64,000 bases of DNA from Acidobacteriota bacterium (GCA_965248695.1 CBDFKD010000002.1:2080001-2144000), one strand, 5' to 3'. Counted from the first letter of the stretch, positions 1 through 64,000 are shown. Notes: generated by a model from the sequence alone, not told the origin. Made by a program: numbers and translations.

Positions 1-2
1 GA

Positions 3-512
3 ATGAACGACCTCGCCGCTGCCGAGACCTATTGCCGGCGAGCTCTGGCGCTCAACCCCGATTTACTGGAGGGCTACTACGCGCTAGCGCTGGTATTGCG
101 GGATCTTGGCAAGACCAACGAGAGCCGGCAGGTGATGGAGCGCTACCAAACGCTCACCGCCGCTGACGAGCAGGAGCAGCTGGAGACCAACCGCGCGACA
201 CAGATCGGCCTCGCCAACATTCAGGGGCTGTACTACTTTCGCCAGGACAACCTCGAGCGAGCGCTCGAGCTGTTCGAGAGCGCCGCCGAGCTAACGCAGG
301 ACGACTGGCTCGTTGCCTTCAACCTCGGCATGACGTACGCCGCGCTCAGCAACCACGAAAGCTCGGTGCTGGCATTGGAGCGCGCGCGGCGGCTCAACCC
401 CGGGCGCTCTTCGACCTACCCGGTGCTGGCTGCGGAGCTGCGCGCCCTCGGCCGTCACGACGAAGCGACGCGCATCGAGGCGCTCGGCCGAAATCTGGAG
501 CAACGACCGTGA
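3..512 (+). CDS. Tetratricopeptide repeat protein (C-terminal part; gene probably starts before the window)
   Basis: Repeated TPR-like helices (ALALNPDLLEGYYALALVL; VAFNLGMTYAAL; ARRLNPG); ORF begins at the window edge. Confidence 0.8.
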   Translation: MNDLAAAETYCRRALALNPDLLEGYYALALVLRDLGKTNESRQVMERYQTLTAADEQEQLETNRATQIGLANIQGLYYFRQDNLERALELFESAAELTQDDWLVAFNLGMTYAALSNHESSVLALERARRLNPGRSSTYPVLAAELRALGRHDEATRIEALGRNLEQRP

Positions 513-566
513 TCGACCGTAGGGCTGAAGCGCCGACTGTGACCGACGACTGCCACGGCGTGCGGC

Positions 567-1949
567 GTGTCGCCTAACGAGTACCGCAACCTGAGCCTGT
601 GGCACGACACGGTTCCGGAGCCGCTGGAGCCGCGCCCGAGACTGCGTGCCGACGAACAGGTCGATGTCGTTATCGTGGGGGCGGGGTTCACCGGTCTCTG
701 GGTCGCCTATTACCTCACCGAGTTGCAGCCCGGCATCCGCATCGCCGTGCTCGAGTCGGAGATCGCCGGCTTCGGAGCCTCGGGCCGCAACGGCGGCTGG
801 TGCCTCGGCACCATGGCCGGCATCGGCCAGCTGCTCGACGACCCGGCGCAACGCGACGGGGGCATTCGACTGCAGCGAGCGCTATTGAACACGCCCGACG
901 AGGTCGCGCGGGTGTGCGGCCGGGAAGCGATCGACTGCCAGTGGATGAAGTCGGGCAACGTCACCGTCGCCACCTCGAAGCCATTCCTCGAGAAGGTACG
1001 GCAAGAGCTCACCGACTGGCGCGCGCTCGGCGCCTCCGAGGACGAGGTGCGCTGGATGGACGCCGACGAGTGCGCCGCTCACGTACGCACGGCGCGCAAC
1101 TACGGCGGCGTCTACCTGGCCGAAGTCGCTGCGCTGCATCCGTTGCGGCTAGTACGCGGGCTCGCCGAGGCGGTGGAGCGCCGCGGCGTCTCGATCTACG
1201 AGCGCTCGCCGGCGCTGTCGCTAGGACCCCGCTGCGTCACGACCGCCGCCGGCAAGGTGACCGCCGACATCGTGGTTCGCGCTACTGAGGGGTATACGCG
1301 CACCCTCCCCGGGCAGGAGCGGGCGCTGATCCCGGTGCACTCGATGATGGTCGCCACCGAACCGCTGGGGCAATCGATCTGGGACGAGATCGGCTTTGTC
1401 GACCGGATCACCTTCGGCGATCCACGACGCATGGTCACCTACGGACAGCGCACCGCCGACGACCGTATGGCGTTCGGATGTCGCGGCGCGTACTACTTCG
1501 GCTCCAAGATCCGCGACCGTTTCTCGCCCGGCGATCCGCTGTTCGCTCAGGTGCGCGAGGTGCTGGACTCGTTCTTTCCGGCCCTCCGCGACCAGCTCGT
1601 CACGCATCGCTGGGGCGGTGCCCTGGGCGTGCCGCGCAACTGGCGACCCGCCGTCGGCCTCGACCGGCAAGCCGGCTTGGCGTGGGGTGGAGGCTACGTC
1701 GGTGAGGGCGTAGGGGCGTCGAATCTGGTCGGCCGCATCCTCGCTGATCTCATCCTGGAGCGAGAAACGGACCTGGTCGACCTGCCGCTCGTCGGGCCTG
1801 ATTTCAGCAACTGGGAACCGGAGCCGCTGCGCTGGATCGGGTCCACCGTGTTGATGAAGATCGGCGCGGCGCTGGACAACGCCGAGATCCATGACCGGCC
1901 ACCGCCACGCATCCGGAACGCGATATTCGAAACGCTGGTGCGGAAGTAG
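567..1949 (+). CDS. FAD-dependent oxidoreductase, DAO/PuuB(OrdL)-like amine oxidase
   Basis: SLW N-terminus, VVIVGAGFTG dinucleotide motif, GASGRNGG, GGYVGEGVG, C-terminal WEPEPLRW. Confidence 0.9.
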   Translation: MSPNEYRNLSLWHDTVPEPLEPRPRLRADEQVDVVIVGAGFTGLWVAYYLTELQPGIRIAVLESEIAGFGASGRNGGWCLGTMAGIGQLLDDPAQRDGGIRLQRALLNTPDEVARVCGREAIDCQWMKSGNVTVATSKPFLEKVRQELTDWRALGASEDEVRWMDADECAAHVRTARNYGGVYLAEVAALHPLRLVRGLAEAVERRGVSIYERSPALSLGPRCVTTAAGKVTADIVVRATEGYTRTLPGQERALIPVHSMMVATEPLGQSIWDEIGFVDRITFGDPRRMVTYGQRTADDRMAFGCRGAYYFGSKIRDRFSPGDPLFAQVREVLDSFFPALRDQLVTHRWGGALGVPRNWRPAVGLDRQAGLAWGGGYVGEGVGASNLVGRILADLILERETDLVDLPLVGPDFSNWEPEPLRWIGSTVLMKIGAALDNAEIHDRPPPRIRNAIFETLVRK

Positions 1950-1983
1950 GCACCGCAGATACAGGTCTAGGCCGCCAAGCCGG

Positions 1984-2538
1984 CTACGGCATGGTCTCCA
2001 CTTCAACCCGATCCCCGGTCCTGATCGGGCCGGCGACGTCGACCACGCCGACCACCCCCCGCAGATTGAAGGCATGCTTGGGAAACATGGCCGCCTGTAC
2101 CGGTTCGCCGGAGTCCGTCTCATACGCAGCGGCAATTTCCTGCCCCATCTCCACGCATGGCGGGTTGCACTCCTCGACGCGCAACACGGCTCCGGACGGA
2201 AAGTGCAGACGCGTTCCACGCGCCAGCTGAGACAGATCCGGGATGCCTTGCAGGCACAGGTTGGCGCCAAGCGTGGACGCCGCCAGCGGCTGCCGGAGAT
2301 CCATCCGCTTTCCGATGACCACGAGCTCTTCGACCGACACCGCCGACCACTGGCGCTCGTTGCGACGCACTGTGCCCACCGGGTCGACGTCGCCCTCGTA
2401 GGCGACGCGAGAATGACCACGGTGCTTGTCGCCCACGAAGCCGTCCAGCTCGGCAAGAACTTGCGGGTACTCGTCCTTGTGCAGATCGGCGTGATTTCCG
2501 GTGTGCACCGATACGACCATCCCGAACAGCTCATTCAT
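1984..2538 (-). CDS. MOSC domain-containing protein
   Basis: GFVGDKH, RQWSAVSVEE, LGANL, CNPPC (conserved MOSC Cys), RGVVGVVDVAGPIRTGD; ATG at 2538 overlaps the 3' end of the upstream small ORF. Confidence 0.85.
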   Translation of the reverse strand: MNELFGMVVSVHTGNHADLHKDEYPQVLAELDGFVGDKHRGHSRVAYEGDVDPVGTVRRNERQWSAVSVEELVVIGKRMDLRQPLAASTLGANLCLQGIPDLSQLARGTRLHFPSGAVLRVEECNPPCVEMGQEIAAAYETDSGEPVQAAMFPKHAFNLRGVVGVVDVAGPIRTGDRVEVETMP

Positions 2539-2662
2539 CTTCGTCACGCCCCTGCCGCTGCAGCACCTGGCGAGCTTGCCTAAGGAAGAGCACGAAGATC
2601 ACCAGCGCACTTCCGGCCAGCACCAACGCGTTGATCCAGGTAAACAGGTCCCAGCCGTTCAT
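2531..2662 (-). CDS. Small single-pass membrane protein (43 aa), not in the ORF track
   Basis: Translated by hand: MNGWDLFTWINALVLAGSALVIFVLFLRQARQVLQRQGRDEDE; ATGA overlap with the symporter stop (2659-2661); its 3' end overlaps the MOSC start. Confidence 0.75.
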   Translation of the reverse strand: MNGWDLFTWINALVLAGSALVIFVLFLRQARQVLQRQGRDEDE

Positions 2663-4176
2663 GCGCGTCGCTCAGCCCCGGCCGGCGAAACTCCGTCGGC
2701 GCCCCCGCCGGGCCTTTGGCCAAAGATCGTCCCGACGATGAAGCCCACCAAGCTCATCGGCAGGCTGAAGTAGAGCGCATACTCCTGCCAGATTCGGAAC
2801 TTCGTGCCGCCGATCGAGACCGGCCAGATGTAGGTCGCGTATACATCATTGTAGGTACCGACGCGCGCGATCCAGAGATAGAAGGCGATCATGCTCACGA
2901 GGCCAAGGGAGCAGCTCAATACGCCGGCCAGCGGCTTCTTCGGCCCCTTCCAGTAGAGTGCAGCGAAGATCGGCACCAGGACCATCGACGAGAGCCCGGT
3001 GGCCATGAACACCCAGAGTGCCAAGATACGGTCGAACAGGAACGCCAGCAGAAAGCCGGCCGCCCACGCAAAGAGAATGCCGGCGCGGGTCAGCGACAAC
3101 AGCTCCTGGTCCGTCGCGTCCGGTTTCCGCAGGGGACGGTAGATGTCGAACGAGATGTTGGCGCCGGCAACGAGCGTGTACGAGTCGATCGTCGACATGG
3201 CGGTGGCGAGGACGCCGGCGATGAAGACGCCCACCAGACCTACCGGCAGAGCGAGAACGACGGCCGCCAACAAGGCGTCGTTGGAATGCAGGTCGGCCGG
3301 TAACGCGCCGGCGGCGACGGCGACCCGGGCCAGCATGCCGCCAGCGGTGACGAGCCAATCATAGGCGACCCATATGAGCGTCGCGATCAGAATCGCGTTG
3401 CGCGCCTGACGGTAGCTCCCGGCCGCGAAGATTCGCTGATAAAAGCCCGGATCAACGAGGAAACTGATGTTCGTCGCGACGTACGCCATCAGGAGCCAGA
3501 ACGGCATGTCGCCGAAGATCGCGAGATGTCCTGGTGGTGAGGTTGCAGCGACGGCCTCGAAGCCGCCGAACTCGACCATCAGCAACGGGACGCCGACGGC
3601 CAGCGTGAGGCACATGAGAACAAACTGGATCGTATCGGTGATGGCTACTGCCCAGAGGCCGCCCAACAAGGTGTAGGCGAGCGCGATAGCACCAAGAATC
3701 GCGGCGCCCACCATCGCGTCGAGACCGAACACCACTTCGGTGATGCGCCCGAGCGCGAACAAGGCCAGCGCCGGAATCGAGTACAGGAACGACGCTGCCG
3801 CACCCAGGATCCCGGTGGTGCGTCCGTAGTTCCTTTCTAGAATCTCCGGCAACGAAGTGAAGTTGGCCTCATGGAGGCGCTTACACAACGCGAACGCGGC
3901 GAAAATGAAGATCCCGAGCGACAGCTCGGAGTAGCCGAAGAACGCCACCACACCTTCGTTGAAACCGAGCTCGGAAGTTCCGAACAGTACGTCGAGGCCG
4001 TAGTAAGTGGACGCCAGCGTGCAGACCAGAACCGGCGTCGTCATCGAGCGCCCGGCGACAAGGTACTCCTCGAAGCTGGGCGCCTTGCGGTAGACGAGGT
4101 ATCCGACGCAGAGCATCCCCAGCACGTAGCTGACGACCACCGCGAGATCGATGTTCGAGATCTGCAGCTCGGCCAT
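2659..4176 (-). CDS. Sodium:solute symporter (SSS) family transporter
   Basis: EEYLVAGRS, YTLLGGLWAVAITDTIQF, YQRIFAA, LATAMSTIDS; many TM helices; start moved to ATG 4176 (MAELQ). Confidence 0.92.
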   Translation of the reverse strand: MAELQISNIDLAVVVSYVLGMLCVGYLVYRKAPSFEEYLVAGRSMTTPVLVCTLASTYYGLDVLFGTSELGFNEGVVAFFGYSELSLGIFIFAAFALCKRLHEANFTSLPEILERNYGRTTGILGAAASFLYSIPALALFALGRITEVVFGLDAMVGAAILGAIALAYTLLGGLWAVAITDTIQFVLMCLTLAVGVPLLMVEFGGFEAVAATSPPGHLAIFGDMPFWLLMAYVATNISFLVDPGFYQRIFAAGSYRQARNAILIATLIWVAYDWLVTAGGMLARVAVAAGALPADLHSNDALLAAVVLALPVGLVGVFIAGVLATAMSTIDSYTLVAGANISFDIYRPLRKPDATDQELLSLTRAGILFAWAAGFLLAFLFDRILALWVFMATGLSSMVLVPIFAALYWKGPKKPLAGVLSCSLGLVSMIAFYLWIARVGTYNDVYATYIWPVSIGGTKFRIWQEYALYFSLPMSLVGFIVGTIFGQRPGGGADGVSPAGAERRA

Positions 4177-4228
4177 TAGTGGCCTGTAACAGATGATCGT
4201 TGCATATCGCAGATGGGATTTGCGGTCA

Positions 4229-5620
4229 CTAGCCGATCTCCCAGCCCGGAGACACCCGGGCAATCAGGCGGTCGAGTGCGCGCGCTACCGCGGGCACGCG
4301 GCGGTCGGAGAGGTCGGCAAGGTGCACGAGTCGAAGCATAATCTGCACGCCAGCCCAGCGCAGTGGCTCCGGCTCCCACGAGGGACAGGGCGGGCGCGCC
4401 CACGGATAGCGCGTGCGATCGGTATCTCGATCCAGCATCAGATCAGCGAGCGTGCGACCGGCCAGGTTGGCGGCCGCCACTCCGGAGCCCACATACCCGC
4501 CGGCCCAGGCGAAGCCGGTATCGCGGTCGAGTCCTATCGCCGGAGTCATGTCGCGCGGCACCCCGAAGACACCACCCCAGCGGTGCGTGATCTTCGCATC
4601 GACGGTGGGAAACAAACGCTTCAGCTCGGCATTCAGCCACCTGAAGACAGGCTTGTCGTGCTCGTGCCGCCGCTCGATGGCCGATCCGTAGCGGTACCGT
4701 GAGCCGCGCCCACCGATCGTGATCCGACCGTCAGCGGTGCGCTGCAGATAGATAAGATCGCGATACCCGTCGGCGACGGTCACCCGATCGTGCATGCCGA
4801 TTTCGTCCCAGGCCGACGCGGGCAGGGGTTCCGTGGCGAGCATGTAGTTGTACAGCGGCAGTACCGAACGCCGCATGCCACGCAGCGTAACGTCATAGGC
4901 TTCGGTCGCGTTGACCACGAACGGAGCTGAAACCCTGCCATGTTCAGTGCAGACACAACCTCGTTCGATGGCCCGGGCCGCGGTCTGCTCGTACAGCTTC
5001 GCCCCCATACCCTCGATCGCCGACGCCAGCTGGCGCGCAACCCGAGCTGGCTGCACGGCTGCGGCGTGCGGCGTGAAGAAGGCCGCCGGGCGGCCCCCGA
5101 GGTTCGCCCGCTCTTGCACGTCCTCAGGCGCAAGCCATTGATAGTCGTGATCGTCGAAGCCCAGAGCGCGGAGCTCGTCCATGTCGCGCTTGAGGCTCTC
5201 TTGGTGCGCCGGAACACCGGCAATCTGCAGGCAACCTCCCTTGCTGTATCCGAAATCGAGCCCCTGCGCTCGAGCCACGCGGCCGAGCTCATCGACAGCA
5301 TCGAACATCGCTCGCCAGAGCGCGATCGCGCCTTCGCGGTCGCGCTCCACCAGCGACCCAAACCCGTGGATGGCGGCGTCGCAGAAGCCGCCGTTGCGCC
5401 CCGAAGCGCCGTAGCCGGCAACATGGGCGTCGAGCAGCACAACGCGACATGTCGGTTCGTTCGCCAGCAGGTAGTAGGCCGTCCACAGGCCGGTGAAGCC
5501 GGCGCCGACGATCGCCACGTCCGCCGTGATGTCGCCGTCGAGCGGCGGCCTCGGAACGAGCGGCGACGACACGTCATCGAGCCAGAAGCTCGGCGCAGCT
5601 GCTGTGCCACCGTCGCTCAT
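4229..5620 (-). CDS. FAD-dependent oxidoreductase, DAO/PuuB-like (paralogue of 567-1949)
   Basis: SFW, IVGAGFTGLW, GASGRNGG, GGYVGSGV, WEPEPLRW; start at ATG 5620. Confidence 0.9.
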   Translation of the reverse strand: MSDGGTAAAPSFWLDDVSSPLVPRPPLDGDITADVAIVGAGFTGLWTAYYLLANEPTCRVVLLDAHVAGYGASGRNGGFCDAAIHGFGSLVERDREGAIALWRAMFDAVDELGRVARAQGLDFGYSKGGCLQIAGVPAHQESLKRDMDELRALGFDDHDYQWLAPEDVQERANLGGRPAAFFTPHAAAVQPARVARQLASAIEGMGAKLYEQTAARAIERGCVCTEHGRVSAPFVVNATEAYDVTLRGMRRSVLPLYNYMLATEPLPASAWDEIGMHDRVTVADGYRDLIYLQRTADGRITIGGRGSRYRYGSAIERRHEHDKPVFRWLNAELKRLFPTVDAKITHRWGGVFGVPRDMTPAIGLDRDTGFAWAGGYVGSGVAAANLAGRTLADLMLDRDTDRTRYPWARPPCPSWEPEPLRWAGVQIMLRLVHLADLSDRRVPAVARALDRLIARVSPGWEIG

Positions 5621-5694
5621 CCTGCCTGTTCTCCTTGTCGACTCGCGAAGCTGCACTAAGGTAACGGAAGCAACGACTACGGGAGGCAGTTCCA

Positions 5695-7800
5695 GTGAAG
5701 AAGGTCCGATTCGCGCTCCTCGCGTGCCTCGTGGCAGCCACCGCCTCGATCGGCGCCGCGCCGGGAATCCCGCCCGCAGCTCCCGCCAGGACGGCGGCGT
5801 TGAGCCTGATGCCCCTACCGAGCTCCATGCAGGCGGGCAACGGGTGGCTGGAACTGCGAACCGACTTCAGAGCCGCGCTGGTCGGCTACAGCGAACCGCG
5901 ACTCGAGCGCGCCGTGCACCGACTCTACCGACGGCTACGCGCCCAGACCGGCTTGCGATTTCCCCGCCGGTTGACGGATCCCGCATGGGAGGCTGCCCGT
6001 CTGCCGACCGCCAACGGCACGGCGGTGCTCGAGATCGAAGTGTCGGGTCCGGGAGAGTCGGTACAGTCGATCGACACCGACGAGTCGTACGTCCTCGTGG
6101 TCACGGGCGAGCGCGCCTGTCTGACGGCGCCCACCCCGATCGGAGCCCTGCGTGGGCTCGAGACGTTCCTGCAACTCGTGGCCCCCAACGATGCCGGCTT
6201 CGGCATTCAGGCCCTGCTCATCGAGGACGCGCCACGATACCCGTGGCGCGGCCTGCTCATCGACACCGGCCGCATGTTCCTGCCACTCGAGACGTTGTTA
6301 CGCACGCTCGACGGAATGGCGGCGGTGAAGCTCAACGTCCTGCACTGGCACCTGATCGAGGATCAGGGGTTCCGCGTCGAGAGCAAGGCATTTCCGCGGC
6401 TGCACGAGCTCGGATCCGACGGCAGCTACTACAGCCAGGCCGAGGTGCGCCAGGTAGTCGCTCATGCGCGCGACCTCGGGATCCGCGTGGTCCCCGAGAT
6501 CGACATACCCGGCCACACCAGCAGCTGGTTCGTCGGTCACCCCGAGCTCGCCAGCGCGCCCGGCCCCTATGAGCTCGACCACACTTGGGGGGTCAAGGAT
6601 CCGGTCCTCGACCCGACCCGCGACGAGGTCTACGAGTTTCTCGACGTGCTGCTCGGTGAGATGGCGGCGCTGTTTCCAGATGCCACATTCCACATCGGCG
6701 GCGACGAGGTGAACGGTGTGCAGTGGGACACCAGCCCGGCTATCCAGGCCTTCATGGCCGAGCATGGGATGGTCGACAGCGGCGATCTGCAGGCGTACTT
6801 CAACCAGCGCACCTCCACCATCCTCACGGAGCACGGCAAGGAAATGATGGGATGGGACGAGGTGCTGCACCCCGACCTGCCGCTGAACACGATCGTGCAA
6901 TCGTGGCGTGGTCCGACGGCGCTGGCGGCGGCGGCCCGCCGCGGTTATCGCGGCGTGCTGTCGCACGGCTACTACCTCGATCTCTATCACTCGGCCGAGA
7001 GCCACTACGGGATCGACCCCGGCGGCGGTGACGCCGCTGATCTACCGGCCGATGTGGCGGCGAGAATCCTCGGTGGCGAGGCCTGCATGTGGGGCGAGAT
7101 GGCCACGGCGGAGAACGTCGACTCGCGTATCTGGCCACGCGCCGCCGCCATCGCCGAGCGATTGTGGTCGCCCCCCGACACCACCGACGTCGACGACATG
7201 TACCGCCGCCTCGATGCGCTCAGCCAGCACCTCGAGTGGCTGGGCCTACAGCACACCATCGACTATCGGCTGATGCTGCAGCGGCTGGCCGGGTACCGAT
7301 CGATCGAGGCGCTGCGCCACGTCGCGGACGTTCTCGAGCCGGTAAAGAACTACGACCGTCACTGGGACGACCACGAGTGGACATACGGCACCCACACTTC
7401 GATGAACCGCATGGTCGACACGGTGCGGCCCGAGAGCGCCGCCGCGCGCCGCCTGACCAATCGGGTCGGCGCTTACCTGAGCACCCCGACGCCAGCACTC
7501 GCGGTGGCGCTGCGCGCCCGCCTCGACGACTTGCGCCGGCACGCCTTGACTGCCATCGACGAGCTCGACGATGCACCGCTCGTGCATGAAGTCCAGCCGC
7601 TGTTCGCTGATGTGGCCACCCTGGCCGTCATCGCGGCCGCGACCCTCGACTACCTGGAGAGCGGAGCGGAGCCTCCACCCGGCTGGACGGCCCGGCGACT
7701 CGAGTTGATCGGCGCCGCGGCCCAGCCCCGGGCAGAGCTGACGATCGCGATCGCGCCGACGGTGCGTATCCTCGTCGAGGCGCTCTCGAGAACACCCTGA
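5695..7800 (+). CDS. Secreted beta-N-acetylhexosaminidase, GH20
   Basis: Signal peptide; DESY, PRYPWRGLLIDTGR, HWHLIEDQGFR, PEIDIPGH, catalytic HIGGDEV, GGEACMWGE, WPRAAAIAERLW. Confidence 0.95.
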   Translation: MKKVRFALLACLVAATASIGAAPGIPPAAPARTAALSLMPLPSSMQAGNGWLELRTDFRAALVGYSEPRLERAVHRLYRRLRAQTGLRFPRRLTDPAWEAARLPTANGTAVLEIEVSGPGESVQSIDTDESYVLVVTGERACLTAPTPIGALRGLETFLQLVAPNDAGFGIQALLIEDAPRYPWRGLLIDTGRMFLPLETLLRTLDGMAAVKLNVLHWHLIEDQGFRVESKAFPRLHELGSDGSYYSQAEVRQVVAHARDLGIRVVPEIDIPGHTSSWFVGHPELASAPGPYELDHTWGVKDPVLDPTRDEVYEFLDVLLGEMAALFPDATFHIGGDEVNGVQWDTSPAIQAFMAEHGMVDSGDLQAYFNQRTSTILTEHGKEMMGWDEVLHPDLPLNTIVQSWRGPTALAAAARRGYRGVLSHGYYLDLYHSAESHYGIDPGGGDAADLPADVAARILGGEACMWGEMATAENVDSRIWPRAAAIAERLWSPPDTTDVDDMYRRLDALSQHLEWLGLQHTIDYRLMLQRLAGYRSIEALRHVADVLEPVKNYDRHWDDHEWTYGTHTSMNRMVDTVRPESAAARRLTNRVGAYLSTPTPALAVALRARLDDLRRHALTAIDELDDAPLVHEVQPLFADVATLAVIAAATLDYLESGAEPPPGWTARRLELIGAAAQPRAELTIAIAPTVRILVEALSRTP

Positions 7801-7884
7801 GGGCCTCGAAACCGCGCCCGGCCGCGCCCTCGACTGTTGAGCGATCCTGGTCGAGCACGCGAGATCTCTGGCCCTCTGGGGCAG

Positions 7885-8655
7885 CTAATCGCCGGCGACG
7901 CGCTGTTCTGCCAGAAGCTGCGTCAGGACCTCGACCGTGAGGCCGCCACGCACCAGCTGATCGCCGATGATGAACGTCGGCGTGCTGTTGATGCCGAGCT
8001 CCTCGGCGAGATCCTTGACGGCGGCGAGATACTCGACCACCTGCGGATCCCGCATGTCCGCTCGCAGGGCAGCCAGGTCGAGGCCGAGCTCCGCGGCGAC
8101 CGTTTCGACGAGCCCTGCCGTCAGCGGCGCCGTGCTGGTCATCAGCGCGTGGTGAAACGCCGCGAATCGTCCCTGCTGATGGGCCGCCGTCGCTGCCCGG
8201 GCGGCCATCACCGAGTGGCTTCCGTATACGGGTAGCTGCTTGTGAACGAAGCGCAAGTCAGGGTCGGCGGCGGCCACCTCGGCGATCTCCGGATAGCTCG
8301 CCTTGCAGGGGGCGCACTGATAATCGGAGAACTCGATGATCGTGATCGAGGCATCGGCGGGTCCGACTGCCGGTGTGAGCTGCGGATCGATGACCACGCC
8401 CGCCCTGGCGTCGAGCGTGACGCGCCGCGCCTCGGCCTCGCGCTGTTCCTGCCGCGTCCGGGCGGCCTCGCGGACTCGTTCCAGCAGCTCGGGGTTGTCG
8501 AGTAGGAAGTCCGGGTTGTCGGTCAGGTACTGACGCACGAGCGCTTCAGTCTCAGCGTCCTGCTCCGTGCTGTCCGGCGGCGCCGCGCAGCCCGCAGCGA
8601 TCACCGCGAAGGCGATCCAGACGGCGCAGCTCGCGAATCGCGCCGGCTGTCTCAA
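7885..8655 (-). CDS. DsbA-family (ScsC/Com1-like) thiol-disulfide oxidoreductase lipoprotein
   Basis: Lipobox AAGC, VRQYLTDNPDFL helix, EFSDYQCAPCK active site, GINSTPTF cis-Pro loop. Confidence 0.88.
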   Translation of the reverse strand: MRQPARFASCAVWIAFAVIAAGCAAPPDSTEQDAETEALVRQYLTDNPDFLLDNPELLERVREAARTRQEQREAEARRVTLDARAGVVIDPQLTPAVGPADASITIIEFSDYQCAPCKASYPEIAEVAAADPDLRFVHKQLPVYGSHSVMAARAATAAHQQGRFAAFHHALMTSTAPLTAGLVETVAAELGLDLAALRADMRDPQVVEYLAAVKDLAEELGINSTPTFIIGDQLVRGGLTVEVLTQLLAEQRVAGD

Positions 8656-8667
8656 CGTTCGCGCCGG

Positions 8668-10308
8668 CTAGCGATCGGCGGCGACCACAAAGCTGTGCGC
8701 GCTGTCGAGCTCGGTCGAGATCGTCAACTTCCCGTCGACGCCCCACTCGGCGCCATCGACGCTCGTGGACCCCTGAGTGACGCTACCCAAGCGTTGGCCG
8801 TCCCTGGAGATCGAGTACGACATCGAAGGATCGAGCTGGTTGACGGTGAACGTCGTGCTCTCCGTTGCCACCGGGCCTGGCGTCAACGTGACGATCATGG
8901 CCGACTGGTCGCGATCCCAGATCGCCTGGGTGACGTTGGCCTCGATGTACTCGACGTCGCTGATGAACGGCTCGGAGAAGTGCCGCTCGTCGCGCGGCTG
9001 GTTGTACAGCGTCCACAGCCCGTCGCCGGGGTTGAGACGCGTCATCGCCACCAGCACGTTGCCGGTCACCGGGCTGATGTTGTGTATGAACCCGTCCTCG
9101 TCGCGGTTGAAGTTCTCTCTGTAGTCGGGCGTGTGCGGATAGTAGAGGCCGCCGTCGCGCCAGGTGGGCCCGAAGTGCTCGTCGGCGTACTCGAGCATGG
9201 TGGCGACGGTCTTCGTATCGCCGACCTCGGCCGCCAGGACCGCGAACCAGCCGAAGTCGAAGGAAGACGTCCAACCCATGTCGGAGCCCGGCTCGCCCTG
9301 GAACATGCCGGGGATGTAGAGCTTGCGCTGCTCGCGATACAGGTCCTTGACGTACCGCGGGGCCCAGACGTGGTGTGCCTGGCCGTTCCAGCCGTCGCTC
9401 CAGGCCATGCCGATCGATGACCACTTGGTCGACGCCGGAATCACCTCGTCGGACCGCGTGTGGAGGTAGAACATCGTCGTGTGGTTCTCGGGCGAGATGA
9501 ACTCCCGCTCGTGGATCGTCCTGGCGAACTCCTGCTCGACCTCGGCCGAGTAGTCCGTCCCGTGGGTCTGGTCGTACTGAATCAGGCCGAGGATCGGATG
9601 CTGGTTGCACTCGGTGTAGATGGCGCCGAGCTCGCATTCGATGCCGAGGAAGTCGCTGTCGACGAACTGGTCGTAGATCACCGTCGCCAGCCGCTCGTGG
9701 TCGTAGTCCATGCGCAAGGGCTCGCCGCCGTACTCGATTGCCGGGAACAAGAACGGCAGGGATCCGGGCTCGTCGTAGCGATGATCGTCGAACAGCGACT
9801 CGTGCAGGCTGACCATCTGCAACAGGTGACCGCTGTACATGATGTTCGACTTGATGTTGGGGTCGATCCATCCTTGCCAGCCATCCTCGCGATACACGGC
9901 GCTGTTGCCGTCCTGGTCCGCACCGCGTTTCTCGTACTGGCTCATGGCCGCCCAGTACTGCCAGACGTCCTTGTAGATCATCTTCTCGATCAGCCGGCTC
10001 GACGCCTCTCGGTACAGGTCCCGATGCGCCGGCACCTTGTGGTACTGCGCCAGGCTCAGCGCGTAGGCTGAGAAGGCGATCTGGAACTGGTAGGCGTCGA
10101 AGTTGTCGCCGCCCGGCGTGTTGCCCATCAGCGACCAGTCGCCGTCGAGCTGATTGGCGAGGTTGATCATGTGACGGACGTGGCCCATCTCGGCGGCGGA
10201 AAGCGACGGGTAGTCAGCGGCGAGGATGGCGCTGCCGGGCGGCGCGGCCGGTTGCGCACCGATCAGCGTCACACAGAGGATGAATACCGGAAGGGCGCGT
10301 TGCCGCAT
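8668..10308 (-). CDS. Secreted linalool dehydratase/isomerase (LDI)-like protein
   Basis: Signal peptide; YQFQIAFSAYAL, VWQYW, DP..KSNIMYSGHL, GIECELGAIYTECNQ (C-x8-C, as for the LDI catalytic Cys pair), AAEVGD; start moved to ATG 10308. Confidence 0.8.
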   Translation of the reverse strand: MRQRALPVFILCVTLIGAQPAAPPGSAILAADYPSLSAAEMGHVRHMINLANQLDGDWSLMGNTPGGDNFDAYQFQIAFSAYALSLAQYHKVPAHRDLYREASSRLIEKMIYKDVWQYWAAMSQYEKRGADQDGNSAVYREDGWQGWIDPNIKSNIMYSGHLLQMVSLHESLFDDHRYDEPGSLPFLFPAIEYGGEPLRMDYDHERLATVIYDQFVDSDFLGIECELGAIYTECNQHPILGLIQYDQTHGTDYSAEVEQEFARTIHEREFISPENHTTMFYLHTRSDEVIPASTKWSSIGMAWSDGWNGQAHHVWAPRYVKDLYREQRKLYIPGMFQGEPGSDMGWTSSFDFGWFAVLAAEVGDTKTVATMLEYADEHFGPTWRDGGLYYPHTPDYRENFNRDEDGFIHNISPVTGNVLVAMTRLNPGDGLWTLYNQPRDERHFSEPFISDVEYIEANVTQAIWDRDQSAMIVTLTPGPVATESTTFTVNQLDPSMSYSISRDGQRLGSVTQGSTSVDGAEWGVDGKLTISTELDSAHSFVVAADR

Positions 10309-10459
10309 GGGTGGCTCCAGATGGTAGCGGTCCGAGGCAAACCGAAGGCCGAGATCTGATTGGGTGTAGTTGGAGCGTAGTTTCAGGCTTCGGAGTCCGT
10401 CAAGGGTGACGGCATCCCATTTGACTTGTGCTCCGCGCCCGGTGTAACAGGGCCTCGAG

Positions 10460-11980
10460 ATGCTGACCTCACTCGGAGAGATCCTGCCCGCCGCCGCCGA
10501 CAAGTACGGCGACAAGACCGCGTTGGTCTGCGACGGCGAGACGTTCTCGTTCCGCCACCTCGATGACCTCTCGAATCGCCTCGCAGCGGGCCTGGAGGCG
10601 CTCGGCATCGCGTCAGGAGACCGCGTGACGCTCTACTCCGCCAACCGCTGGGAGTGGATCGTCAGCTACTACGCGGCACTCAAGATCGGTGCGGTGATCA
10701 ATCCGATCAACGTCATGCTGACCCCCGAGGAGGTCGCGTTCGTGGCTGCGGACTGCGGCGCGAAGGCGATACTGGCCTCGCGCGAGAAAGGCGAGCCGAT
10801 CCTCGGCCTCAAGGACTCTTCCGACGTCGAGGAGATCATCATCTTCGGCGACCAGGTGCCGGCCGGAGCACGGTCGTTCAACGAGCTGCTCGAAGGAAAC
10901 GAACCGGGCTTCGAGGCAAAGGAAGTAGCCGCCGATGAGCTGTCGACCATCTGCTACACCTCGGGCACCACCGGACACCCGAAGGGCGCGATGCAAAGCC
11001 ACCGCAGCGTGATCCTCAACGCTGCCCTGACTTCCAACATGCACGTGCGCACCGAGGACGACGTCATTGTCACCGCGCTGCCGTGCCCGCACGTCTACGG
11101 CAACGTCATCTTCAACGCCGCCTTCATGTATGGGATGCAGTTGGTTCTGCATCCGCTGTTCGTACAGGACGAGATCCTGCAGTCGATCCAGGAGCACGGC
11201 GCCACAATGTTCGAGGGCGTGCCGACGATGTACCTCTACCTGTTGGACCACCAAGGGTTGGGCGACTACGACCTGTCGTCGCTGACGCGCTGCACGGTCG
11301 GCGGCCAGACGATGGCGGTCAACAAGATGCAGGAGGTCGAGCAGCGCTTCGGTTGCCCGCTCATCGAGCTCTGGGGAATGACCGAGCTCGCCGGGCTCGG
11401 CACCACCAACCTACGGTATGGGCTCAACAAGCACGGCTCGATCGGCGTCTCCCTGCCCGGCTGTGAGATGCGCATCGCGTCCGTCGATGACGCTGCCCAC
11501 ACCCTGCCGCACGGTGAGGTCGGTGAGCTCATGGCCCGCGGCCCGATCGTCATGCAGGGCTATTACGGTAACGAGCAGGGAACCGTCGAGACCATCGAGC
11601 CGGATGGCTGGCTGCACACTGGCGACCTGGCGAGCATGGACGACGACGGCTACATCACCATCGTCGACCGCAAAAAGGACATGATCCTCACCGCTGGCTA
11701 CAACGTCTACCCGGCGGAGATCGAGCGCGTCGTCGCCGGCCATCCCGACGTCGCCATGGTGGCCGTCGGACGACAACCCGACGAGATGAAGGGCGAGATC
11801 GCCAAGGCGTACATCGTGCTCAAGCACGGCGCCACCGGCGACGAAGAGTCGATCGTGCTCCACTGTCGCGAACACCTCGCAGCCTACAAGGTCCCGCGTG
11901 CGGTCCAATTCGTCGACGATCTGCCGAAGACCAGCACCGGTAAGATCATGCGCCGCGAGCTGCGAACCCTCGACGTTTAA
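10460..11980 (+). CDS. Acyl-CoA synthetase / long-chain fatty acid-CoA ligase
   Basis: YTSGTTGHPKG, WGMTE, WLHTGD, IVDRKKDMI, LPKTSTGKI. Confidence 0.93.
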   Translation: MLTSLGEILPAAADKYGDKTALVCDGETFSFRHLDDLSNRLAAGLEALGIASGDRVTLYSANRWEWIVSYYAALKIGAVINPINVMLTPEEVAFVAADCGAKAILASREKGEPILGLKDSSDVEEIIIFGDQVPAGARSFNELLEGNEPGFEAKEVAADELSTICYTSGTTGHPKGAMQSHRSVILNAALTSNMHVRTEDDVIVTALPCPHVYGNVIFNAAFMYGMQLVLHPLFVQDEILQSIQEHGATMFEGVPTMYLYLLDHQGLGDYDLSSLTRCTVGGQTMAVNKMQEVEQRFGCPLIELWGMTELAGLGTTNLRYGLNKHGSIGVSLPGCEMRIASVDDAAHTLPHGEVGELMARGPIVMQGYYGNEQGTVETIEPDGWLHTGDLASMDDDGYITIVDRKKDMILTAGYNVYPAEIERVVAGHPDVAMVAVGRQPDEMKGEIAKAYIVLKHGATGDEESIVLHCREHLAAYKVPRAVQFVDDLPKTSTGKIMRRELRTLDV

Positions 11981-11982
11981 GC

Positions 11983-13080
11983 TCAGCCCATGCGCAAGAT
12001 GGGCTTCACGGTGTCGCCTCCCTCGGTCGCCGCCACCGCCTCGTTGATCTGATCGAGGTTGTAGAACTCCATCAGGCGATCGATCGGGAACTTGCCGGCC
12101 ATGTACATGTCGACCATCTGCGGGATGAACAGATCGGGCACTGCGTCGCCCTCGATCACGCCGCGTAGGGTACGACCGAACAGGATGGCGTTCATGTCGA
12201 GCGTTATCTCCGTCCCCAAGGGCGAGGTACCGAGCAGGCCACAAATGCCTTGGAGACCGAGCGCGTCGACGGATTGGCGCACCACTTCGGGCACCCCGGT
12301 CGCCTCGACCGTGTAGTTGGCACCGCCGCCAGTGAGCTCGTGGATCGCCTCGACGGGGTTGGCATCCGAGGCATTGATCGTGTGCGTCGCGCCGAGCTCC
12401 GCGGCCAGCTCCAGCCGCTTGGCGTTCAGATCGACAGCAATGATCGGATCGCAGCCGGCGATCTTGGCGGCCATGACCGACGACAGGCCGACCGTGCCGA
12501 CCCCAAACACCGCGATGCTCTCGCCGGCCTTCGGATGCAGGTTGTTGAGCACCGTCCCGGCCCCGGTCTGGATACCGCAGCCGAGCGGTCCGAGCATCTC
12601 GAGCGGTGCATCTTCGCGCACCTTCACGACGTTGTTCTCGAACGCCAACGCGTAGTCGGCGAAGGAAGACTGGCCGAAGAAGGCACCATGAACAACCTCG
12701 TCCCCGCGATGCATGACCGGCGATCCGTCGGGCCGTGCACCGCCGAAGTTGTGTCCGAACAGCTCCACGCAGTAACCGGGTGCACCCTGCTTGCAATTGC
12801 CGCAGGCACCGCATGAATGGAAGCTGAGGACGACATGGTCACCCTCCTTGACCTTGGTGACGTCGGCGCCGACACGCTCGACGATCCCGGCCCCTTCGTG
12901 GCCGAGAACTGCAGGCAGCGGCACCGGATAGTACTGATCGCGCACCGACAGATCCGTGTGGCAGATCCCGGTGGCAACTACCTTGACCAGCACCTCGTTG
13001 CCGCGCGGCTCGTCCAGATCGACCGGGCCGACGCTGAATTCGGCGCCTGGCTCCTCGAGGACTGCAGCCCTCACCTCCAT
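11983..13080 (-). CDS. Zinc-dependent aryl/allylic alcohol dehydrogenase (benzyl alcohol/geraniol dehydrogenase-like)
   Basis: GICHTD, GHEGAG, C-x2-C-x2-C-x7-C structural Zn site, FFGQSSF, PLGCGIQTGAG, KPIL; GGGAGG RBS before ATG 13080. Confidence 0.9.
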   Translation of the reverse strand: MEVRAAVLEEPGAEFSVGPVDLDEPRGNEVLVKVVATGICHTDLSVRDQYYPVPLPAVLGHEGAGIVERVGADVTKVKEGDHVVLSFHSCGACGNCKQGAPGYCVELFGHNFGGARPDGSPVMHRGDEVVHGAFFGQSSFADYALAFENNVVKVREDAPLEMLGPLGCGIQTGAGTVLNNLHPKAGESIAVFGVGTVGLSSVMAAKIAGCDPIIAVDLNAKRLELAAELGATHTINASDANPVEAIHELTGGGANYTVEATGVPEVVRQSVDALGLQGICGLLGTSPLGTEITLDMNAILFGRTLRGVIEGDAVPDLFIPQMVDMYMAGKFPIDRLMEFYNLDQINEAVAATEGGDTVKPILRMG

Positions 13081-13110
13081 CGCGTGCCTCCCTTTTGCTC
13101 GTACGAGTGC

Positions 13111-13126
13111 GCGGTGGCCGTGCCAA
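13111..13126 (-). promoter_or_regulatory. Putative sigma-54 (-24/-12) promoter of the alcohol dehydrogenase gene
   Basis: Minus strand TTGGCACGGCCACCGC: TGGCAC -24 box and exact GG-N10-GC spacing, but CCGC instead of TTGC. Confidence 0.35.
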
Positions 13127-13206
13127 AGTAGTGACCCCGCAGTAGCGGCGCCGGAGTCTAGCACCCGCGCTCGCGGAGACCCAGGGAACGCGAGGTGGCC
13201 GAGCGT

Positions 13207-14808
13207 CTAGCGGCCACCGAACCAGCCGCGGCGGGCGTCGCGACCGACCACCTGCGCACAGTTGCGCCCCGGCACGCCCATGACGCCGCCGCCCGGGTGG
13301 GTGCCTGAGCCACACAGGTACAGGCTCTTGACCGGCGACCGGTAGTCGCCGTATCCGGGGATCGGACGGAAACAGAAGAGCTGATCGGGCGACATGTCGC
13401 CCTGGAAGATGTTGCCCCCGAGCAGACCAAAGCGCTCCTCGATGTCCGGCGGCGCCAGCACTTCCATGTGCTCTACCGAGGCCTCGAATCCCGGACAGTA
13501 CTCCTCCATCTTGCGGAGGATCCGTCGCCCATAGACCTCGCGCTCGGTATCCCAGGAGCCTTCTCGGAGGTCATACGGCCCGAACTGCGTGAAGAACAAT
13601 CCGATGTGCTTGCCCTCGGGAGCCAGTCCCGGTTCGTGGACGGTCGGAAACACCGCCTCCAGGTAAGGGTGCTCGGAAGTGCGGCCGTACTTGGCATCGT
13701 CCCAGGCGCGCTCGAGATACTCGATCGAGGGGGAGATGGCGATCAGCCCGGTGTGCGGGTCGCCCGGAATCGGCCCGTCCCAGGCGGTCGGCCGCGGCAG
13801 CTCGGACAGCGCCACGTTGACCTTCACCGAGCCGGAGCGACTGCGGTATCGGCCGACGTCCGCCACCACCTCGTCGGAGAGGTTCTCCTTGCCGACCAGG
13901 TCGAAGTACGTGGTCACCGGATGGGCGCAGGAGATCACCTGGCGCGCGTGCAGCACCTCGCCGTTCTCCAGCTCGACACCCGTTGCCTTTCCATCCTGAA
14001 TGATGATGCGACGAACGGGCGCCTCGGCGCGAACGGTGGCGCCGGCGGCACGGGCCGAGTCGGCGATGGCGTTGCTCAGCGCTCCCATGCCGCCGTGCAC
14101 CCAGCCCCAGGCGCCCGACTGGCCGTCGATCTCGCCGATCCAGTGATGCATGAGCACATACGCCGATCCGGGGCTCATCGGCCCGCCCCAGCCGCCGATG
14201 ACCGTCTGCGTAGCCATGGCGCCCTTGATGCGCTCGTCCTCGAACCACTCCTCGAGGAAGTCGGCCCCCGACAGCGTGAACAGCCGCGTGACCTCGGCGA
14301 TGTCACGCGCTGTCCAGTGACGGAACCGACGGCCGAGCGACAACCACTTGGGAATCTCCCGCCACTCGAGGCGCGGCGGAATCACGAACAGCATGTCGCG
14401 CACCAGATCGCCGATGTGCTCGAAGTACTCGTCGAACCTCAAGTAGGCGGCCGCATCCGCCTTGGAGAATCGCGCGATCTCGGCGGCGGTCTTGGCGGCG
14501 TCGCCATGCAGCGTCAGCGCGGTGCCGTCGTCGAACGGGAGCCAGTAGTCAGGCTCGAGAATGGAGACCTTGTAGCCGAAACGATCGAGGTCGAGCTCGG
14601 AGATGATACGCGGTGGTACGAGGCTGGTCACATACGCCGCTGACGAGATGCTGTAGCCCGGCCACGGCTCCTCGGTAGACGCTGCCCCACCGAGAAAGTG
14701 CCGGCGCTCGAGCACCACGACATCCATGCCGGCGCGCGCAAGATACGCTGCGCAGGCAAGACCGTTGTGGCCCCCGCCGATGACGATCGCGTCGTGGGTC
14801 GTGCTCAA
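13207..14808 (-). CDS. Phytoene desaturase-family (COG1233, PYROXD2-like) FAD oxidoreductase
   Basis: IGGGHNGL, LERRHFLGG, GSAYVLMHH, YLERAWDDAKYG, GGNIFQG, LYLCGSGTHPGGGVMG; TTG start overlaps the upstream TGA. Confidence 0.9.
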   Translation of the reverse strand: MSTTHDAIVIGGGHNGLACAAYLARAGMDVVVLERRHFLGGAASTEEPWPGYSISSAAYVTSLVPPRIISELDLDRFGYKVSILEPDYWLPFDDGTALTLHGDAAKTAAEIARFSKADAAAYLRFDEYFEHIGDLVRDMLFVIPPRLEWREIPKWLSLGRRFRHWTARDIAEVTRLFTLSGADFLEEWFEDERIKGAMATQTVIGGWGGPMSPGSAYVLMHHWIGEIDGQSGAWGWVHGGMGALSNAIADSARAAGATVRAEAPVRRIIIQDGKATGVELENGEVLHARQVISCAHPVTTYFDLVGKENLSDEVVADVGRYRSRSGSVKVNVALSELPRPTAWDGPIPGDPHTGLIAISPSIEYLERAWDDAKYGRTSEHPYLEAVFPTVHEPGLAPEGKHIGLFFTQFGPYDLREGSWDTEREVYGRRILRKMEEYCPGFEASVEHMEVLAPPDIEERFGLLGGNIFQGDMSPDQLFCFRPIPGYGDYRSPVKSLYLCGSGTHPGGGVMGVPGRNCAQVVGRDARRGWFGGR

Positions 14809-16079
14809 CGCTCGACGTCCGCCACTCCCGCGGTGTCATGCTCGGTGGCCGCGATCGCTTTGAGCGCGAACGTCGTCCCCGCATGGGTGAGGAAATTGGA
14901 CGTGTCACTGGCGTTGCGTAGCGACTGGGTCCACCAGTAACCATCGGCTCGCTGGTGGGTCTTCAACCAGCTCACACCACGTCGGATCGCCGGATGCGAT
15001 GCCGGCACGCCGGCCTGTCGTAGTGTGTAGACGACGAACCCGGTGCCGTAGCCGTCGGTCTCGATCGTGGCCGGCGGATCCGAGTCGAGCCCCCGACGCA
15101 TACGCCACACGCCGAGATCTCCAGAAGCCCAGCCGCCATCATCACGCTGCAGACCGAGAAGCTCGTCGACCCAGAGGTCGCGGTCGGCTTCGCTCACGAG
15201 ACCCTCATGCAGCGAGCCGGCCCAGAGCAGCATGGCGCGGTTGTGGGCGAACTCGGGCGGATTCGCTGCGATGTGAGCGCGAATCCTGCGCATGCCCTCG
15301 ACCGCCGCGTCTGTGCTGGCGTAGTCGCCCGGCGCCATGCCCGTGGCGATCGCCATCAGCGTCACGCCGAAGTGGAAGTCGCTTTCGAACGGCGGCCAGT
15401 TGCACACCACCCAGTCGACCCAGTGGCCGCCCTCATCCTGGAGCGACCAGGCGCGATCCAGGCCCTCGAGGGTGATGTCGCTGAGCTCGCTGGCGCCCGC
15501 CTGTGCCTCGTTGATGGCCAGGAAGGCGGAGGTAGCAACAACGGATGTGGGCCCGAGGTTCGGCGCGTCGTTGCCGGGTATGTCGTTGGCGCGCCACGAG
15601 CGCACAAACCGTTCCGCCTGCTCGTGGGCAATCCCGAAAGCTCGTCGCTCGCCGAAGATCTCGGCCGGCGATGTGAGATACCAGCCGTTGGTATGGCACG
15701 TAACGCAGCCGAACTTGTCACCCCAGGTCACGGCGACCCGATCGAGGAAGCCTGCAGCGCGCTCCACCGAGAAGGTGTCGGCGAAGGCGTCCTCGCGGGC
15801 GTACAGTTCGAACTCCGCCGACGCCAGCAGCGCGGCGAATTCCTCGTTGCTCATCGCCTCGGTGTCGGGAAGCACGGGGATAGCCTGTTCATCGGCTTGC
15901 TGCGCCGCCTGCCGCGGGGCGGCGTCAGCCGGTCCCGTGGCACTCAGCAGCACCGCCGTCGTCCACAGGACCACCGCGAGAACCGCGGCAAACGCAACGC
16001 TGGTCCTGGCGATCGAGACGCTGATACCGGCCATTCGACGTTTGTGCCGACCAGCGCGCTGTCGTTCGTTGATCTTCAT
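14805..16079 (-). CDS. Exported prenyltransferase/squalene-hopene-cyclase-repeat protein with CxxCH
   Basis: QW-like repeats LQDEGGHW, LQRDDGGW, HQRADGYW; DGYGTG; GCVTCHTN; N-terminal hydrophobic signal; GGAG RBS before ATG 16079; no DxDD. Confidence 0.75.
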   Translation of the reverse strand: MKINERQRAGRHKRRMAGISVSIARTSVAFAAVLAVVLWTTAVLLSATGPADAAPRQAAQQADEQAIPVLPDTEAMSNEEFAALLASAEFELYAREDAFADTFSVERAAGFLDRVAVTWGDKFGCVTCHTNGWYLTSPAEIFGERRAFGIAHEQAERFVRSWRANDIPGNDAPNLGPTSVVATSAFLAINEAQAGASELSDITLEGLDRAWSLQDEGGHWVDWVVCNWPPFESDFHFGVTLMAIATGMAPGDYASTDAAVEGMRRIRAHIAANPPEFAHNRAMLLWAGSLHEGLVSEADRDLWVDELLGLQRDDGGWASGDLGVWRMRRGLDSDPPATIETDGYGTGFVVYTLRQAGVPASHPAIRRGVSWLKTHQRADGYWWTQSLRNASDTSNFLTHAGTTFALKAIAATEHDTAGVADVER

Positions 16080-16261
16080 CAGAAACTCCGTGGTCCGGTC
16101 ACAGTGGCGACCTGAATCGCCGAACTCTGCCTCGCCGTACTCTGTTTCGCTGCTCCGGGAACGGAGTGCCGGTCCGGACGCCGCCGCACCGGTGCGCCAC
16201 GAGCGTCGCCACCGTACCATGACGGATTCTGCCCGCGGCAGTCACACAAAGGAGGTGGTAG

Positions 16262-17233
16262 GTGAAGCTCCGCGTCATCAACCCGGACCAGGTGATCGAG
16301 CTGCTGCCAATGGCCGAGTGCATCGAGGTCATCGACGCCGCCATGCGCCGCTCGGCTGACCGCGAAGCGCTGATGCCGCTGCGCACAAAGATGGCGCTGC
16401 CGGGCGAGGGGATACTTGGCTGGATGCCAGGCTACATGGCGGAGCCAGAGGTCTTCGGCATGAAGCTCGTCGGGGTCTTTCCGGGAAATTTCGCCCTCGG
16501 GATGCACAGCCACCATGGCGTCGTGGTGCTGTTCGAGACGCAGCATGGGCGCCCCTTTGCAGTTGTCGACGCCTCCGAGATCACCGCGATCCGCACCGCA
16601 GCAGCAAGCGCCGTGGCGACCCGCCTACTCGCTCGCGGCGATGCGTCGGTGCTGGCGATCATGGGGTACGGGGCTCAGGGCCGTCAGCATCTGGAGACCA
16701 TGTTATGCGTGCGACCGTTCGACGACATAAGGATCTGGGGACGCGACAGGGAGAAGGCAAGCGCGTTTGCCCAGGAGCAGGGAGAGAAATTCGGTGTGGC
16801 GGTCCGGGCGGTAGCGGACGCGCGTGAGGCGGTCGCCGGAGCTGATGTGATCTGCACGGTGACGGCGTCGCCCGAGCCCGTCCTCTTCGGCGACTGGCTC
16901 GAACCCGGCCAGCACATCAACGCCGTCGGCACGAGCTTCCCAGGCATCCGGGAGCTTGACGGCTCCGCGGTAGCTCGATGCCGATTGTTCGTCGACCTGT
17001 TGGAGGGCGCGCGGGAACAGGCCGGCGAGTTCCAGATGGCCCGCGATGAGGGCGCCATCACCGACGACCACATCCTCGGCGAGATCGGCGAGGTCTCGCT
17101 GGGGCGTGTGGACGGGCGTATCGACGCCGCGAACATCACGCTCTACAAGTCGCTCGGTCTGGTTGTTCAGGACCTCGCATCGGCCCACCACGTGTTTCGC
17201 AAGGCCGAGGAACAGGGCATCGGCGTGACCTGA
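16262..17233 (+). CDS. Ornithine cyclodeaminase / mu-crystallin family protein (last few residues probably clipped by the IS)
   Basis: AAGGAGGT RBS; MPGY, ITAIRTAAASAVAT, GYGAQG, HINAVG, LYKSLG; stop TGA lies inside the IS terminal repeat. Confidence 0.9.
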   Translation: MKLRVINPDQVIELLPMAECIEVIDAAMRRSADREALMPLRTKMALPGEGILGWMPGYMAEPEVFGMKLVGVFPGNFALGMHSHHGVVVLFETQHGRPFAVVDASEITAIRTAAASAVATRLLARGDASVLAIMGYGAQGRQHLETMLCVRPFDDIRIWGRDREKASAFAQEQGEKFGVAVRAVADAREAVAGADVICTVTASPEPVLFGDWLEPGQHINAVGTSFPGIRELDGSAVARCRLFVDLLEGAREQAGEFQMARDEGAITDDHILGEIGEVSLGRVDGRIDAANITLYKSLGLVVQDLASAHHVFRKAEEQGIGVT

Positions 17234-17259
17234 CCCCGCGGTTAGTACCATGTCTTATC

Positions 17260-18153
17260 TCAGTAACTCGGTGCTGACAAGAGGTTGTTGAGGCCGGCGA
17301 AGCGGAGCGCAGCCGGCTTCAACAACGTCGCTTCGGGTGCGGGCGGCCGATAGCTCAGCGAGCTGTGCGGTCGCATGCGGTTGTAGTGCTGACGCCATCT
17401 CTCGATCAGAACCTTTGCCTCCTTGAGCGTGTAGAAGATCTCTCCATCCAGCAGCTCGTCGCGTAGCTTGCCGTTGAAGCTCTCCACGTAACCGTTCTCC
17501 CACGGCGAGCCCGGCTCGATGAACAGCGTCCCCACGCCCAACCGGCCCAGCCAGTCGCGAACCGCCTCGGCGGTGAACTCTGGTCCGTTATCCGACCGGA
17601 TGTGCTCAGGTATGCCCCGGTGTACGAACAACCTCCCGAGCTGCTCCAGCACGTCCTCAGAGTTGAGCTTCCGTGCTACATGGATCGCCAGGCTTTCTCG
17701 TGTGTACTCATCGACGATCGTCAGCAGCCTCATAGCCCGACCGTCGTGCGTCCGGTGGTGCAGGAAGTCATACGCCCAGACATGATCCCGGTGCTGTGGG
17801 CGCAGCCGGATGCAGGAGCCATCGCTCAGCCACAGCCGTGCTCGTTTGGGCTGTTTTCTCGGTACTTTCAGCCCTTCGCGCCGCCAGATACGCTGCACTC
17901 GTTTGTGGTTCACGGACCAGCCCTCCATGCGCAGCAACGCTGTCACCCTCCGATATCCGTAGCGCCCGTACTGTCGGGCTAAATCCACGATCCGCTCCGT
18001 CAAAATCTGCTCCTGTTGCGGCTCTCTTGGCACGTACCGGTGTGTCGTGCGTGGTTGTTTCAGTACCCGACACGCCCGCCTCTCCGAGACGCCCAGCCGC
18101 CCCCGTACATGTGCCACCGCCTCTCGCCGCCGAGCTGGGCTCAGAAGTTTCCC
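17260..18153 (-). CDS. IS3 transposase OrfB (DDE integrase core), expressed by -1 frameshift
   Basis: YGYRR, WAYDF, RSDNGPEF, ENGYVESFNGKLRDE; slippery G GGA AAC at 18147-18153. Confidence 0.92.
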   Translation of the reverse strand, partial: GKLLSPARRREAVAHVRGRLGVSERRACRVLKQPRTTHRYVPREPQQEQILTERIVDLARQYGRYGYRRVTALLRMEGWSVNHKRVQRIWRREGLKVPRKQPKRARLWLSDGSCIRLRPQHRDHVWAYDFLHHRTHDGRAMRLLTIVDEYTRESLAIHVARKLNSEDVLEQLGRLFVHRGIPEHIRSDNGPEFTAEAVRDWLGRLGVGTLFIEPGSPWENGYVESFNGKLRDELLDGEIFYTLKEAKVLIERWRQHYNRMRPHSSLSYRPPAPEATLLKPAALRFAGLNNLLSAPSY

Positions 18154-18419
18154 TCCGCCACTTCCTTCAGGATCGACAGGTCGAGTTCCTTTTCCGCCAC
18201 CAGCCTCTTGAGCCGGGCATTCTCCTTCTCCAGTTGCTTGAGCTTTCTGGCCTGGTTGAGCTTCAGTCCGCCGTACTCTCGCCGCCACCGGTAGTAGGTG
18301 TGCTCGGTGATTGCTAGCTTGCGGCAGGCATCCTTGACCGTCGCCCCTCGAGCCAGCTCCACCTCAGCCTCCCGGAGCTTGCGTACGATCTGCTCGGCGC
18401 TGTGCCTCTTACTCGGCAT
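18141..18419 (-). CDS. IS3 transposase OrfA (HTH)
   Basis: HSAEQIVRKLREAE, TYYRWRREYGG, LEKENARLKRLVA. Confidence 0.92.
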   Translation of the reverse strand: MPSKRHSAEQIVRKLREAEVELARGATVKDACRKLAITEHTYYRWRREYGGLKLNQARKLKQLEKENARLKRLVAEKELDLSILKEVAEGNF

Positions 18420-18486
18420 TCTGACCTCCCGTTCTTGACCCAGATCGTGAGATTACATCCGGATCCGTTTTCGGGGGTCAGGTCAC

Positions 18487-19644
18487 TACGACCCGGTGAC
18501 CGGCAGTGGCCCTGGCAATCCGCGTCAGCAGCTCAACCTCATCACCGCGTATGTCGACGCCTCCAACGTCTATGGCTCCGACCCGGAACGGGCGCGCGCT
18601 GTGCGCACCAACGACGGCACCGGCGAGCTACTGATGAGCGACGGCAGGATGCTGCCGTTCAACGAGGCCGGACTCGACAACGCCGGCGGCACCCAACGAC
18701 GCTTCCGACTGGCCGGCGACGTTCGAGCCAACGAGAACGTCGCGCTCCTCTCGATGCACACACTCTGGGTGCGCGAGCACAACCGTCTGGCGCGGCTCAT
18801 TCGTGAGGCTTCCCCGACCCTGAAAGGCAACCGGATCTACGAGCGCGCCCGCGCCCGGGTGATCGCCCATGTACAGGCGATTACCTACAACGAGTTCCTG
18901 CCGCGGCTGCTCGGCAAGAGCGCGCTCGGTCGGTATCGGGGATGGGACCGCCGTATCGACGCCGGCATCTGCACCGAGTTCTCCACTGCCGCCTACCGGT
19001 TCGGCCACAGCATGGTGTCCCCGCGCCTGTTGCGTCTGCGACGCGACGGCAAGCCGATTTCGCGTGGCCACCTGAAACTGCGCGACGGCTTCTTCGCTCC
19101 ACACGAGCTCACCCCCGAGATCGGTATCGAGCCCTACCTGCGTGGCCTGGTGGCCCAACGAGCCTTCAAGATCGACACGATGATGGTGGACGAGATGCGG
19201 AACTTCCTCTTCGGCCGACCCGAGGCCGGCGGTTTCGATCTCGCGGCGCTCAACGTCCAGCGGGGCCGCGATCACGGGCTGGCGGATTACAACAGCGTCC
19301 GCGAAGGCTACGGGATGCCCCGGCTGACTCGATTCAACGAGATCGCGCAGGACTCCCGTACTGCCACCGAGCTACGACAGCTCTACGGCGACATCGACGA
19401 CATCGACCTGTGGGTGGGCGCAATGGCCGAGCAGCACGCGCCCGGCGCCATGGTCGGTCCGACAAATCGCGCCATCCTCGTGGAACAGTTCCGCAGATTG
19501 CGCGACGGCGACCGGTTCTTCTACGCGCGGTCCTTTGATGGTGCCGAGTTGGCGGAGATCGAGTCCACCACGCTTGCCGACGTGATCCGCCACAACACCC
19601 GGATCGAGAGCGAGATCCGCAACGACATCTTCACCGCCCGCTGA
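18487..19644 (+). pseudogene. Animal-type heme peroxidase (peroxidase-cyclooxygenase superfamily), 5'-truncated at the IS end
   Basis: YDPVTG..PRQQLNLITAYVDASNVYGS, GDVRANEN, REHN, proximal YRFGHS, NVQRGRDHG, LRDGDRFFY; the N-terminal distal-His (QFxDHD) region is absent; frame begins at the IS boundary. Confidence 0.85.
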
Positions 19645-19645
19645 G

Positions 19646-22366
19646 CTACTCGCGCCACAGTGCCGCACTGGGTTCTAGTCGCACCGCTCGGCTAGTGGGC
19701 AGATAAATCGCGAGCAGCACGATCACGCCGATCAGCGCCGGCACGAGGACGGCGCTGACGACGTAGATCACCGTGTCGAGCGCGAGGAATTGTTCCAGCA
19801 CGGCGCTCGCTAAACCGCCGGCAATCGCCGCGAGACCTAGCCCGACCACGAGCTGGCGTCCGCCGTGTCGCAGGAAGAGCCGGATGATGCGCTGATCGCT
19901 TGCACCCACTGCCCGACGCACGCCGATCTCATGGGTACGCTGGCTCACTGAGCACGCCGTGATGCCATAGATGCCACTGATCGCCAGAACGAGCGCGAAC
20001 CCGAAGCAACCCAACAGGACCCTTGCTGCTGCAAGGGCCATCGAAGACGTCGTGCTGAGCATCTCGTCGAGGTTGATGATGCCGCCGGGGAGGATCTCCG
20101 GATCGAGCTTTCCGAGCTCAGCGTGGAATGCCAGCACCGCCGGGCGGGGATCGCCGCGGTACTTGACCGTTGCTGCGACCGCTGCCGGGGTCCGCTGGGC
20201 AATCGGAACGTAGACGCTCATCGAGCTCTGATCGCGAGTAAGCGGGTTCCCCTCCACGACGTCGGTAACCACTCCCACAACGGTGAGCCAGTAGCGCTCG
20301 CTTTCCAGGTCCCCCAGGCTCAGCCGCTTGCCGAGTGGGGACCCCTCGGGCGCCATGTCGCGAGCCAGCGACTCGCTGATCATGGCCACCGGAGCGCCTG
20401 CTGCGTCGCGCTCGTCGAACCGCCTGCCGGACAGGAGCCGGATCCCGATGGCATGCATCGGACCACCCACGGCGGTGAGATACGCAGTGGGCTGCTGGGC
20501 GAGCGTCTCGTATGACGCTCCCTCCACCACCAGGCGGCTGGCCGAATCGCTGCCGAGCCCGAACCGTGAGCGCAAGACAACCTTGTCGATTGACCCGTGC
20601 GCCTCGAGACCCTGCCTCAGTCGGTCGTAAAAACGTAGTCGCTGCTCGGCAGTCTCGTAGCGCTCCTCGGGGAGCGTGACGATACCCACTACAACACGTT
20701 CCGTGTCCATCCCGAAGTCGATGTTCGCGGCTCGATAGGCGACGAACGCAGAGAGGCCGCCGAGGAACATCAGGATCGAGATCAGGGCGACCTGCGAAAC
20801 GACCAGGACGCGAGAGAAGCGTCCGGTCTCTAAGCCCTGAGCGCCGTTCGTGCCGTCGCGGAGCACGGCGTTGCTGTCCGAGCGCGTGCCGCGCCAGGCG
20901 GGTACCCCGCCGACCAGAACCAGGGTACCGGCGGTGATCAGGGCGGCGGCGACCATCGTCTCGGCGTCCATGCCCCAGACCCACCAGAATGCCAGCCCCT
21001 CGGGCATGGCGACATGAGCACGTCGATTGAACTCCGCCAGTGCCACAGCAGCGAGGGCGATCGCGAGACCGCCGCTCATGACGCAGATGAGCATGCTCTC
21101 CCCCATCATCTGGACGATGAGGCGCAGCCTGGGCGCCCCGAGAGCAACGCGGATCGTAGTTTCGCGTACGCGCTCGCTGGCGCGCGCAAGGAGTAAGTTG
21201 CACGTGTTGATGCAGGCCAACAGAAGAATGAATGCCGCCACCAGATGCAAGGCGCCGAAGACCGGCATGGCCTCGTCGCCCATCTGCGCGATCTGGAAGG
21301 TGCGCACTACCGCGGTGTCAGCGATGGTGCCGGCTTCTACGGCCTCAGGCTCATCCTGCCGCAGGCGCTGCATCACCGCATGCAGCTCGGCATTGGCTTG
21401 ATCCTCGTTCACACCGGGACCCAGCTTGGCGTACAGGTTGGGGAATTGGATGCCACGCTCGATTGTCTCGATCTCGTGCTCTGGTTGTGGCAACCACATT
21501 TCCGCGAACACCGGAAAACCGTACCCTTGCGGCATCACGCCGATGAGGCGCGTCGACTTGCCGTTGATCGACACCAGCCCATCAACCATCTCGGGATCGG
21601 CACCAAACGACGCCTGCCAGACTCTGTGGCTGATTACGACAACCGGCTCTGCACCAGGGAGTGCGTCGCCGGGGCGCAAGCCACGGCCAAGCAGCGGCAG
21701 GGCACCGGAGAACTCGAACACGCTGGTGTGGATATAAGTCCCGTACATCGACCGATCGGTGCTAGAGCCGCGCAACACCACGGGAAGTGTTCGGTAGGAC
21801 CCGAACTCACGCAGCCCGTCGACGCTCCTGCCCAGCACGGCAGCGTCGACCGAGTCGAGCAATTGGGTCCGCCCGTCGATAATCGCCATCACCCGCACGA
21901 TCGAGCCGCCATCTGGCAGCGGCAGCTCCTTGAACATCACGGTGTTGAGGAACGAGAAGGTGAATACCGAGACACCGAGCCCACCGGCCATGACGAGCAC
22001 TGTCAGGGCGGTGAAGCCGGGGCTCCGGAGCAGAAGGCGAAGGGAATAGCGCAGATCCGCCAGGCCAGCGGCCAGGCCGCGACCCAGCGAGGGCACGCCG
22101 CCGAACGACCGGCGTCGGTGGCGCGCGTGGGCCCCGAGCGAGGTCTCTCGATGCAGCTCTCGCAGCGCCGCCAACCGCCACGGCACGAGTGCCAGCACGA
22201 GTTGACGTCGATACCACTGGCGGGCACCGGTGGCCAGAGGACCGCGACGGCGACGTTCATACGCCTCGTCGAGATCACCGATGATCAGGTCGGCGCTTGC
22301 GGCCGGCGCCAGCAGAAAGAGTAGCCGCACCAGAAGCGATTCGACGGCGCCACGATCGTCGTTCAC
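19646..22366 (-). CDS. ADOP-type duplicated ABC permease (MacB/FtsX) with N-terminal prefix domain
   Basis: IIGDLDE..WYRRQ prefix, DLRYSLRLL..PGF, LLLACIN, IRVALGA, EIGVRRAVGA, C-terminal ALWRE; GTGA overlap with PadR. Confidence 0.9.
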   Translation of the reverse strand: MNDDRGAVESLLVRLLFLLAPAASADLIIGDLDEAYERRRRGPLATGARQWYRRQLVLALVPWRLAALRELHRETSLGAHARHRRRSFGGVPSLGRGLAAGLADLRYSLRLLLRSPGFTALTVLVMAGGLGVSVFTFSFLNTVMFKELPLPDGGSIVRVMAIIDGRTQLLDSVDAAVLGRSVDGLREFGSYRTLPVVLRGSSTDRSMYGTYIHTSVFEFSGALPLLGRGLRPGDALPGAEPVVVISHRVWQASFGADPEMVDGLVSINGKSTRLIGVMPQGYGFPVFAEMWLPQPEHEIETIERGIQFPNLYAKLGPGVNEDQANAELHAVMQRLRQDEPEAVEAGTIADTAVVRTFQIAQMGDEAMPVFGALHLVAAFILLLACINTCNLLLARASERVRETTIRVALGAPRLRLIVQMMGESMLICVMSGGLAIALAAVALAEFNRRAHVAMPEGLAFWWVWGMDAETMVAAALITAGTLVLVGGVPAWRGTRSDSNAVLRDGTNGAQGLETGRFSRVLVVSQVALISILMFLGGLSAFVAYRAANIDFGMDTERVVVGIVTLPEERYETAEQRLRFYDRLRQGLEAHGSIDKVVLRSRFGLGSDSASRLVVEGASYETLAQQPTAYLTAVGGPMHAIGIRLLSGRRFDERDAAGAPVAMISESLARDMAPEGSPLGKRLSLGDLESERYWLTVVGVVTDVVEGNPLTRDQSSMSVYVPIAQRTPAAVAATVKYRGDPRPAVLAFHAELGKLDPEILPGGIINLDEMLSTTSSMALAAARVLLGCFGFALVLAISGIYGITACSVSQRTHEIGVRRAVGASDQRIIRLFLRHGGRQLVVGLGLAAIAGGLASAVLEQFLALDTVIYVVSAVLVPALIGVIVLLAIYLPTSRAVRLEPSAALWRE

Positions 22367-22692
22367 CGGGAGTTGTCTCGCACTTCAACACCATCCCAAA
22401 GAACATCGAGCGTCGCTCGGCTGTGGCGCAGCGCTCTCCACCCCCGCTGAGTCAACGTGAAGAACCGGCGCGGCCGCCCGCGCGCCTGATCACGCCGCTC
22501 GTGAGTCGAACGCACCAGGCCCTTGCGATCGAGCCGGCTGAGCGTCACGTATACCGAGGCGATCGATACGTCGCGGCCGGTGGTTGTGAGGATCTCCTCG
22601 TGCACCGGCACCCCGTAGGCGCCCTCGCCGACCCGAGCAAGCGCCAGCATCACGATCTGCTCGAACTCGCCCAGATAGTTCCCTTTGGCCAC
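22363..22692 (-). CDS. PadR-family transcriptional regulator
   Basis: LGEFEQIVMLAL, AYGV, SVYVTLSRLDRKG, RPRRFFTLTQRG; GTG start 22692 after GGGAG. Confidence 0.92.
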   Translation of the reverse strand: MAKGNYLGEFEQIVMLALARVGEGAYGVPVHEEILTTTGRDVSIASVYVTLSRLDRKGLVRSTHERRDQARGRPRRFFTLTQRGWRALRHSRATLDVLWDGVEVRDNSR

Positions 22693-22731
22693 CGTGCTCT
22701 CCCGATGTCCGCCGCCACCCTGTATCCCGAT

Positions 22732-22780
22732 CTCGACATTGTTAGGTTCGACTATGTCCCGCGTTCTAAACAAAGTCAAC
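22732..22780. promoter_or_regulatory. Putative PadR operator (three imperfect GAC-N3-GTC-like palindromes)
   Basis: CTCGACATTGTTAGG, TTCGACTATGTCCCG and CTAAACAAAGTCAAC in an AT-richer patch 40-90 bp upstream of padR. Confidence 0.45.
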
Positions 22781-22828
22781 ATCATGGCGCAGGAGACACC
22801 GTGCCCGGTCCTCACTCGACCTGGGTCG

Positions 22829-23614
22829 TCAGGACGACTCGCTCAGCCAGCGCATCACGTTGAGCAGAAAGCGCGCGTTGTGTGGCGCCTCCGGATGGTT
22901 CATGCCCATCGGAGTGCGCTCTTCGCCCTGTACCTGGGCCGAGAACATCGCCGCTTCACCGAACACGGCAACGCGACCGAGGCCGTGGCGGACCAGCGCT
23001 CCCTGGCTCATCCCCTCGGCGGAGATTCGCGGCGTCGCATCGGAGAACTCCCAGGCCTCGCTGGGCAGCAACACATAGGCTCCGGCGGAGAGCCGCATGA
23101 GTGGATCCGCGTCCACCGCTGCCGCGAAGCGGAAAGCCTGACCGGTGAACGTGGTGACGCGCGCTATCGCTTCGCCGGTAGCCGATCGCGTGACGGCGTG
23201 GTCGGCCAGCGTGCCATCATCACGCTGGAAGGTCATGCGTCCGCTGCCGTCCGCGTCGTTGGCGGCCGACAGCGCGTTCGAGATCACCAGGACGTCGACT
23301 CCCTCCAGCGCCCGGCCCGAGAACGCTTGTTCGAAGCCACCGACGCGATAGCCGTCGTGGCGCAGCAAGGCCGCAAACGCCGCGTATCGGCCGTCAGCGG
23401 TGTGGTAGTTGCGCTGCGCCGCGTCGACAGCCACATACGGCCCTTCGCCGGGGGCGGTCCTCGCCCGACCCGTGTCGGGTAGCACGAACAGCGCGTCGGC
23501 GCGCTGGCCGCTCTCGCTGGAGGTATGGGGCGCTACTACCGTCGCGGCACAGCCGGTGGACAGCGCGGTGAGCACGATCACAACCGCGACGGTCGAGTGA
23601 GTCGAGGTACGCAT
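22829..23614 (-). CDS. DUF4350-like lipoprotein (class I GATase-like fold), possibly internally deleted
   Basis: Lipobox-like STGC; VDAAQRNYHTADGRYAAFAALLRHDGY; TFTGQAF; GRVAVFGEAAMFSAQ; NARFLLNVMRWL. Confidence 0.7.
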   Translation of the reverse strand: MRTSTHSTVAVVIVLTALSTGCAATVVAPHTSSESGQRADALFVLPDTGRARTAPGEGPYVAVDAAQRNYHTADGRYAAFAALLRHDGYRVGGFEQAFSGRALEGVDVLVISNALSAANDADGSGRMTFQRDDGTLADHAVTRSATGEAIARVTTFTGQAFRFAAAVDADPLMRLSAGAYVLLPSEAWEFSDATPRISAEGMSQGALVRHGLGRVAVFGEAAMFSAQVQGEERTPMGMNHPEAPHNARFLLNVMRWLSESS

Positions 23615-23723
23615 GGGCTGGCACGTTCCGTCGTCCCGGCCGTCTAGTCAACTAGTAGTGCACGCTACGGCGGCCGAACTGCGTGGGGTGCGGCGAGTCC
23701 GGTCGCGCGGCCGGCTCCGACGC

Positions 23724-24803
23724 CTACTGCGGTCGCGCCAGCGCCAGGTCGATCTCGGTAGCCGTCCGCACGCTGAAGAAACGATAGTCGCTGTACTGGT
23801 GTTGAACCCGGAACAGCCGTTGGCGGGCAATGCCGTGCCGGAGGATCTCCGCCACCGCGTCGCGATAGCTCTCGTCATTCATCTCTTCAAGGCGGACCGC
23901 CGTGCCGATAAGCGTTGCCCGGCTGGGGAACCGCATGCCGTTGGTATCCTGCCCGAAATCGACCTGCGCCCAGGCGAACAGCTGTCCGTCTTCCGGCCGC
24001 CCCTCGGATGGCGGCGGCTCGCCGAGCACCCCGATCTCGGCAGCGCGCACCGAGCGCGTAGCTGCATCCTCGTCGGTACCGGTTGCTATGGGAGACCCCG
24101 ATTGAACCATCGTCAGTGCCTCTTGCGACTGCACCGCTTCCACACGCAACAGCTGATATCGATCGGCATCGATCCAGGCGCGGCCGAACCAGTCGTTGAG
24201 GCCGGGGCGGTAGGGCGGACGAGGATCGAACCGCACCACGAGGGCCGCCTGTCCGTCGATCTTGTCTCTCCCTTCCAGGGCAAAGTCGAAGTGCTCGCGC
24301 AGGCCTGGTTGGAACACGAAAACCCATGAGTAAGCGCGTTCCAGGTATGCCGGCAAACCGACGTCGCCGAGCTCGACGCGTTGCGCCGAGCCGTCCTCTT
24401 GCGGACCACGCACCGTCCGGTAGTCCTGCAAGTGCCCGACCGCGCCACCCGGCGGATCCACCTTCTCGCCTGCTGCGACCGTCGCATCGTCGGTGGGCGC
24501 AGGATCGGGGGCAGTCGCGACCTCGAAGACGTAGAAGTAATCGAAGCGATGTGTCGTCCGTCGGGCAACGCGATCCTGAATCCCGTAGCGAGTATCGGTG
24601 ATGCGCTCCAGACACGTGAAGCTCAGCGCATAGTCGCGGTACAGCCCGGCAACCCGACCCATGACGTCGAGCAACACCTCGAGATCCGGTGCCGCCGCCG
24701 ACTGAGACTCCGAGATCAGCGGCTTCGAACGCACCCCAGACGGCACCACCGCCAGCACCACCGCCAGCAAGAGTCCGGCCGCGCGGCTCCGTCGCTTCAG
24801 CAT
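23724..24803 (-). CDS. Hypothetical exported protein
   Basis: Signal-like N-terminus, FTCLE, GRAWID..RYQLLRVE, YSDYRFF (beta-rich, LolA-like family appearance); typical codon usage. Confidence 0.65.
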   Translation of the reverse strand: MLKRRSRAAGLLLAVVLAVVPSGVRSKPLISESQSAAAPDLEVLLDVMGRVAGLYRDYALSFTCLERITDTRYGIQDRVARRTTHRFDYFYVFEVATAPDPAPTDDATVAAGEKVDPPGGAVGHLQDYRTVRGPQEDGSAQRVELGDVGLPAYLERAYSWVFVFQPGLREHFDFALEGRDKIDGQAALVVRFDPRPPYRPGLNDWFGRAWIDADRYQLLRVEAVQSQEALTMVQSGSPIATGTDEDAATRSVRAAEIGVLGEPPPSEGRPEDGQLFAWAQVDFGQDTNGMRFPSRATLIGTAVRLEEMNDESYRDAVAEILRHGIARQRLFRVQHQYSDYRFFSVRTATEIDLALARPQ

Positions 24804-24987
24804 CACACCTCGGGCAATGGGGACGCGGACAGTCTAGCTCCTGGCGAGGCTGTGACGCATGGAGGCCATGTTCGGCCAGCGCCATGAATAACCGGCTTGG
24901 GCCCCATGGTTTCGATGGGCTACGGTTACGGGGCCACCGGCATCGCGAAGAGCCCTTCGCATCCGCCGGCGCTTCCGGTTGGAGACC

Positions 24988-25317
24988 ATGAAGAGAATCC
25001 TCGCCGTTCTTGTCTTTCTGGCGGTATTCCCGAGCGCTGCCTACGGCGGATACCTCTGGGGCTGGTACCGAGGCTTCGAGTACCACTCGGTTGTTTCGGG
25101 GATGAGCGAGGCAAAGGTCTCACTGAACGCTGCCCGATCCATTCGTCAGGCGGATCCACAGCTCGCGCTCGAGCTACTGGACGCGAACATCTCGTGGATG
25201 ACCGCTTCGCTGAACGACACCTCGCTCGACGTGCCGGAGGCGGAGCGCCTCAACTACGAGCTGGTGCTGGAGCGGCTGCGTCACTACCACGCCGAGTTCG
25301 GCCGCACCGGACAGTAG
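24988..25317 (+). CDS. Small hypothetical exported/membrane protein
   Basis: GGAG RBS; MKRILAVLVFLAVFPSAAYG signal-like N-terminus. Confidence 0.6.
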   Translation: MKRILAVLVFLAVFPSAAYGGYLWGWYRGFEYHSVVSGMSEAKVSLNAARSIRQADPQLALELLDANISWMTASLNDTSLDVPEAERLNYELVLERLRHYHAEFGRTGQ

Positions 25318-25322
25318 GGTCC

Positions 25323-25339
25323 TCGCGCCATTGGCGCGA
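25323..25339. terminator. GC-rich hairpin between convergent genes
   Basis: TCGCGCC-ATT-GGCGCGA just after the stop at 25317; no U-tract. Confidence 0.3.
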
Positions 25340-25424
25340 CATACAGCGGGCTACGGATTCCGAGCCCTTGTCGGCCGACGTCCCCCCTAGCGCATGCCGG
25401 TAAGTTTCTCAGCCGTCAACGACG

Positions 25425-27146
25425 TCAACCCAGCGTGTGCCGCTTCAGTGCTCTTCCGATCATGCGGAGCTTCTGCTTCGTGGTGAGACGCGCCAGGTTG
25501 GTCTTCACCACACCGCCCGTAAAGACGCTCTTGCGCCCATAGTCGATGTTGACGTCGACGATGACCGGGCGACCGCCAGAGGCGATCTCGAGGGCCTCGG
25601 CAATGGCGGTCTCCACGTCAGCGTCGGTAGCGAGTCGCACGAACGCCGCCCCGGTCGCGGTCGCCACTCCCTCGACGTGGAGATCACCGAGCAGCGTGCA
25701 CGTCTTGCGATTGAGTGGCAGTTGCTGCAGCTGCGAGATCTGCGCCAGCTCGCCGTCGTGGAATACGAAGAACACCGCCCCGAGGCGAAGTGTTGCCGCG
25801 GTCAGGATCTCCAGGCCGGTCATCAGGAACCCCCCGTCCCCCACCACCCCCACCACCTGGGCGTCGGGATTGGCGAGCTTCACACCGATCGTCGCCGGAA
25901 CGCAGTACCCCATGCAGTTGAAGTCCGTCGGCGAAATGAACCGGCGGGCGGCGTAGACCGGGAACTGCTCCGCTGCCAGGAACGTGTGGTTCCCGTCGTC
26001 GACCACCAGGAAGGCGTCGCGGAGCGCACGGAAGAAAATCCCCGGACTGACGCGTTCGTCGCTGGGCTCGCCGGTCCAGGTAGTGGCGAACGCCTCCTTC
26101 TCGGACCGAATCAGCCGCCGCAGCTCGCGGCTGTCTGGCCCCTCCGACAGGCTTCCTGCAGACGCTTCCAATAGGGCGTCGAGCGCCATCGTCGCATCGG
26201 CTTCGATGGCAACGGCGGCCTCGTAGTTGCGGTTGAACACTCGCGGATTGATATCGATGTGGATCAGATTATCGGGCACAGCCATGCCGTAGCTACCGGT
26301 GGCAAGCTCGGCGAACCGGACACCCACCGCGAGCAAACAATCGCACCCTTTGAAGGCTGCCTGCGCCGCGGGTACCGCCGAGTTGCCGTAGCCCATGCCG
26401 ACGTGCAGCGGGTGGTCGGCCCGGAACGCGCTCAGCCCCTGGAGCGTAGTGGCCACCGGGGCCCCGAACCGCTCCGCCACCGCCTCCAGTTGCAAGGTTG
26501 CGCCGCGTGCTCCCCAACCGACGTAGATTCCCGGCCTGTGCGCCTGCGCCAGTAGTTCGGCCGCTCGCGCCAACGCGGCCGGATCGGGCGCCGGCGGCTG
26601 CCATGTCGGCGTGTAGCTCGGTGTCTCCGCGACGGCTGCCGCAAACATCAAGATGTCGGTGGGAATCTCCACCAGCACCGGCCCCGGCTCGCCCGACGTG
26701 GCGATCTCGTAGGCTTCGAAGAGCGTCGACATGACCGCTTCGTGGCTGTCGACCAGAAAGGCCGCCTTGGTGATGCCATTGGCGACGCGCTGCTGGTCGA
26801 GCTCGTGCAACTGGTACGCCCGCCCGGTATCACGCCGGATACCGCCCGATAGCACCAACATCGGAATGCCGTCGAGATACGCCTCGCCGATGCCGCTCAT
26901 GGCATGGGTGAGGCCGGCAGCCGGAACGATCGCCAGACAGCCGACAGCGTCGGAGGTGCGGCTGACCGCATCGGCCATGAAAGCGCCACCGCCCTCGTGG
27001 GTCACCAGCACCGGAGTGATCTGCTCCGACTTGGCCAGCTCATCGTAGAGCTCGGTGTTGTGCACGCCGGGGATCCCGAAGGTGTGGCGGATGCCCAGCT
27101 GCTCGAGGGCGCGCACCGCCAACCAGGAACCGCTCCTCGGTCTCAT
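25425..27146 (-). CDS. Thiamine pyrophosphate-dependent enzyme (acetolactate synthase large subunit-like)
   Basis: FGIPGVH, THEGGGAFMAD, GPVLVEIP, MGY, GDGGFLM TPP motif. Confidence 0.9.
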   Translation of the reverse strand: MRPRSGSWLAVRALEQLGIRHTFGIPGVHNTELYDELAKSEQITPVLVTHEGGGAFMADAVSRTSDAVGCLAIVPAAGLTHAMSGIGEAYLDGIPMLVLSGGIRRDTGRAYQLHELDQQRVANGITKAAFLVDSHEAVMSTLFEAYEIATSGEPGPVLVEIPTDILMFAAAVAETPSYTPTWQPPAPDPAALARAAELLAQAHRPGIYVGWGARGATLQLEAVAERFGAPVATTLQGLSAFRADHPLHVGMGYGNSAVPAAQAAFKGCDCLLAVGVRFAELATGSYGMAVPDNLIHIDINPRVFNRNYEAAVAIEADATMALDALLEASAGSLSEGPDSRELRRLIRSEKEAFATTWTGEPSDERVSPGIFFRALRDAFLVVDDGNHTFLAAEQFPVYAARRFISPTDFNCMGYCVPATIGVKLANPDAQVVGVVGDGGFLMTGLEILTAATLRLGAVFFVFHDGELAQISQLQQLPLNRKTCTLLGDLHVEGVATATGAAFVRLATDADVETAIAEALEIASGGRPVIVDVNIDYGRKSVFTGGVVKTNLARLTTKQKLRMIGRALKRHTLG

Positions 27147-27203
27147 CGATCCACCAGACATGGAGCACGGTGGCTCCGGGTCGCGAGTCGATCGCGGCAC
27201 ACG

Positions 27204-28913
27204 CTAGTGGTCTGCAACAGATGATCGTTCCATGTCGCGGATGGGATTTGCCGGTGAGCTCGAGGCACTAGTGGCCTGGATGATGGCTTGCGCCGCGGTG
27301 CGGCCAGTGAAGATGCAACCGCCCAGGCAGGTGCCCTCGAGCGACCGCAGCCCGTGGATACCGCCGCCGCCAAACCCCGCCGCCTCACCCACCGCATACA
27401 GACCGGGCAACGGTTCACCGGCCTGGTCGAGGACGCGCGATTGCAGGTCGGTTTGCAGACCACCGAGGCTCTTGCGGCTGATGATGAATTCGCGGATAGC
27501 GATCAGCGGACGGGCACGCGGGTCGTCGATCGGGCACGGCTTGCAGGTTCGCGAGCGGTCGCCGCGAGCGCGCCGAACATGATGCAGCCGCCGGATCTGA
27601 TCGTCGTTTTGCAGGTTCTTGCCGCGCGCGACCGCTTCATCGTAGCGGCCGATCTCGCCCGCCAGCGTCTGGGCATCGACCTCGTCGTTTCCAACCAGGT
27701 CATTCATCCGCCCCGCCAGCTCCGGCACCGAGTCGGCGGTCACGACATCGGCGCACTGCTCGGTGATCTCGCGCAGCAGAGCGTCGTCGCCACGAAGCGT
27801 CGAGAGCACGAAGCGCAGCAGCTTTCGCTCACGCATCGCGTGATTGAACTCCGCTCCGGACACGGCAAGCTCCTTCGCCCCGATGCGCCAGTTGAACACC
27901 TGCCATGAGTACTGACGCTCCTGGCTGCATACGGTCTGCACCAGATAGCGCGTGTCGTACCCCGCCATCATCGCCGGCGGCCCCAGCCGCTCACCGCGCC
28001 AGTTGAGCCACAGCGCGGACATCGGGGGTACCAATGAGAGGCCGTGGTGCTCATGGTCGGGGCGCCAATGGTGCACGCCGGCAGCGTAGTTCCACATCTT
28101 GTCGAGGTGGGTGACGTTGGCACCCAGGCGAGCCGCGACGCTGTGAAGATGCCCGTCCGCGGCCGGATGCGAACCGTTCAGCAGTGTCTCCGGGGCGGAT
28201 CCCCAATCGGCGGGCCAGTGCTGTCGCACCAAGTCGAGGTTGCCGCAGATCCCGCCAGCAGCGAGCACCAAGCAGTCGCCCTCGGCAGCGAACTCGGCGA
28301 CGACCGCGTCACCGGCGGCGGCGCCGTCGGCAACTGCCGACTCGACGACCCCCGAGCAACCGACGAACGCTCCGTTGACGCGATCGAGGTCGGTGACACG
28401 ATGCCGGTGCAGCAGCAGCATCCGGTCACGATGAGGATGGGTCTCGAGTCGCTCGAGCAGAGCCAGCACCAGCCTCTCGCCGGTCCCCCAGACGACGTGA
28501 AACCGTGGCAGCGTGTTGCCACCGCCGTACAGCCCGCGCTCGACCCAGTGCACCACTGGAAAGAACTTCACGCCGTGACCACGCAGCCAGTCATAGACAA
28601 GCTCCCGGCTGCCCGAGACATAGGCCTCCGCCCAACGGCGCGGCCACACGTCCTCGGCACCGTGCTCGCCGAAGCTGAGCCAGTCACGCAGTGCCAGGTC
28701 GGCGGAGTCACGAATGCCGGCGCGGCGCTGCTCCGGGGATCCAACGATGAAGATGCCGCCGAACGATGACCGCGCCAGGCCCCCCAGCTTGTTCTCGGGT
28801 CCGCGCTCGAGCAGCACGATGCTGCGACCGGCATCGAGGAGCTCGAGGGCGGCTGCCAGGCCAGCAAGCCCACCGCCGACCACGACTGCGTCTGCCTTGT
28901 AAGTCGACCCCAC
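27204..28913 (-). CDS. FAD-binding dehydrogenase (KsdD-like, COG3573)
   Basis: GGGLAG, GGLARSSFGG, PRFHVVWGTG, MWNYAAG, RKSLGGLQTD, GEAAGFGGGGIHG, LEGTCLGGC. Confidence 0.88.
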   Translation of the reverse strand: MGSTYKADAVVVGGGLAGLAAALELLDAGRSIVLLERGPENKLGGLARSSFGGIFIVGSPEQRRAGIRDSADLALRDWLSFGEHGAEDVWPRRWAEAYVSGSRELVYDWLRGHGVKFFPVVHWVERGLYGGGNTLPRFHVVWGTGERLVLALLERLETHPHRDRMLLLHRHRVTDLDRVNGAFVGCSGVVESAVADGAAAGDAVVAEFAAEGDCLVLAAGGICGNLDLVRQHWPADWGSAPETLLNGSHPAADGHLHSVAARLGANVTHLDKMWNYAAGVHHWRPDHEHHGLSLVPPMSALWLNWRGERLGPPAMMAGYDTRYLVQTVCSQERQYSWQVFNWRIGAKELAVSGAEFNHAMRERKLLRFVLSTLRGDDALLREITEQCADVVTADSVPELAGRMNDLVGNDEVDAQTLAGEIGRYDEAVARGKNLQNDDQIRRLHHVRRARGDRSRTCKPCPIDDPRARPLIAIREFIISRKSLGGLQTDLQSRVLDQAGEPLPGLYAVGEAAGFGGGGIHGLRSLEGTCLGGCIFTGRTAAQAIIQATSASSSPANPIRDMERSSVADH

Positions 28914-29026
28914 ACCGGCTCCTAGTGTGCGCTAGCTCGGGTCAGCCGTTGATGCAGTGGCCGACGAGGCAACGATGGGGCAGCATGGTGGCAGCGTCAA
29001 CACCCCTGGAGAGGAGTCGACACCAG

Positions 29027-29488
29027 ATGCTTGCAGCCGTCTTTGGCGCCATTGCGCTGATCCTCTCGACCCTGCCGTCGGCGCAGTTCGAGATGGACGG
29101 GGTCGATGCGATCTCACCTGGGGTTTCTGGCGGCAACGGCACCCTGACACACGGGTCATGTCATTGCCCGACGAGGAAGGACGGCCCTTACGTTTACTCC
29201 GAGTTCATTCCGGGTGAGCCGCGACCGCAGGAAGGGGCGCACGACACCTCGGCCTTGGGGCTCGGGCTGGCGATCGGTGACGCGGCATGGTTCTTCCCAT
29301 TCCCTGCGCTCGCCGGCGCCGACACGCCGTTGCAAATGAGCATCGGTGGCGAATCGGTGTTCATTCACTTCAGCGCTGACGGGCTCACCAGTTGGGCCGA
29401 AAACGACGCCGGCGTGCTGCTGATGTCGGTGCTCGCGTATGAGCAAGGTTGGCGGAACTTCTACCCCCATACGCGGGTTTGGAGATAA
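29027..29488 (+). CDS. Exported protein resembling the C-terminal part of DUF3179
   Basis: GAGGAG RBS, signal-like N-terminus, HGSCHCP, GLAIGDAAWFFPF, C-terminal AYEQGWRNFYPHTRVW. Confidence 0.55.
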   Translation: MLAAVFGAIALILSTLPSAQFEMDGVDAISPGVSGGNGTLTHGSCHCPTRKDGPYVYSEFIPGEPRPQEGAHDTSALGLGLAIGDAAWFFPFPALAGADTPLQMSIGGESVFIHFSADGLTSWAENDAGVLLMSVLAYEQGWRNFYPHTRVWR

Positions 29489-29497
29489 CCGACGACG

Positions 29498-30565
29498 ATG
29501 CTCGGCGTCGGCACCACCGGTCCTTCGGAGGGCGGTCCTCCAGACACGTCTCGGTCGCGGCTGGTCACGACGATCGCCAGATGGGGAGTGGCGATCATCC
29601 TCATCGGCGCCGCCGTCAATCTCGCCCTGGCCTGGCAGTCGATCCGCTTCGGGGCAGCGGAGACGATGCACGCCGCGGCACCAATCTGGCTCGGCGTCGC
29701 CGTCGTCCTCGGAATCGCACCCTGGGCGTTCACCGCCGCTAGATGCTGGATGTGGGCACGTTTCTTCAACACCCCGATCAGCACACGCGACGCGCTCCGC
29801 GTGGCTGTCGGCACCGAGTTGGGCTCGTCGATCAGCCCGAGGGCGATCGGCGGTGGTCCGGTCAAGGTGGGGTTACTCGTCGACAGCGGAGTGCGGACAG
29901 GCACCGCTGCTTCGATGCTGATGCTCGACAACCTCGTCGACTTCGTGTTCTTCGCCGGCGTGGCGCCGGCGATCGCCTTCGCCACGGCACGATGGGCCCT
30001 GCCGGAGGTACAGGAAGTGCTCGGCCGGCTTGTCACCAAGGGCCTCGTTGCCGCGCCGTGGATTGCAGGCGTCGCCGCGCTTGCCGGCCTGCTGGTTGTG
30101 GCGCGACGCCTCAGAGTCAGTGCCCGCGCCGTGAGCGGCTCCGACCCGAAGCGCGGCGCCTTGGCTCGCGTTCGTGACGACTTTCTGTCCGCCTATGCGC
30201 TCGTCGGCAAGCGCGGCAAGGGGCGCTTCCTCGGCGCGGTCGTGCTCACCACCGGACTCTGGGGCACCCGCTGCTGCGTAGCCACCGCGGTTCTGTACGG
30301 CCTCGGCGCCGAGACCGACCCGGTGTTGTTCTTCCTGCTGCAGTGGGTGGTGTTCATGATGATGGTGCTGGTACCGACCCCGGGCGCCGCACTCGGTGCG
30401 GAAGCCTCGTTCGGCGCCGTGATCGACGGCTTCGTCGTCGAGGGGCTCCTCGGTATCCTCACCGCCGGCTGGCGCTTCTTCAGCTTCTACCTGCCGCTGC
30501 TGCTGGGCCTGGCGACAATGGCGCTCCTCGGCACGCGGCCAAACCAGCTGCTGCGAAACACCTGA
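29498..30565 (+). CDS. Lysylphosphatidylglycerol synthase TM / flippase-like (UPF0104) membrane protein
   Basis: ISPRAIGGGP, VPTPGAALGAE, WRFFSFY; multiple TM helices. Confidence 0.82.
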   Translation: MLGVGTTGPSEGGPPDTSRSRLVTTIARWGVAIILIGAAVNLALAWQSIRFGAAETMHAAAPIWLGVAVVLGIAPWAFTAARCWMWARFFNTPISTRDALRVAVGTELGSSISPRAIGGGPVKVGLLVDSGVRTGTAASMLMLDNLVDFVFFAGVAPAIAFATARWALPEVQEVLGRLVTKGLVAAPWIAGVAALAGLLVVARRLRVSARAVSGSDPKRGALARVRDDFLSAYALVGKRGKGRFLGAVVLTTGLWGTRCCVATAVLYGLGAETDPVLFFLLQWVVFMMMVLVPTPGAALGAEASFGAVIDGFVVEGLLGILTAGWRFFSFYLPLLLGLATMALLGTRPNQLLRNT

Positions 30566-30570
30566 GCGCC

Positions 30571-33000
30571 TCAGTCGCCCCGCAACGCCACCACCGGATC
30601 GACGCGCGTGGCTCGCCGAACCGGAATCCAGCTTGCTGCCGCTGCCACCAGCGCCAGCAGCGTGGTTACGCCCCCAAAGGTGAGTGGATCCGTCGCCTCG
30701 ACCCCGTAGAGCTGGCTGGCCATGAAGCGCGTGAGCCAGACCGCGCCGATGAGCCCGAGGCCGAGCCCGATGATCGTCAGCAACGCTCCATGACGCATTA
30801 CCAGGCCCCGGACTGCACTGGCGTCGGCACCCAGGGCCATGCGAATCGCCAGCTCCTTGGCCCGATGTTCCACGGTGTAGGCGAGCACGCCGTAGATGCC
30901 GACCGATGCCAACACGAGCGCGATGACGCCAAAAGCACCCGCGAGCCACATGCTGAAGCGGTCGGTGCTTAGCGATCGGGCAACGATCTGGTCCATCGTC
31001 TCGACGCGGGAGATCGGGACCCCCGGATCCATCGTGCGGAGCGCCTCGCGCGCCGGGCCGATCAACGATCGCGGATCGCTGCTAGTCTCCAGCACCACGT
31101 TCATCAAGCGGAACGGAGCCTGCTTGTGTGGAAAGTAGATCGACGGCGACGCGTCGACCCGTAGCCCGGCATACCTCACATCGTCGACCAACGCGACGAT
31201 CTCAACTTCGTTGAGCAGGATCGCACCCAGCGGTCCGAACCGTAACGCCGTGTTTGTGAGCTTCTCACCGATCGGGTCTTCGGTGGGAAAGAACTGTCGG
31301 GCGAAAGCCTCATTGACGGCCACCACGCCAACCCCGGCTGTGTCGTCCGTCGGTTCGAACCGACGCCCGTCCTTCAGCGCCACTCCCAGCGTGCCGAAGA
31401 AACCCGGGTCGACCTGCCGGAAATATGCCCGGTTCGACTCGCCTGCCGGCGGTGGCTCGCGATCCAGGATCAGAAAGGTGGCCTGGTAGTCGAGAGACTC
31501 CCCAAGTGGAAGCGAGGAGGCCATCCCGGCGGATTCGACCCCGGGGAGCCGCGAGAATCTGTCCATCACCTGGCCGTAGAACTGGGCGACGGACTCATCG
31601 GCCGGGTAGACCGTGTTGGACAGGTTCATCTGCATGGTGAGAACACCGTCGGAACCGAAACCGGCGTCGGTATCCTGGAGCCGGGCGAAAGAGCGCAGCA
31701 GGAGCCCGGCGCCGATGACCAGGATCGCCGCCAGCGCCAGCTGCGCCACGACGAACGCATTGCGCATGCGCAGTCGCTCGGCACCCATAGAGCCCTTGGC
31801 GCCCTCCTTCAGCGCCGCCTGAAGGTCGGCGCGCAGCAATCGTACGATCGGGGCGAGTCCGAACGCTACGCCGGTGAGCACAGTTGCGGCTACCGCGACG
31901 GCAAGCACGGTGCCGTCGATGTCGATCTCCTGCAGGCGTGGGATAGCGGACGGACCCACGGCCACGAGGGCACGCACGCTGGCCCATGCAAGTCCCAGGC
32001 CCAGAAGGGCTCCTGCAGCGGCGAGCACGATGCTCTCGGTAAGCAGCTGGCGCACGAGCCGCCGGCGCCCGGCGCCGAGCGCCGCACGCACCGCGATCTC
32101 GGTGTGGCGTGACTCCGACTGCGTCAACAGCAGGTTGGCCACGTTGGCGCAGGCAATGAGCAAGACCGCGGCGGTCGCCCCGAACAGAACCATCAGCGCC
32201 GACCCGGTGTCGCCGACCACCACCTCCTGAAGGGCGGCCGTACTGGCGCTCCACCCGGAGTTGGAGTTGGGATAGGCCTGTGCCATTCGACCGGTCAAGC
32301 CCTTGATGTCGGCATCGGCGGCGCTCAAGTCGACTCCCGGCTTCATGCGGCCGACGGCGTTCATCCAACGACCGAATCGGCCCTGTAGCGGGAAGTTGAC
32401 GTTGGTCCACAGGTCCACTTCCTGAGGAAACGCGAACAACGCCGGCATAATCCCGACTACCATATAAGGGACCTCCTCGACCGTGATCGGCTGGTTGAGG
32501 ATCCCCGCATCACCGCCGAACCGGCGCTGCCACAGGCCGTGGCTGAGAATGGCGGTCGGAGGCGCACCCGGAGCCCCTTCCTCGGCCGTGAAGGTCCGGC
32601 CCAGCGCCGCCGAGGCGCCCAGCAATGGAAACAGATCGACGGTGACCAGCGCTGCCTTGACCCGGGTCGGGTTGTCGTCGCGATCACGGATTGTCAGGTT
32701 GTTCGGCCAAAAGCCGGAGATTCCCTGGAACGTCTGCGTTTGCTCGCGCCAGTCACCGAGGTTTCCCGGTGAGACGGGCGACCGATCGAGCCCCTGGGCG
32801 TCGTTGCGTTCCCAAAGCATCACGAGTTGGTGCGGAGCGTCGTAGGGAAGCGGACGTAACAGCACGGCGTTGACGACACTGAAGATCGCTGTCAGCGCGC
32901 CGATACCGAGCGCCAGCGTAGCGGTCGTGACGAGCGTAAAGCCGAGGTTGTTGCGCAGCGACCGGAGCGCGTACCGGACATCCTTGGCGACGGTGCCCAA
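30571..33000 (-). CDS. ADOP-type duplicated ABC permease
   Basis: AGGAGGT RBS before TTG 33000; DVRYALRSL, LLIACANVANLLL, RLVRQLLTES, ELAIRMALGA, RRATRVDPVVALRGD. Confidence 0.93.
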   Translation of the reverse strand: MGTVAKDVRYALRSLRNNLGFTLVTTATLALGIGALTAIFSVVNAVLLRPLPYDAPHQLVMLWERNDAQGLDRSPVSPGNLGDWREQTQTFQGISGFWPNNLTIRDRDDNPTRVKAALVTVDLFPLLGASAALGRTFTAEEGAPGAPPTAILSHGLWQRRFGGDAGILNQPITVEEVPYMVVGIMPALFAFPQEVDLWTNVNFPLQGRFGRWMNAVGRMKPGVDLSAADADIKGLTGRMAQAYPNSNSGWSASTAALQEVVVGDTGSALMVLFGATAAVLLIACANVANLLLTQSESRHTEIAVRAALGAGRRRLVRQLLTESIVLAAAGALLGLGLAWASVRALVAVGPSAIPRLQEIDIDGTVLAVAVAATVLTGVAFGLAPIVRLLRADLQAALKEGAKGSMGAERLRMRNAFVVAQLALAAILVIGAGLLLRSFARLQDTDAGFGSDGVLTMQMNLSNTVYPADESVAQFYGQVMDRFSRLPGVESAGMASSLPLGESLDYQATFLILDREPPPAGESNRAYFRQVDPGFFGTLGVALKDGRRFEPTDDTAGVGVVAVNEAFARQFFPTEDPIGEKLTNTALRFGPLGAILLNEVEIVALVDDVRYAGLRVDASPSIYFPHKQAPFRLMNVVLETSSDPRSLIGPAREALRTMDPGVPISRVETMDQIVARSLSTDRFSMWLAGAFGVIALVLASVGIYGVLAYTVEHRAKELAIRMALGADASAVRGLVMRHGALLTIIGLGLGLIGAVWLTRFMASQLYGVEATDPLTFGGVTTLLALVAAAASWIPVRRATRVDPVVALRGD

Positions 33001-33006
33001 CGGTGG

Positions 33007-33100
33007 ACCTCCTGGGTTTCCTGGATCTTCGGACGCGGCTCGGGAGCGCAACGCAGGATGCATCTTCGGGTACCCGTAGAGATGCGTCCAAGAGAAACCC
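33007..33100 (-). promoter_or_regulatory. Structured 5' leader / palindromic site upstream of the ADOP permease
   Basis: GGGTTTC (33014-33020) complements GAAACCC (33094-33100) next to the SD; long hairpin GGATGCATCT..AGATGCGTCC (33056-33089). Confidence 0.4.
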
Positions 33101-33404
33101 TCCAACGGCCCGGGGCGTCGCCGAACGGCCCGCCACGCCGGGTGATCGGCGTCGACCGGACCTGCTGAGGCGCTGCCTCGATGCCTTGTTCCGGGCGCGC
33201 TTATGCCTACTACTGACGTCTGCGCCTGGCCGGGCACCGGTCGGCTGTCGTCGGCCTCGGCGGTGCGGCCACACTTGGCCACTCAGAGGAGCTGCGCCTG
33301 GCCGCCGAGAAACGGGGCCAACCCATACGGATGCGACGCGCGCAGCAATACGCAGGCTTGCACAAGCCGCGGCGCTAGTGTCGCCTCGCGACGTCGAGCC
33401 CTGG

Positions 33405-35126
33405 TTAGTACCTCACCCGGGTGACGTTGGTTGCCCAGGAGCACGAGAAACCGCCGAAGCCGAACTTGCCGAACTCGCCAGTCAGCCAGACGTCTTCGGT
33501 TACCGGATCCGGCGCGACGCCGATGTAGTCGCCGGTGCGCACACGGACAGCGCGCTCGCCGGTCGGTAGTTGAATAATGCTCTGGGTTTGCAAGGTGCAC
33601 TCACCGGCGGCGGCAAATTTCGGCTTGTCGAAACCTCTCGCTAGGCCGGCAGCGTCGCCGAAAGCCAGCGCACCATTCTTCATGCCTGCGTACGCTGTAC
33701 CCAGCAGCTTGTTGTCGCCGCTGCGCAGAAACCCCGCCACTACGTCACCGCCGGGCGTGACCGCCACGCCCGGCCAGAAGAAGTACTCCTTCCGACGTCC
33801 AAACGTGTCTTCGAAATCGATCGAGTCGCCACCGTCATCGGGCGCGATGCGCCCCACTCGCACACACGTGAGGTTCGTACGCGAGCCCTTCAGCGAGCAC
33901 CCGGTGGCGTGTGTGAACCACAGTCGACCGTGCCGATAGACTGCCTGCTGCATCACCCGCGGGTCGCCGGTCTCGAGCAACTCACCGCCGCCACTTTGAC
34001 TGGCCTGCGGCGGGAATGTGTAGCGGTCGAGCGCCCGCACCTCGGCACGCGCGAGCTTGGGTCGAGCGGCGCCCCGGGCGCCCTTGGTGCTGATCCGGAA
34101 CAGGGTGTAGGTGGAGCCCCCCAGCACCTCGGAGCTCAAGGCGAACAGCGGATCGCCGGCGAGCCCACTGGCCTCATAGTGTTGCGCCGGCTGTACGGAA
34201 AACTCGCCGAGGTCGTTCTTGCGAAGGTTGAACTTGAAGAACTTGGCGGTGGGACACCTGGCGGCGTTATCGGCAATGACGCTCTTGTCGACAACGAACA
34301 GACGCGACTGGTTCGAAAAGCTACCGGAGAAAGGGAAGTTGTTGGTGCTGATCGCCAGCCAGCGCTCGCTCATCCCGAGCCCGGGGTAGTCACCCCATGT
34401 GTTGCCGAGCCTCGTACTGATGGCGTACTTGCACCAGTTGTCATCGCCGAGCGTAGCCGGCGCGTTGCTGCGGGACACCGAGAGGTATGCCCGCGCGTAG
34501 GCCGAACTGGCCAGATCGACCTCCAGCATGACCAGAAAGAAGCGCTCTGACAGCGGATCGTAGTGGGCCTTGGGATCCGTGATCGTGGGCTCCGTCGACC
34601 CACCGGTAACGGGCGGGAGTCCGAAATGCTCGGTCAACGTCTGGCTCACCGCGTTGTCCCCGGTGTGATCGGTCAAACGCACGGCGATATTCACCGCCTG
34701 CAGCACATGCTGTGGGCCCACGGCCAGCTGAGAATCGGGCGGGTAGACCCCGAGACCGAGCTCTCCTTGCCCGAGGCCGGGGAACGACGCCTTCACTCCC
34801 GGCGCCCGCGACAGCTCGGGCGCATCCGAGCCGAGTCGCAGGTGGCGGCCGACGGGCGCTTCCGGGTCGCTGACCGCAGCCTCCTTCAGCCTTTGCAGCG
34901 TCTGGCTGTCAAACGGGCTCTCACGTACCGGTTCACGGGACATTAGCCGCGGAGCGCGCGAGGTATCGAGCTGCCTACCGTTCGGGCGCGTTGCGCAGCA
35001 GGGTTCCACCTGCTCGATCTCATCGGCGTCCTGGAAGGCAGCTTGCGCCGCTCCCGGCGGCGCGCTCACGCCCGCGAGGCTAGCGCTGACGAGTGCGACC
35101 CACAGCAGGGGTTGGCTCGGTGTCAT
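33405..35126 (-). CDS. Hypothetical secreted beta-rich protein (PPD..AVG / DP..YD / DYP / R.GDY motif family)
   Basis: AAGGA RBS, signal peptide, YPPDSQLAVGPQHV, DPKAHYDPLSERFF, WGDYPGLG, RTGDYIGVAPDP. Confidence 0.75.
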   Translation of the reverse strand: MTPSQPLLWVALVSASLAGVSAPPGAAQAAFQDADEIEQVEPCCATRPNGRQLDTSRAPRLMSREPVRESPFDSQTLQRLKEAAVSDPEAPVGRHLRLGSDAPELSRAPGVKASFPGLGQGELGLGVYPPDSQLAVGPQHVLQAVNIAVRLTDHTGDNAVSQTLTEHFGLPPVTGGSTEPTITDPKAHYDPLSERFFLVMLEVDLASSAYARAYLSVSRSNAPATLGDDNWCKYAISTRLGNTWGDYPGLGMSERWLAISTNNFPFSGSFSNQSRLFVVDKSVIADNAARCPTAKFFKFNLRKNDLGEFSVQPAQHYEASGLAGDPLFALSSEVLGGSTYTLFRISTKGARGAARPKLARAEVRALDRYTFPPQASQSGGGELLETGDPRVMQQAVYRHGRLWFTHATGCSLKGSRTNLTCVRVGRIAPDDGGDSIDFEDTFGRRKEYFFWPGVAVTPGGDVVAGFLRSGDNKLLGTAYAGMKNGALAFGDAAGLARGFDKPKFAAAGECTLQTQSIIQLPTGERAVRVRTGDYIGVAPDPVTEDVWLTGEFGKFGFGGFSCSWATNVTRVRY

Positions 35127-35143
35127 GCTCGTCCTTTCTACGG

Positions 35144-35246
35144 CGCCAGGGCCGCGTCGCCGGGGCTTTGGCCAGGAAACCTCGGCACCGGAAGCCTCGT
35201 CGCCAGGGCCGCGGCACACCGGCGACCTCGTCACCAGGGGCACTCC
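35144..35246. repeat. Degenerate tandem repeat, about 7 units of 14-16 bp
   Basis: cgccagggccgcgt / cgccggggctttgg / ccaggaaacctcgg / caccggaagcctcgt / cgccagggccgcggca / caccggcgacctcgt / caccaggggcactcc. Confidence 0.5.
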
Positions 35247-35461
35247 CGACATTAGCAGGTGGGGGACGGCGTCTGCTCGGTGCCACTACCGGGGCGCCGT
35301 GACGGCGACCTAGCGACTCGTTTGTCGGGTGCTGACCGGCTCCGGCTCCTTGCTTGACGAGCACACGTCGACGCCCGCGGTTCTCTTGGCGATACTCAGT
35401 TGCTGAGCGTACCCCGTCCGCGGCGCTTGGCCATCGTCACATCAGCAACTGGAAGCAACCG

Positions 35462-38230
35462 ATGCTCTCGCCTGCTCTGACTGTTGTTATCAGTCTCCTG
35501 GTCGTAGCCGCCATCGGCTATCTGATCGGCTCCGCAACCGGAAAGCGCACCGCCTCACGGGGGCCAACCGCGATGATGCGCCGCCTGCGGGTCGAGCGCG
35601 ACGAGCTGGGCACGAAGCTCGTGGAGACCAAAGCCGATCGCGACGCATTGCGCGCTCAACTCGAACACGACGATCTCGAACGCGACAGTGGCAGCGTTTC
35701 GGCCTCGGAGGAGCTCCACCTGCGTGACGAAGCGCTGGCCGAGCTCCAGGTCCGATTGAACTCGACCGAGGACGAGGTCGAGGCAATGCGCAGTGAGAAC
35801 AGCGCCCTCGAGCATCGCTTGGCAGACCGTCAGACGGCCCTCGACATCACCATGAGCGATCGCGAGGTGCATGCGGGCCGACTACAGGAGGTGACGCGCG
35901 AGCTCGAGACCCTGCGGCGCCAGGCCGCCGACTCGTCGTCAGCTCTTGCCGAGTCGGGTGGCGCCGACGGCGAGACGCTGAAGAGCGATCTCGACAGGTT
36001 GCGTAGCCAGCTCAACAACCAGGGTGGGCAGCTGCGCGTCGCTCTCCAGACTCTGGTCACTCGAGACGAGGAGCTCGGGCAACTACGAAGCGAGCTCGAG
36101 TCCGAGCGCCTGGATCGACCCCTGGACGCGGACGGTCAACTGCTGGGCGCGTTGACATCCGACGACCGCACTCGAGCCGCCATCGGCGAGCTGGAAGAAG
36201 CGCGTGCCACCGCCGCCGAGTTGGAGGCACGGCATCTCGACGAGACCCGATGGCGTGACGAGCGCATCGCCGAACTGGAGGCCGAACCGGGCACCGCCTC
36301 CGAGGTCGAGACCTGGCTAGCGGAGGCGAGGCAAGGTCTGGCAGAAAGTGAAGAAGACCGTGCCCGATTGGCACTCGAGCGCGATGAGGCCTCCGAACGA
36401 CTCGCAGCACTGGAGGATCACGTCAGCGGCGGTGGCGACCGGGTCTCCCGCCTGCAGGAGGAGCTAGACGAGCTCGAGCGTCGGTACACACAGCAGCTGA
36501 GCGAGCTCGACGCCGAGGTTCAGCAACTCCGCCAGCGGCTGGAGGAGCGCACCGAGGAGATCCAGCGGCTGCGGGACGAGCGCCAACTTTCCGGTGAGCG
36601 CATCGACCGTGACGGCGATGAGCTACGCCAGGCAAGCGCTCAAGTAGAGGCGCTTCGGGCGGAGCGCGACGAGCTCACCGCTAGCCTGACGGCGCTCACG
36701 GGGGATTTTCAACAACGTGCCGAGGCGCTGCGTGGAGCCCGTGAAGAGGCCAAGACGCTCGAGAATGACTATGTCGTGCAGATCGAGCGCCGCGACCAGC
36801 AGCTGAAGGAGATCCAGTCGCGGACGGACTCGATCGGCGCACGTCTGCTGGACTCCCAAGAGCAAACTCGGGCACACGTGCTGCACATCGAGGAGCTCAA
36901 CGAATCCCTGCACACGCTCGAGGCGCGCCTGGCGCGCGACGGCGAACGCCGCGTTGACCTCGATCGACAGGTGGCCGAGCTCACGGAAGAGAATCAGCGC
37001 CAGGCCGAAGAGGCGGCGGTCAGCCTCGACGAGCGCAATACGACGGTCGAGCGCTTGGAAGAACGGCTCACCCAGCAGACGGAGATGCTTGGACGGCGCG
37101 ACCTACAGGTGAGGAACGACCGCGACCGCATCGAGTCGCTGCAAACCGATATCGAGGAGCGCACCGCGGCAGGCGAACGTTCGCTTCGAGAGCGCGACCT
37201 GGAGATGGACCGCCTGCGTCGCACGCTCGAGGCGCAGCTGGACGAGATCCGCACCGCCGACGAGACCGTGCAACGCCTCGAGCTGGAGGTGACCGGCCTG
37301 CGAGCCATGCTCGACCAGGAGCGCACCCAGGCCACCGAGGCGCAATCACAGCTCGGGAGTCGCGTATCAGAGCTGCAAGCCGCCGAGACCACACAGGCGC
37401 GAAACCACGCGCTGGTGCAGTCGCTGCAGGCCGACCTGACCGACCTGGAAGCGAGCTACGAGCGGCGCCTGCGCGAGCGTCAGCTGGAGCTCGACGGGAT
37501 TGCCGGGATGCTCCGCGACCGCGAGGCCGAGCTGGCGGAGATCGTGCTGGAGATCGAGCGCGCCAAGGCCGACGAGGAAGTCGCCGGCGCGCGCATTGAT
37601 CGACGCAACGCCCGTATCGAGGCGCTCGAGACCGAGATAATCCGCGGTGACGATACGCGCGAACGACTGCTACGCGAGCTCCACGAGCGTGAGCTCGAGT
37701 CTCGACAGATGCGCAGCCTGCTACGGGTCGAGCCCCCGAAGGGAGACGACCTGACCGTGATCAAGGGCATCGGCGCCAAGACCGCCGATCTCCTGAACGG
37801 TGCCGGCATCTTCACCTACAGTCAGATCGCCAGCTGGAACCAGAATGATGTCGAGTGGATCGAGGCTCGTGAGCCGCGCCTGGCAGGCAGGATCCGTCTC
37901 GAGGAATGGGTCGAGGGTGCCCGCGCGGCCGGGCGCGATGACTTCGGCAGCGTGCTCGGACCGAGCGAACAAGCTCACACCAGCTGCGCCGCCTGTTCCG
38001 CGAGCCGCGGCGAACCGAGCTCCTCGGCAAGCTCAGGGAAGCCGTCGGTCGGTCCGCGCCACCGTAGGGCCTCCGCTGAAGCAACAGCGATCGCGTCCGT
38101 CCGCAGAGTTGCCAAATCCCGAAACAACAACGCCTCGTCCCAGCTCGCGGAAAGCGCCGTCGCTAGCTTCTGGGCGCCTCGAACCTGCACTTCCCAGGCT
38201 TCAGCCGGCCGCGGAATCGCTTCGAGATAA
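35462..38230 (+). CDS. Membrane-anchored long coiled-coil protein with C-terminal helix-hairpin-helix (COG3743-like) domain
   Basis: N-terminal TM helix, long E/R/L/Q-rich heptad region, DDLTVIKGIGAKTADLLNGAGIFTYSQIASW..WVEGAR; tail overlaps the convergent gene. Confidence 0.8.
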   Translation: MLSPALTVVISLLVVAAIGYLIGSATGKRTASRGPTAMMRRLRVERDELGTKLVETKADRDALRAQLEHDDLERDSGSVSASEELHLRDEALAELQVRLNSTEDEVEAMRSENSALEHRLADRQTALDITMSDREVHAGRLQEVTRELETLRRQAADSSSALAESGGADGETLKSDLDRLRSQLNNQGGQLRVALQTLVTRDEELGQLRSELESERLDRPLDADGQLLGALTSDDRTRAAIGELEEARATAAELEARHLDETRWRDERIAELEAEPGTASEVETWLAEARQGLAESEEDRARLALERDEASERLAALEDHVSGGGDRVSRLQEELDELERRYTQQLSELDAEVQQLRQRLEERTEEIQRLRDERQLSGERIDRDGDELRQASAQVEALRAERDELTASLTALTGDFQQRAEALRGAREEAKTLENDYVVQIERRDQQLKEIQSRTDSIGARLLDSQEQTRAHVLHIEELNESLHTLEARLARDGERRVDLDRQVAELTEENQRQAEEAAVSLDERNTTVERLEERLTQQTEMLGRRDLQVRNDRDRIESLQTDIEERTAAGERSLRERDLEMDRLRRTLEAQLDEIRTADETVQRLELEVTGLRAMLDQERTQATEAQSQLGSRVSELQAAETTQARNHALVQSLQADLTDLEASYERRLRERQLELDGIAGMLRDREAELAEIVLEIERAKADEEVAGARIDRRNARIEALETEIIRGDDTRERLLRELHERELESRQMRSLLRVEPPKGDDLTVIKGIGAKTADLLNGAGIFTYSQIASWNQNDVEWIEAREPRLAGRIRLEEWVEGARAAGRDDFGSVLGPSEQAHTSCAACSASRGEPSSSASSGKPSVGPRHRRASAEATAIASVRRVAKSRNNNASSQLAESAVASFWAPRTCTSQASAGRGIASR

Positions 38231-38868
38231 CCGTACTTCCGCAGGAGTGTCGAGCTCGACTTGGCCCCCCAGCCACGTACGCCTGGATAGCCATCGGCGC
38301 TGTCACCGACCAGCGCCAGGTAGTCGGGAATCGATCCAGGCAGCACACCGAACTTGTCCAGCACGCCCGCCACGCCGCGTACCGTCCGCGCCCTGCGGTC
38401 CATCTGGACGACGCGATCATCGACGACGCACTGCGCCAGGTCCTTGTCAGGGGTGCAAATGAACACGCGGCCGACGGTGTTGTCGGCCGTCAGAGCCGCG
38501 GCCGCCGATGCCAGCGCGTCATCTGCTTCGTACTTGCGCATCGGCCAGACGACAACGCCCATCGTCTCCAGGGCCCGCTCGAGGGGGGCGAACTGAATCA
38601 GCAGCTCGGGGTCGATGCCGTCGCCGCGCTTGTAGTCACCCCACATCTCGTTGCGGAACGACTCGATCACGTGATCTGTCGCCACGCCGATATGGGTCGC
38701 TCCGTCACGCAACAAACCGAGCACCGAGGCCAGCACGCCGCGAACAGCGCCGACCTCGTTCCCGGCGACGTCCTGGCTACGCGGCACAGCGTAGAAGTGC
38801 CTGAACAGCTCGTACGTGCCGTCGATGAGATGAACGTCGATCTTGGAAGCAGCTCCGGCAGCACTCAT
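37975..38868 (-). CDS. 5'-3' exonuclease / flap endonuclease (standalone PolI N-terminal-like)
   Basis: LIDGT, SFRNE..YK, YEADD, PDKDLAQ, LALVGDSADGYPGVRGWGAK. Confidence 0.92.
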   Translation of the reverse strand: MSAAGAASKIDVHLIDGTYELFRHFYAVPRSQDVAGNEVGAVRGVLASVLGLLRDGATHIGVATDHVIESFRNEMWGDYKRGDGIDPELLIQFAPLERALETMGVVVWPMRKYEADDALASAAAALTADNTVGRVFICTPDKDLAQCVVDDRVVQMDRRARTVRGVAGVLDKFGVLPGSIPDYLALVGDSADGYPGVRGWGAKSSSTLLRKYGYLEAIPRPAEAWEVQVRGAQKLATALSASWDEALLFRDLATLRTDAIAVASAEALRWRGPTDGFPELAEELGSPRLAEQAAQLV

Positions 38869-38943
38869 CGAACCAGTGTAGACGGCCAGGCGGTCAACGC
38901 CACTGGAGGTCGCCGACGGTCGAGAGACCGGGTCGAGCCGCGG

Positions 38944-40131
38944 TCAGGCGCGCATGCGATCCGGTCGGAAGAAGCGCCCATCAACAACGGTCGCGGGGAC
39001 CCGACAGCGTTCATACTGCACCGTGATCTCCATGTCGACCTGCGTGCCGAGCCGGGCGAATTCCGCGTCGACGGTTGCAAGAGCGATGTACCTCTTCAGC
39101 AACTTCGACCACACCTTGCTGCTCGCCCGCCCCACCTGGCGACCCTCCGCGTAGATCGGGACCGGCTCGCGGCACACCGTCATCGGCAGCTCGGGCATGA
39201 GGTCGGCGGCCATGTAGACTTCCTCGAGCGGTTGCCATTCGATCTCGAGGCCGACCACCCGGCGCCGCGGTCCAGCTTGCTTGGCGACCTTCAACGCCTT
39301 ACGCCCAACGAAGTTTCCCTTGTCGAGCTTGACCGCCCACCCGAGCCCGAGCTCGTAGGGAGTGACCAGATCGTCGTCGGTGTGGGCGAACTCCGAGCTG
39401 GTGTAATCGACGCTGATGAGGATCAACCCCGCCTCGACGCGAGCGATATCCATCGCCACGAGGCCGCACGGCGTCACCAGCCACGGCTCGCCAACCCGCA
39501 TCAGCTGATCCCATACCGGCAACGCCTCGGCGGCCGGGATCCAGATCTCGTAGCCCAGATCCCCGGTGAAGCCGGTGCGTGAGACATCGACGTCGACACC
39601 ACCAATGCGGGTTCGAATGCAGCGGAAAAACCCCAGGCCACCGATAGCGCCATCGGTGGCGTCGTCGAGCACGGCGCGCGAATGGGGTCCCTGCAGCGAC
39701 AACATGGCAATTTCGGCGGAGCGGTCGGCCACCTCCACCTGATACCCGACCGCGTTGCGCAAGATCCACTCGTAGGCCGGCTCGGCGGCGTAGATCTCGA
39801 AACGATCTGCCTCGTAGCGGAAGACCGTTCCCTCCTGGCGAACCATCCCGCTCGCATCGCACCACGGGGTGTAGACGACCTGTCCCGCGCTCATCCCGGA
39901 CGCGTCGTGGGTCACGATCCGATCGACCAGCGATGCCGCGTCGGCGCCGGCGACGGAGTACTTGTACAGCGGCGACAGGTCGATCAACGCCGCCGAATTA
40001 CGAATCGAAGCGTACTCCGGCTGCACGAAGTCGTTGTACGAGCTGACGCTCAGATAGCCTGACCACTGCGTCCAATCGTAGCTGTGGCAGAGCGGCTCGG
40101 TGCGGGGATGAAACGGGGTGCCGATGGCCAT
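38944..40131 (-). CDS. Aminomethyltransferase (GcvT-like, THF-binding) family protein
   Basis: TPFHPR, LIDLSPL, LQGPHSR, SRTGFTGDLGYEIW, ARVEAG, PYELGLGW. Confidence 0.9.
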   Translation of the reverse strand: MAIGTPFHPRTEPLCHSYDWTQWSGYLSVSSYNDFVQPEYASIRNSAALIDLSPLYKYSVAGADAASLVDRIVTHDASGMSAGQVVYTPWCDASGMVRQEGTVFRYEADRFEIYAAEPAYEWILRNAVGYQVEVADRSAEIAMLSLQGPHSRAVLDDATDGAIGGLGFFRCIRTRIGGVDVDVSRTGFTGDLGYEIWIPAAEALPVWDQLMRVGEPWLVTPCGLVAMDIARVEAGLILISVDYTSSEFAHTDDDLVTPYELGLGWAVKLDKGNFVGRKALKVAKQAGPRRRVVGLEIEWQPLEEVYMAADLMPELPMTVCREPVPIYAEGRQVGRASSKVWSKLLKRYIALATVDAEFARLGTQVDMEITVQYERCRVPATVVDGRFFRPDRMRA

Positions 40132-40159
40132 GGTGAGCGTCGTCCGTCAAATGACCGCC

Positions 40160-40198
40160 ATTCCACATGGTAGCCACTGTGTTCACAATGTGGGATAC
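40160..40198. promoter_or_regulatory. Putative IclR-type operator in the divergent promoter
   Basis: Imperfect palindrome GTTCACAATGTGGGA (40181-40195) plus a related TTCCACATGG site (40161-40170). Confidence 0.5.
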
Positions 40199-40303
40199 TC
40201 GCGCCGCCCTCTATCTTAGCGAGGCGCGCCGGCAAGGGTAAGCTCACCGCCTTCACAACATTCGACCGGGTGCTCCTTGGCGCCCAGCAGAGCGTTCGGC
40301 CCG

Positions 40304-41896
40304 ATGAGTCAGTCCTACGACGCCATCATTATCGGTGGCGGGCACAACGGCCTCACCTGCGCCGCCTACCTGGCGCGCGCCGGTCGCCGCGTCCTGGTGC
40401 TCGAACGACGTCATCTGGTTGGCGGCGCAGGCGTGACCGAGGAGCTTTATCCGGGGTTCAAGTACACCGTCTGCTCGTATGTGGTGAGCCTGCTGCGACC
40501 GCAGATCATCGCCGACCTCGAGCTACCGAAGTACGGCTTCGAGCTGCTGCCGCTGGACGGCACGCTCACCCCGATGCGCAACGGCGATCACCTGATGCGC
40601 TGGCACGATGCCGGCGAGACGCGGCTCGAGCTGATGCGCCATTCGGCGGCCGACGCCGAGGCCTATGAGCACTTCGCCATGCTCATGTACCACCTCGGCA
40701 AGACTGTCCGGCCGATGCTGTCGATGACACCGCCGAACCCGACATCGATGGCACCGGCAACGCTGGCCAAGCTGGCGGAGGTCGCGCGCACGTTCGGCAA
40801 GCGCTCCGACTATCTCTACGATCTCGCCAAGCTGATGACGATGAGCTCGGCGGACTTCGTCGAGCAATGGTTCGAGACGCCGGCCCTGCTCGGCACGCTG
40901 GCGTCGAGCGGCATCATCGGTACGTTCCTTGGACCTCGGTCGCCGGGGTCCGCCTACGTGATGCTGCACCACTACATGGGCGAGATCGACGGCGAGTTCC
41001 GCGCCTGGGGCCTGCCGCGCGGCGGTATGGGTGCGGTGTCGGAGTCGATCGCCTCGGCGGCGCGTTTCTTCGGCGCCGAGATCCGTACCGAGGCCGGGGT
41101 GGAGCGCGTGCTGGTAAAGGGCAACAAAGTGACTGGCGTGGTGCTCGAGGGCGGCGAGGAGATCCAGGCGGACGTCCTTGTGTCCAGCCTCGATCCGAAG
41201 CGTACCTTCCAGAAGCTGATCGAGCCGGAACACCTGCCAGAGGATTTCCGCACCGACATCGAGCGCTACAAGATCCGCGGCTCTTCCGGCAAGGTCAACC
41301 TGTCGCTGGACGCCCTGCCCGACCTGACGTGCCTGCGACATCTCTCCGCCGATCAGCGCATCCCCTACTTGTCCGGGGCAATCTCCATCAGCCCAGACAT
41401 CGAGCATCTCGAGCGCGCCTACGACGACGCCAAGTACGGTCGCCACTCCCGCAACCCGTACATGGACATCGTCATCCCGTCGCTGATCGATCCGACCATG
41501 GCTCCCCCCGGGAAGCACGTTATGTCGATCTTCTGCGCCTACGCGCCGTACGAGCTCGCCGAGGGCACTTGGGAGGACAACCGCGACGCATTCGGAGACG
41601 CGGTAATCGACACGCTGGCGGAGTTCGTGCCCAACATCAAAGACATCATTCTTCACCGCCAGGTGCTGTCGCCGTGGGACATGGAGCAGAAGATGGGCCT
41701 CACGCAGGGCAACATCTTCCACGGCGAGCTAACGCTCGAGCAGCTGTTCTTCTTGCGACCGGTACCGGGATACGCCGATTTCACCACCCCCCTGCGGCGC
41801 TTTTACATGTGCGGCTCGGGCTGTCACCCGGGCGGCGGAATCATGGGCGCACCGGGGCAGCTCGCGGCACAACGAATCATCGCGGACACGGCTTGA
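40304..41896 (+). CDS. Phytoene desaturase-family (COG1233) FAD oxidoreductase, subunit A-like
   Basis: IGGGHNGL, CSYVVSLL, GSAYVMLHH, ERAYDDAKYG, GNIFHGEL, CGSGCHPGGGIMG. Confidence 0.9.
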   Translation: MSQSYDAIIIGGGHNGLTCAAYLARAGRRVLVLERRHLVGGAGVTEELYPGFKYTVCSYVVSLLRPQIIADLELPKYGFELLPLDGTLTPMRNGDHLMRWHDAGETRLELMRHSAADAEAYEHFAMLMYHLGKTVRPMLSMTPPNPTSMAPATLAKLAEVARTFGKRSDYLYDLAKLMTMSSADFVEQWFETPALLGTLASSGIIGTFLGPRSPGSAYVMLHHYMGEIDGEFRAWGLPRGGMGAVSESIASAARFFGAEIRTEAGVERVLVKGNKVTGVVLEGGEEIQADVLVSSLDPKRTFQKLIEPEHLPEDFRTDIERYKIRGSSGKVNLSLDALPDLTCLRHLSADQRIPYLSGAISISPDIEHLERAYDDAKYGRHSRNPYMDIVIPSLIDPTMAPPGKHVMSIFCAYAPYELAEGTWEDNRDAFGDAVIDTLAEFVPNIKDIILHRQVLSPWDMEQKMGLTQGNIFHGELTLEQLFFLRPVPGYADFTTPLRRFYMCGSGCHPGGGIMGAPGQLAAQRIIADTA

Positions 41897-41900
41897 GCGC

Positions 41901-43475
41901 ATGACAGATTTTCACGACGTGGTTGTGATCGGCGGCGGCCACAATGGGCTCACCGCCGCCAACTACCTGGCACGTGCAGGGCGCCGGGTGCTGGTGCTCG
42001 AAGCGCGCAGCACGTTCGGCGGCACCGCCTCGAGTGTGGAGTTCGCTCCAGGCGTCAGCGCTCCCATGCTGTTCGCCTCGGTCGACATGCTGCATCCATC
42101 CGTGGTGTCGGATCTGGATCTCGGCAAGCACGGTCTGCAGACTGTGTCCGGGGCCGATTGCACTACCGTCCTCGGTGCCTCGGAACCCCTGCAGATCAGC
42201 GGCGGTGGCGTATCGTCACAGCTTTCCGCTGACGATCAGCGTGCCTATCAGGAGTTCGAGCTCCTGTTGTCTCGAATCGCCAGCGCGCTCGAGCCGGTGA
42301 TGGGAGGCGCCCTGCCGGAGATCGAGGTAGCCGGTGTCGGCGCGGTGTTCGAGCTCCTGACGCTGGGATGGCGCATGCGGCGCCTAGGCCGTCGCGACAT
42401 GCCGCAGGCCATGCGGCTGCTGCCGATGTCGCTCCGTGACATCGTCCAGGAGCGCTTCGATGATGAGCGCCTGCGCGCCGCCGTCGCCTGGCGCGGGCTG
42501 GCCGCTTCGTGGCTGGGACCCTGGTCGCCTGGCGGCGGCTACACGCTTCTCTACCATCGGCCCGCGTGGGGCGGTCCGATCTTCGGCGCACCGAAGTTCG
42601 CGGTTGGCGGCACCGGCAGCGTCGCGGATGCTCTCGTTGCTGCGGCCACGGCGGCCGGCGTGGAGTTGCGCGCCTCGGCCCGCGTGGCGCGCATCAGAGT
42701 CGATGACGACCGCGCCGTCGGCGTCGTGCTGGAGGACGGTGAGGAGGTCCCCTGCCAGGCCGTGATGTCGGCGATCGACCCGCGCACCACACTCACGAGT
42801 CTGCTCGACAAAGGATGGCTCGACCCCGGCCACGTCGCCGCGGCGCAGAACATCCGCATGCGCGGCACGGTCGCCGCGGTGCGTATTGCCGCCAGCACTC
42901 TGCCGAAGGTGCCCGGTCTCGATGAGTCGGCCTGGGCCGGGCGGGTACAGATCGGAGACAGCCTCGCCTACCTGGAGAGGTCATTCGACGCGGCAAAATA
43001 CGGGCGTCTCCCGGAGCAGCCGATCGTCGACGTCACCGTGCCCAGCCTCTCCGATTCGACCCTGGCTCCAGCGGGAACGCACGTGATGCACGCCTGGGTG
43101 CAGTACGTGCCGCACACGTTCGGCGATTCCGGCTGGGACTCCAAGCGCGACGAGCTCAGTAAATCAGTGGTCGATGCGATCGACCAACAGGCGCCGGGCT
43201 TTGCTGGCGCGGTCCAGCATATCGATGTCACCACACCGGCTGATCTGGAGCACGATCTCGGCATCCCGGGTGGGCACGCCTACCATGGTGAGCTGTCCAT
43301 GGATCAGCTGCTGTACATGCGCCCCATCGCCGGCTGGTACGACCACCGCACACCAGTCGACGGCCTGTATCTCGGCGGCCCCGGGTGCCACCCCGGTGGC
43401 GGTATCACCGGAATTCCGGGCAAGAACGCCGCGGCACGGCTAGGCGCGGACTGGAAGAGACACGTCTCGCGTTAG
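41901..43475 (+). CDS. Phytoene desaturase-family (COG1233) FAD oxidoreductase, divergent subunit B-like
   Basis: IGGGHNGL, YLERSFDAAKYG, GGHAYHGELSMDQ, GPGCHPGGGITG; 4 bp after the previous gene. Confidence 0.88.
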   Translation: MTDFHDVVVIGGGHNGLTAANYLARAGRRVLVLEARSTFGGTASSVEFAPGVSAPMLFASVDMLHPSVVSDLDLGKHGLQTVSGADCTTVLGASEPLQISGGGVSSQLSADDQRAYQEFELLLSRIASALEPVMGGALPEIEVAGVGAVFELLTLGWRMRRLGRRDMPQAMRLLPMSLRDIVQERFDDERLRAAVAWRGLAASWLGPWSPGGGYTLLYHRPAWGGPIFGAPKFAVGGTGSVADALVAAATAAGVELRASARVARIRVDDDRAVGVVLEDGEEVPCQAVMSAIDPRTTLTSLLDKGWLDPGHVAAAQNIRMRGTVAAVRIAASTLPKVPGLDESAWAGRVQIGDSLAYLERSFDAAKYGRLPEQPIVDVTVPSLSDSTLAPAGTHVMHAWVQYVPHTFGDSGWDSKRDELSKSVVDAIDQQAPGFAGAVQHIDVTTPADLEHDLGIPGGHAYHGELSMDQLLYMRPIAGWYDHRTPVDGLYLGGPGCHPGGGITGIPGKNAAARLGADWKRHVSR

Positions 43476-43545
43476 CGAACTCATCGGCGACGGCACCAGC
43501 GTGTTTCCTGACGCCGCTCCGCATCGACGGACAGGGCCCGACAAT

Positions 43546-44310
43546 ATGAGCAGACGTGCAGCGCCCGCCGGAACACAGTCGGTTCTCCGGGCCGTGCACC
43601 TGCTCAAGGCGCTCAGCAAGCACGACGGGCTCGACCTTGCGGCGCTGACGCGCGAAGTCGGACTGGCGCGCACGACGACACATCGCCTGCTTGCGGCACT
43701 CAAGAGCGAGGATCTCGTCGCCCAGGAGGCGGGCGGAGACTATCGGCTCGGACCGGGTGCCGTGGCGTTGGGAAATCAGCGGCGTCGCTCCAGCCAGCTG
43801 CGCGTCCTGGCACACCCGCATCTCCGCAAGCTCGCGGCCGAGAGCGGCGAGACGGCCACCCTCGAGGTCCAGTTCGACGCTGGCGTACTGATCGTCGACG
43901 AGGTACTCGGCCGGCATCTGGTGGGTGTAAATCGTGAGGTCGGCACGTCGTGGCCCATCCATGCCACCTCAACAGGCAAGGCGCTGCTCGCCTCCATGGG
44001 CCGCGACGATCGCGCTGCGCTGTTGGTGGGTCGGCTGTCGCGCTTGACGACCAGAACCGTCACCAGCAAGCGACAGCTCGAGGCGCAGCTCAAGCAGACA
44101 GCGCAGCGCGGCTACGCGACTGCCGAGGGCGAGCTCGCAGACGGCTTCAATGCCGTCGCCGCTGCCGTTGTCAACGCCGACGGACATCCGCTGGCGGCGA
44201 TATCGGTGGGCGGGCCGGACGGACGTCTCACCGGCAGGGAGCTGAGTCGGGTCGGCGGCGCGGTGCGCGAGACCGCAGCGCTTCTTTCGGAGACGCTGAG
44301 CTACGCCTGA
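43546..44310 (+). CDS. IclR-family transcriptional regulator
   Basis: QSVLRAVHLL HTH, TTHRLLAAL, GETATL, HATSTGKALLA, AAISVGGP. Confidence 0.93.
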   Translation: MSRRAAPAGTQSVLRAVHLLKALSKHDGLDLAALTREVGLARTTTHRLLAALKSEDLVAQEAGGDYRLGPGAVALGNQRRRSSQLRVLAHPHLRKLAAESGETATLEVQFDAGVLIVDEVLGRHLVGVNREVGTSWPIHATSTGKALLASMGRDDRAALLVGRLSRLTTRTVTSKRQLEAQLKQTAQRGYATAEGELADGFNAVAAAVVNADGHPLAAISVGGPDGRLTGRELSRVGGAVRETAALLSETLSYA

Positions 44311-45032
44311 GCCGAGGCGGCGACGCTCTCCTGGCTCCCGAACGCTCGCGCCACCAGCCGGTCGAGAAAACTCCCATTGGCGGTGGCGAGGCGTTCGAAG
44401 CGCGTCGCATCGAGCATCTCGCCAGCGGCGCTGACGAACTCACCCTCCGGGAGCGGATCGTAGCGTCTCAAGACGTCGCTGACGATCTCCGCCGTCAGCT
44501 CCGGATGAAACTGCAAACCGAGAACGTTGGCGCCCCAGCGGAAGGCCTGATTCTCGCACCCGGCGCTGCGGGCCAGGTGAATTGCGCCGGTGGGTAGCTC
44601 GAAGGCATCGAAATGCCATTGCATCACCGTCAGCTCCGGAGCAAAAAACGGCGCCAAGCGTTCATCTTCACTGCCCTCCGCGGTCGGCTCCACCAGGTGC
44701 CAGCCGAGCTCGGGGTGTGGATGGCGCTGAACGCGGGCTCCCAGAACACGGGCGATGATCTGGCCACCGAGGCAGATGCCGAGCACGTTCGTACCAGCGG
44801 CAATCGCGCGCTCGACGAAATCGAGCTCGGCACTCAACCAGGCGTGCTCGTGCTCGTCGCAGGCGCCCATGGGGCCTCCCAAGACGACCAGCAGGTCGAT
44901 GCCCTCGACGTCAGGAAAGGCTTCGCCATCGTAGGGGCGAGTCTCGGCGACCTCCCAGCCGCGTCGTAGGGCCCACGGATCGATGTTGCCCAGACCGACG
45001 GAAGGCATGTGACGCACGTAGTGCAAGCGCAT
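44301..45032 (-). CDS. Type 1 glutamine amidotransferase (GMP synthase-like)
   Basis: LGGPM, LGICLGGQ nucleophile, QWHFD, LQFHPE. Confidence 0.9.
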   Translation of the reverse strand: MRLHYVRHMPSVGLGNIDPWALRRGWEVAETRPYDGEAFPDVEGIDLLVVLGGPMGACDEHEHAWLSAELDFVERAIAAGTNVLGICLGGQIIARVLGARVQRHPHPELGWHLVEPTAEGSEDERLAPFFAPELTVMQWHFDAFELPTGAIHLARSAGCENQAFRWGANVLGLQFHPELTAEIVSDVLRRYDPLPEGEFVSAAGEMLDATRFERLATANGSFLDRLVARAFGSQESVAASAQA

Positions 45033-45099
45033 GGCATGAGTGTAACCGGAGGTCGCCACCCTTACCTCTGCGTTCCCTGAGATAGGGATTGATGTAAAG

Positions 45100-45113
45100 T
45101 TAGGCAAGGCTAA
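45100..45113. promoter_or_regulatory. DtxR/MntR-family-like metal-regulator box upstream of feoAB
   Basis: TTAGGCAAGGCTAA (near TTAGG-N4-CCTAA) in an AT-rich patch with TTGATG (45089-45094) and TAAAAA (45111-45116). Confidence 0.6.
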
Positions 45114-45168
45114 AAATATCAGATGGGCCGTTTCGGCGGCCATCGTCTCCTTCGTACCGGAAAGAAGC

Positions 45169-45414
45169 ATGCAATCGAACTGCACGCTCGCCGACCTGAT
45201 GCCCGGAGAGCGCGGCACCGTGCGCGACGTTTCGCATCAGCTTCCGGCTCTGGAGCGCCGACGGCTGCTCGAGCTCGGGTTCTACCCTGGCACGCCAGTA
45301 CTGGCGAAGATGGAAAGTCCTCTCGGCGACCCGGTGGCCTACGAGGTGCGCCAGATGACCGTGGCGCTGCGGCGTGAGCAGGCCCGCATGATCGAGGTGA
45401 ACCGTCTTGCCTGA
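45169..45414 (+). CDS. feoA: Ferrous iron transport protein A
   Basis: TLADL.PGE, RRRLLELGFYPGT, SPLGDPVAYEVR, ALRREQA. Confidence 0.93.
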   Translation: MQSNCTLADLMPGERGTVRDVSHQLPALERRRLLELGFYPGTPVLAKMESPLGDPVAYEVRQMTVALRREQARMIEVNRLA

Positions 45415-47689
45415 ACAGAAGGCGGCACGCGCAATCGACTTCAACGTCGAGCAGACCGATGCCGCCTGCGAGGCCTGCCGCCTGTGCCAGGGACCGCAGC
45501 TGTGGGGACTGCAGACCGCCGAGTATGACTACCTCGTAGCGCTTGCAGGGTGCCCGAACGTCGGCAAGAGCACGGTTTTCAACGCCCTTACGGGACTTCG
45601 CCAGCACACCGGCAACTGGCCGGGCAAGACCGTGGCGCGCGCCGAAGGCAGCTACCGGCACGCCGATGCCACGTTCAAGCTCGTCGACCTTCCCGGCACC
45701 TACACATTGATCACCCCGCAGGCCGAGGAACAGGTGGCGCACGACTCGATCGTGTACGGCGCCGCCGACGTGACGGTGGTTGTCATCGACGCGACCCAGC
45801 TGGAACGCAACCTCAGCTTCGTGCTGCAGGTGCTCGAGGTGACCGATCGCGCCGTTGTCTGCTTGAACCTGGTCGACGAAGCTGTCCGGCACGGGGTGAA
45901 GATCGATACCGACGCGCTATCAAAGCGTCTCGGCGTCCCGGTCGTCGCCACGGCGGCGCGTTTCGGGCGCGGCATCGCCAAGCTCATCGATGCGATCGAG
46001 AGCGTCGCGCGTGACGGCCCCACGCGTAGCCCATATCACTTCACCCGTGCCGATCGCGAGCTAGACCAGTTGCTGTCGAAGGCTACCGCTGATATCGAGG
46101 CCGAGTATCCCGGCATCCCGGCGGCGCGCTGGATCGCACTTCGCTTGCTCGACGGTGACGGCCCGATGACCGAGGCAGTGCGCCAGGGGGATCTCGATCA
46201 GTTGTTGCCCGAGGAATCCGACGACCGGACCGGCTCCCGTTCCGGTGTCATTCAGTTGCAGCCCCCAGGTACCGGCCGCGCCGAGCGCGGCAAGCGGCTG
46301 TTGGAGCGCATCGGCACGCATGCGCGCGGCTCAACGAGCTTCTACGGCCGTGTGGTCGGGTCGCTGCACGGACGGGCAAGCGAGATCGCCACCGCCGTGT
46401 CGACCACGACCCGTATTCCCTGGCGCCTGGGATCCACCATCGACCGTCTAGTGACCAGCCGCTGGCTCGGCTTCCCGATGATGCTGACCATGCTGACGAT
46501 CGTCTTCTGGCTGACGATCTCCGGGGCCAACGTGCCGTCGGCGATGATTGCCTCGCTACTGCTCGAGGTCGTTCATCCGGCGCTCAAGTCACTCGCCGCG
46601 TCAGTGGGTCTGCCGTGGTGGCTCGATGGGCTGCTGCTGGACGGAGTCTATCTGTCCACCGCGTGGGTAATCAGCGTCATGCTGCCGCCGATGGCCATCT
46701 TCTTTCCGTTGTTTACGCTGCTAGAAGACCTGGGATACCTGGCCCGGGTGGCGTTCAACCTCGACAACCTCTTCAAGCGCGTCGGCGCGCACGGCAAGCA
46801 GGCCCTGACACTGAGCATGGGGTTCGGCTGCAACGCCGCTGGCGTCATCGCGACTCGCATCATCGACAGCCCGCGCGAACGCCTCATCGCCATCATTACC
46901 AACAATTTCGCACTCTGTAACGGCCGTTGGCCGACGCAGATTCTCATCGCCTCGATCTTCATCGGGGCGCTGGCACCTCCGGCGCTGGCCGGCTTCGTGT
47001 CGGCCGCGGCCGTCGTCGGAGTCGCGGTTCTCGGCATCGTGCTGACGTTCGCGGTGTCGTTGCTGCTCTCGAGGACAGTCTTGCAAGGCGAGGCCTCGAC
47101 CTTCAGCCTCGAGCTGCCCCCTTATCGACGCCCACGCTTCCTGGCAACGCTGTACACGTCGCTCATCGACCGGACGATCTTCGTTCTCTGGCGCGCCATC
47201 GTCTTCGCGGTTCCCGCCGGGGCAGCAATCTGGCTGTCGGCCAACCTGACCATCGGCGGAACGTCGATCGCGCAGCACCTGATCAGCGGCCTCGATCCGG
47301 TAGGCCTGTTCTTCGGTCTCAATGGCGTGATCCTGCTCGCCTACGTTCTCGCCATCCCCGCCAACGAGGTCGTGATTCCGACGATCTTGATGCTCACCGT
47401 GCTCACCGGCGGCGCGTTCGGAGTAGGCGGGGGCACCGGCGTCATCTTCGAGCTCGACTCGACGCGGGCGGTCGGCGAAGTGTTGATCGACAGCGGTGGC
47501 TGGACGCTCCTGACGGCGATCAACCTGATGCTCTTCTCCTTGCTCCACAATCCTTGCTCGACGACGATCTACACCATCTACAAGGAGACCGGCAGCGCTC
47601 GCTGGACGACGATCGCCACCGTGCTGCCGCTGGTCATGGGGTTCGCGACAACCTTCGTCGTCGCACAGGTGTGGCGCCTGCTGACCTAG
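45407..47689 (+). CDS. feoB: Ferrous iron transport protein B
   Basis: AGCPNVGKSTVFNALTG, GNWPGKTV, DLPGTY, LEDLGYLARVAF, MGFGCN, ELPPYR, HNPCSTT. Confidence 0.95.
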   Translation: MPEQKAARAIDFNVEQTDAACEACRLCQGPQLWGLQTAEYDYLVALAGCPNVGKSTVFNALTGLRQHTGNWPGKTVARAEGSYRHADATFKLVDLPGTYTLITPQAEEQVAHDSIVYGAADVTVVVIDATQLERNLSFVLQVLEVTDRAVVCLNLVDEAVRHGVKIDTDALSKRLGVPVVATAARFGRGIAKLIDAIESVARDGPTRSPYHFTRADRELDQLLSKATADIEAEYPGIPAARWIALRLLDGDGPMTEAVRQGDLDQLLPEESDDRTGSRSGVIQLQPPGTGRAERGKRLLERIGTHARGSTSFYGRVVGSLHGRASEIATAVSTTTRIPWRLGSTIDRLVTSRWLGFPMMLTMLTIVFWLTISGANVPSAMIASLLLEVVHPALKSLAASVGLPWWLDGLLLDGVYLSTAWVISVMLPPMAIFFPLFTLLEDLGYLARVAFNLDNLFKRVGAHGKQALTLSMGFGCNAAGVIATRIIDSPRERLIAIITNNFALCNGRWPTQILIASIFIGALAPPALAGFVSAAAVVGVAVLGIVLTFAVSLLLSRTVLQGEASTFSLELPPYRRPRFLATLYTSLIDRTIFVLWRAIVFAVPAGAAIWLSANLTIGGTSIAQHLISGLDPVGLFFGLNGVILLAYVLAIPANEVVIPTILMLTVLTGGAFGVGGGTGVIFELDSTRAVGEVLIDSGGWTLLTAINLMLFSLLHNPCSTTIYTIYKETGSARWTTIATVLPLVMGFATTFVVAQVWRLLT

Positions 47690-47723
47690 ACGACACGCCA
47701 TCCGGCGGTGCAAGGTTGGACCT

Positions 47724-48320
47724 ATGCGCCTCCTCCTCCTCGGCTTGCTTGCCGTCGGCGTTGCCACCCCGGCGGCCGGCGACACGGTCTGGCTCCGGAA
47801 CGGCCGTGTTCTGCAGGTCGAAGACGCCCGTATCGACAAGGACACGGTTGTCTTTCGCACCCACGGAGTCGTGGTCACGATGCCGGCCGACTTCGTACGC
47901 CAGATTCGCCGCGACGACGGCCGCTCACCGCTAATGCCGCCCCGCGCTCCCGAGCGCCGCCGACCGACCCCCGAGTCTCTGCGGCCGCTGGCGCCGGACG
48001 CCCGCACACTTCGGACGCCCCGACCCGGGGCCGCGACGACCTCTCCGCAGCCCGCTAGCTTCTTCTTCGACCCCCGCGACCGTTCCTACTGGCAGGACAA
48101 GATGTCCTGGATCCACGACCAGATCTCCAGACTGGAGGCAAGGAGCGTCGGGACACGCAACCGTGGCAGGGTACGAACCGGTGGTCGCTACGGCGACTTG
48201 GCGAGTAGTCACCGGGAGCTGTTGGCCTGGCGAGCGCTGGAGACCGCTTTGCGGGCCGAGGCACGTAGCTTGGGCGTGCCGTCGGCGTGGCTGCGGGTTG
48301 GCAATCGACTCGGCGACTGA
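47724..48320 (+). CDS. Hypothetical secreted protein
   Basis: Signal peptide, DTVWLRNGRVL domain, Pro-rich linker, C-terminal EARSLGVPSAWLR. Confidence 0.65.
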   Translation: MRLLLLGLLAVGVATPAAGDTVWLRNGRVLQVEDARIDKDTVVFRTHGVVVTMPADFVRQIRRDDGRSPLMPPRAPERRRPTPESLRPLAPDARTLRTPRPGAATTSPQPASFFFDPRDRSYWQDKMSWIHDQISRLEARSVGTRNRGRVRTGGRYGDLASSHRELLAWRALETALRAEARSLGVPSAWLRVGNRLGD

Positions 48321-48341
48321 TCCGCCGCACAGGCATCCGAC

Positions 48342-49265
48342 ATGAACCGAACCACACGCCGGCGCTTTCTCAGTCGATCCGCGGCGCTAGGCGCGGCAGC
48401 GACGTTCCCTAGCCTGTCGGCTCGCGGCGGGCAGACCGATCCGTGGTTCAGCATCTCGCTGGCCGAGTGGTCCCAGCACCGCGCCCTGCAGGCGGGTCAG
48501 CTGGACCATCTCGATTTCATCACCGGCGCGCGGACGGCCTACGGCGTCGACGCCGTCGAGTACGTCAACGTGTTCTTCTTCGAGCGCGCCCGTGATGCGG
48601 CCTACCTTCGCGAGATGCAAGCGAGATGCGATGGCGAGGGCGTGCGTAGCTTGCTGGTCATGTGCGACAACGAGGGTCGGCTTGGTGATCCGGACGCGGC
48701 CACTCGCACCGCAGCGATCGAGAACCACCACAAGTGGGTCGAAGCGGCGGCATTTCTCGGTTGTCACAGCGTCCGGGTGAACGCCGCGTCTGAAGGCACC
48801 TGGGAGGAGCAGAGTCGTCTGGCGGCCGATGGGTTGCGACGCCTGGCGACCTTCGCTTCAGACCACGGCTTGAGCGTGCTAGTCGAGAATCACGGTGGTC
48901 TGTCGAGCAACGGCAAGTGGCTCGCCGAGACGATTCGTCGGGGCGACCATCCTGGACTCGGCGCGCTGCCCGACTTCGGCAACTTCCGCATCGCCGGCGA
49001 TGACTGGTACGACTTTTACCTCGGCGTCGAGGAGCTCATGCCCATGGCGCGCGCGGTAAGCGCCAAGTCGCACGATTTCGGTCCCGATGGCAACGAGGTG
49101 CAGCTCGACTACGCTCGACTGCTCCGCATCGTCGGCGCCGCCGGCTACCGCGGCTACATCGGCATCGAGTACGAGGGTGAGCGACTGTCGGAGCCCGACG
49201 GCATCCGTGCCACCAAGGCGCTGCTGGAGCGGGTCCGCGACGAGCTCGCGGGCCAGATGTCCTGA
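48342..49265 (+). CDS. Tat-exported sugar phosphate isomerase/epimerase (AP-endonuclease-2 TIM barrel)
   Basis: TRRRFL Tat motif, ISLAEWS, ENHGG, PDFGN, SAKS, IGIEYEG. Confidence 0.9.
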   Translation: MNRTTRRRFLSRSAALGAAATFPSLSARGGQTDPWFSISLAEWSQHRALQAGQLDHLDFITGARTAYGVDAVEYVNVFFFERARDAAYLREMQARCDGEGVRSLLVMCDNEGRLGDPDAATRTAAIENHHKWVEAAAFLGCHSVRVNAASEGTWEEQSRLAADGLRRLATFASDHGLSVLVENHGGLSSNGKWLAETIRRGDHPGLGALPDFGNFRIAGDDWYDFYLGVEELMPMARAVSAKSHDFGPDGNEVQLDYARLLRIVGAAGYRGYIGIEYEGERLSEPDGIRATKALLERVRDELAGQMS

Positions 49266-49328
49266 CATGTCGAGACGACAGCAGGCCGCACCGGAGCGCG
49301 TCGCGCGTTGGGACGTCTGTCGGCAACC

Positions 49329-49619
49329 ATGAGTCAGCTCGGACAGTTGGCGCTGTTGATCCTGCTGCTCCTGGGCGCTTTCCTGTGGGTCGGCTGGCTG
49401 ATGAAACGACGCGAGCAGCGTTGGGACAGCGACGACTGGCGCCGCGGCGGGACGTCGGCCCGCGTCGGCAATGCACTGCTCGAGGTGCAGTCGCTACTGG
49501 AGCCTGATCGACGTCACGGGCTGCAGGAACGACGTCGCTCGAAGCGCGACGACGAGGACTCGGGCGACCCCCCGATGGCACGCGACGAATCGGACGTCGA
49601 CCGGGGCACCGGCAGCTAG
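49329..49619 (+). CDS. Small membrane protein
   Basis: One TM helix, then VGNALLEVQSLLEP and acidic DDEDSGDPP. Confidence 0.6.
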   Translation: MSQLGQLALLILLLLGAFLWVGWLMKRREQRWDSDDWRRGGTSARVGNALLEVQSLLEPDRRHGLQERRRSKRDDEDSGDPPMARDESDVDRGTGS

Positions 49620-49635
49620 CGGTTCACGGCGCCGA

Positions 49636-50370
49636 TCAAGGCGCCGGTGTGAGGTCCTTGGCGCGGAGGTTGCGGAACCAGACCGAGCTGTCGTGGTCGT
49701 GGTTCTGCAGCCCGACATAGCCGGAGGCAGCAAAATCGGCCACCTTGCCGCGCGGCTCGGCATCCCAGTCGACCACCGTCTCGCCATTGATCTCGACGGT
49801 GATGTGGTCGCCGACGAACGTCACGCGCATTTGGTTCCACTCACCCGTAGGTCGCGACGCCAGACGCGACGCCGCCTCCGCGTCGTAGACCGCGCCAGTC
49901 TGGTGAACTCCCTCCTCGGAGGCATCGTGGATCTGTATCTCGAACGAGTGGTAGATGTAGTCGTCACTGCTCGGAGCGCCGGGAACGCGTACGAACACCC
50001 CTGAGTTCGATTCCAGCTTGCTGGTCTTGAACTCGAGCTCGAGCGCGAAATCGGAGAACTCGCGCGCGCTGTACCACATCAGCCCCATGCCTCCGTGGGA
50101 TTCGAGCACGCCGGTTTCGGGGTCGAGCACGAAGTACCCGGGTCCGTAGTGGTTCCAGCCGCCCTTGTGGAAGGTACCGTCAGGTCGCTGCTGGATCAGG
50201 CCTTCGTATCCTTCATCGCTCACCGGCATCGACCTCTCCAGCGCGGGCGGGCTCGGGCGCTCCTCGCCACCGGCCGCCAGGGAACGCATCGCGCCCACTC
50301 CGAGCGCGGCGGCGGCGCCGATGCTGAACACGATCGCGGGTAACGGCAGTCGTCTTACACCTTGCGTCAT
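49636..50370 (-). CDS. DUF1080 (3-keto-disaccharide hydrolase family) exported protein
   Basis: FSDFALELEFK, NSGVFVR, EIQIHD, TGAVYD, GEWN, GYVGLQNH, VWFRNL. Confidence 0.92.
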   Translation of the reverse strand: MTQGVRRLPLPAIVFSIGAAAALGVGAMRSLAAGGEERPSPPALERSMPVSDEGYEGLIQQRPDGTFHKGGWNHYGPGYFVLDPETGVLESHGGMGLMWYSAREFSDFALELEFKTSKLESNSGVFVRVPGAPSSDDYIYHSFEIQIHDASEEGVHQTGAVYDAEAASRLASRPTGEWNQMRVTFVGDHITVEINGETVVDWDAEPRGKVADFAASGYVGLQNHDHDSSVWFRNLRAKDLTPAP

Positions 50371-50425
50371 CAGGGGATCTCCGGCAGCTGCGCGTTCTGG
50401 GTGTCAAGTCGCCTGTTACGGGCCC

Positions 50426-51676
50426 CTAGTTGCTCTTGGGGTTCCACTCGCCGCGGGCAACGGCGGGAATGAACGTTGCGAGGTCGGGGGGCGGGAACTC
50501 GATCGCCGTACCGGTCTCGGCGCTCATGTACCCGGTCATCAGCAGTTCGGTAACGTTGAGGCCGTCGTCGAACGTCTCGCTCGGTCGGCGGCCCTCGAGA
50601 AAGCAGCGCGTCATGTGTCGGTTCTCGCCGACGTAGCCGTATTCGCTTTCTTCATCCGCCACCACCGGCATCTGGCCCACCTCTGCGTTCTGCTTCTCGA
50701 CCAGATCCTCGCCCTCGGCACCGACCACGTGGCGAGAGAAGAAGAGCTTCGGGCCCATGTCGAGTGAGTTCAGCGACATCGAGTACTCGGGGCCGAGCAG
50801 CTCCATGGTCAGCCGCAGACCGGCGCCTACGAAGCACCACGAGGTCGTCGTCTCGACGATGCGTGGATTGTCGTCCGGGTCGCGGTATTCGACCAGCGAA
50901 CGCGCGAAATCCTCCGACGGCCGCTGCGTGTAGTCGTTGCCACCATCGCTGGCGCGGGCGAGCTGCTCGGCATAGCGAGGTTGCTGCCACTTGAGACAGT
51001 TCGTATATGCAGTGACCCGCACCGGCGTCAACGCCTCGCGCGGCGCTTCCGGCGGTGTCAGCAGGAACCGCGCCGTCTCCACCGAGTGGCACATCATGTC
51101 GTTCATCACGCCGCCGCCTTGAAGCTCCCCGGACCAGAACCAGGGCATGTGCGGGCCGGAGTGCTCTTCGGCAGCGCGCGCCAGATACGGCGGCCCGGTC
51201 AGCGCCGCACCTCGCGCCCAGGCGATCTGCTTGCCGCGCACCACGCTCGGGGTGAACAGTTGGTTCTCGAGATAGCCGTCGAGCAGCTCGGCGTCGTGCG
51301 CCAGCTCGACCATGCGCTTCGCCTCGGCGACGTTTCGTCCAAGCGGCTTCTCGCAGGCGACGCCGACGAGCTCACCATGGCCCGATTTCAGCGCGTTGAC
51401 GATCTCTTCCATGACCTCGATACGAGTGAAATTCGGCGAACAGATCCATACCGCGTCGATGGCAGGATCGGCGACCATCTCGGTGATCGAGCCGAAGGCC
51501 TTCGCCTCGCCGACGCGCAGCTCGCGCGCCAGCGCCGCCGCCGCCGTGGCGCTCTCGCGGCTTCGACTGACGACCCCGAGGACATCGGCGTCGCGGACGC
51601 CGACAAAGGATCGAATGTGAAAGCAGCCGACGAAGCCGCCGCCGATGATGCCGATACCGAGTCTTCGCTGCGTCAT
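50426..51676 (-). CDS. Gfo/Idh/MocA-family oxidoreductase (cytoplasmic)
   Basis: GIIGGGFVG, CEKPL, GGGVMNDMMCH. Confidence 0.9.
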   Translation of the reverse strand: MTQRRLGIGIIGGGFVGCFHIRSFVGVRDADVLGVVSRSRESATAAAALARELRVGEAKAFGSITEMVADPAIDAVWICSPNFTRIEVMEEIVNALKSGHGELVGVACEKPLGRNVAEAKRMVELAHDAELLDGYLENQLFTPSVVRGKQIAWARGAALTGPPYLARAAEEHSGPHMPWFWSGELQGGGVMNDMMCHSVETARFLLTPPEAPREALTPVRVTAYTNCLKWQQPRYAEQLARASDGGNDYTQRPSEDFARSLVEYRDPDDNPRIVETTTSWCFVGAGLRLTMELLGPEYSMSLNSLDMGPKLFFSRHVVGAEGEDLVEKQNAEVGQMPVVADEESEYGYVGENRHMTRCFLEGRRPSETFDDGLNVTELLMTGYMSAETGTAIEFPPPDLATFIPAVARGEWNPKSN

Positions 51677-51697
51677 GGGGATCGTTTCATCATGTCG

Positions 51698-52909
51698 TCA
51701 GGCCACGGCCGGTCCGGCGGCGCGTTGATCCTTGAAGAACAGCAAATAGGCCACAGCGCATAGCACTGTGATGGCGCAGGGTACCAGGAACACAGTGGTC
51801 CAATCGGTTACGCCGTCCACGGTGAATCGGCTTTGCACATAGCCGGCAAAGATGCTGCCAACGAAGCTGCCAACGCCGAGTGTGACGATCGCAATCAGGC
51901 TCTGGGCTGAAGCGCGGATGTCCTTCGGCGCCACCGAGTCGACATAGATGAACGCCGCAACAAAGAAGAAGACGAAGCAGAATCCGTGCAGCGTAAGCGA
52001 CGCCACCACGAGCCACCACGGCGAGCCGATGGCGAAGACCACATAGCGTATTGGCCAAGCGATGACTCCGAGGGCCAGTGTCGAACGCATTCCGTATCGT
52101 TTCAGGAACCACGACAGCATCACCGCCAGCACGAAGATCTCGGCGATCTGGGCCACCGTCATCACCGCCGGGACACGCGCCGGCGAAATTCCGATGATCG
52201 ACGACTGGAGATACGGCGCAGTCAGCACATAGTAGAACTGCAACTCGGTGGCAACGACGAACGAGATCAACATGAAGATGGCGAAGTCGCGATCCCGAAG
52301 CATGCGCAGGGCCTCCAGAAACGCCCAGGGCTTGCGGTCGTCTCGTCGCGGCGGCGTGTGTGGCAAGAGAAAAGACTGCAATCCCATTAGCACGGAGAAA
52401 CCGCCGGCTAGCAGGAACATGTCGCCACCCATCGCCTGTCCATTGGCACCGGCGTTGGCGCGCCAGCCGGCCAGCGCCCAGCCGGCCGCGATCCAGCCGA
52501 TCGTTCCCCAGACGCGAATCCTTCCGAAACCTTCCTCGGAGTTGTCCAGGTTGCTCATGGCGATCGAGTTGGTGAGCGCCAACGTCGGCGCGTACAGCAG
52601 GCAGTACAGGAACATGACGAGCGCCAGCGAGCGGTAGTCCGTTAACGTCGAGGCATAGAGCAACACGCCCCCACCGGCCAGCTGAAGCGCCGCGACGGTG
52701 TGCTCGGAGGCGAAGTACCGGTCCGCGATCTGGCCACCGATGAACGGCGCGATGATGGTGGCGAGCGGCAGTAGCGAGTAGATGAACCCGACCTGCGTCC
52801 CTTCGAAGCTCAGGTCGCCAAGGAGATACGCCGACAGCACCGGGGCCCAGGCGCCCCAGATGGCGTACTGCAGGAACATCATCAGGCCGAGCTGGAACCT
52901 GCCGCTCAT
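51698..52909 (-). CDS. MFS transporter, nucleoside:H+ symporter (NupG-like)
   Basis: MMFLQYAIWGAW, GQIADRYF, PTLALTNS, IRVWGTIGW, LHGFCF. Confidence 0.9.
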   Translation of the reverse strand: MSGRFQLGLMMFLQYAIWGAWAPVLSAYLLGDLSFEGTQVGFIYSLLPLATIIAPFIGGQIADRYFASEHTVAALQLAGGGVLLYASTLTDYRSLALVMFLYCLLYAPTLALTNSIAMSNLDNSEEGFGRIRVWGTIGWIAAGWALAGWRANAGANGQAMGGDMFLLAGGFSVLMGLQSFLLPHTPPRRDDRKPWAFLEALRMLRDRDFAIFMLISFVVATELQFYYVLTAPYLQSSIIGISPARVPAVMTVAQIAEIFVLAVMLSWFLKRYGMRSTLALGVIAWPIRYVVFAIGSPWWLVVASLTLHGFCFVFFFVAAFIYVDSVAPKDIRASAQSLIAIVTLGVGSFVGSIFAGYVQSRFTVDGVTDWTTVFLVPCAITVLCAVAYLLFFKDQRAAGPAVA

Positions 52910-53130
52910 GTGCTCTCGACTAGCCCCGAGGCGTAGACAGTTCCGTCCGTTGACAACGCGCTCAGACACGCACACGCGCAGCGATCAGGCGCGACACACG
53001 GGCAAGCCAGGCGAACGCCGGAGCATAGCAGCCGGCACGGAACTGCTCAAAGCCGCTGGCCTCTGGCGTAGCCGCCTGGCCGTGATTAGGATCCGTCACT
53101 CCCGCTCAGAAAGCTCTAGGAGGACGGCTG

Positions 53131-54198
53131 ATGGTTCGGTCCTGCGGCTACCTTGGCTACGTCGTTTCAGTCCTCGTCGCTGTCAGCACACTGAACGGCG
53201 CGGCGCCGCGACAAGCTGCGGCGCAGGAGGAGAGTCGCGGCGATCTCGTTTTCGCGTCGTCAACGATCACCTATCTGATTGGTGGCGGCGGTGACACACG
53301 GCTGGACGCGCCGGAGGTCGGTGTCAACGGCGTCTATGACGCGGCGATGAAGTACGAACTCAAGCGCGCCACGCTGGTCGGAAGGATGCTGATAACTGAC
53401 TTGGCCTTCGGAACCAACTCCCCAGGCTCGATTGATGCCGAATGGCGTCGGTCGGTAAAGGGCAAGCCGGCCAGGAAACTGGCGCGAGCCAGCGAGCCGC
53501 TCGGTGGCAACGATCGCTTTGTACGGTTCTTCGTCGACAAGCCCGCCCGGAAGCTGAAGAACGCCGTGTTGTCGGCGAATTACAAGGCCCGCAACGGACG
53601 CTATGTTGCGCCGTCCATGGTGCAGGTTGCTTCTGCGGTAGATCTCCGCGCATCGCTGGGACGCATAGGCAACGGGCCGAACGACGCCGGTGTCAAACTT
53701 GGAGACTACGACCAAGAGGGACTGCGGCTGTTGTCGAAGTCGGCCAACACGCAGGCGGTGTCGGCGTCGGCCAGCTACGAGCTTCAACCGGATGATTCCG
53801 GCGAGATCTTCTTCGCCCCTCCGGGCCCGATAGAGGCCGGCTACGAGCTGCTAGATGCGGCGGCGGAATTGGTGGGGACAACCCAGAAAGTCTGTATCAG
53901 GTTCCGTTTGTCCAACTCCACGCCGGGTAAGCCCTTCTTGGTGTCCGAGGCCTTGTTTTCAACCGTCCCTTCCGGGGGCGCAGGGACTCGCGTGCCCTTC
54001 GTGAAGTTCAAGAACAAGAAAGTCGGGGAGGACCTCGAGAAAACAATCAAACTCGACCCGCAGAACTTTCTGAACACCGTGCGAGACGGCGAGTTCGACC
54101 TCCTCATCAAAGCCGCCAACGACCCGGGCACACAGCTCTTCGTCGAAATGGAAATCACCGTTCCGGGAAACACCGCCGAAGGTAGGTTTGCGCGCTGA
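53131..54198 (+). CDS. Hypothetical exported protein
   Basis: AGGAGG RBS, signal-like N-terminus, Lys-rich, less GC-biased codons than its neighbours; no recognised family. Confidence 0.65.
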   Translation: MVRSCGYLGYVVSVLVAVSTLNGAAPRQAAAQEESRGDLVFASSTITYLIGGGGDTRLDAPEVGVNGVYDAAMKYELKRATLVGRMLITDLAFGTNSPGSIDAEWRRSVKGKPARKLARASEPLGGNDRFVRFFVDKPARKLKNAVLSANYKARNGRYVAPSMVQVASAVDLRASLGRIGNGPNDAGVKLGDYDQEGLRLLSKSANTQAVSASASYELQPDDSGEIFFAPPGPIEAGYELLDAAAELVGTTQKVCIRFRLSNSTPGKPFLVSEALFSTVPSGGAGTRVPFVKFKNKKVGEDLEKTIKLDPQNFLNTVRDGEFDLLIKAANDPGTQLFVEMEITVPGNTAEGRFAR

Positions 54199-54276
54199 CG
54201 GAACTACGGGCTGGTCGGGCCTTGCGCCTACCCTGGTGCTTTCTGCGACCCCGAGCTCAGCGAAGCCTGGCGGCGG

Positions 54277-55893
54277 CTAAACGATCCTCTGCTGCACCGG
54301 GTCCCACTCGACCTTGCGACCGAGTTGGTACGACTTCGTCGCCATATGGCAGGTGATCGCTTCCTCCAGGCCACGATCGATGCTGCAGCTCGGCTCGCCA
54401 CCATGACGAACGGTGTCGAGCCAGTCCTTGATATGTAGCCAGTGCGTGCTCACCCGCCGGCCGCCTTGATAGGTGAATAGAAGCCCGCGGCTGGCGAAGT
54501 ACTCCTCGGTGGCCGTGGTGACGGCATCCAGCCCCTTGAAGCCGGGGCGATACGTCAGCAGCGGGCGATCGACATCGACCACCTGGCGCTCGATCAGATC
54601 CGCGTAGCGCGTTGACTGCGGCTCGGCGATCACGCGCACGCCGCTGCCCACTTCCATCGCCGCATCGTGCCCCATGAACACTTTGCCACGTCCGCGACCG
54701 CTGGCCAGCGTGGCGCTGTACACCAGGGTCAGATCGCGATCCGGATACTCGTACACGACCTGAAATACGTCGGGCACGTCGCGGCCGTCCTTGAAGAAGT
54801 AGATGCCTCCGGAGGCCACCGCCGACTTGGGAATGCCAAGGTTCATGATCTGGTTGAGGGCATCGTACTCGTGCGACAGCAGGTCGCCCGCCAGCCCGGT
54901 GCCGTAGTCGTACCAGCAACGCCAGCGAAAGAACCGCTCGAGGTTGAACGGCACTTGGTTGGCGGCGTTGCCCTGGAACTGTTCCCAGTCGATGGTGTGC
55001 GGGTTCCCTTCCGGGTGAATGTCCCACACCCAGGCCCCCCACGGATCGTTGCGGTTAGTGGTCGTCTCCACCAGGGTGATCTTGCCGAGGATCTCCTTCT
55101 CGATGATCTCGCGAGCTTTCTCGTGGCTCTCGAGCTGACGGTTCTGATGCCCGAGCTGGAACTTGATGCCCGACGACTTGACCGCCTCGACCATCGGCAG
55201 CACCTCTTCCTCGGCGCGGGTCATCGCCTTCTCGCAGTACACGTGCTTGCCGGCCGCGGCGGCGGCGATGGTCATGGGCGCGTGCCAGTGATCCGGCGTG
55301 GCGATCAGCACCGCGTCGACATCGGCCGAGTTGAGTAGCTCCTCGTAGTGTCGGAACCGGTACGCCGGTCGCGATCCCGGGGCGTTGGCCGGACGCGTTT
55401 CGTTGGCCGACGTTGCGATGGCGCGCTCGGCGCGAACGTCGAACACGTCACAGACACCGGTGAAAGCGACGTTGAGGTCGCCCTGCTGCATGAACTCGTC
55501 GAGCCGCGTGTTGCGCGGATCCTGGTCGGCGGCGAGGCGCCATTCTTCGGTGACCTCAGGGTGTGCGAAGCCAGCGCCGCGCATGAGCGCCTCACCCTCG
55601 CCACCGAAGCCGATGATCCCGAGGTTGATGCGCTCGGCGGGTGGTCGGCTCTGTGCGTGATCGATGATCGCCGGAGCATCGCCGGTTACACCGAGCTCGG
55701 CCAGTACCTGGTCGCGGCGCTCATCGGCCAACGCCTTCTTGCGCCATGCGCCCCAGCCGAGGGTGCCCAGTACGGGCAGCGACGCCAGCCCTTTGAAAAG
55801 GTCGCGCCGATCGATCGACTTGCCTTCGTTTCCGGTCTTGCCGAGTGTACCGCCCGTTTGCTGCGGCGCCCGGTCGTCGTCATCCGTGCTCAT
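54277..55893 (-). CDS. Gfo/Idh/MocA-family oxidoreductase with Tat-like signal and putative flavinylation motif
   Basis: DRRDLFKG plus hydrophobic segment, GIIGFG, IATPDHWH, YCEK, WRCWYDYGTGLAGDLLSH, DAVTTAT. Confidence 0.9.
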   Translation of the reverse strand: MSTDDDDRAPQQTGGTLGKTGNEGKSIDRRDLFKGLASLPVLGTLGWGAWRKKALADERRDQVLAELGVTGDAPAIIDHAQSRPPAERINLGIIGFGGEGEALMRGAGFAHPEVTEEWRLAADQDPRNTRLDEFMQQGDLNVAFTGVCDVFDVRAERAIATSANETRPANAPGSRPAYRFRHYEELLNSADVDAVLIATPDHWHAPMTIAAAAAGKHVYCEKAMTRAEEEVLPMVEAVKSSGIKFQLGHQNRQLESHEKAREIIEKEILGKITLVETTTNRNDPWGAWVWDIHPEGNPHTIDWEQFQGNAANQVPFNLERFFRWRCWYDYGTGLAGDLLSHEYDALNQIMNLGIPKSAVASGGIYFFKDGRDVPDVFQVVYEYPDRDLTLVYSATLASGRGRGKVFMGHDAAMEVGSGVRVIAEPQSTRYADLIERQVVDVDRPLLTYRPGFKGLDAVTTATEEYFASRGLLFTYQGGRRVSTHWLHIKDWLDTVRHGGEPSCSIDRGLEEAITCHMATKSYQLGRKVEWDPVQQRIV

Positions 55894-56381
55894 CCCGACT
55901 TCCCCTCGCGCCGCAGCAGTCTGCCGAGGCCCACAACGTCATCGGTAGGAAAGGCCCTGATGACCATCAGGGCCGCGATCTCGATCAGGGTCTTGTTGAC
56001 GATCACATACGACCCCTCGGCCGGGATCGCCGTCTCCAGCCCCGGCAGGGGCGGGTTGGCCAGATAGTAGAGCCCCAGCAGGATCATCCCCAGCAACGCT
56101 GCCAGTCGTGATCGCAGGCCCGCCACCAGCGCCAGGCCGATGAGCGTCAGGCCCCACTTGTTCAGCAGGTCGACCAACTGCAGGCGCCCAGGGTCGGACA
56201 CGAGCCACAGGAACCAGCTGGCAAACGGCCCCTGCGCTTCGGACAGAAAACCGGCTGAAGTCCAGTAAGAGTTGGTCAGCTTGGCGATGCCCTCGTAGAG
56301 CAGGTGCCAGCCAACCAGCATTCGCAAGGCTACCAGGGCCAGACTCTGCCCACTCCGGAACTGCGTAGCTGCAGCGGTCAT
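55890..56381 (-). CDS. DoxX-family membrane protein (TQO/DoxD-like)
   Basis: LRMLVGWHLLYEGIAKL, WTSAGFL, NKWGLTLIGLAL..G, EGSYVIVNKTLIE; ATGA overlaps at both ends. Confidence 0.88.
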   Translation of the reverse strand: MTAAATQFRSGQSLALVALRMLVGWHLLYEGIAKLTNSYWTSAGFLSEAQGPFASWFLWLVSDPGRLQLVDLLNKWGLTLIGLALVAGLRSRLAALLGMILLGLYYLANPPLPGLETAIPAEGSYVIVNKTLIEIAALMVIRAFPTDDVVGLGRLLRREGKSG

Positions 56382-57436
56382 TGTTCTCCAGCGTGGGTAG
56401 CGATCCCAGGCTGACTCGACCACCTGGGCGATTTGAAGATGGAGCCGTCAGCGGCGACCGTCAGGCAAGCGGCGCCGGGTATCGACGCCACCAGGCGTGT
56501 TCGGTGTTCCGGCCCGGCCACGAACGCGGCCGTGGCCAACGCGTCGGCGGTCATCGCGGTGGCCGCCCGTACGGTCACGCCGCTGCAGTGCCCCGGCGAT
56601 CCACCGGTGGAGTCGACGATGTGGTGCAGCGTGCGATCGCGATCGAAGTAGATCTCGTAGCTTCCCGATGTGGCAACTGCGCCGTCGTGCAGCTGCAGGA
56701 TGTCGGGATACTTGCCGGCCTTGTCTGGATCCTGAACCGCGACGGTCCAGGGCGCCCGCCCGTCGCGACCTCCAGCGGTCCGGATGTCGCCACCGGCGTT
56801 GATCAGGTAGCTATCGGCGCCACGCGCTTCGAGCGCGTGGGCCATGCGGTCGACGATGAAGCCCTTCGCCATTCCGTCGAGCGTCACGGCGGTGCGCTCT
56901 CCTTGAAATCGGATATGGCGTCCGTCGATGTCCACGCCGGCGGCTTCGACACGAGCCCGGGCATCGACCAGCTCACTGGCGTTCGGAAGCCCGCTGGCTC
57001 CGGACTCGCGTTGCTGGCGCAGCAGATCCACCACCGGCGCCACCGCGATGTCGAACGCTCCGGCGGTCAGCAGCTCGAACCCGCGCGCTCGTCGGAGCAG
57101 GTACACCAATTCGTCGGGGGCGCGTCGCAACGTCCCGATGTCGTTGAGCACCCCCATCGCCGTCGCCGGCTCGTGCCGATTGAGGATGTCTATGAGGCGA
57201 TCCATCTCGGCCAGGGCGCCGCCAATCGCATCCTCGGCCAGCCCGCGCGACGCGTGCAGGGCGGACAACGAGACCACCGTCCCCATCGCCGGCACCGACT
57301 GAGACACCCGCCAGCCGGCGTCGACTGCCTCGGCCTCGGTGGTGAGCGGTCCCTCAATGCACTCGAAGCCCATCTCGAGCAAGCCAGCAAGCTTGCGAGC
57401 ACGGCGTTGCGAGTCGGTTTCGACGACGTCTGGCAC
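56378..57436 (-). CDS. apbE: FAD:protein FMN transferase (no export signal)
   Basis: AMGT, GAFDI, TLDGMAKGFIVD, INAGGDI, VATSGSYE, HHIVD, ADALATA. Confidence 0.93.
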   Translation of the reverse strand: MPDVVETDSQRRARKLAGLLEMGFECIEGPLTTEAEAVDAGWRVSQSVPAMGTVVSLSALHASRGLAEDAIGGALAEMDRLIDILNRHEPATAMGVLNDIGTLRRAPDELVYLLRRARGFELLTAGAFDIAVAPVVDLLRQQRESGASGLPNASELVDARARVEAAGVDIDGRHIRFQGERTAVTLDGMAKGFIVDRMAHALEARGADSYLINAGGDIRTAGGRDGRAPWTVAVQDPDKAGKYPDILQLHDGAVATSGSYEIYFDRDRTLHHIVDSTGGSPGHCSGVTVRAATAMTADALATAAFVAGPEHRTRLVASIPGAACLTVAADGSIFKSPRWSSQPGIATHAGEQ

Positions 57437-57588
57437 GATCGTAAGCAGGCCCGGTAGAGAGTTCGGGCGGGAGAATAGCAGCTGCGTATCACCGCCACAA
57501 AAGGAAACCGGACGCCCGTGACCCTCGTCCTACCTGGAAACAAGGCTTCTGTCCGGGTTCGCGCTGGCTGTAGAGCGAGAGGTGTGTC

Positions 57589-60036
57589 GTGGGTGATTTC
57601 GCACGAGATCTGAGGTTCGGTGTCCGCCAGCTGGTCAACAGCCCAGGGTTCACATTGGCCGCGGTGCTGTGCCTGGCGCTCGGGATCGGGGCGAACTCGG
57701 CAGCGTTCAGCTTCGTGCGCGGGTTTCTGTACCAGACGGCCCCAATTCGCGACCCCGAGAGCCTCGTGCGCATGTACCTCAACTACAACAACGGCCTCGG
57801 GTTCGGTTCCTGGTCGTACCCCGACATGGTCGACATGCGGGCCGCCACCACCGACGTGTTCGACGCGGTCCTGGCCGACACCATCGGCACGTTCAGCTTC
57901 AGCGCCGGTGGCCAGAGCCGCCGCATCTTCGGCACCTACGTCACCGCAAACCACTTCGAGGCCCTCGGCGTAGAACCGCAACTCGGGCGCGGCTTCCTGC
58001 CCGAGGAAGATCAAACCGAGGGTACCCATCCGGTGGCCGTCCTCAATCATCGGTTCTGGAGCGACGCCTTCGGCGCCGATCCGGAAGTCCTCGGGCACAC
58101 CATGCTGCTGAATGGCCGGGAGATAACCGTAGTCGGGGTAGCTCCAGCCAACTACGATGGCAACAACACCGCCATGCGTACGGAGCTTTGGATCCCGTTC
58201 AGCATGGAGCCGGCTCTGACTCCTTCGGGCTCCAACCTCGACCGTCGCGGCAACCACTGGATCCAATCGGCCACCGGCCGTCTGAGACCCGGTGTCACGT
58301 CGCAGCAAGCCAAGGCGGCGCTTGACGCCCTGTACGTGCGCCTGGAAGAACTGTATCCAGACACCAACACCGGTATCACGATCGATTTCTATCCGGAGAG
58401 CAAGGCATCGTTGCACCCCGCGGTCCGGGGTGGCTTCGTCGCCATGCTCTCGTTGCTGTCCGGCATCGTGGGCCTGGTGTTGCTGTTGGCGTGCGCCAAC
58501 GTCGCCGGCCTCCTGATCGCCAGGTCGACAGCGCGGACGCGAGAAGTGGGCATCCGCCTAGCCCTGGGAGCGGGACGCGGCCGCCTGATCCGCCAGCTGC
58601 TGACCGAGAGCGCCGTACTGTCGGTGCTGGGCGGTGGGCTCGGGGTACTCCTTGGCGTGGCGCTGATCGGCCTGGTGAAGTCGTTTCAGCCGCCGACGGA
58701 GCTGCCGCTTCGAATCGACGTCGGGATGGACGGCGCCGTGCTGGCGTTTACCTTCCTGGTCACCGCGGCTACCGGGCTGGTCTTCGGAATGGCACCGGCG
58801 ATCACCGCCACGCGCCAGGATCTGGTGGCGGCGCTCAAGGATGGCGCCCCCGGTTCGGGAGGGCACTCGACCCGTCTACGCGACGCGCTCGTCGTCGGCC
58901 AGGTGTCGTTGTGCCTGGTGTTGCTCGTTGCCGCCGGGATGGTTCTGCGCAGCCTGCAGCAGGTGCAGCGCCTGGATCTCGGCTTCAACCCGGACGGCCT
59001 GATCCACGCGAGCATCGATCCGGCGCTACAGGGATACCCGCTTGAGGAGCTCGACGCTTTCTTTGATGAGCTGCGAACGAACCTACTAGCCCAGCCCGGC
59101 ATCCAGTCGGTGGGTTACTCGGGAACGACGCCACTGTCGCTGATGAACAACCAAACGGGCGTGCTGCCCGAGGGATACGAGGTACCGGAAGGGCAGGATT
59201 GGCCTAGCCTCGACTACACCGAGGTGGATCACGGCTACTTCGCCGCCATGGGGATACCGATCCTGCGCGGCCGCTCATTCGCCGCCGCCGACGACCGCGA
59301 CGCAGCGCCCGTTGCGATCGTCAACCAGGCCTTCGCGGATCGTTTCTGGCCCGACGACAACCCGATCGGCAAGACAATCCGAAGCGGCGGAGAGGAGCGC
59401 GACGTTGTCGGCGTCGTGCCTACGGGCAAGTACTTCAGCCTCGGCGAGGATCCCAAGCCCTTCCACTACGGCGCCCGAGCCCAGCGGTACCGTGGCCAGC
59501 AGACCTTTGTCCACGTACGCACCGCCGGTGAACCCGCTGCGGCGCTCGAAACGGTGCGGCGGGCCATCCAGCAACGCGATCCGACCATGCCGGTTTCCGA
59601 CCTGAACACCGGGCACGGCGCCCTGGGTCTGGCCTTCTTGCCAGCCCATCTCGCCGCCGTCGTGGTGTCGGCGTTCGCCATTCTCGCTTTGTTGCTGGCA
59701 TCCGTCGGGCTATACGGCGTGATCTCGTTCAGCGTCGCACAGGGGATCCACGAGATCGGCGTCCGCATGGCGGTCGGCGCCCGGTCCGGCGACGTGGTTC
59801 GAACCGTAATGGTCCGCGGCGCACGATTGACGCTGATCGGGTTGGGGATTGGCTTGGGTGGCGGCCTGATGTTGTCGCGCGCTGCTGCCAACGTGCTGTA
59901 CGGGGTGAGCGCCACCGATCCGGCCGCCTACGCCGTAGGGGTGCTGGTTCTGAGCGCGGCGGCGGTCGCGGCGAGCTTCGTCCCGGCTCTGCGAGCGACG
60001 CGGATCGACCCGCTGGTGGCATTGCGCACCGACTAG
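57589..60036 (+). CDS. ADOP-type duplicated ABC permease
   Basis: DLRFGVRQL..PGF, LLLACANVAGLL, RLIRQLLTES, EIGVRMAVGA, RATRIDPLVALRTD. Confidence 0.93.
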   Translation: MGDFARDLRFGVRQLVNSPGFTLAAVLCLALGIGANSAAFSFVRGFLYQTAPIRDPESLVRMYLNYNNGLGFGSWSYPDMVDMRAATTDVFDAVLADTIGTFSFSAGGQSRRIFGTYVTANHFEALGVEPQLGRGFLPEEDQTEGTHPVAVLNHRFWSDAFGADPEVLGHTMLLNGREITVVGVAPANYDGNNTAMRTELWIPFSMEPALTPSGSNLDRRGNHWIQSATGRLRPGVTSQQAKAALDALYVRLEELYPDTNTGITIDFYPESKASLHPAVRGGFVAMLSLLSGIVGLVLLLACANVAGLLIARSTARTREVGIRLALGAGRGRLIRQLLTESAVLSVLGGGLGVLLGVALIGLVKSFQPPTELPLRIDVGMDGAVLAFTFLVTAATGLVFGMAPAITATRQDLVAALKDGAPGSGGHSTRLRDALVVGQVSLCLVLLVAAGMVLRSLQQVQRLDLGFNPDGLIHASIDPALQGYPLEELDAFFDELRTNLLAQPGIQSVGYSGTTPLSLMNNQTGVLPEGYEVPEGQDWPSLDYTEVDHGYFAAMGIPILRGRSFAAADDRDAAPVAIVNQAFADRFWPDDNPIGKTIRSGGEERDVVGVVPTGKYFSLGEDPKPFHYGARAQRYRGQQTFVHVRTAGEPAAALETVRRAIQQRDPTMPVSDLNTGHGALGLAFLPAHLAAVVVSAFAILALLLASVGLYGVISFSVAQGIHEIGVRMAVGARSGDVVRTVMVRGARLTLIGLGIGLGGGLMLSRAAANVLYGVSATDPAAYAVGVLVLSAAAVAASFVPALRATRIDPLVALRTD

Positions 60037-60072
60037 GATCGCAATGTCGCCGCATGGGTTAGGCTCGGGACC

Positions 60073-61299
60073 ATGCCCCACGATCGGCTCGATGACGCGC
60101 TCGCAACGCGTGTAGACAGTCTGGAGGAGGCCGGAACCGCCAAGGGCGGCGAGTCTGTGGTGACGGCGGTCCTGGCACCGCGCGCCGACCGCGGCGCCCG
60201 CCTTCACCTGGCAGGCGAGGGCGATCGTGAGTTCATTCGAATGAACTCCAACTCGTATCTCGGGATGTCGCTACGACCCGAGGTGATCGAAGCCGAAGAA
60301 GAGGCGGCCGACCGCTACGGTGCAGGACCCGGCGCGCTTCGTTTCATCAGCGGCACGTACCAGCCGCACGTGGCGCTCGAGCGCCGGCTCGCCGACTTCC
60401 ATGGCCGCCAAGCCGGGATGATCTTCTCGGCTGCCTACGCCGCCATCATGGGGACACTGCTTCCGCTGATCACCAAGGAAACGATGGTCATCAGCGACGC
60501 GCTCAACCACAACTGCATCATCAACGCGATGCGGCTCTCACGGCCACTCGACAAGGCAATTTACCCGCACGTCGACATGGCGGCATTGGAGCAAACCATC
60601 GAGGCAGCAAAGAAGCGCGCCAAGCGGGCCCTGGTGATCACCGACGGGGTTTTCAGCATGCGCGGCGACCACGCACCGCTCGATACGATCATGGAGATCG
60701 CCGCGCGCCACGACGACGACTTCGACGAGAACTGCGTCGTTGTGGTCGATGACTCGCACGGAGTCGGCGCCTTCGGCGCCACCGGGCGCGGCACCGAGGA
60801 GTACTGTGGCGGCTCCCCAGCCGACGTGCTGGTCGGCACGCTCGGCAAGGCGCTGGGAGTAAACGGCGGCTACGTCGTTGGCTCCGACGCCTTGGTTCGT
60901 TTCCTCCGCGAGACCGCGCCGATGTACATCTATTCGAACCCGATCACGCCGTCGGAGGCGAGCGCAGCCACACGCGCGGTGGATCTCCTGGATTCTGAGG
61001 TCGGGCACCAGCTGCTGCGGAACTTGCGCCAGCTCACGGCACGATTTCAGCAGGGCCTCGCGGATCTCGGTCTGGAGACGATTCCCGGCGAGCACCCGGT
61101 GGTACCGCTCATGCTGCGAGATACGGAGCGCACCCACTCGACGGTGACGCACCTGTACGATCACGGCGTGCTGGCCACCGGGCTCGCGTATCCGGTTGTG
61201 CCGCGAGGGGACGAGGAGATCCGGTTCCAGGTCAACGCCGACCACACGTCGAGCGACATCGACGCAGTGCTGGGGATTCTCGCATCGGCGCCGTCCTAG
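60073..61299 (+). CDS. kbl: Glycine C-acetyltransferase / AONS-family PLP enzyme
   Basis: MNSNSYLG, RFISGT, SDALNHNCII, TDGVFSMRGD, DDSHGVG, GTLGKALG, YPVVPRG. Confidence 0.8.
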   Translation: MPHDRLDDALATRVDSLEEAGTAKGGESVVTAVLAPRADRGARLHLAGEGDREFIRMNSNSYLGMSLRPEVIEAEEEAADRYGAGPGALRFISGTYQPHVALERRLADFHGRQAGMIFSAAYAAIMGTLLPLITKETMVISDALNHNCIINAMRLSRPLDKAIYPHVDMAALEQTIEAAKKRAKRALVITDGVFSMRGDHAPLDTIMEIAARHDDDFDENCVVVVDDSHGVGAFGATGRGTEEYCGGSPADVLVGTLGKALGVNGGYVVGSDALVRFLRETAPMYIYSNPITPSEASAATRAVDLLDSEVGHQLLRNLRQLTARFQQGLADLGLETIPGEHPVVPLMLRDTERTHSTVTHLYDHGVLATGLAYPVVPRGDEEIRFQVNADHTSSDIDAVLGILASAPS

Positions 61300-61443
61300 G
61301 GCGTCCTGTCTTACTTGCGCTCCCGTCGTCGGCCTCGGCGCCGGTCCGCGCCCGAGAACGGCCACGTCGGAGGCCGACCAGAACCCCTGCGCCGCGTGGT
61401 ACTGCCGGAATCTTGTCGTTGTTCCTTAGCGTTGTTCTTTAAC

Positions 61444-61504
61444 GTATGCATATCTACATGCCTATCTATTATGTATAGGCCTTAATATGCATACTTATAT
61501 GCAT
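61444..61504. promoter_or_regulatory. vapBC promoter/operator: nested inverted repeats and ATGCAT-N6-ATGC(A/C)T pairs
   Basis: GTATGCATAT (61444-61453) / ATATGCATAC (61485-61494); GCCTAT/ATAGGC inside; very AT-rich island. Confidence 0.65.
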
Positions 61505-61700
61505 GCGAACAACCCTCAATATCGACGATGGCCTCGTGCGGCAGGCAGGAGAGTTAACCGGTATCCGCGAGAAGACAGCGCTCGTGCGCGCCGGTCTCGA
61601 GGCGTTGATCGCCCGGGAGAGCGCCCGCCGGCTGGCAAAGTTGGGCGGCTCGGAGAGAACCGTCGAGCTCATACCGGCACGCCGACCACGGGGTGTGTAG
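61503..61700 (+). CDS. vapB: Type II antitoxin, VapB family
   Basis: MRTTLNIDDGL RHH-like N-terminus, EKTALVRAGLEALIARESARRLAKLGGS. Confidence 0.9.
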   Translation: MRTTLNIDDGLVRQAGELTGIREKTALVRAGLEALIARESARRLAKLGGSERTVELIPARRPRGV

Positions 61701-61703
61701 CCG

Positions 61704-62063
61704 TTGGTGCTGGCGGATACTTCGATCTGGGTGCGCCACCTGCGGAACGGTGATCTGGACCTCATGCGGCTCTTGGGGGCGCAGCGGGTCTTGACTCATC
61801 CGTTCGTGATCACCGAATTGGCCGCCCGGGCGCTCGCGGCGCGGGGCGAGATCCTGAGTTTGCTGCGCGCTCTGCCCAGCGCCGCCATCGCCGAGACGCA
61901 CGAGGTCGACCGGCTCATCGATGACCGAGGGCTGGCAGGCCGCGGGCTGGGGCTCGTCGACGTTCACCTGCTGGCGGCGGCGCTACTCAGCGACGCCCGC
62001 CTGTGGAGCAGCGACCGACGCTTGCGCGAGGCTGCTGCCGAGCTCGACGTCGGTCTCGATTAG
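61704..62063 (+). CDS. vapC: Type II toxin, VapC (PIN domain)
   Basis: LADTSIWV, HPFVITEL, GLVDVHLLAA, LWSSDRRL. Confidence 0.9.
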   Translation: MVLADTSIWVRHLRNGDLDLMRLLGAQRVLTHPFVITELAARALAARGEILSLLRALPSAAIAETHEVDRLIDDRGLAGRGLGLVDVHLLAAALLSDARLWSSDRRLREAAAELDVGLD

Positions 62064-62105
62064 CTTCGCCCGGGCCCGAGGCTCAGCGACCGGCACGACG
62101 CTGAA

Positions 62106-63515
62106 CTACTCGCCGCCCTCCGACGCCCGGGCAGCGATCGCCTCGAGCTCTGACTGGATGTCTTCCTCGCTGAACCAATGGCCGCCGACCACGACGCCGA
62201 ATCGGTCGGCGAAGTTGGACACATCCTCCGTCGGATCGGCATTGAGCACCACCAGATCAGCGCGCCTGCCGACGGCCACAGAGCCATACTCATCTGTGGC
62301 CTCATAGAAACGCGCCACCGCCTGAGTGCCGGCGAACAGGATTTCGTACGGGTGCAGGCCGGACTGCACCATGAGCTCCATCTCGTGGTGGATGGAGAAT
62401 CCGGGCACGCTGAAGATCTGCGGCGAGTCCGTGCCCAGCAGGACGGCGACCCCGGCGTCGTGCAGCGCCTTCAATACCCGCCGACGTAGCGACAAGATAT
62501 TCGCCACGGCCTGCCGATCGGCACCGAGCTGCTCGACACGCTCGTTGATGGCTTCGATCCAGCCCGCCACCATGGCCGGTGGCATGTAGCGCGTCTCCGG
62601 CCGCACCTGCATCCACTCCTCGCCGCTGCGCGCACCGAAGAGCACTTCCCACAGCGCCATCGTGGGCACCACGCCGGCGCCCGCCTCGACCGTCGCCGCC
62701 ACCGCCTCGGCGATCCTCGTGTCATCTATATCGCCGGCCAGCTGGCCGAGGTCGAACAGGCCCAGATCGGCGACCGCCTGCTGGTCCTCGACCAGCGCCT
62801 CCAGATAGTTGTCCAGGTGGTCAATGGTCAACTGGCCCTTGGCAAGCGCGTGATACAGCCCGACGTGGTTGGTCACGTGACCCGAGAACGAGATGCCGAC
62901 CTCGTTGGCCGTATCTGCTATGGCGTCATAAACCTCGCGGCTGAGGCCCTCGTGGACTTTCAGATGATCGAAACTCGCTTCCTTGGCGCCACGCACGAGC
63001 TCGATCGCCTGGCTGGTCTCAGTGACCGTCTGCCCGTGCAGCATCGGAGCCCTGACCAGGATCCGAGGTCCGACGAAATCGCCGCGTTGCAGCGCCTCAC
63101 GCAGCGGCAGGTGTTGCGGCCCGCCCTGCATACCGCGAACCAACGTGACGCCGTTGGCGATATACAGAAACATGACGTCGCGAGTGAACTGCCCCTCGGC
63201 ATCCTGCGGATAGTGGCCATGCATCTCGGCGACTCCGGGCATTGCGTACTTCCCGGTCGCATCGACCACCGTCGTCCCGGCACCGACCTCGATCGAGTCC
63301 GATGGCACCACCGCCATAATTCGTCCATCCGTCACCAACACGGTCTGCCCCGACAGCAAACCGGGTTGATCCATCGGCAGGACGTTGACGTTTAGCAGCG
63401 CCAGATCGGCGTCCGCGATGCGTACGTCGGGGCTTCCGCAAGCTGCCGACGCCGTCAGGGTCGCCAGCAACACCAGGGCCAGGGAACGCGGAGAACTCCT
63501 TCTGCTTCGTCGCAA
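62106..63515 (-). CDS. Amidohydrolase-family lipoprotein
   Basis: Lipobox-like AAAC, MPGVAEMHGH, GVTLVR, IDHLD, GTDSP, GRRADLVVLNADP. Confidence 0.88.
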   Translation of the reverse strand: MRRSRRSSPRSLALVLLATLTASAACGSPDVRIADADLALLNVNVLPMDQPGLLSGQTVLVTDGRIMAVVPSDSIEVGAGTTVVDATGKYAMPGVAEMHGHYPQDAEGQFTRDVMFLYIANGVTLVRGMQGGPQHLPLREALQRGDFVGPRILVRAPMLHGQTVTETSQAIELVRGAKEASFDHLKVHEGLSREVYDAIADTANEVGISFSGHVTNHVGLYHALAKGQLTIDHLDNYLEALVEDQQAVADLGLFDLGQLAGDIDDTRIAEAVAATVEAGAGVVPTMALWEVLFGARSGEEWMQVRPETRYMPPAMVAGWIEAINERVEQLGADRQAVANILSLRRRVLKALHDAGVAVLLGTDSPQIFSVPGFSIHHEMELMVQSGLHPYEILFAGTQAVARFYEATDEYGSVAVGRRADLVVLNADPTEDVSNFADRFGVVVGGHWFSEEDIQSELEAIAARASEGGE

Positions 63516-63637
63516 TTGTCGGCCTCCGTCGCTGGGTCGGGATCACAGAGCTTATCGGCGCTGCCTGGAGGATTGCACCGGTGCCGGATATACCTCGGCC
63601 CGCCGAAACCACGGGCGCGGCCCGAGCAGCACGCCTG

Positions 63638-64000
63638 ATGCGAGGAGCAACGATAAGCGCCCGCACCAAGAAATTCGTCGCCAGCGCCTTTCTGCCCGGG
63701 TACTTGGTCCTGTGGTTGACGGCCACGGCGTGTTCATCGGAAATCAAGTTCTACCTGTGGTGTCTCGATGTGCTCGGCCTCCGTCAGGATGGCGTCGCCG
63801 GGGTCGCGATACCCGGATTCCGGGGCGACGTCGTCTTCGGCGGCGACGCCGGCGATCCTGTTTTCCCCGACGGCGAGGTCACCGAGCTGTCGACTACCGT
63901 GTTCCATACCCCGGTGAAGTTCCCCGCCGGCGACATGACGATCTCCGGCAGGTTCAGCCCGTTCGGCCGTGCCGCGGAACGGCTGGCGCGACCGAAGGAC
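63638..64000 (+). CDS. Hypothetical exported protein/lipoprotein, running off the window end
   Basis: Translated by hand from ATG 63638: MRGATISARTKKFVASAFLPGYLVLWLTATACSSEIKF..., no stop before 64000, GC3-rich codons. Confidence 0.5.
   Translation, partial: MRGATISARTKKFVASAFLPGYLVLWLTATACSSEIKFYLWCLDVLGLRQDGVAGVAIPGFRGDVVFGGDAGDPVFPDGEVTELSTTVFHTPVKFPAGDMTISGRFSPFGRAAERLARPKD

Follow-up and report, generated by a model that had tools for sequence, protein, structure and literature searches.

A conserved apbE-doxX-Gfo/Idh/MocA module with a candidate flavin site in an exported sugar dehydrogenase of an Acidobacteriota bacterium

Introduction

The closest described relatives of the enzyme considered here are AL3 and BT2158, Gfo/Idh/MocA dehydrogenases that are exported through the twin-arginine (Tat) route with NAD tightly bound. 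How the NAD(P)H trapped in such Tat-exported enzymes is re-oxidized is presented as an open question in the papers on 3-keto-glycoside pathways, where the acceptor is likewise left unsettled; for AL/BT3, one report (10.1101/2024.03.25.586180) proposes redox-neutral recycling of NAD by reduction of a 3-keto-sugar. A second set of relevant systems comprises the clients to which ApbE attaches FMN: the FMN_bind domains of NqrC, RnfG, NosR and PplA, as well as NqrB/RnfD, DUF2271, DUF3570, FMN_red and Flavodoxin_4.

The locus described below brings the two themes together. It lies in a window of 64,000 nucleotides (the whole stretch of DNA analyzed) from an Acidobacteriota bacterium, in which an earlier note had singled out three overlapping genes, apbE, doxX and a Gfo/Idh/MocA gene, and proposed that the exported dehydrogenase is itself the ApbE substrate and is wired through DoxX to quinone. 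The analysis suggests an undescribed route, by way of an ApbE-attached flavin and DoxX, along which electrons taken from extracytoplasmic sugars could reach the respiratory chain. No paper on an apbE-doxX-Tat-Gfo module was found in the literature.

Gene Layout and Neighborhood

The core of the locus is encoded on the minus strand, and its genes are joined, as originally read, by two ATGA overlaps (56378-56381 for apbE/doxX and 55890-55893 for doxX/Gfo). apbE (57436..56378) has a GTG start and encodes a 352-residue protein of the signal-less type (PF02424); doxX (56381..55890) encodes a small DoxX-like membrane protein of 163 residues counted from ATG; and the third gene (55893..54277) encodes a 538-residue Gfo/Idh/MocA protein, by prediction Tat-signal-anchored and a putative glycoside 3-dehydrogenase. 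Also on the minus strand are genes for an MFS transporter of the Nuc_H_symport family (51698..52975; PF03825, 348.8 bits), a second Gfo/Idh/MocA protein without a signal, which is a putative cytoplasmic keto-sugar reductase (50426..51676; PF01408, 65.6 bits from residue 7), and a 3-keto-disaccharide hydrolase of the DUF1080 family whose N-terminus carries a hydrophobic signal (49636..50370; PF06439, 126.1 bits). An inserted plus-strand ORF splits this second group (49636-52975) from apbE-doxX-Gfo. A scan of 49300-57800 returned no promoter-like sites and eight terminator-like sites, against 4.3 expected.

In relatives, the operon runs on from the Gfo gene into the MFS, cytoplasmic Gfo and DUF1080 genes. 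The MFS gene follows the Gfo gene by at most 400 nt in 29 of the 65 loci with at least 1.3 kb of downstream sequence, the second Gfo gene is conserved downstream of it, and all three genes are present in 23/42 loci with at least 5 kb downstream. The feature is thus larger than the 54277-57436 first delimited: the conserved cluster takes in the transporter, the cytoplasmic Gfo protein and the DUF1080 hydrolase. Clusters of the BT2156-2160/AL1-5 type are recognized by an exported Gfo dehydrogenase paired with a DUF1080 hydrolase; both are present here, and there is no sugar-isomerase/epimerase-type lyase of the AL1/BT2156 kind within 49636-57436. Judged by its gene content, the apbE-doxX-Gfo module belongs to a conserved cluster for 3-keto-glycosides.

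The Dehydrogenase and Its Export

The Gfo protein matches PF01408 (50.5 bits), PF22725 (33.7) and PF02894 (25.6), all above their cut-offs, and carries a GxGxxG Rossmann motif (GFGGEG, residues 95-100). G95, G97, E221, K222 and H341 are invariant among 138 sequences; the last three we take to be the catalytic residues of the Gfo/Idh/MocA family (the EKP-type Lys and the downstream His among them). Its top NCBIfam match is the BT_2158 glycoside 3-dehydrogenase model NF058561, over residues 177-387 only and at 111.3 bits against a curated cut-off of 750 bits, which places the protein in a related subfamily and not among the members. The top PDB matches are 8tdf and 8tdh, again over a limited part (residues 169-387), and a profile search against the PDB brought no alignment of the C-terminal region. 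The family as a whole is represented by 587 loci in one-genome-per-species contigs from several phyla.

The twin-arginine N-terminus (DRRDLFKG) that had been pointed out lies at residues 28-35, and R29 and R30 are both invariant (138 sequences). Motif and hydrophobic segment together span residues 28-50 (55744..55812, minus strand): the stretch after DRRDLFK is moderately hydrophobic, with a highest 17-residue mean of 1.08, and is followed by the basic residues RKK. TatC is found twice in the genome. From these features, the Tat signal is likely uncleaved and acts as a membrane anchor.

The DoxX Partner

DoxX-family proteins owe their association with quinone to thiosulfate:quinone oxidoreductase. 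The window protein has hydrophobic segments and scores 22.2 bits on PF07681, slightly under the cut-off of 23.6 bits; relatives in the same subfamily score 25.6 (P0277), 23.9 (P0323) and 18.0 (P0289). Its genetic tie to the dehydrogenase is close: doxX immediately precedes the Gfo gene in 78/80 genome loci and 15/15 metagenome loci, and the two are fused in four protein clusters (P0049, P0278, P0280 and P0301). None of 63 other Gfo loci has either DoxX or the motif discussed below, so that the predicted co-occurrence of motif-bearing Gfo proteins with an adjacent doxX was upheld. Reactivity of this DoxX with quinone is inferred from its family. As a possible ApbE client, DoxX was itself considered and ruled out: the motif is absent from the 47 sequences compared, and none of their Ser or Thr positions is invariant.

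The Candidate Flavin Site

Counting from the Gfo start at 55893 confirms that DAVTTAT is encoded at 54508-54528 (minus strand); it corresponds to residues 456-462, with Thr462 as the candidate site of flavinylation by ApbE. The nearest motif-less relatives (P0153, P0157, P0159 and P0160) lack the stretch that holds the site, an insertion of some 33 residues, and a quick tree gives the clade defined by this insertion an SH-aLRT support of 99. The pattern [DNE]xx[STA][STG][AP][ST] is kept in all 230 unique family members that score at least 450 bits and cover the site. By position (237 sequences), the first residue is D in 228 (D456 in the window), the fourth is T or S in 233 (T459), the fifth, canonically Gly, reads S in 164 sequences, T in 67 and G in two (Thr in the window protein), the sixth reads A in 205 sequences and P in another 30 (Ala in the window protein), and the last is T or S in every one (T462). 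The expected DA[VI][ST]xA[ST]-type loop is therefore conserved within the family, whereas neither the 63 other Gfo loci nor the six further Gfo paralogues that this genome encodes have it. Chance occurrence would be rare: D..[ST][ST]A[ST] is found 20 times in 2,289,136 residues of six-frame ORFs of at least 300 aa from the genome, or an expected 0.0047 times per 538 residues.

The Thr in place of Gly had been flagged as a caveat from the start, and it is softened here but not removed. Position 5 varies among S, T and G across the family; two distant members (P0136 and P0138) carry the canonical DAVSGAT, and a metagenome scan seeded with these two returned relatives at no more than 40% identity. 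According to a review, G-to-A and A-to-V changes in the ApbE motif still give about 50% flavinylation. The Gly is nonetheless missing from the window protein, and a literature search found no report on flavinylation of sites with S/T for Gly or Pro for Ala.

The ApbE Protein

The window ApbE is a clear family member (PF02424, 210.9 bits against a cut-off of 25.6 bits, residues 51-323). The second His of its LHHIVD sequence (residue 271) aligns with a position occupied by H in 6nxi and by G in 6nxj, and the alignment thus indicates that the catalytic general-base His is retained; a review gives the catalytic His as His257 in Vibrio cholerae ApbE.

What sets this ApbE apart is its N-terminus. 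A signal peptide or lipoprotein anchor is typical of the ApbE family, though not strictly defining; here the first 60 residues reach a highest 15-residue Kyte-Doolittle mean of 1.14, and nothing signal-like is found in frame upstream of the start. The same holds for 38 adjacent ApbEs of the signal-less type, with maximum 12-residue hydropathies of 0.02-1.62, compared with 1.76-3.31 for 11 others, whose hydrophobic segments end in lipobox-like sequences. Because the protein lacks a signal peptide, flavinylation would probably occur in the cytoplasm before Tat export and not in the periplasm. ApbEs of this kind were excluded from a 2021 survey of flavinylation, which discarded those without signal peptides.

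Linkage of apbE to the motif is less uniform than that of doxX. A same-strand apbE lies directly upstream in 35 of the 59 loci with at least 2.2 kb of upstream sequence, and 19/59 have no ApbE in the flank; all ten genomes tested among those without an adjacent copy encode an ApbE elsewhere. Among 301 genomes sampled from the phylum, ApbE is present in 19/19 that have an ortholog of the Gfo protein, but this co-occurrence weighs little because ApbE is common (187/301 overall) and related genomes are not independent. In the bacterium's own genome (96.4% complete), searches found no FMN_bind protein, no NqrB/RnfD above cut-off and no DUF2271, and with these known clients absent, ApbE needs another client. 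DUF3570 is not counted among these absences, since its search had no positive control.

Proposed Mechanism and Alternative Explanations

We lean toward reading the module as a periplasmic dehydrogenase:quinone system that would start a 3-keto-glycoside pathway, with electrons leaving through flavin, DoxX and quinone. The Gfo/Idh/MocA enzyme would bind NAD and fold in the cytoplasm, where the signal-less ApbE would put FMN on Thr462 of the DAVTTAT insertion. Tat would export the folded protein, and its uncleaved signal would anchor it beside the four-helix DoxX. A periplasmic glycoside would then be oxidized at C3, the tightly bound NADH would pass a hydride to the tethered FMN, and from there electrons would reach quinone by way of DoxX. 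Cleavage of the 3-keto-glycoside would fall to the DUF1080 hydrolase, the MFS transporter would import the keto-sugar and the cytoplasmic Gfo protein would reduce it. We infer the flavinylation, the order NADH-FMN-DoxX-quinone, the choice of substrate and the way electrons flow from sequence comparison; that an exported, membrane-anchored Gfo sugar dehydrogenase is flavin-tagged appears likely on these grounds.

The alternative that survives best, although we consider it unlikely, accepts DoxX-Gfo as a real membrane-anchored periplasmic dehydrogenase but holds that the DAVTTAT insertion is structural or substrate-binding and only resembles an ApbE motif, with ApbE acting on an unrecognized site or protein or supplying non-covalent FMN. 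It draws support from other Tat-Gfo proteins, including two further DoxX-linked subfamilies. One, arranged apbE-doxX-Gfo with a Gfo protein of about 435 aa, has ApbE at 6/6 loci; another, in which a Gfo gene (about 485 aa) is followed by doxX, has ApbE in the flank at 7/8. The adjacent ApbEs retain the catalytic His, and no recognizable motif is present in the Gfo or DoxX proteins of either subfamily. At two further loci (L139 and L164), which have no DoxX, the Tat-Gfo protein accompanied by a signal-less ApbE also lacks the motif. ApbE could therefore serve such modules without a DAVTTAT-type motif, and apbE linkage alone is no proof that DAVTTAT is the target. (The 435-aa subfamily has a candidate degenerate site, AAAT-E, in 5/5 sequences; it aligns elsewhere in the protein and is only a guess.) The missing Gly in the window and the Pro for Ala in 30 of 237 relatives point the same way, as does conservation that reaches beyond the seven motif residues to the whole of PGFKGxDAxTxATEEYFASRGLL.

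Against this stand three observations. First, the last residue of the site is always T or S, and the distant members have DAVSGAT. Second, of the eight genes at 49636-60036, the Gfo gene (54277-55893) alone encodes the motif. Third, the same motif dialect (S, T or G at position 5, A or P at position 6) recurs in an unrelated context: the same DoxX subfamily (45-58% identity) is found fused to a twin-arginine-plus-helix segment together with a domain of some 290 aa unrelated to Gfo, and 102 of 120 listed proteins of this kind match the motif expression 30-42 residues after the RR, often as NAVSGAT, NAITGAT or NAISGAT; at least nine of the 18 listed fusions that fail the expression have an [ST]GAT core. 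The linkage of motif to apbE that had been anticipated is lineage-specific, holding at 35 of the 59 loci, and motif-less subfamilies also sit beside ApbE. The central proposal, an exported dehydrogenase as ApbE substrate with DoxX wiring it to quinone, is partly supported: the conserved motif, the DoxX link and the lack of any searched client in the genome speak for it, and the apbE linkage of motif-less subfamilies speaks against it.

A second alternative follows the scheme proposed for AL/BT3 and is improbable: bound NAD would be recycled redox-neutrally by reduction of the released 3-keto-sugar, as in AL3/BT2158-like enzymes, and DoxX would be a tether or unrelated, passing no electrons to quinone. 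The DUF1080 hydrolase in the cluster fits this scheme. However, AL3/BT2158-like relatives lack the insertion and DoxX is found at none of the 63 other Gfo loci; the scheme would not account for the strict linkage to DoxX, for the fusions of DoxX with Gfo or for a dedicated ApbE, and the cluster's own MFS transporter and cytoplasmic Gfo protein fit import of the keto-sugar and its reduction in the cytoplasm. The reverse direction, with electrons passing from quinol through DoxX and FMN to bound NAD so that the enzyme would reduce keto-sugars or other carbonyls in the periplasm, is also improbable: sequence sets no direction and Gfo/Idh/MocA enzymes catalyze both ways (glucose-fructose oxidoreductase runs in both directions in one cycle), but transfer from quinol to NAD is uphill by standard potentials, and a neighboring hydrolase from a 3-keto-disaccharide family implies periplasmic formation of a 3-keto product.

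If the favored dehydrogenase:quinone reading is correct, covalently attached FMN working with DoxX would give the re-oxidation question a concrete answer in a family that extends across several phyla. ApbE clients would come to include a dehydrogenase fold that depends on NAD, the DoxX family, so far poorly understood, would acquire a defined redox partner, and signal-less ApbEs, filtered out in 2021, could modify export-bound proteins. More tentatively, the module may represent a widespread and undescribed class of respiratory dehydrogenase: a Tat-anchored NAD enzyme in which ApbE-tethered FMN on a flexible insertion would serve as a swinging arm that re-oxidizes trapped NADH, with DoxX as a minimal four-helix quinone reductase and a dedicated lineage of cytoplasmic ApbEs that modifies the dehydrogenase ahead of its export by Tat. 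The combination of DoxX and flavin might then recur with one or more other exported catalytic domains and perhaps, via non-canonical sites, in two further Gfo subfamilies.

Comparison With Known Systems

As in the AL3/BT2158 system (8tdf, 8tdh, NF058561), the window encodes a Tat-signal Gfo/Idh/MocA protein, predicted to bind NAD tightly, alongside a DUF1080 3-keto-glycoside hydrolase; the AL3/BT2158-like relatives differ in having no motif-bearing insertion, and term searches of the AL3/BT2158 papers found neither ApbE nor a partner of the DoxX kind mentioned for these enzymes. The glucose-fructose oxidoreductase of Zymomonas (PDB 1h6a and others) is also a Gfo/Idh/MocA protein exported by Tat with its nicotinamide cofactor bound, but it is soluble and redox-neutral, works by a ping-pong mechanism between two sugars and has no flavin site or membrane partner. 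The DoxD/DoxA thiosulfate:quinone oxidoreductase shares the DoxX-type membrane fold; in contrast to that system, the window DoxX falls below the Pfam cut-off and has no sulfur-enzyme partner and no defined quinone site.

With known ApbE clients, the Gfo protein shares a seven-residue site ending in Thr/Ser, an adjacent apbE and a place of work outside the cytoplasm. It differs in four ways: the site is carried by the fold of an NAD-dependent dehydrogenase, its sequence is T[ST]A[TS] instead of [ST]GA[ST], the cognate ApbE has no signal peptide, and the membrane partner is DoxX, which lies outside the transmembrane classes named in the main text of the work on those clients. Term searches of the main texts on ApbE clients found neither "DoxX" nor "Gfo".

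The DoxX-RR-helix-SGAT fusions (about 510-540 aa) offer a further comparison. No paper on them was found in the literature, none is encoded in the bacterium's own genome, and ApbE is adjacent at 2/8 loci examined. They have the same DoxX subfamily, a twin-arginine sequence with a helix and the same motif dialect, but their catalytic domain is unrelated and unnamed, with a C-terminal part that has no Pfam match, and their motif follows the membrane helix directly, whereas that of the window Gfo protein is carried by a C-terminal insertion.

Gene order and setting of the module

The module consists of three minus-strand ORFs that overlap by ATGA at 56378-56381 and 55890-55893, as the earlier note had described: apbE (57436..56378; PF02424, 210.9 bits), doxX (56381..55890; PF07681, 22.2 bits, slightly below the 23.6-bit cut-off) and a gene for a 538-aa Gfo/Idh/MocA oxidoreductase (55893..54277; PF01408, PF22725 and PF02894). 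Both features placed in the oxidoreductase by the same note were recovered: the twin-arginine DRRDLFKG at residues 28-35, and DAVTTAT, the candidate flavinylation site, at residues 456-462 (54508-54528). Both arginines, R29 and R30, are kept without exception across 138 sequences, and the window's genome encodes two copies of TatC. The pattern D..[ST][ST]A[ST] occurs at a frequency of 0.0047 per 538 residues in long ORFs of this genome, and the wider motif, [DNE]xx[STA][STG][AP][ST], is absent from the other seven genes at 49636-60036.

The top NCBIfam match of the oxidoreductase is the model for the glycoside 3-dehydrogenase BT_2158 (111.3 against a 750-bit cut-off, residues 177-387 only), and its closest solved structures are the entries for BT2158 and AL3 (8tdf and 8tdh), with the alignment confined to residues 181-387. 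In relatives, the gene order on a single strand is apbE, doxX, gfo, an MFS transporter, a second, signal-less Gfo and a DUF1080 3-keto-disaccharide hydrolase; where the downstream sequence extends for 5 kb or more (42 loci), all of the last three are present in 23, and in the window they lie at 51698-52975, 50426-51676 and 49636-50370, respectively. This cluster context, together with the resemblance to BT2158 and AL3, points to oxidation of glycosides at C3 in the periplasm by the Gfo protein, after which the keto-glycoside would be hydrolysed, imported and then reduced in the cytoplasm. In the window, the otherwise conserved cluster is split between the operon and the MFS gene by a plus-strand ORF (53131-54198; 355 aa, signal-like N-terminus, no Pfam match) that had no tblastn match in 80 related loci. 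Divergent from apbE is the gene for an 815-aa ABC permease of the MacB/FtsX type (57589-60036, plus strand); with its relatives found close to the module in just 5 of 80 loci, the link is probably accidental.

Conservation of the candidate flavinylation site

The ApbE motif is given in a review as D-x-x-[S/T]-G-A-[S/T], with G-to-A and A-to-V changes described there as leaving ~50% flavinylation. A protein search scored 8000 candidates, 6025 of them at E <= 1e-10, and the motif was counted in the best 120 of these 6025: 103 match D..[ST].A[ST], Pro replaces Ala in 16 and one has NAVTTAT. The canonical DAVSGAT is found in two relatives (P0136 and P0138). When 1.84 billion cluster representatives were searched, the relatives found graded down to ~20% identity. 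The motif was retained down to ~36% identity; relatives below ~33% still have Tat signals, and their motif region is different or missing. When all gathered sequences were pooled and aligned to the family profile, the wider motif was present in 230 of 230 unique site-covering sequences scoring at least 450 bits, in one of seven scoring 350-450 bits and in three of 44 below 350 bits, all three being short fragments of family members. The final motif residue is T in 226 and S in 11 of the 237 site-covering sequences at or above 350 bits. The motif lies inside an insertion of ~33 residues (roughly 451-483), directly ahead of the last conserved helix, and this insertion is missing from four proteins (P0153, P0157, P0159 and P0160). 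In one genome of the window's genus (G116:C15:1853102-1854671), the dehydrogenase ortholog is in two overlapping pieces, covering query residues 1-296 and 283-523, pointing to a frameshift or misassembly there.

Linkage to DoxX

A scan of genome contigs gave 596 matching stretches, and relatives are encoded in 587 of them. Among the best 80 of these 587 loci, DoxX is directly upstream of gfo in 78, and the two remaining loci have at most 53 nt of upstream DNA. Generic Gfo peptides scanned against metagenomes provided a natural control: the motif and upstream DoxX occurred together in all 15 loci that scored 730 bits or more against the family profile, and each was found in none of the 63 loci of other Gfo/Idh/MocA genes, which is the co-occurrence that the earlier note had proposed looking for among homologues (two more loci are truncated fragments of the family). 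DoxX and Gfo are also fused in four protein clusters (P0049, P0278, P0280 and P0301). P0049 runs from DoxX through a basic linker, RR and a hydrophobic helix to the dehydrogenase, and by the positive-inside rule its catalytic domain would be outside the membrane if the DoxX C-terminus is cytoplasmic. Invariant residues of DoxX are W25, E30, G31, K34, W40, N74, G77, L78, G82, L85, G88, P110 and K130, many of them towards the periplasmic half predicted from hydropathy. Of the 301 genomes sampled from the window's phylum, 37 encode a DoxX of the window's subfamily.

The same DoxX subfamily is joined to another protein family. Longer proteins matching the window DoxX numbered 150 at E <= 1e-8, and among the best 120 of these, all except the four Gfo fusions are proteins of 510-540 aa (one is 288 aa). 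Their layout is DoxX (45-58% identity to the window's), RR, a helix, the motif at 30-42 residues past RR, and a ~290-aa C-terminal domain that had neither a Pfam nor a PDB match. The motif pattern is present in 102 of the 120 listed, often as NAVSGAT, NAITGAT or NAISGAT, and at least nine of the other 18 differ at the first position but have an [ST]GAT core. The alternatives S/T/G at position 5 and A/P at position 6 are common to the Gfo and fusion motifs, and ApbE is adjacent in two of the eight loci of the fusion family (P0277-P0395; L181-L188). Since SGAT-type motifs recur in these fusions, two unrelated kinds of protein are seen to combine this DoxX subfamily with a putative ApbE-type site, which gives the flavin reading independent support.

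ApbE and the proposed place of modification

ApbE was looked for around gfo in the 59 loci whose upstream DNA measures 2.2 kb or more. An apbE gene is adjacent on the same strand in 35 (mostly labelled Gemmatimonadota and Acidobacteriota) and elsewhere in the flank in five; no ApbE was found in the flank of the other 19, which are mostly labelled as Bacteroidota-type, Neomarinimicrobiota and Latescibacterota, and for loci of this last kind the genome encodes ApbE elsewhere in 10 of 10 tested. Across the 301 sampled genomes of that phylum to which the window belongs, ApbE is present in 19 of 19 genomes with a dehydrogenase ortholog versus 187 overall (including three genomes flagged unpublished); this is weak support, as kinship among the genomes keeps them from being independent cases.

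In the window ApbE, the catalytic His is retained and a signal peptide is absent. Measured as the maximum 12-residue mean ahead of the domain, hydropathy is 0.02-1.62 in the doxX-gfo-adjacent ApbEs of the window type (n=38) and 1.76-3.31 in 11 other ApbEs (the window genome's second copy, copies on the opposite strand in loci labelled Aminicenantes, and others located elsewhere in genomes), many of which have a hydrophobic N-terminal stretch ending in a lipobox-like sequence. Tat cargo gets its cofactors before export, and a cytoplasmic flavin transferase encoded next to a Tat substrate would agree with this rule.

The second ApbE of the window's genome (L003:7843-8907; G000:C2, ~219845-221044, outside the window) has a lipoprotein-like N-terminus, VLTTVVLQVLTIAC, and closes a nuoC-D-EF-G-H-I gene row. 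The Nuo proteins beside it have no clear motif (NuoG has only NDNATAS), and no known ApbE client was found in the genome. In this genome (96.4% complete), neither an FMN_bind domain nor DUF2271 was found, and no NqrB/RnfD reached the cut-off; it therefore counts among the orphan-apbE genomes as defined by Meheust et al.

ApbE beside dehydrogenases that lack the motif

ApbE also accompanies Tat-signal Gfo proteins of other types. In a ~435-aa type from the window's phylum (L178-L180, L189, L190 and L196), apbE (with an RR-type N-terminus), doxX and a Tat-Gfo gene are found together, ApbE being adjacent in six of six loci. In a ~485-aa type (L191-L195 and L197-L199), doxX comes after the gene for a Tat-anchored Gfo, and the flank of seven of eight loci encodes a divergent ApbE that has no signal and retains DHIVDPRTG. 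In two metagenome loci (L139:272-2710 and L164:2-2225), a signal-less ApbE comes immediately after a Tat-signal Gfo, with neither DoxX nor motif and with unrelated neighbours (in L164, rhomboid and adenylosuccinate lyase downstream). In a quick Gfo tree with SH-aLRT support only, the motif-bearing proteins form one clade (99) and the two motif-less DoxX-linked types another (99); the two clades join in a group with weak support (85) that excludes nine metagenome Gfo proteins not linked to DoxX. Given these motif-less types, the association of ApbE, DoxX and Tat-Gfo, as judged from sequence, is wider than the motif and probably older. With ApbE present beside Tat-Gfo types that lack the site, linkage to apbE is by itself no proof that the motif is its target.

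Two explanations could account for the motif-less types. Either their ApbE acts on a non-canonical site, or it does something different for these modules. The catalytic His is kept in the ApbEs of the ~435-aa and ~485-aa types; no conserved motif-like site was found in the Gfo or DoxX of either, and a conserved AAAT-E stretch is the sole candidate in the ~435-aa type. Because of these ApbE-linked types, we hold our confidence in the flavin-DoxX-quinone reading of the window's module to slightly better than even.

Proposed mechanism and comparison with known systems

In the flavin-DoxX-quinone reading, which we narrowly favour, NAD-bound Gfo would acquire FMN at Thr462 while still in the cytoplasm and, after export by Tat, would be anchored next to DoxX; the tethered FMN would then take hydride from the trapped NADH, and its electrons would pass through DoxX to quinone. 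The earlier note had interpreted the exported Gfo as the ApbE substrate, with its bound NADH re-oxidised through FMN, DoxX and quinone. The conserved site and the DoxX linkage support that interpretation in part; its order of events is revised, in that flavinylation is proposed before export, with a signal-less ApbE.

A literature search covering main texts found no paper combining DoxX with ApbE and none combining flavinylation, ApbE and Gfo. The main texts of the 2021 flavinylation survey and the 2025 ApbE review contain neither "Gfo" nor "DoxX"; their supplements may list such clusters. The client classes named in the 2024 follow-up include FMN_red and Flavodoxin_4. According to their papers, BT2158 and AL3 share the Tat signal and the tight binding of NAD with this picture; the candidates put forward there for their in-vivo oxidant are another sugar, the 3-keto-sugar itself and "specialized proteins, such as cytochromes". 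Set beside these systems, the module is best filed as a putative case of ApbE-dependent extracytosolic electron transfer in which the client fold and the membrane partner are both new and modification precedes export.
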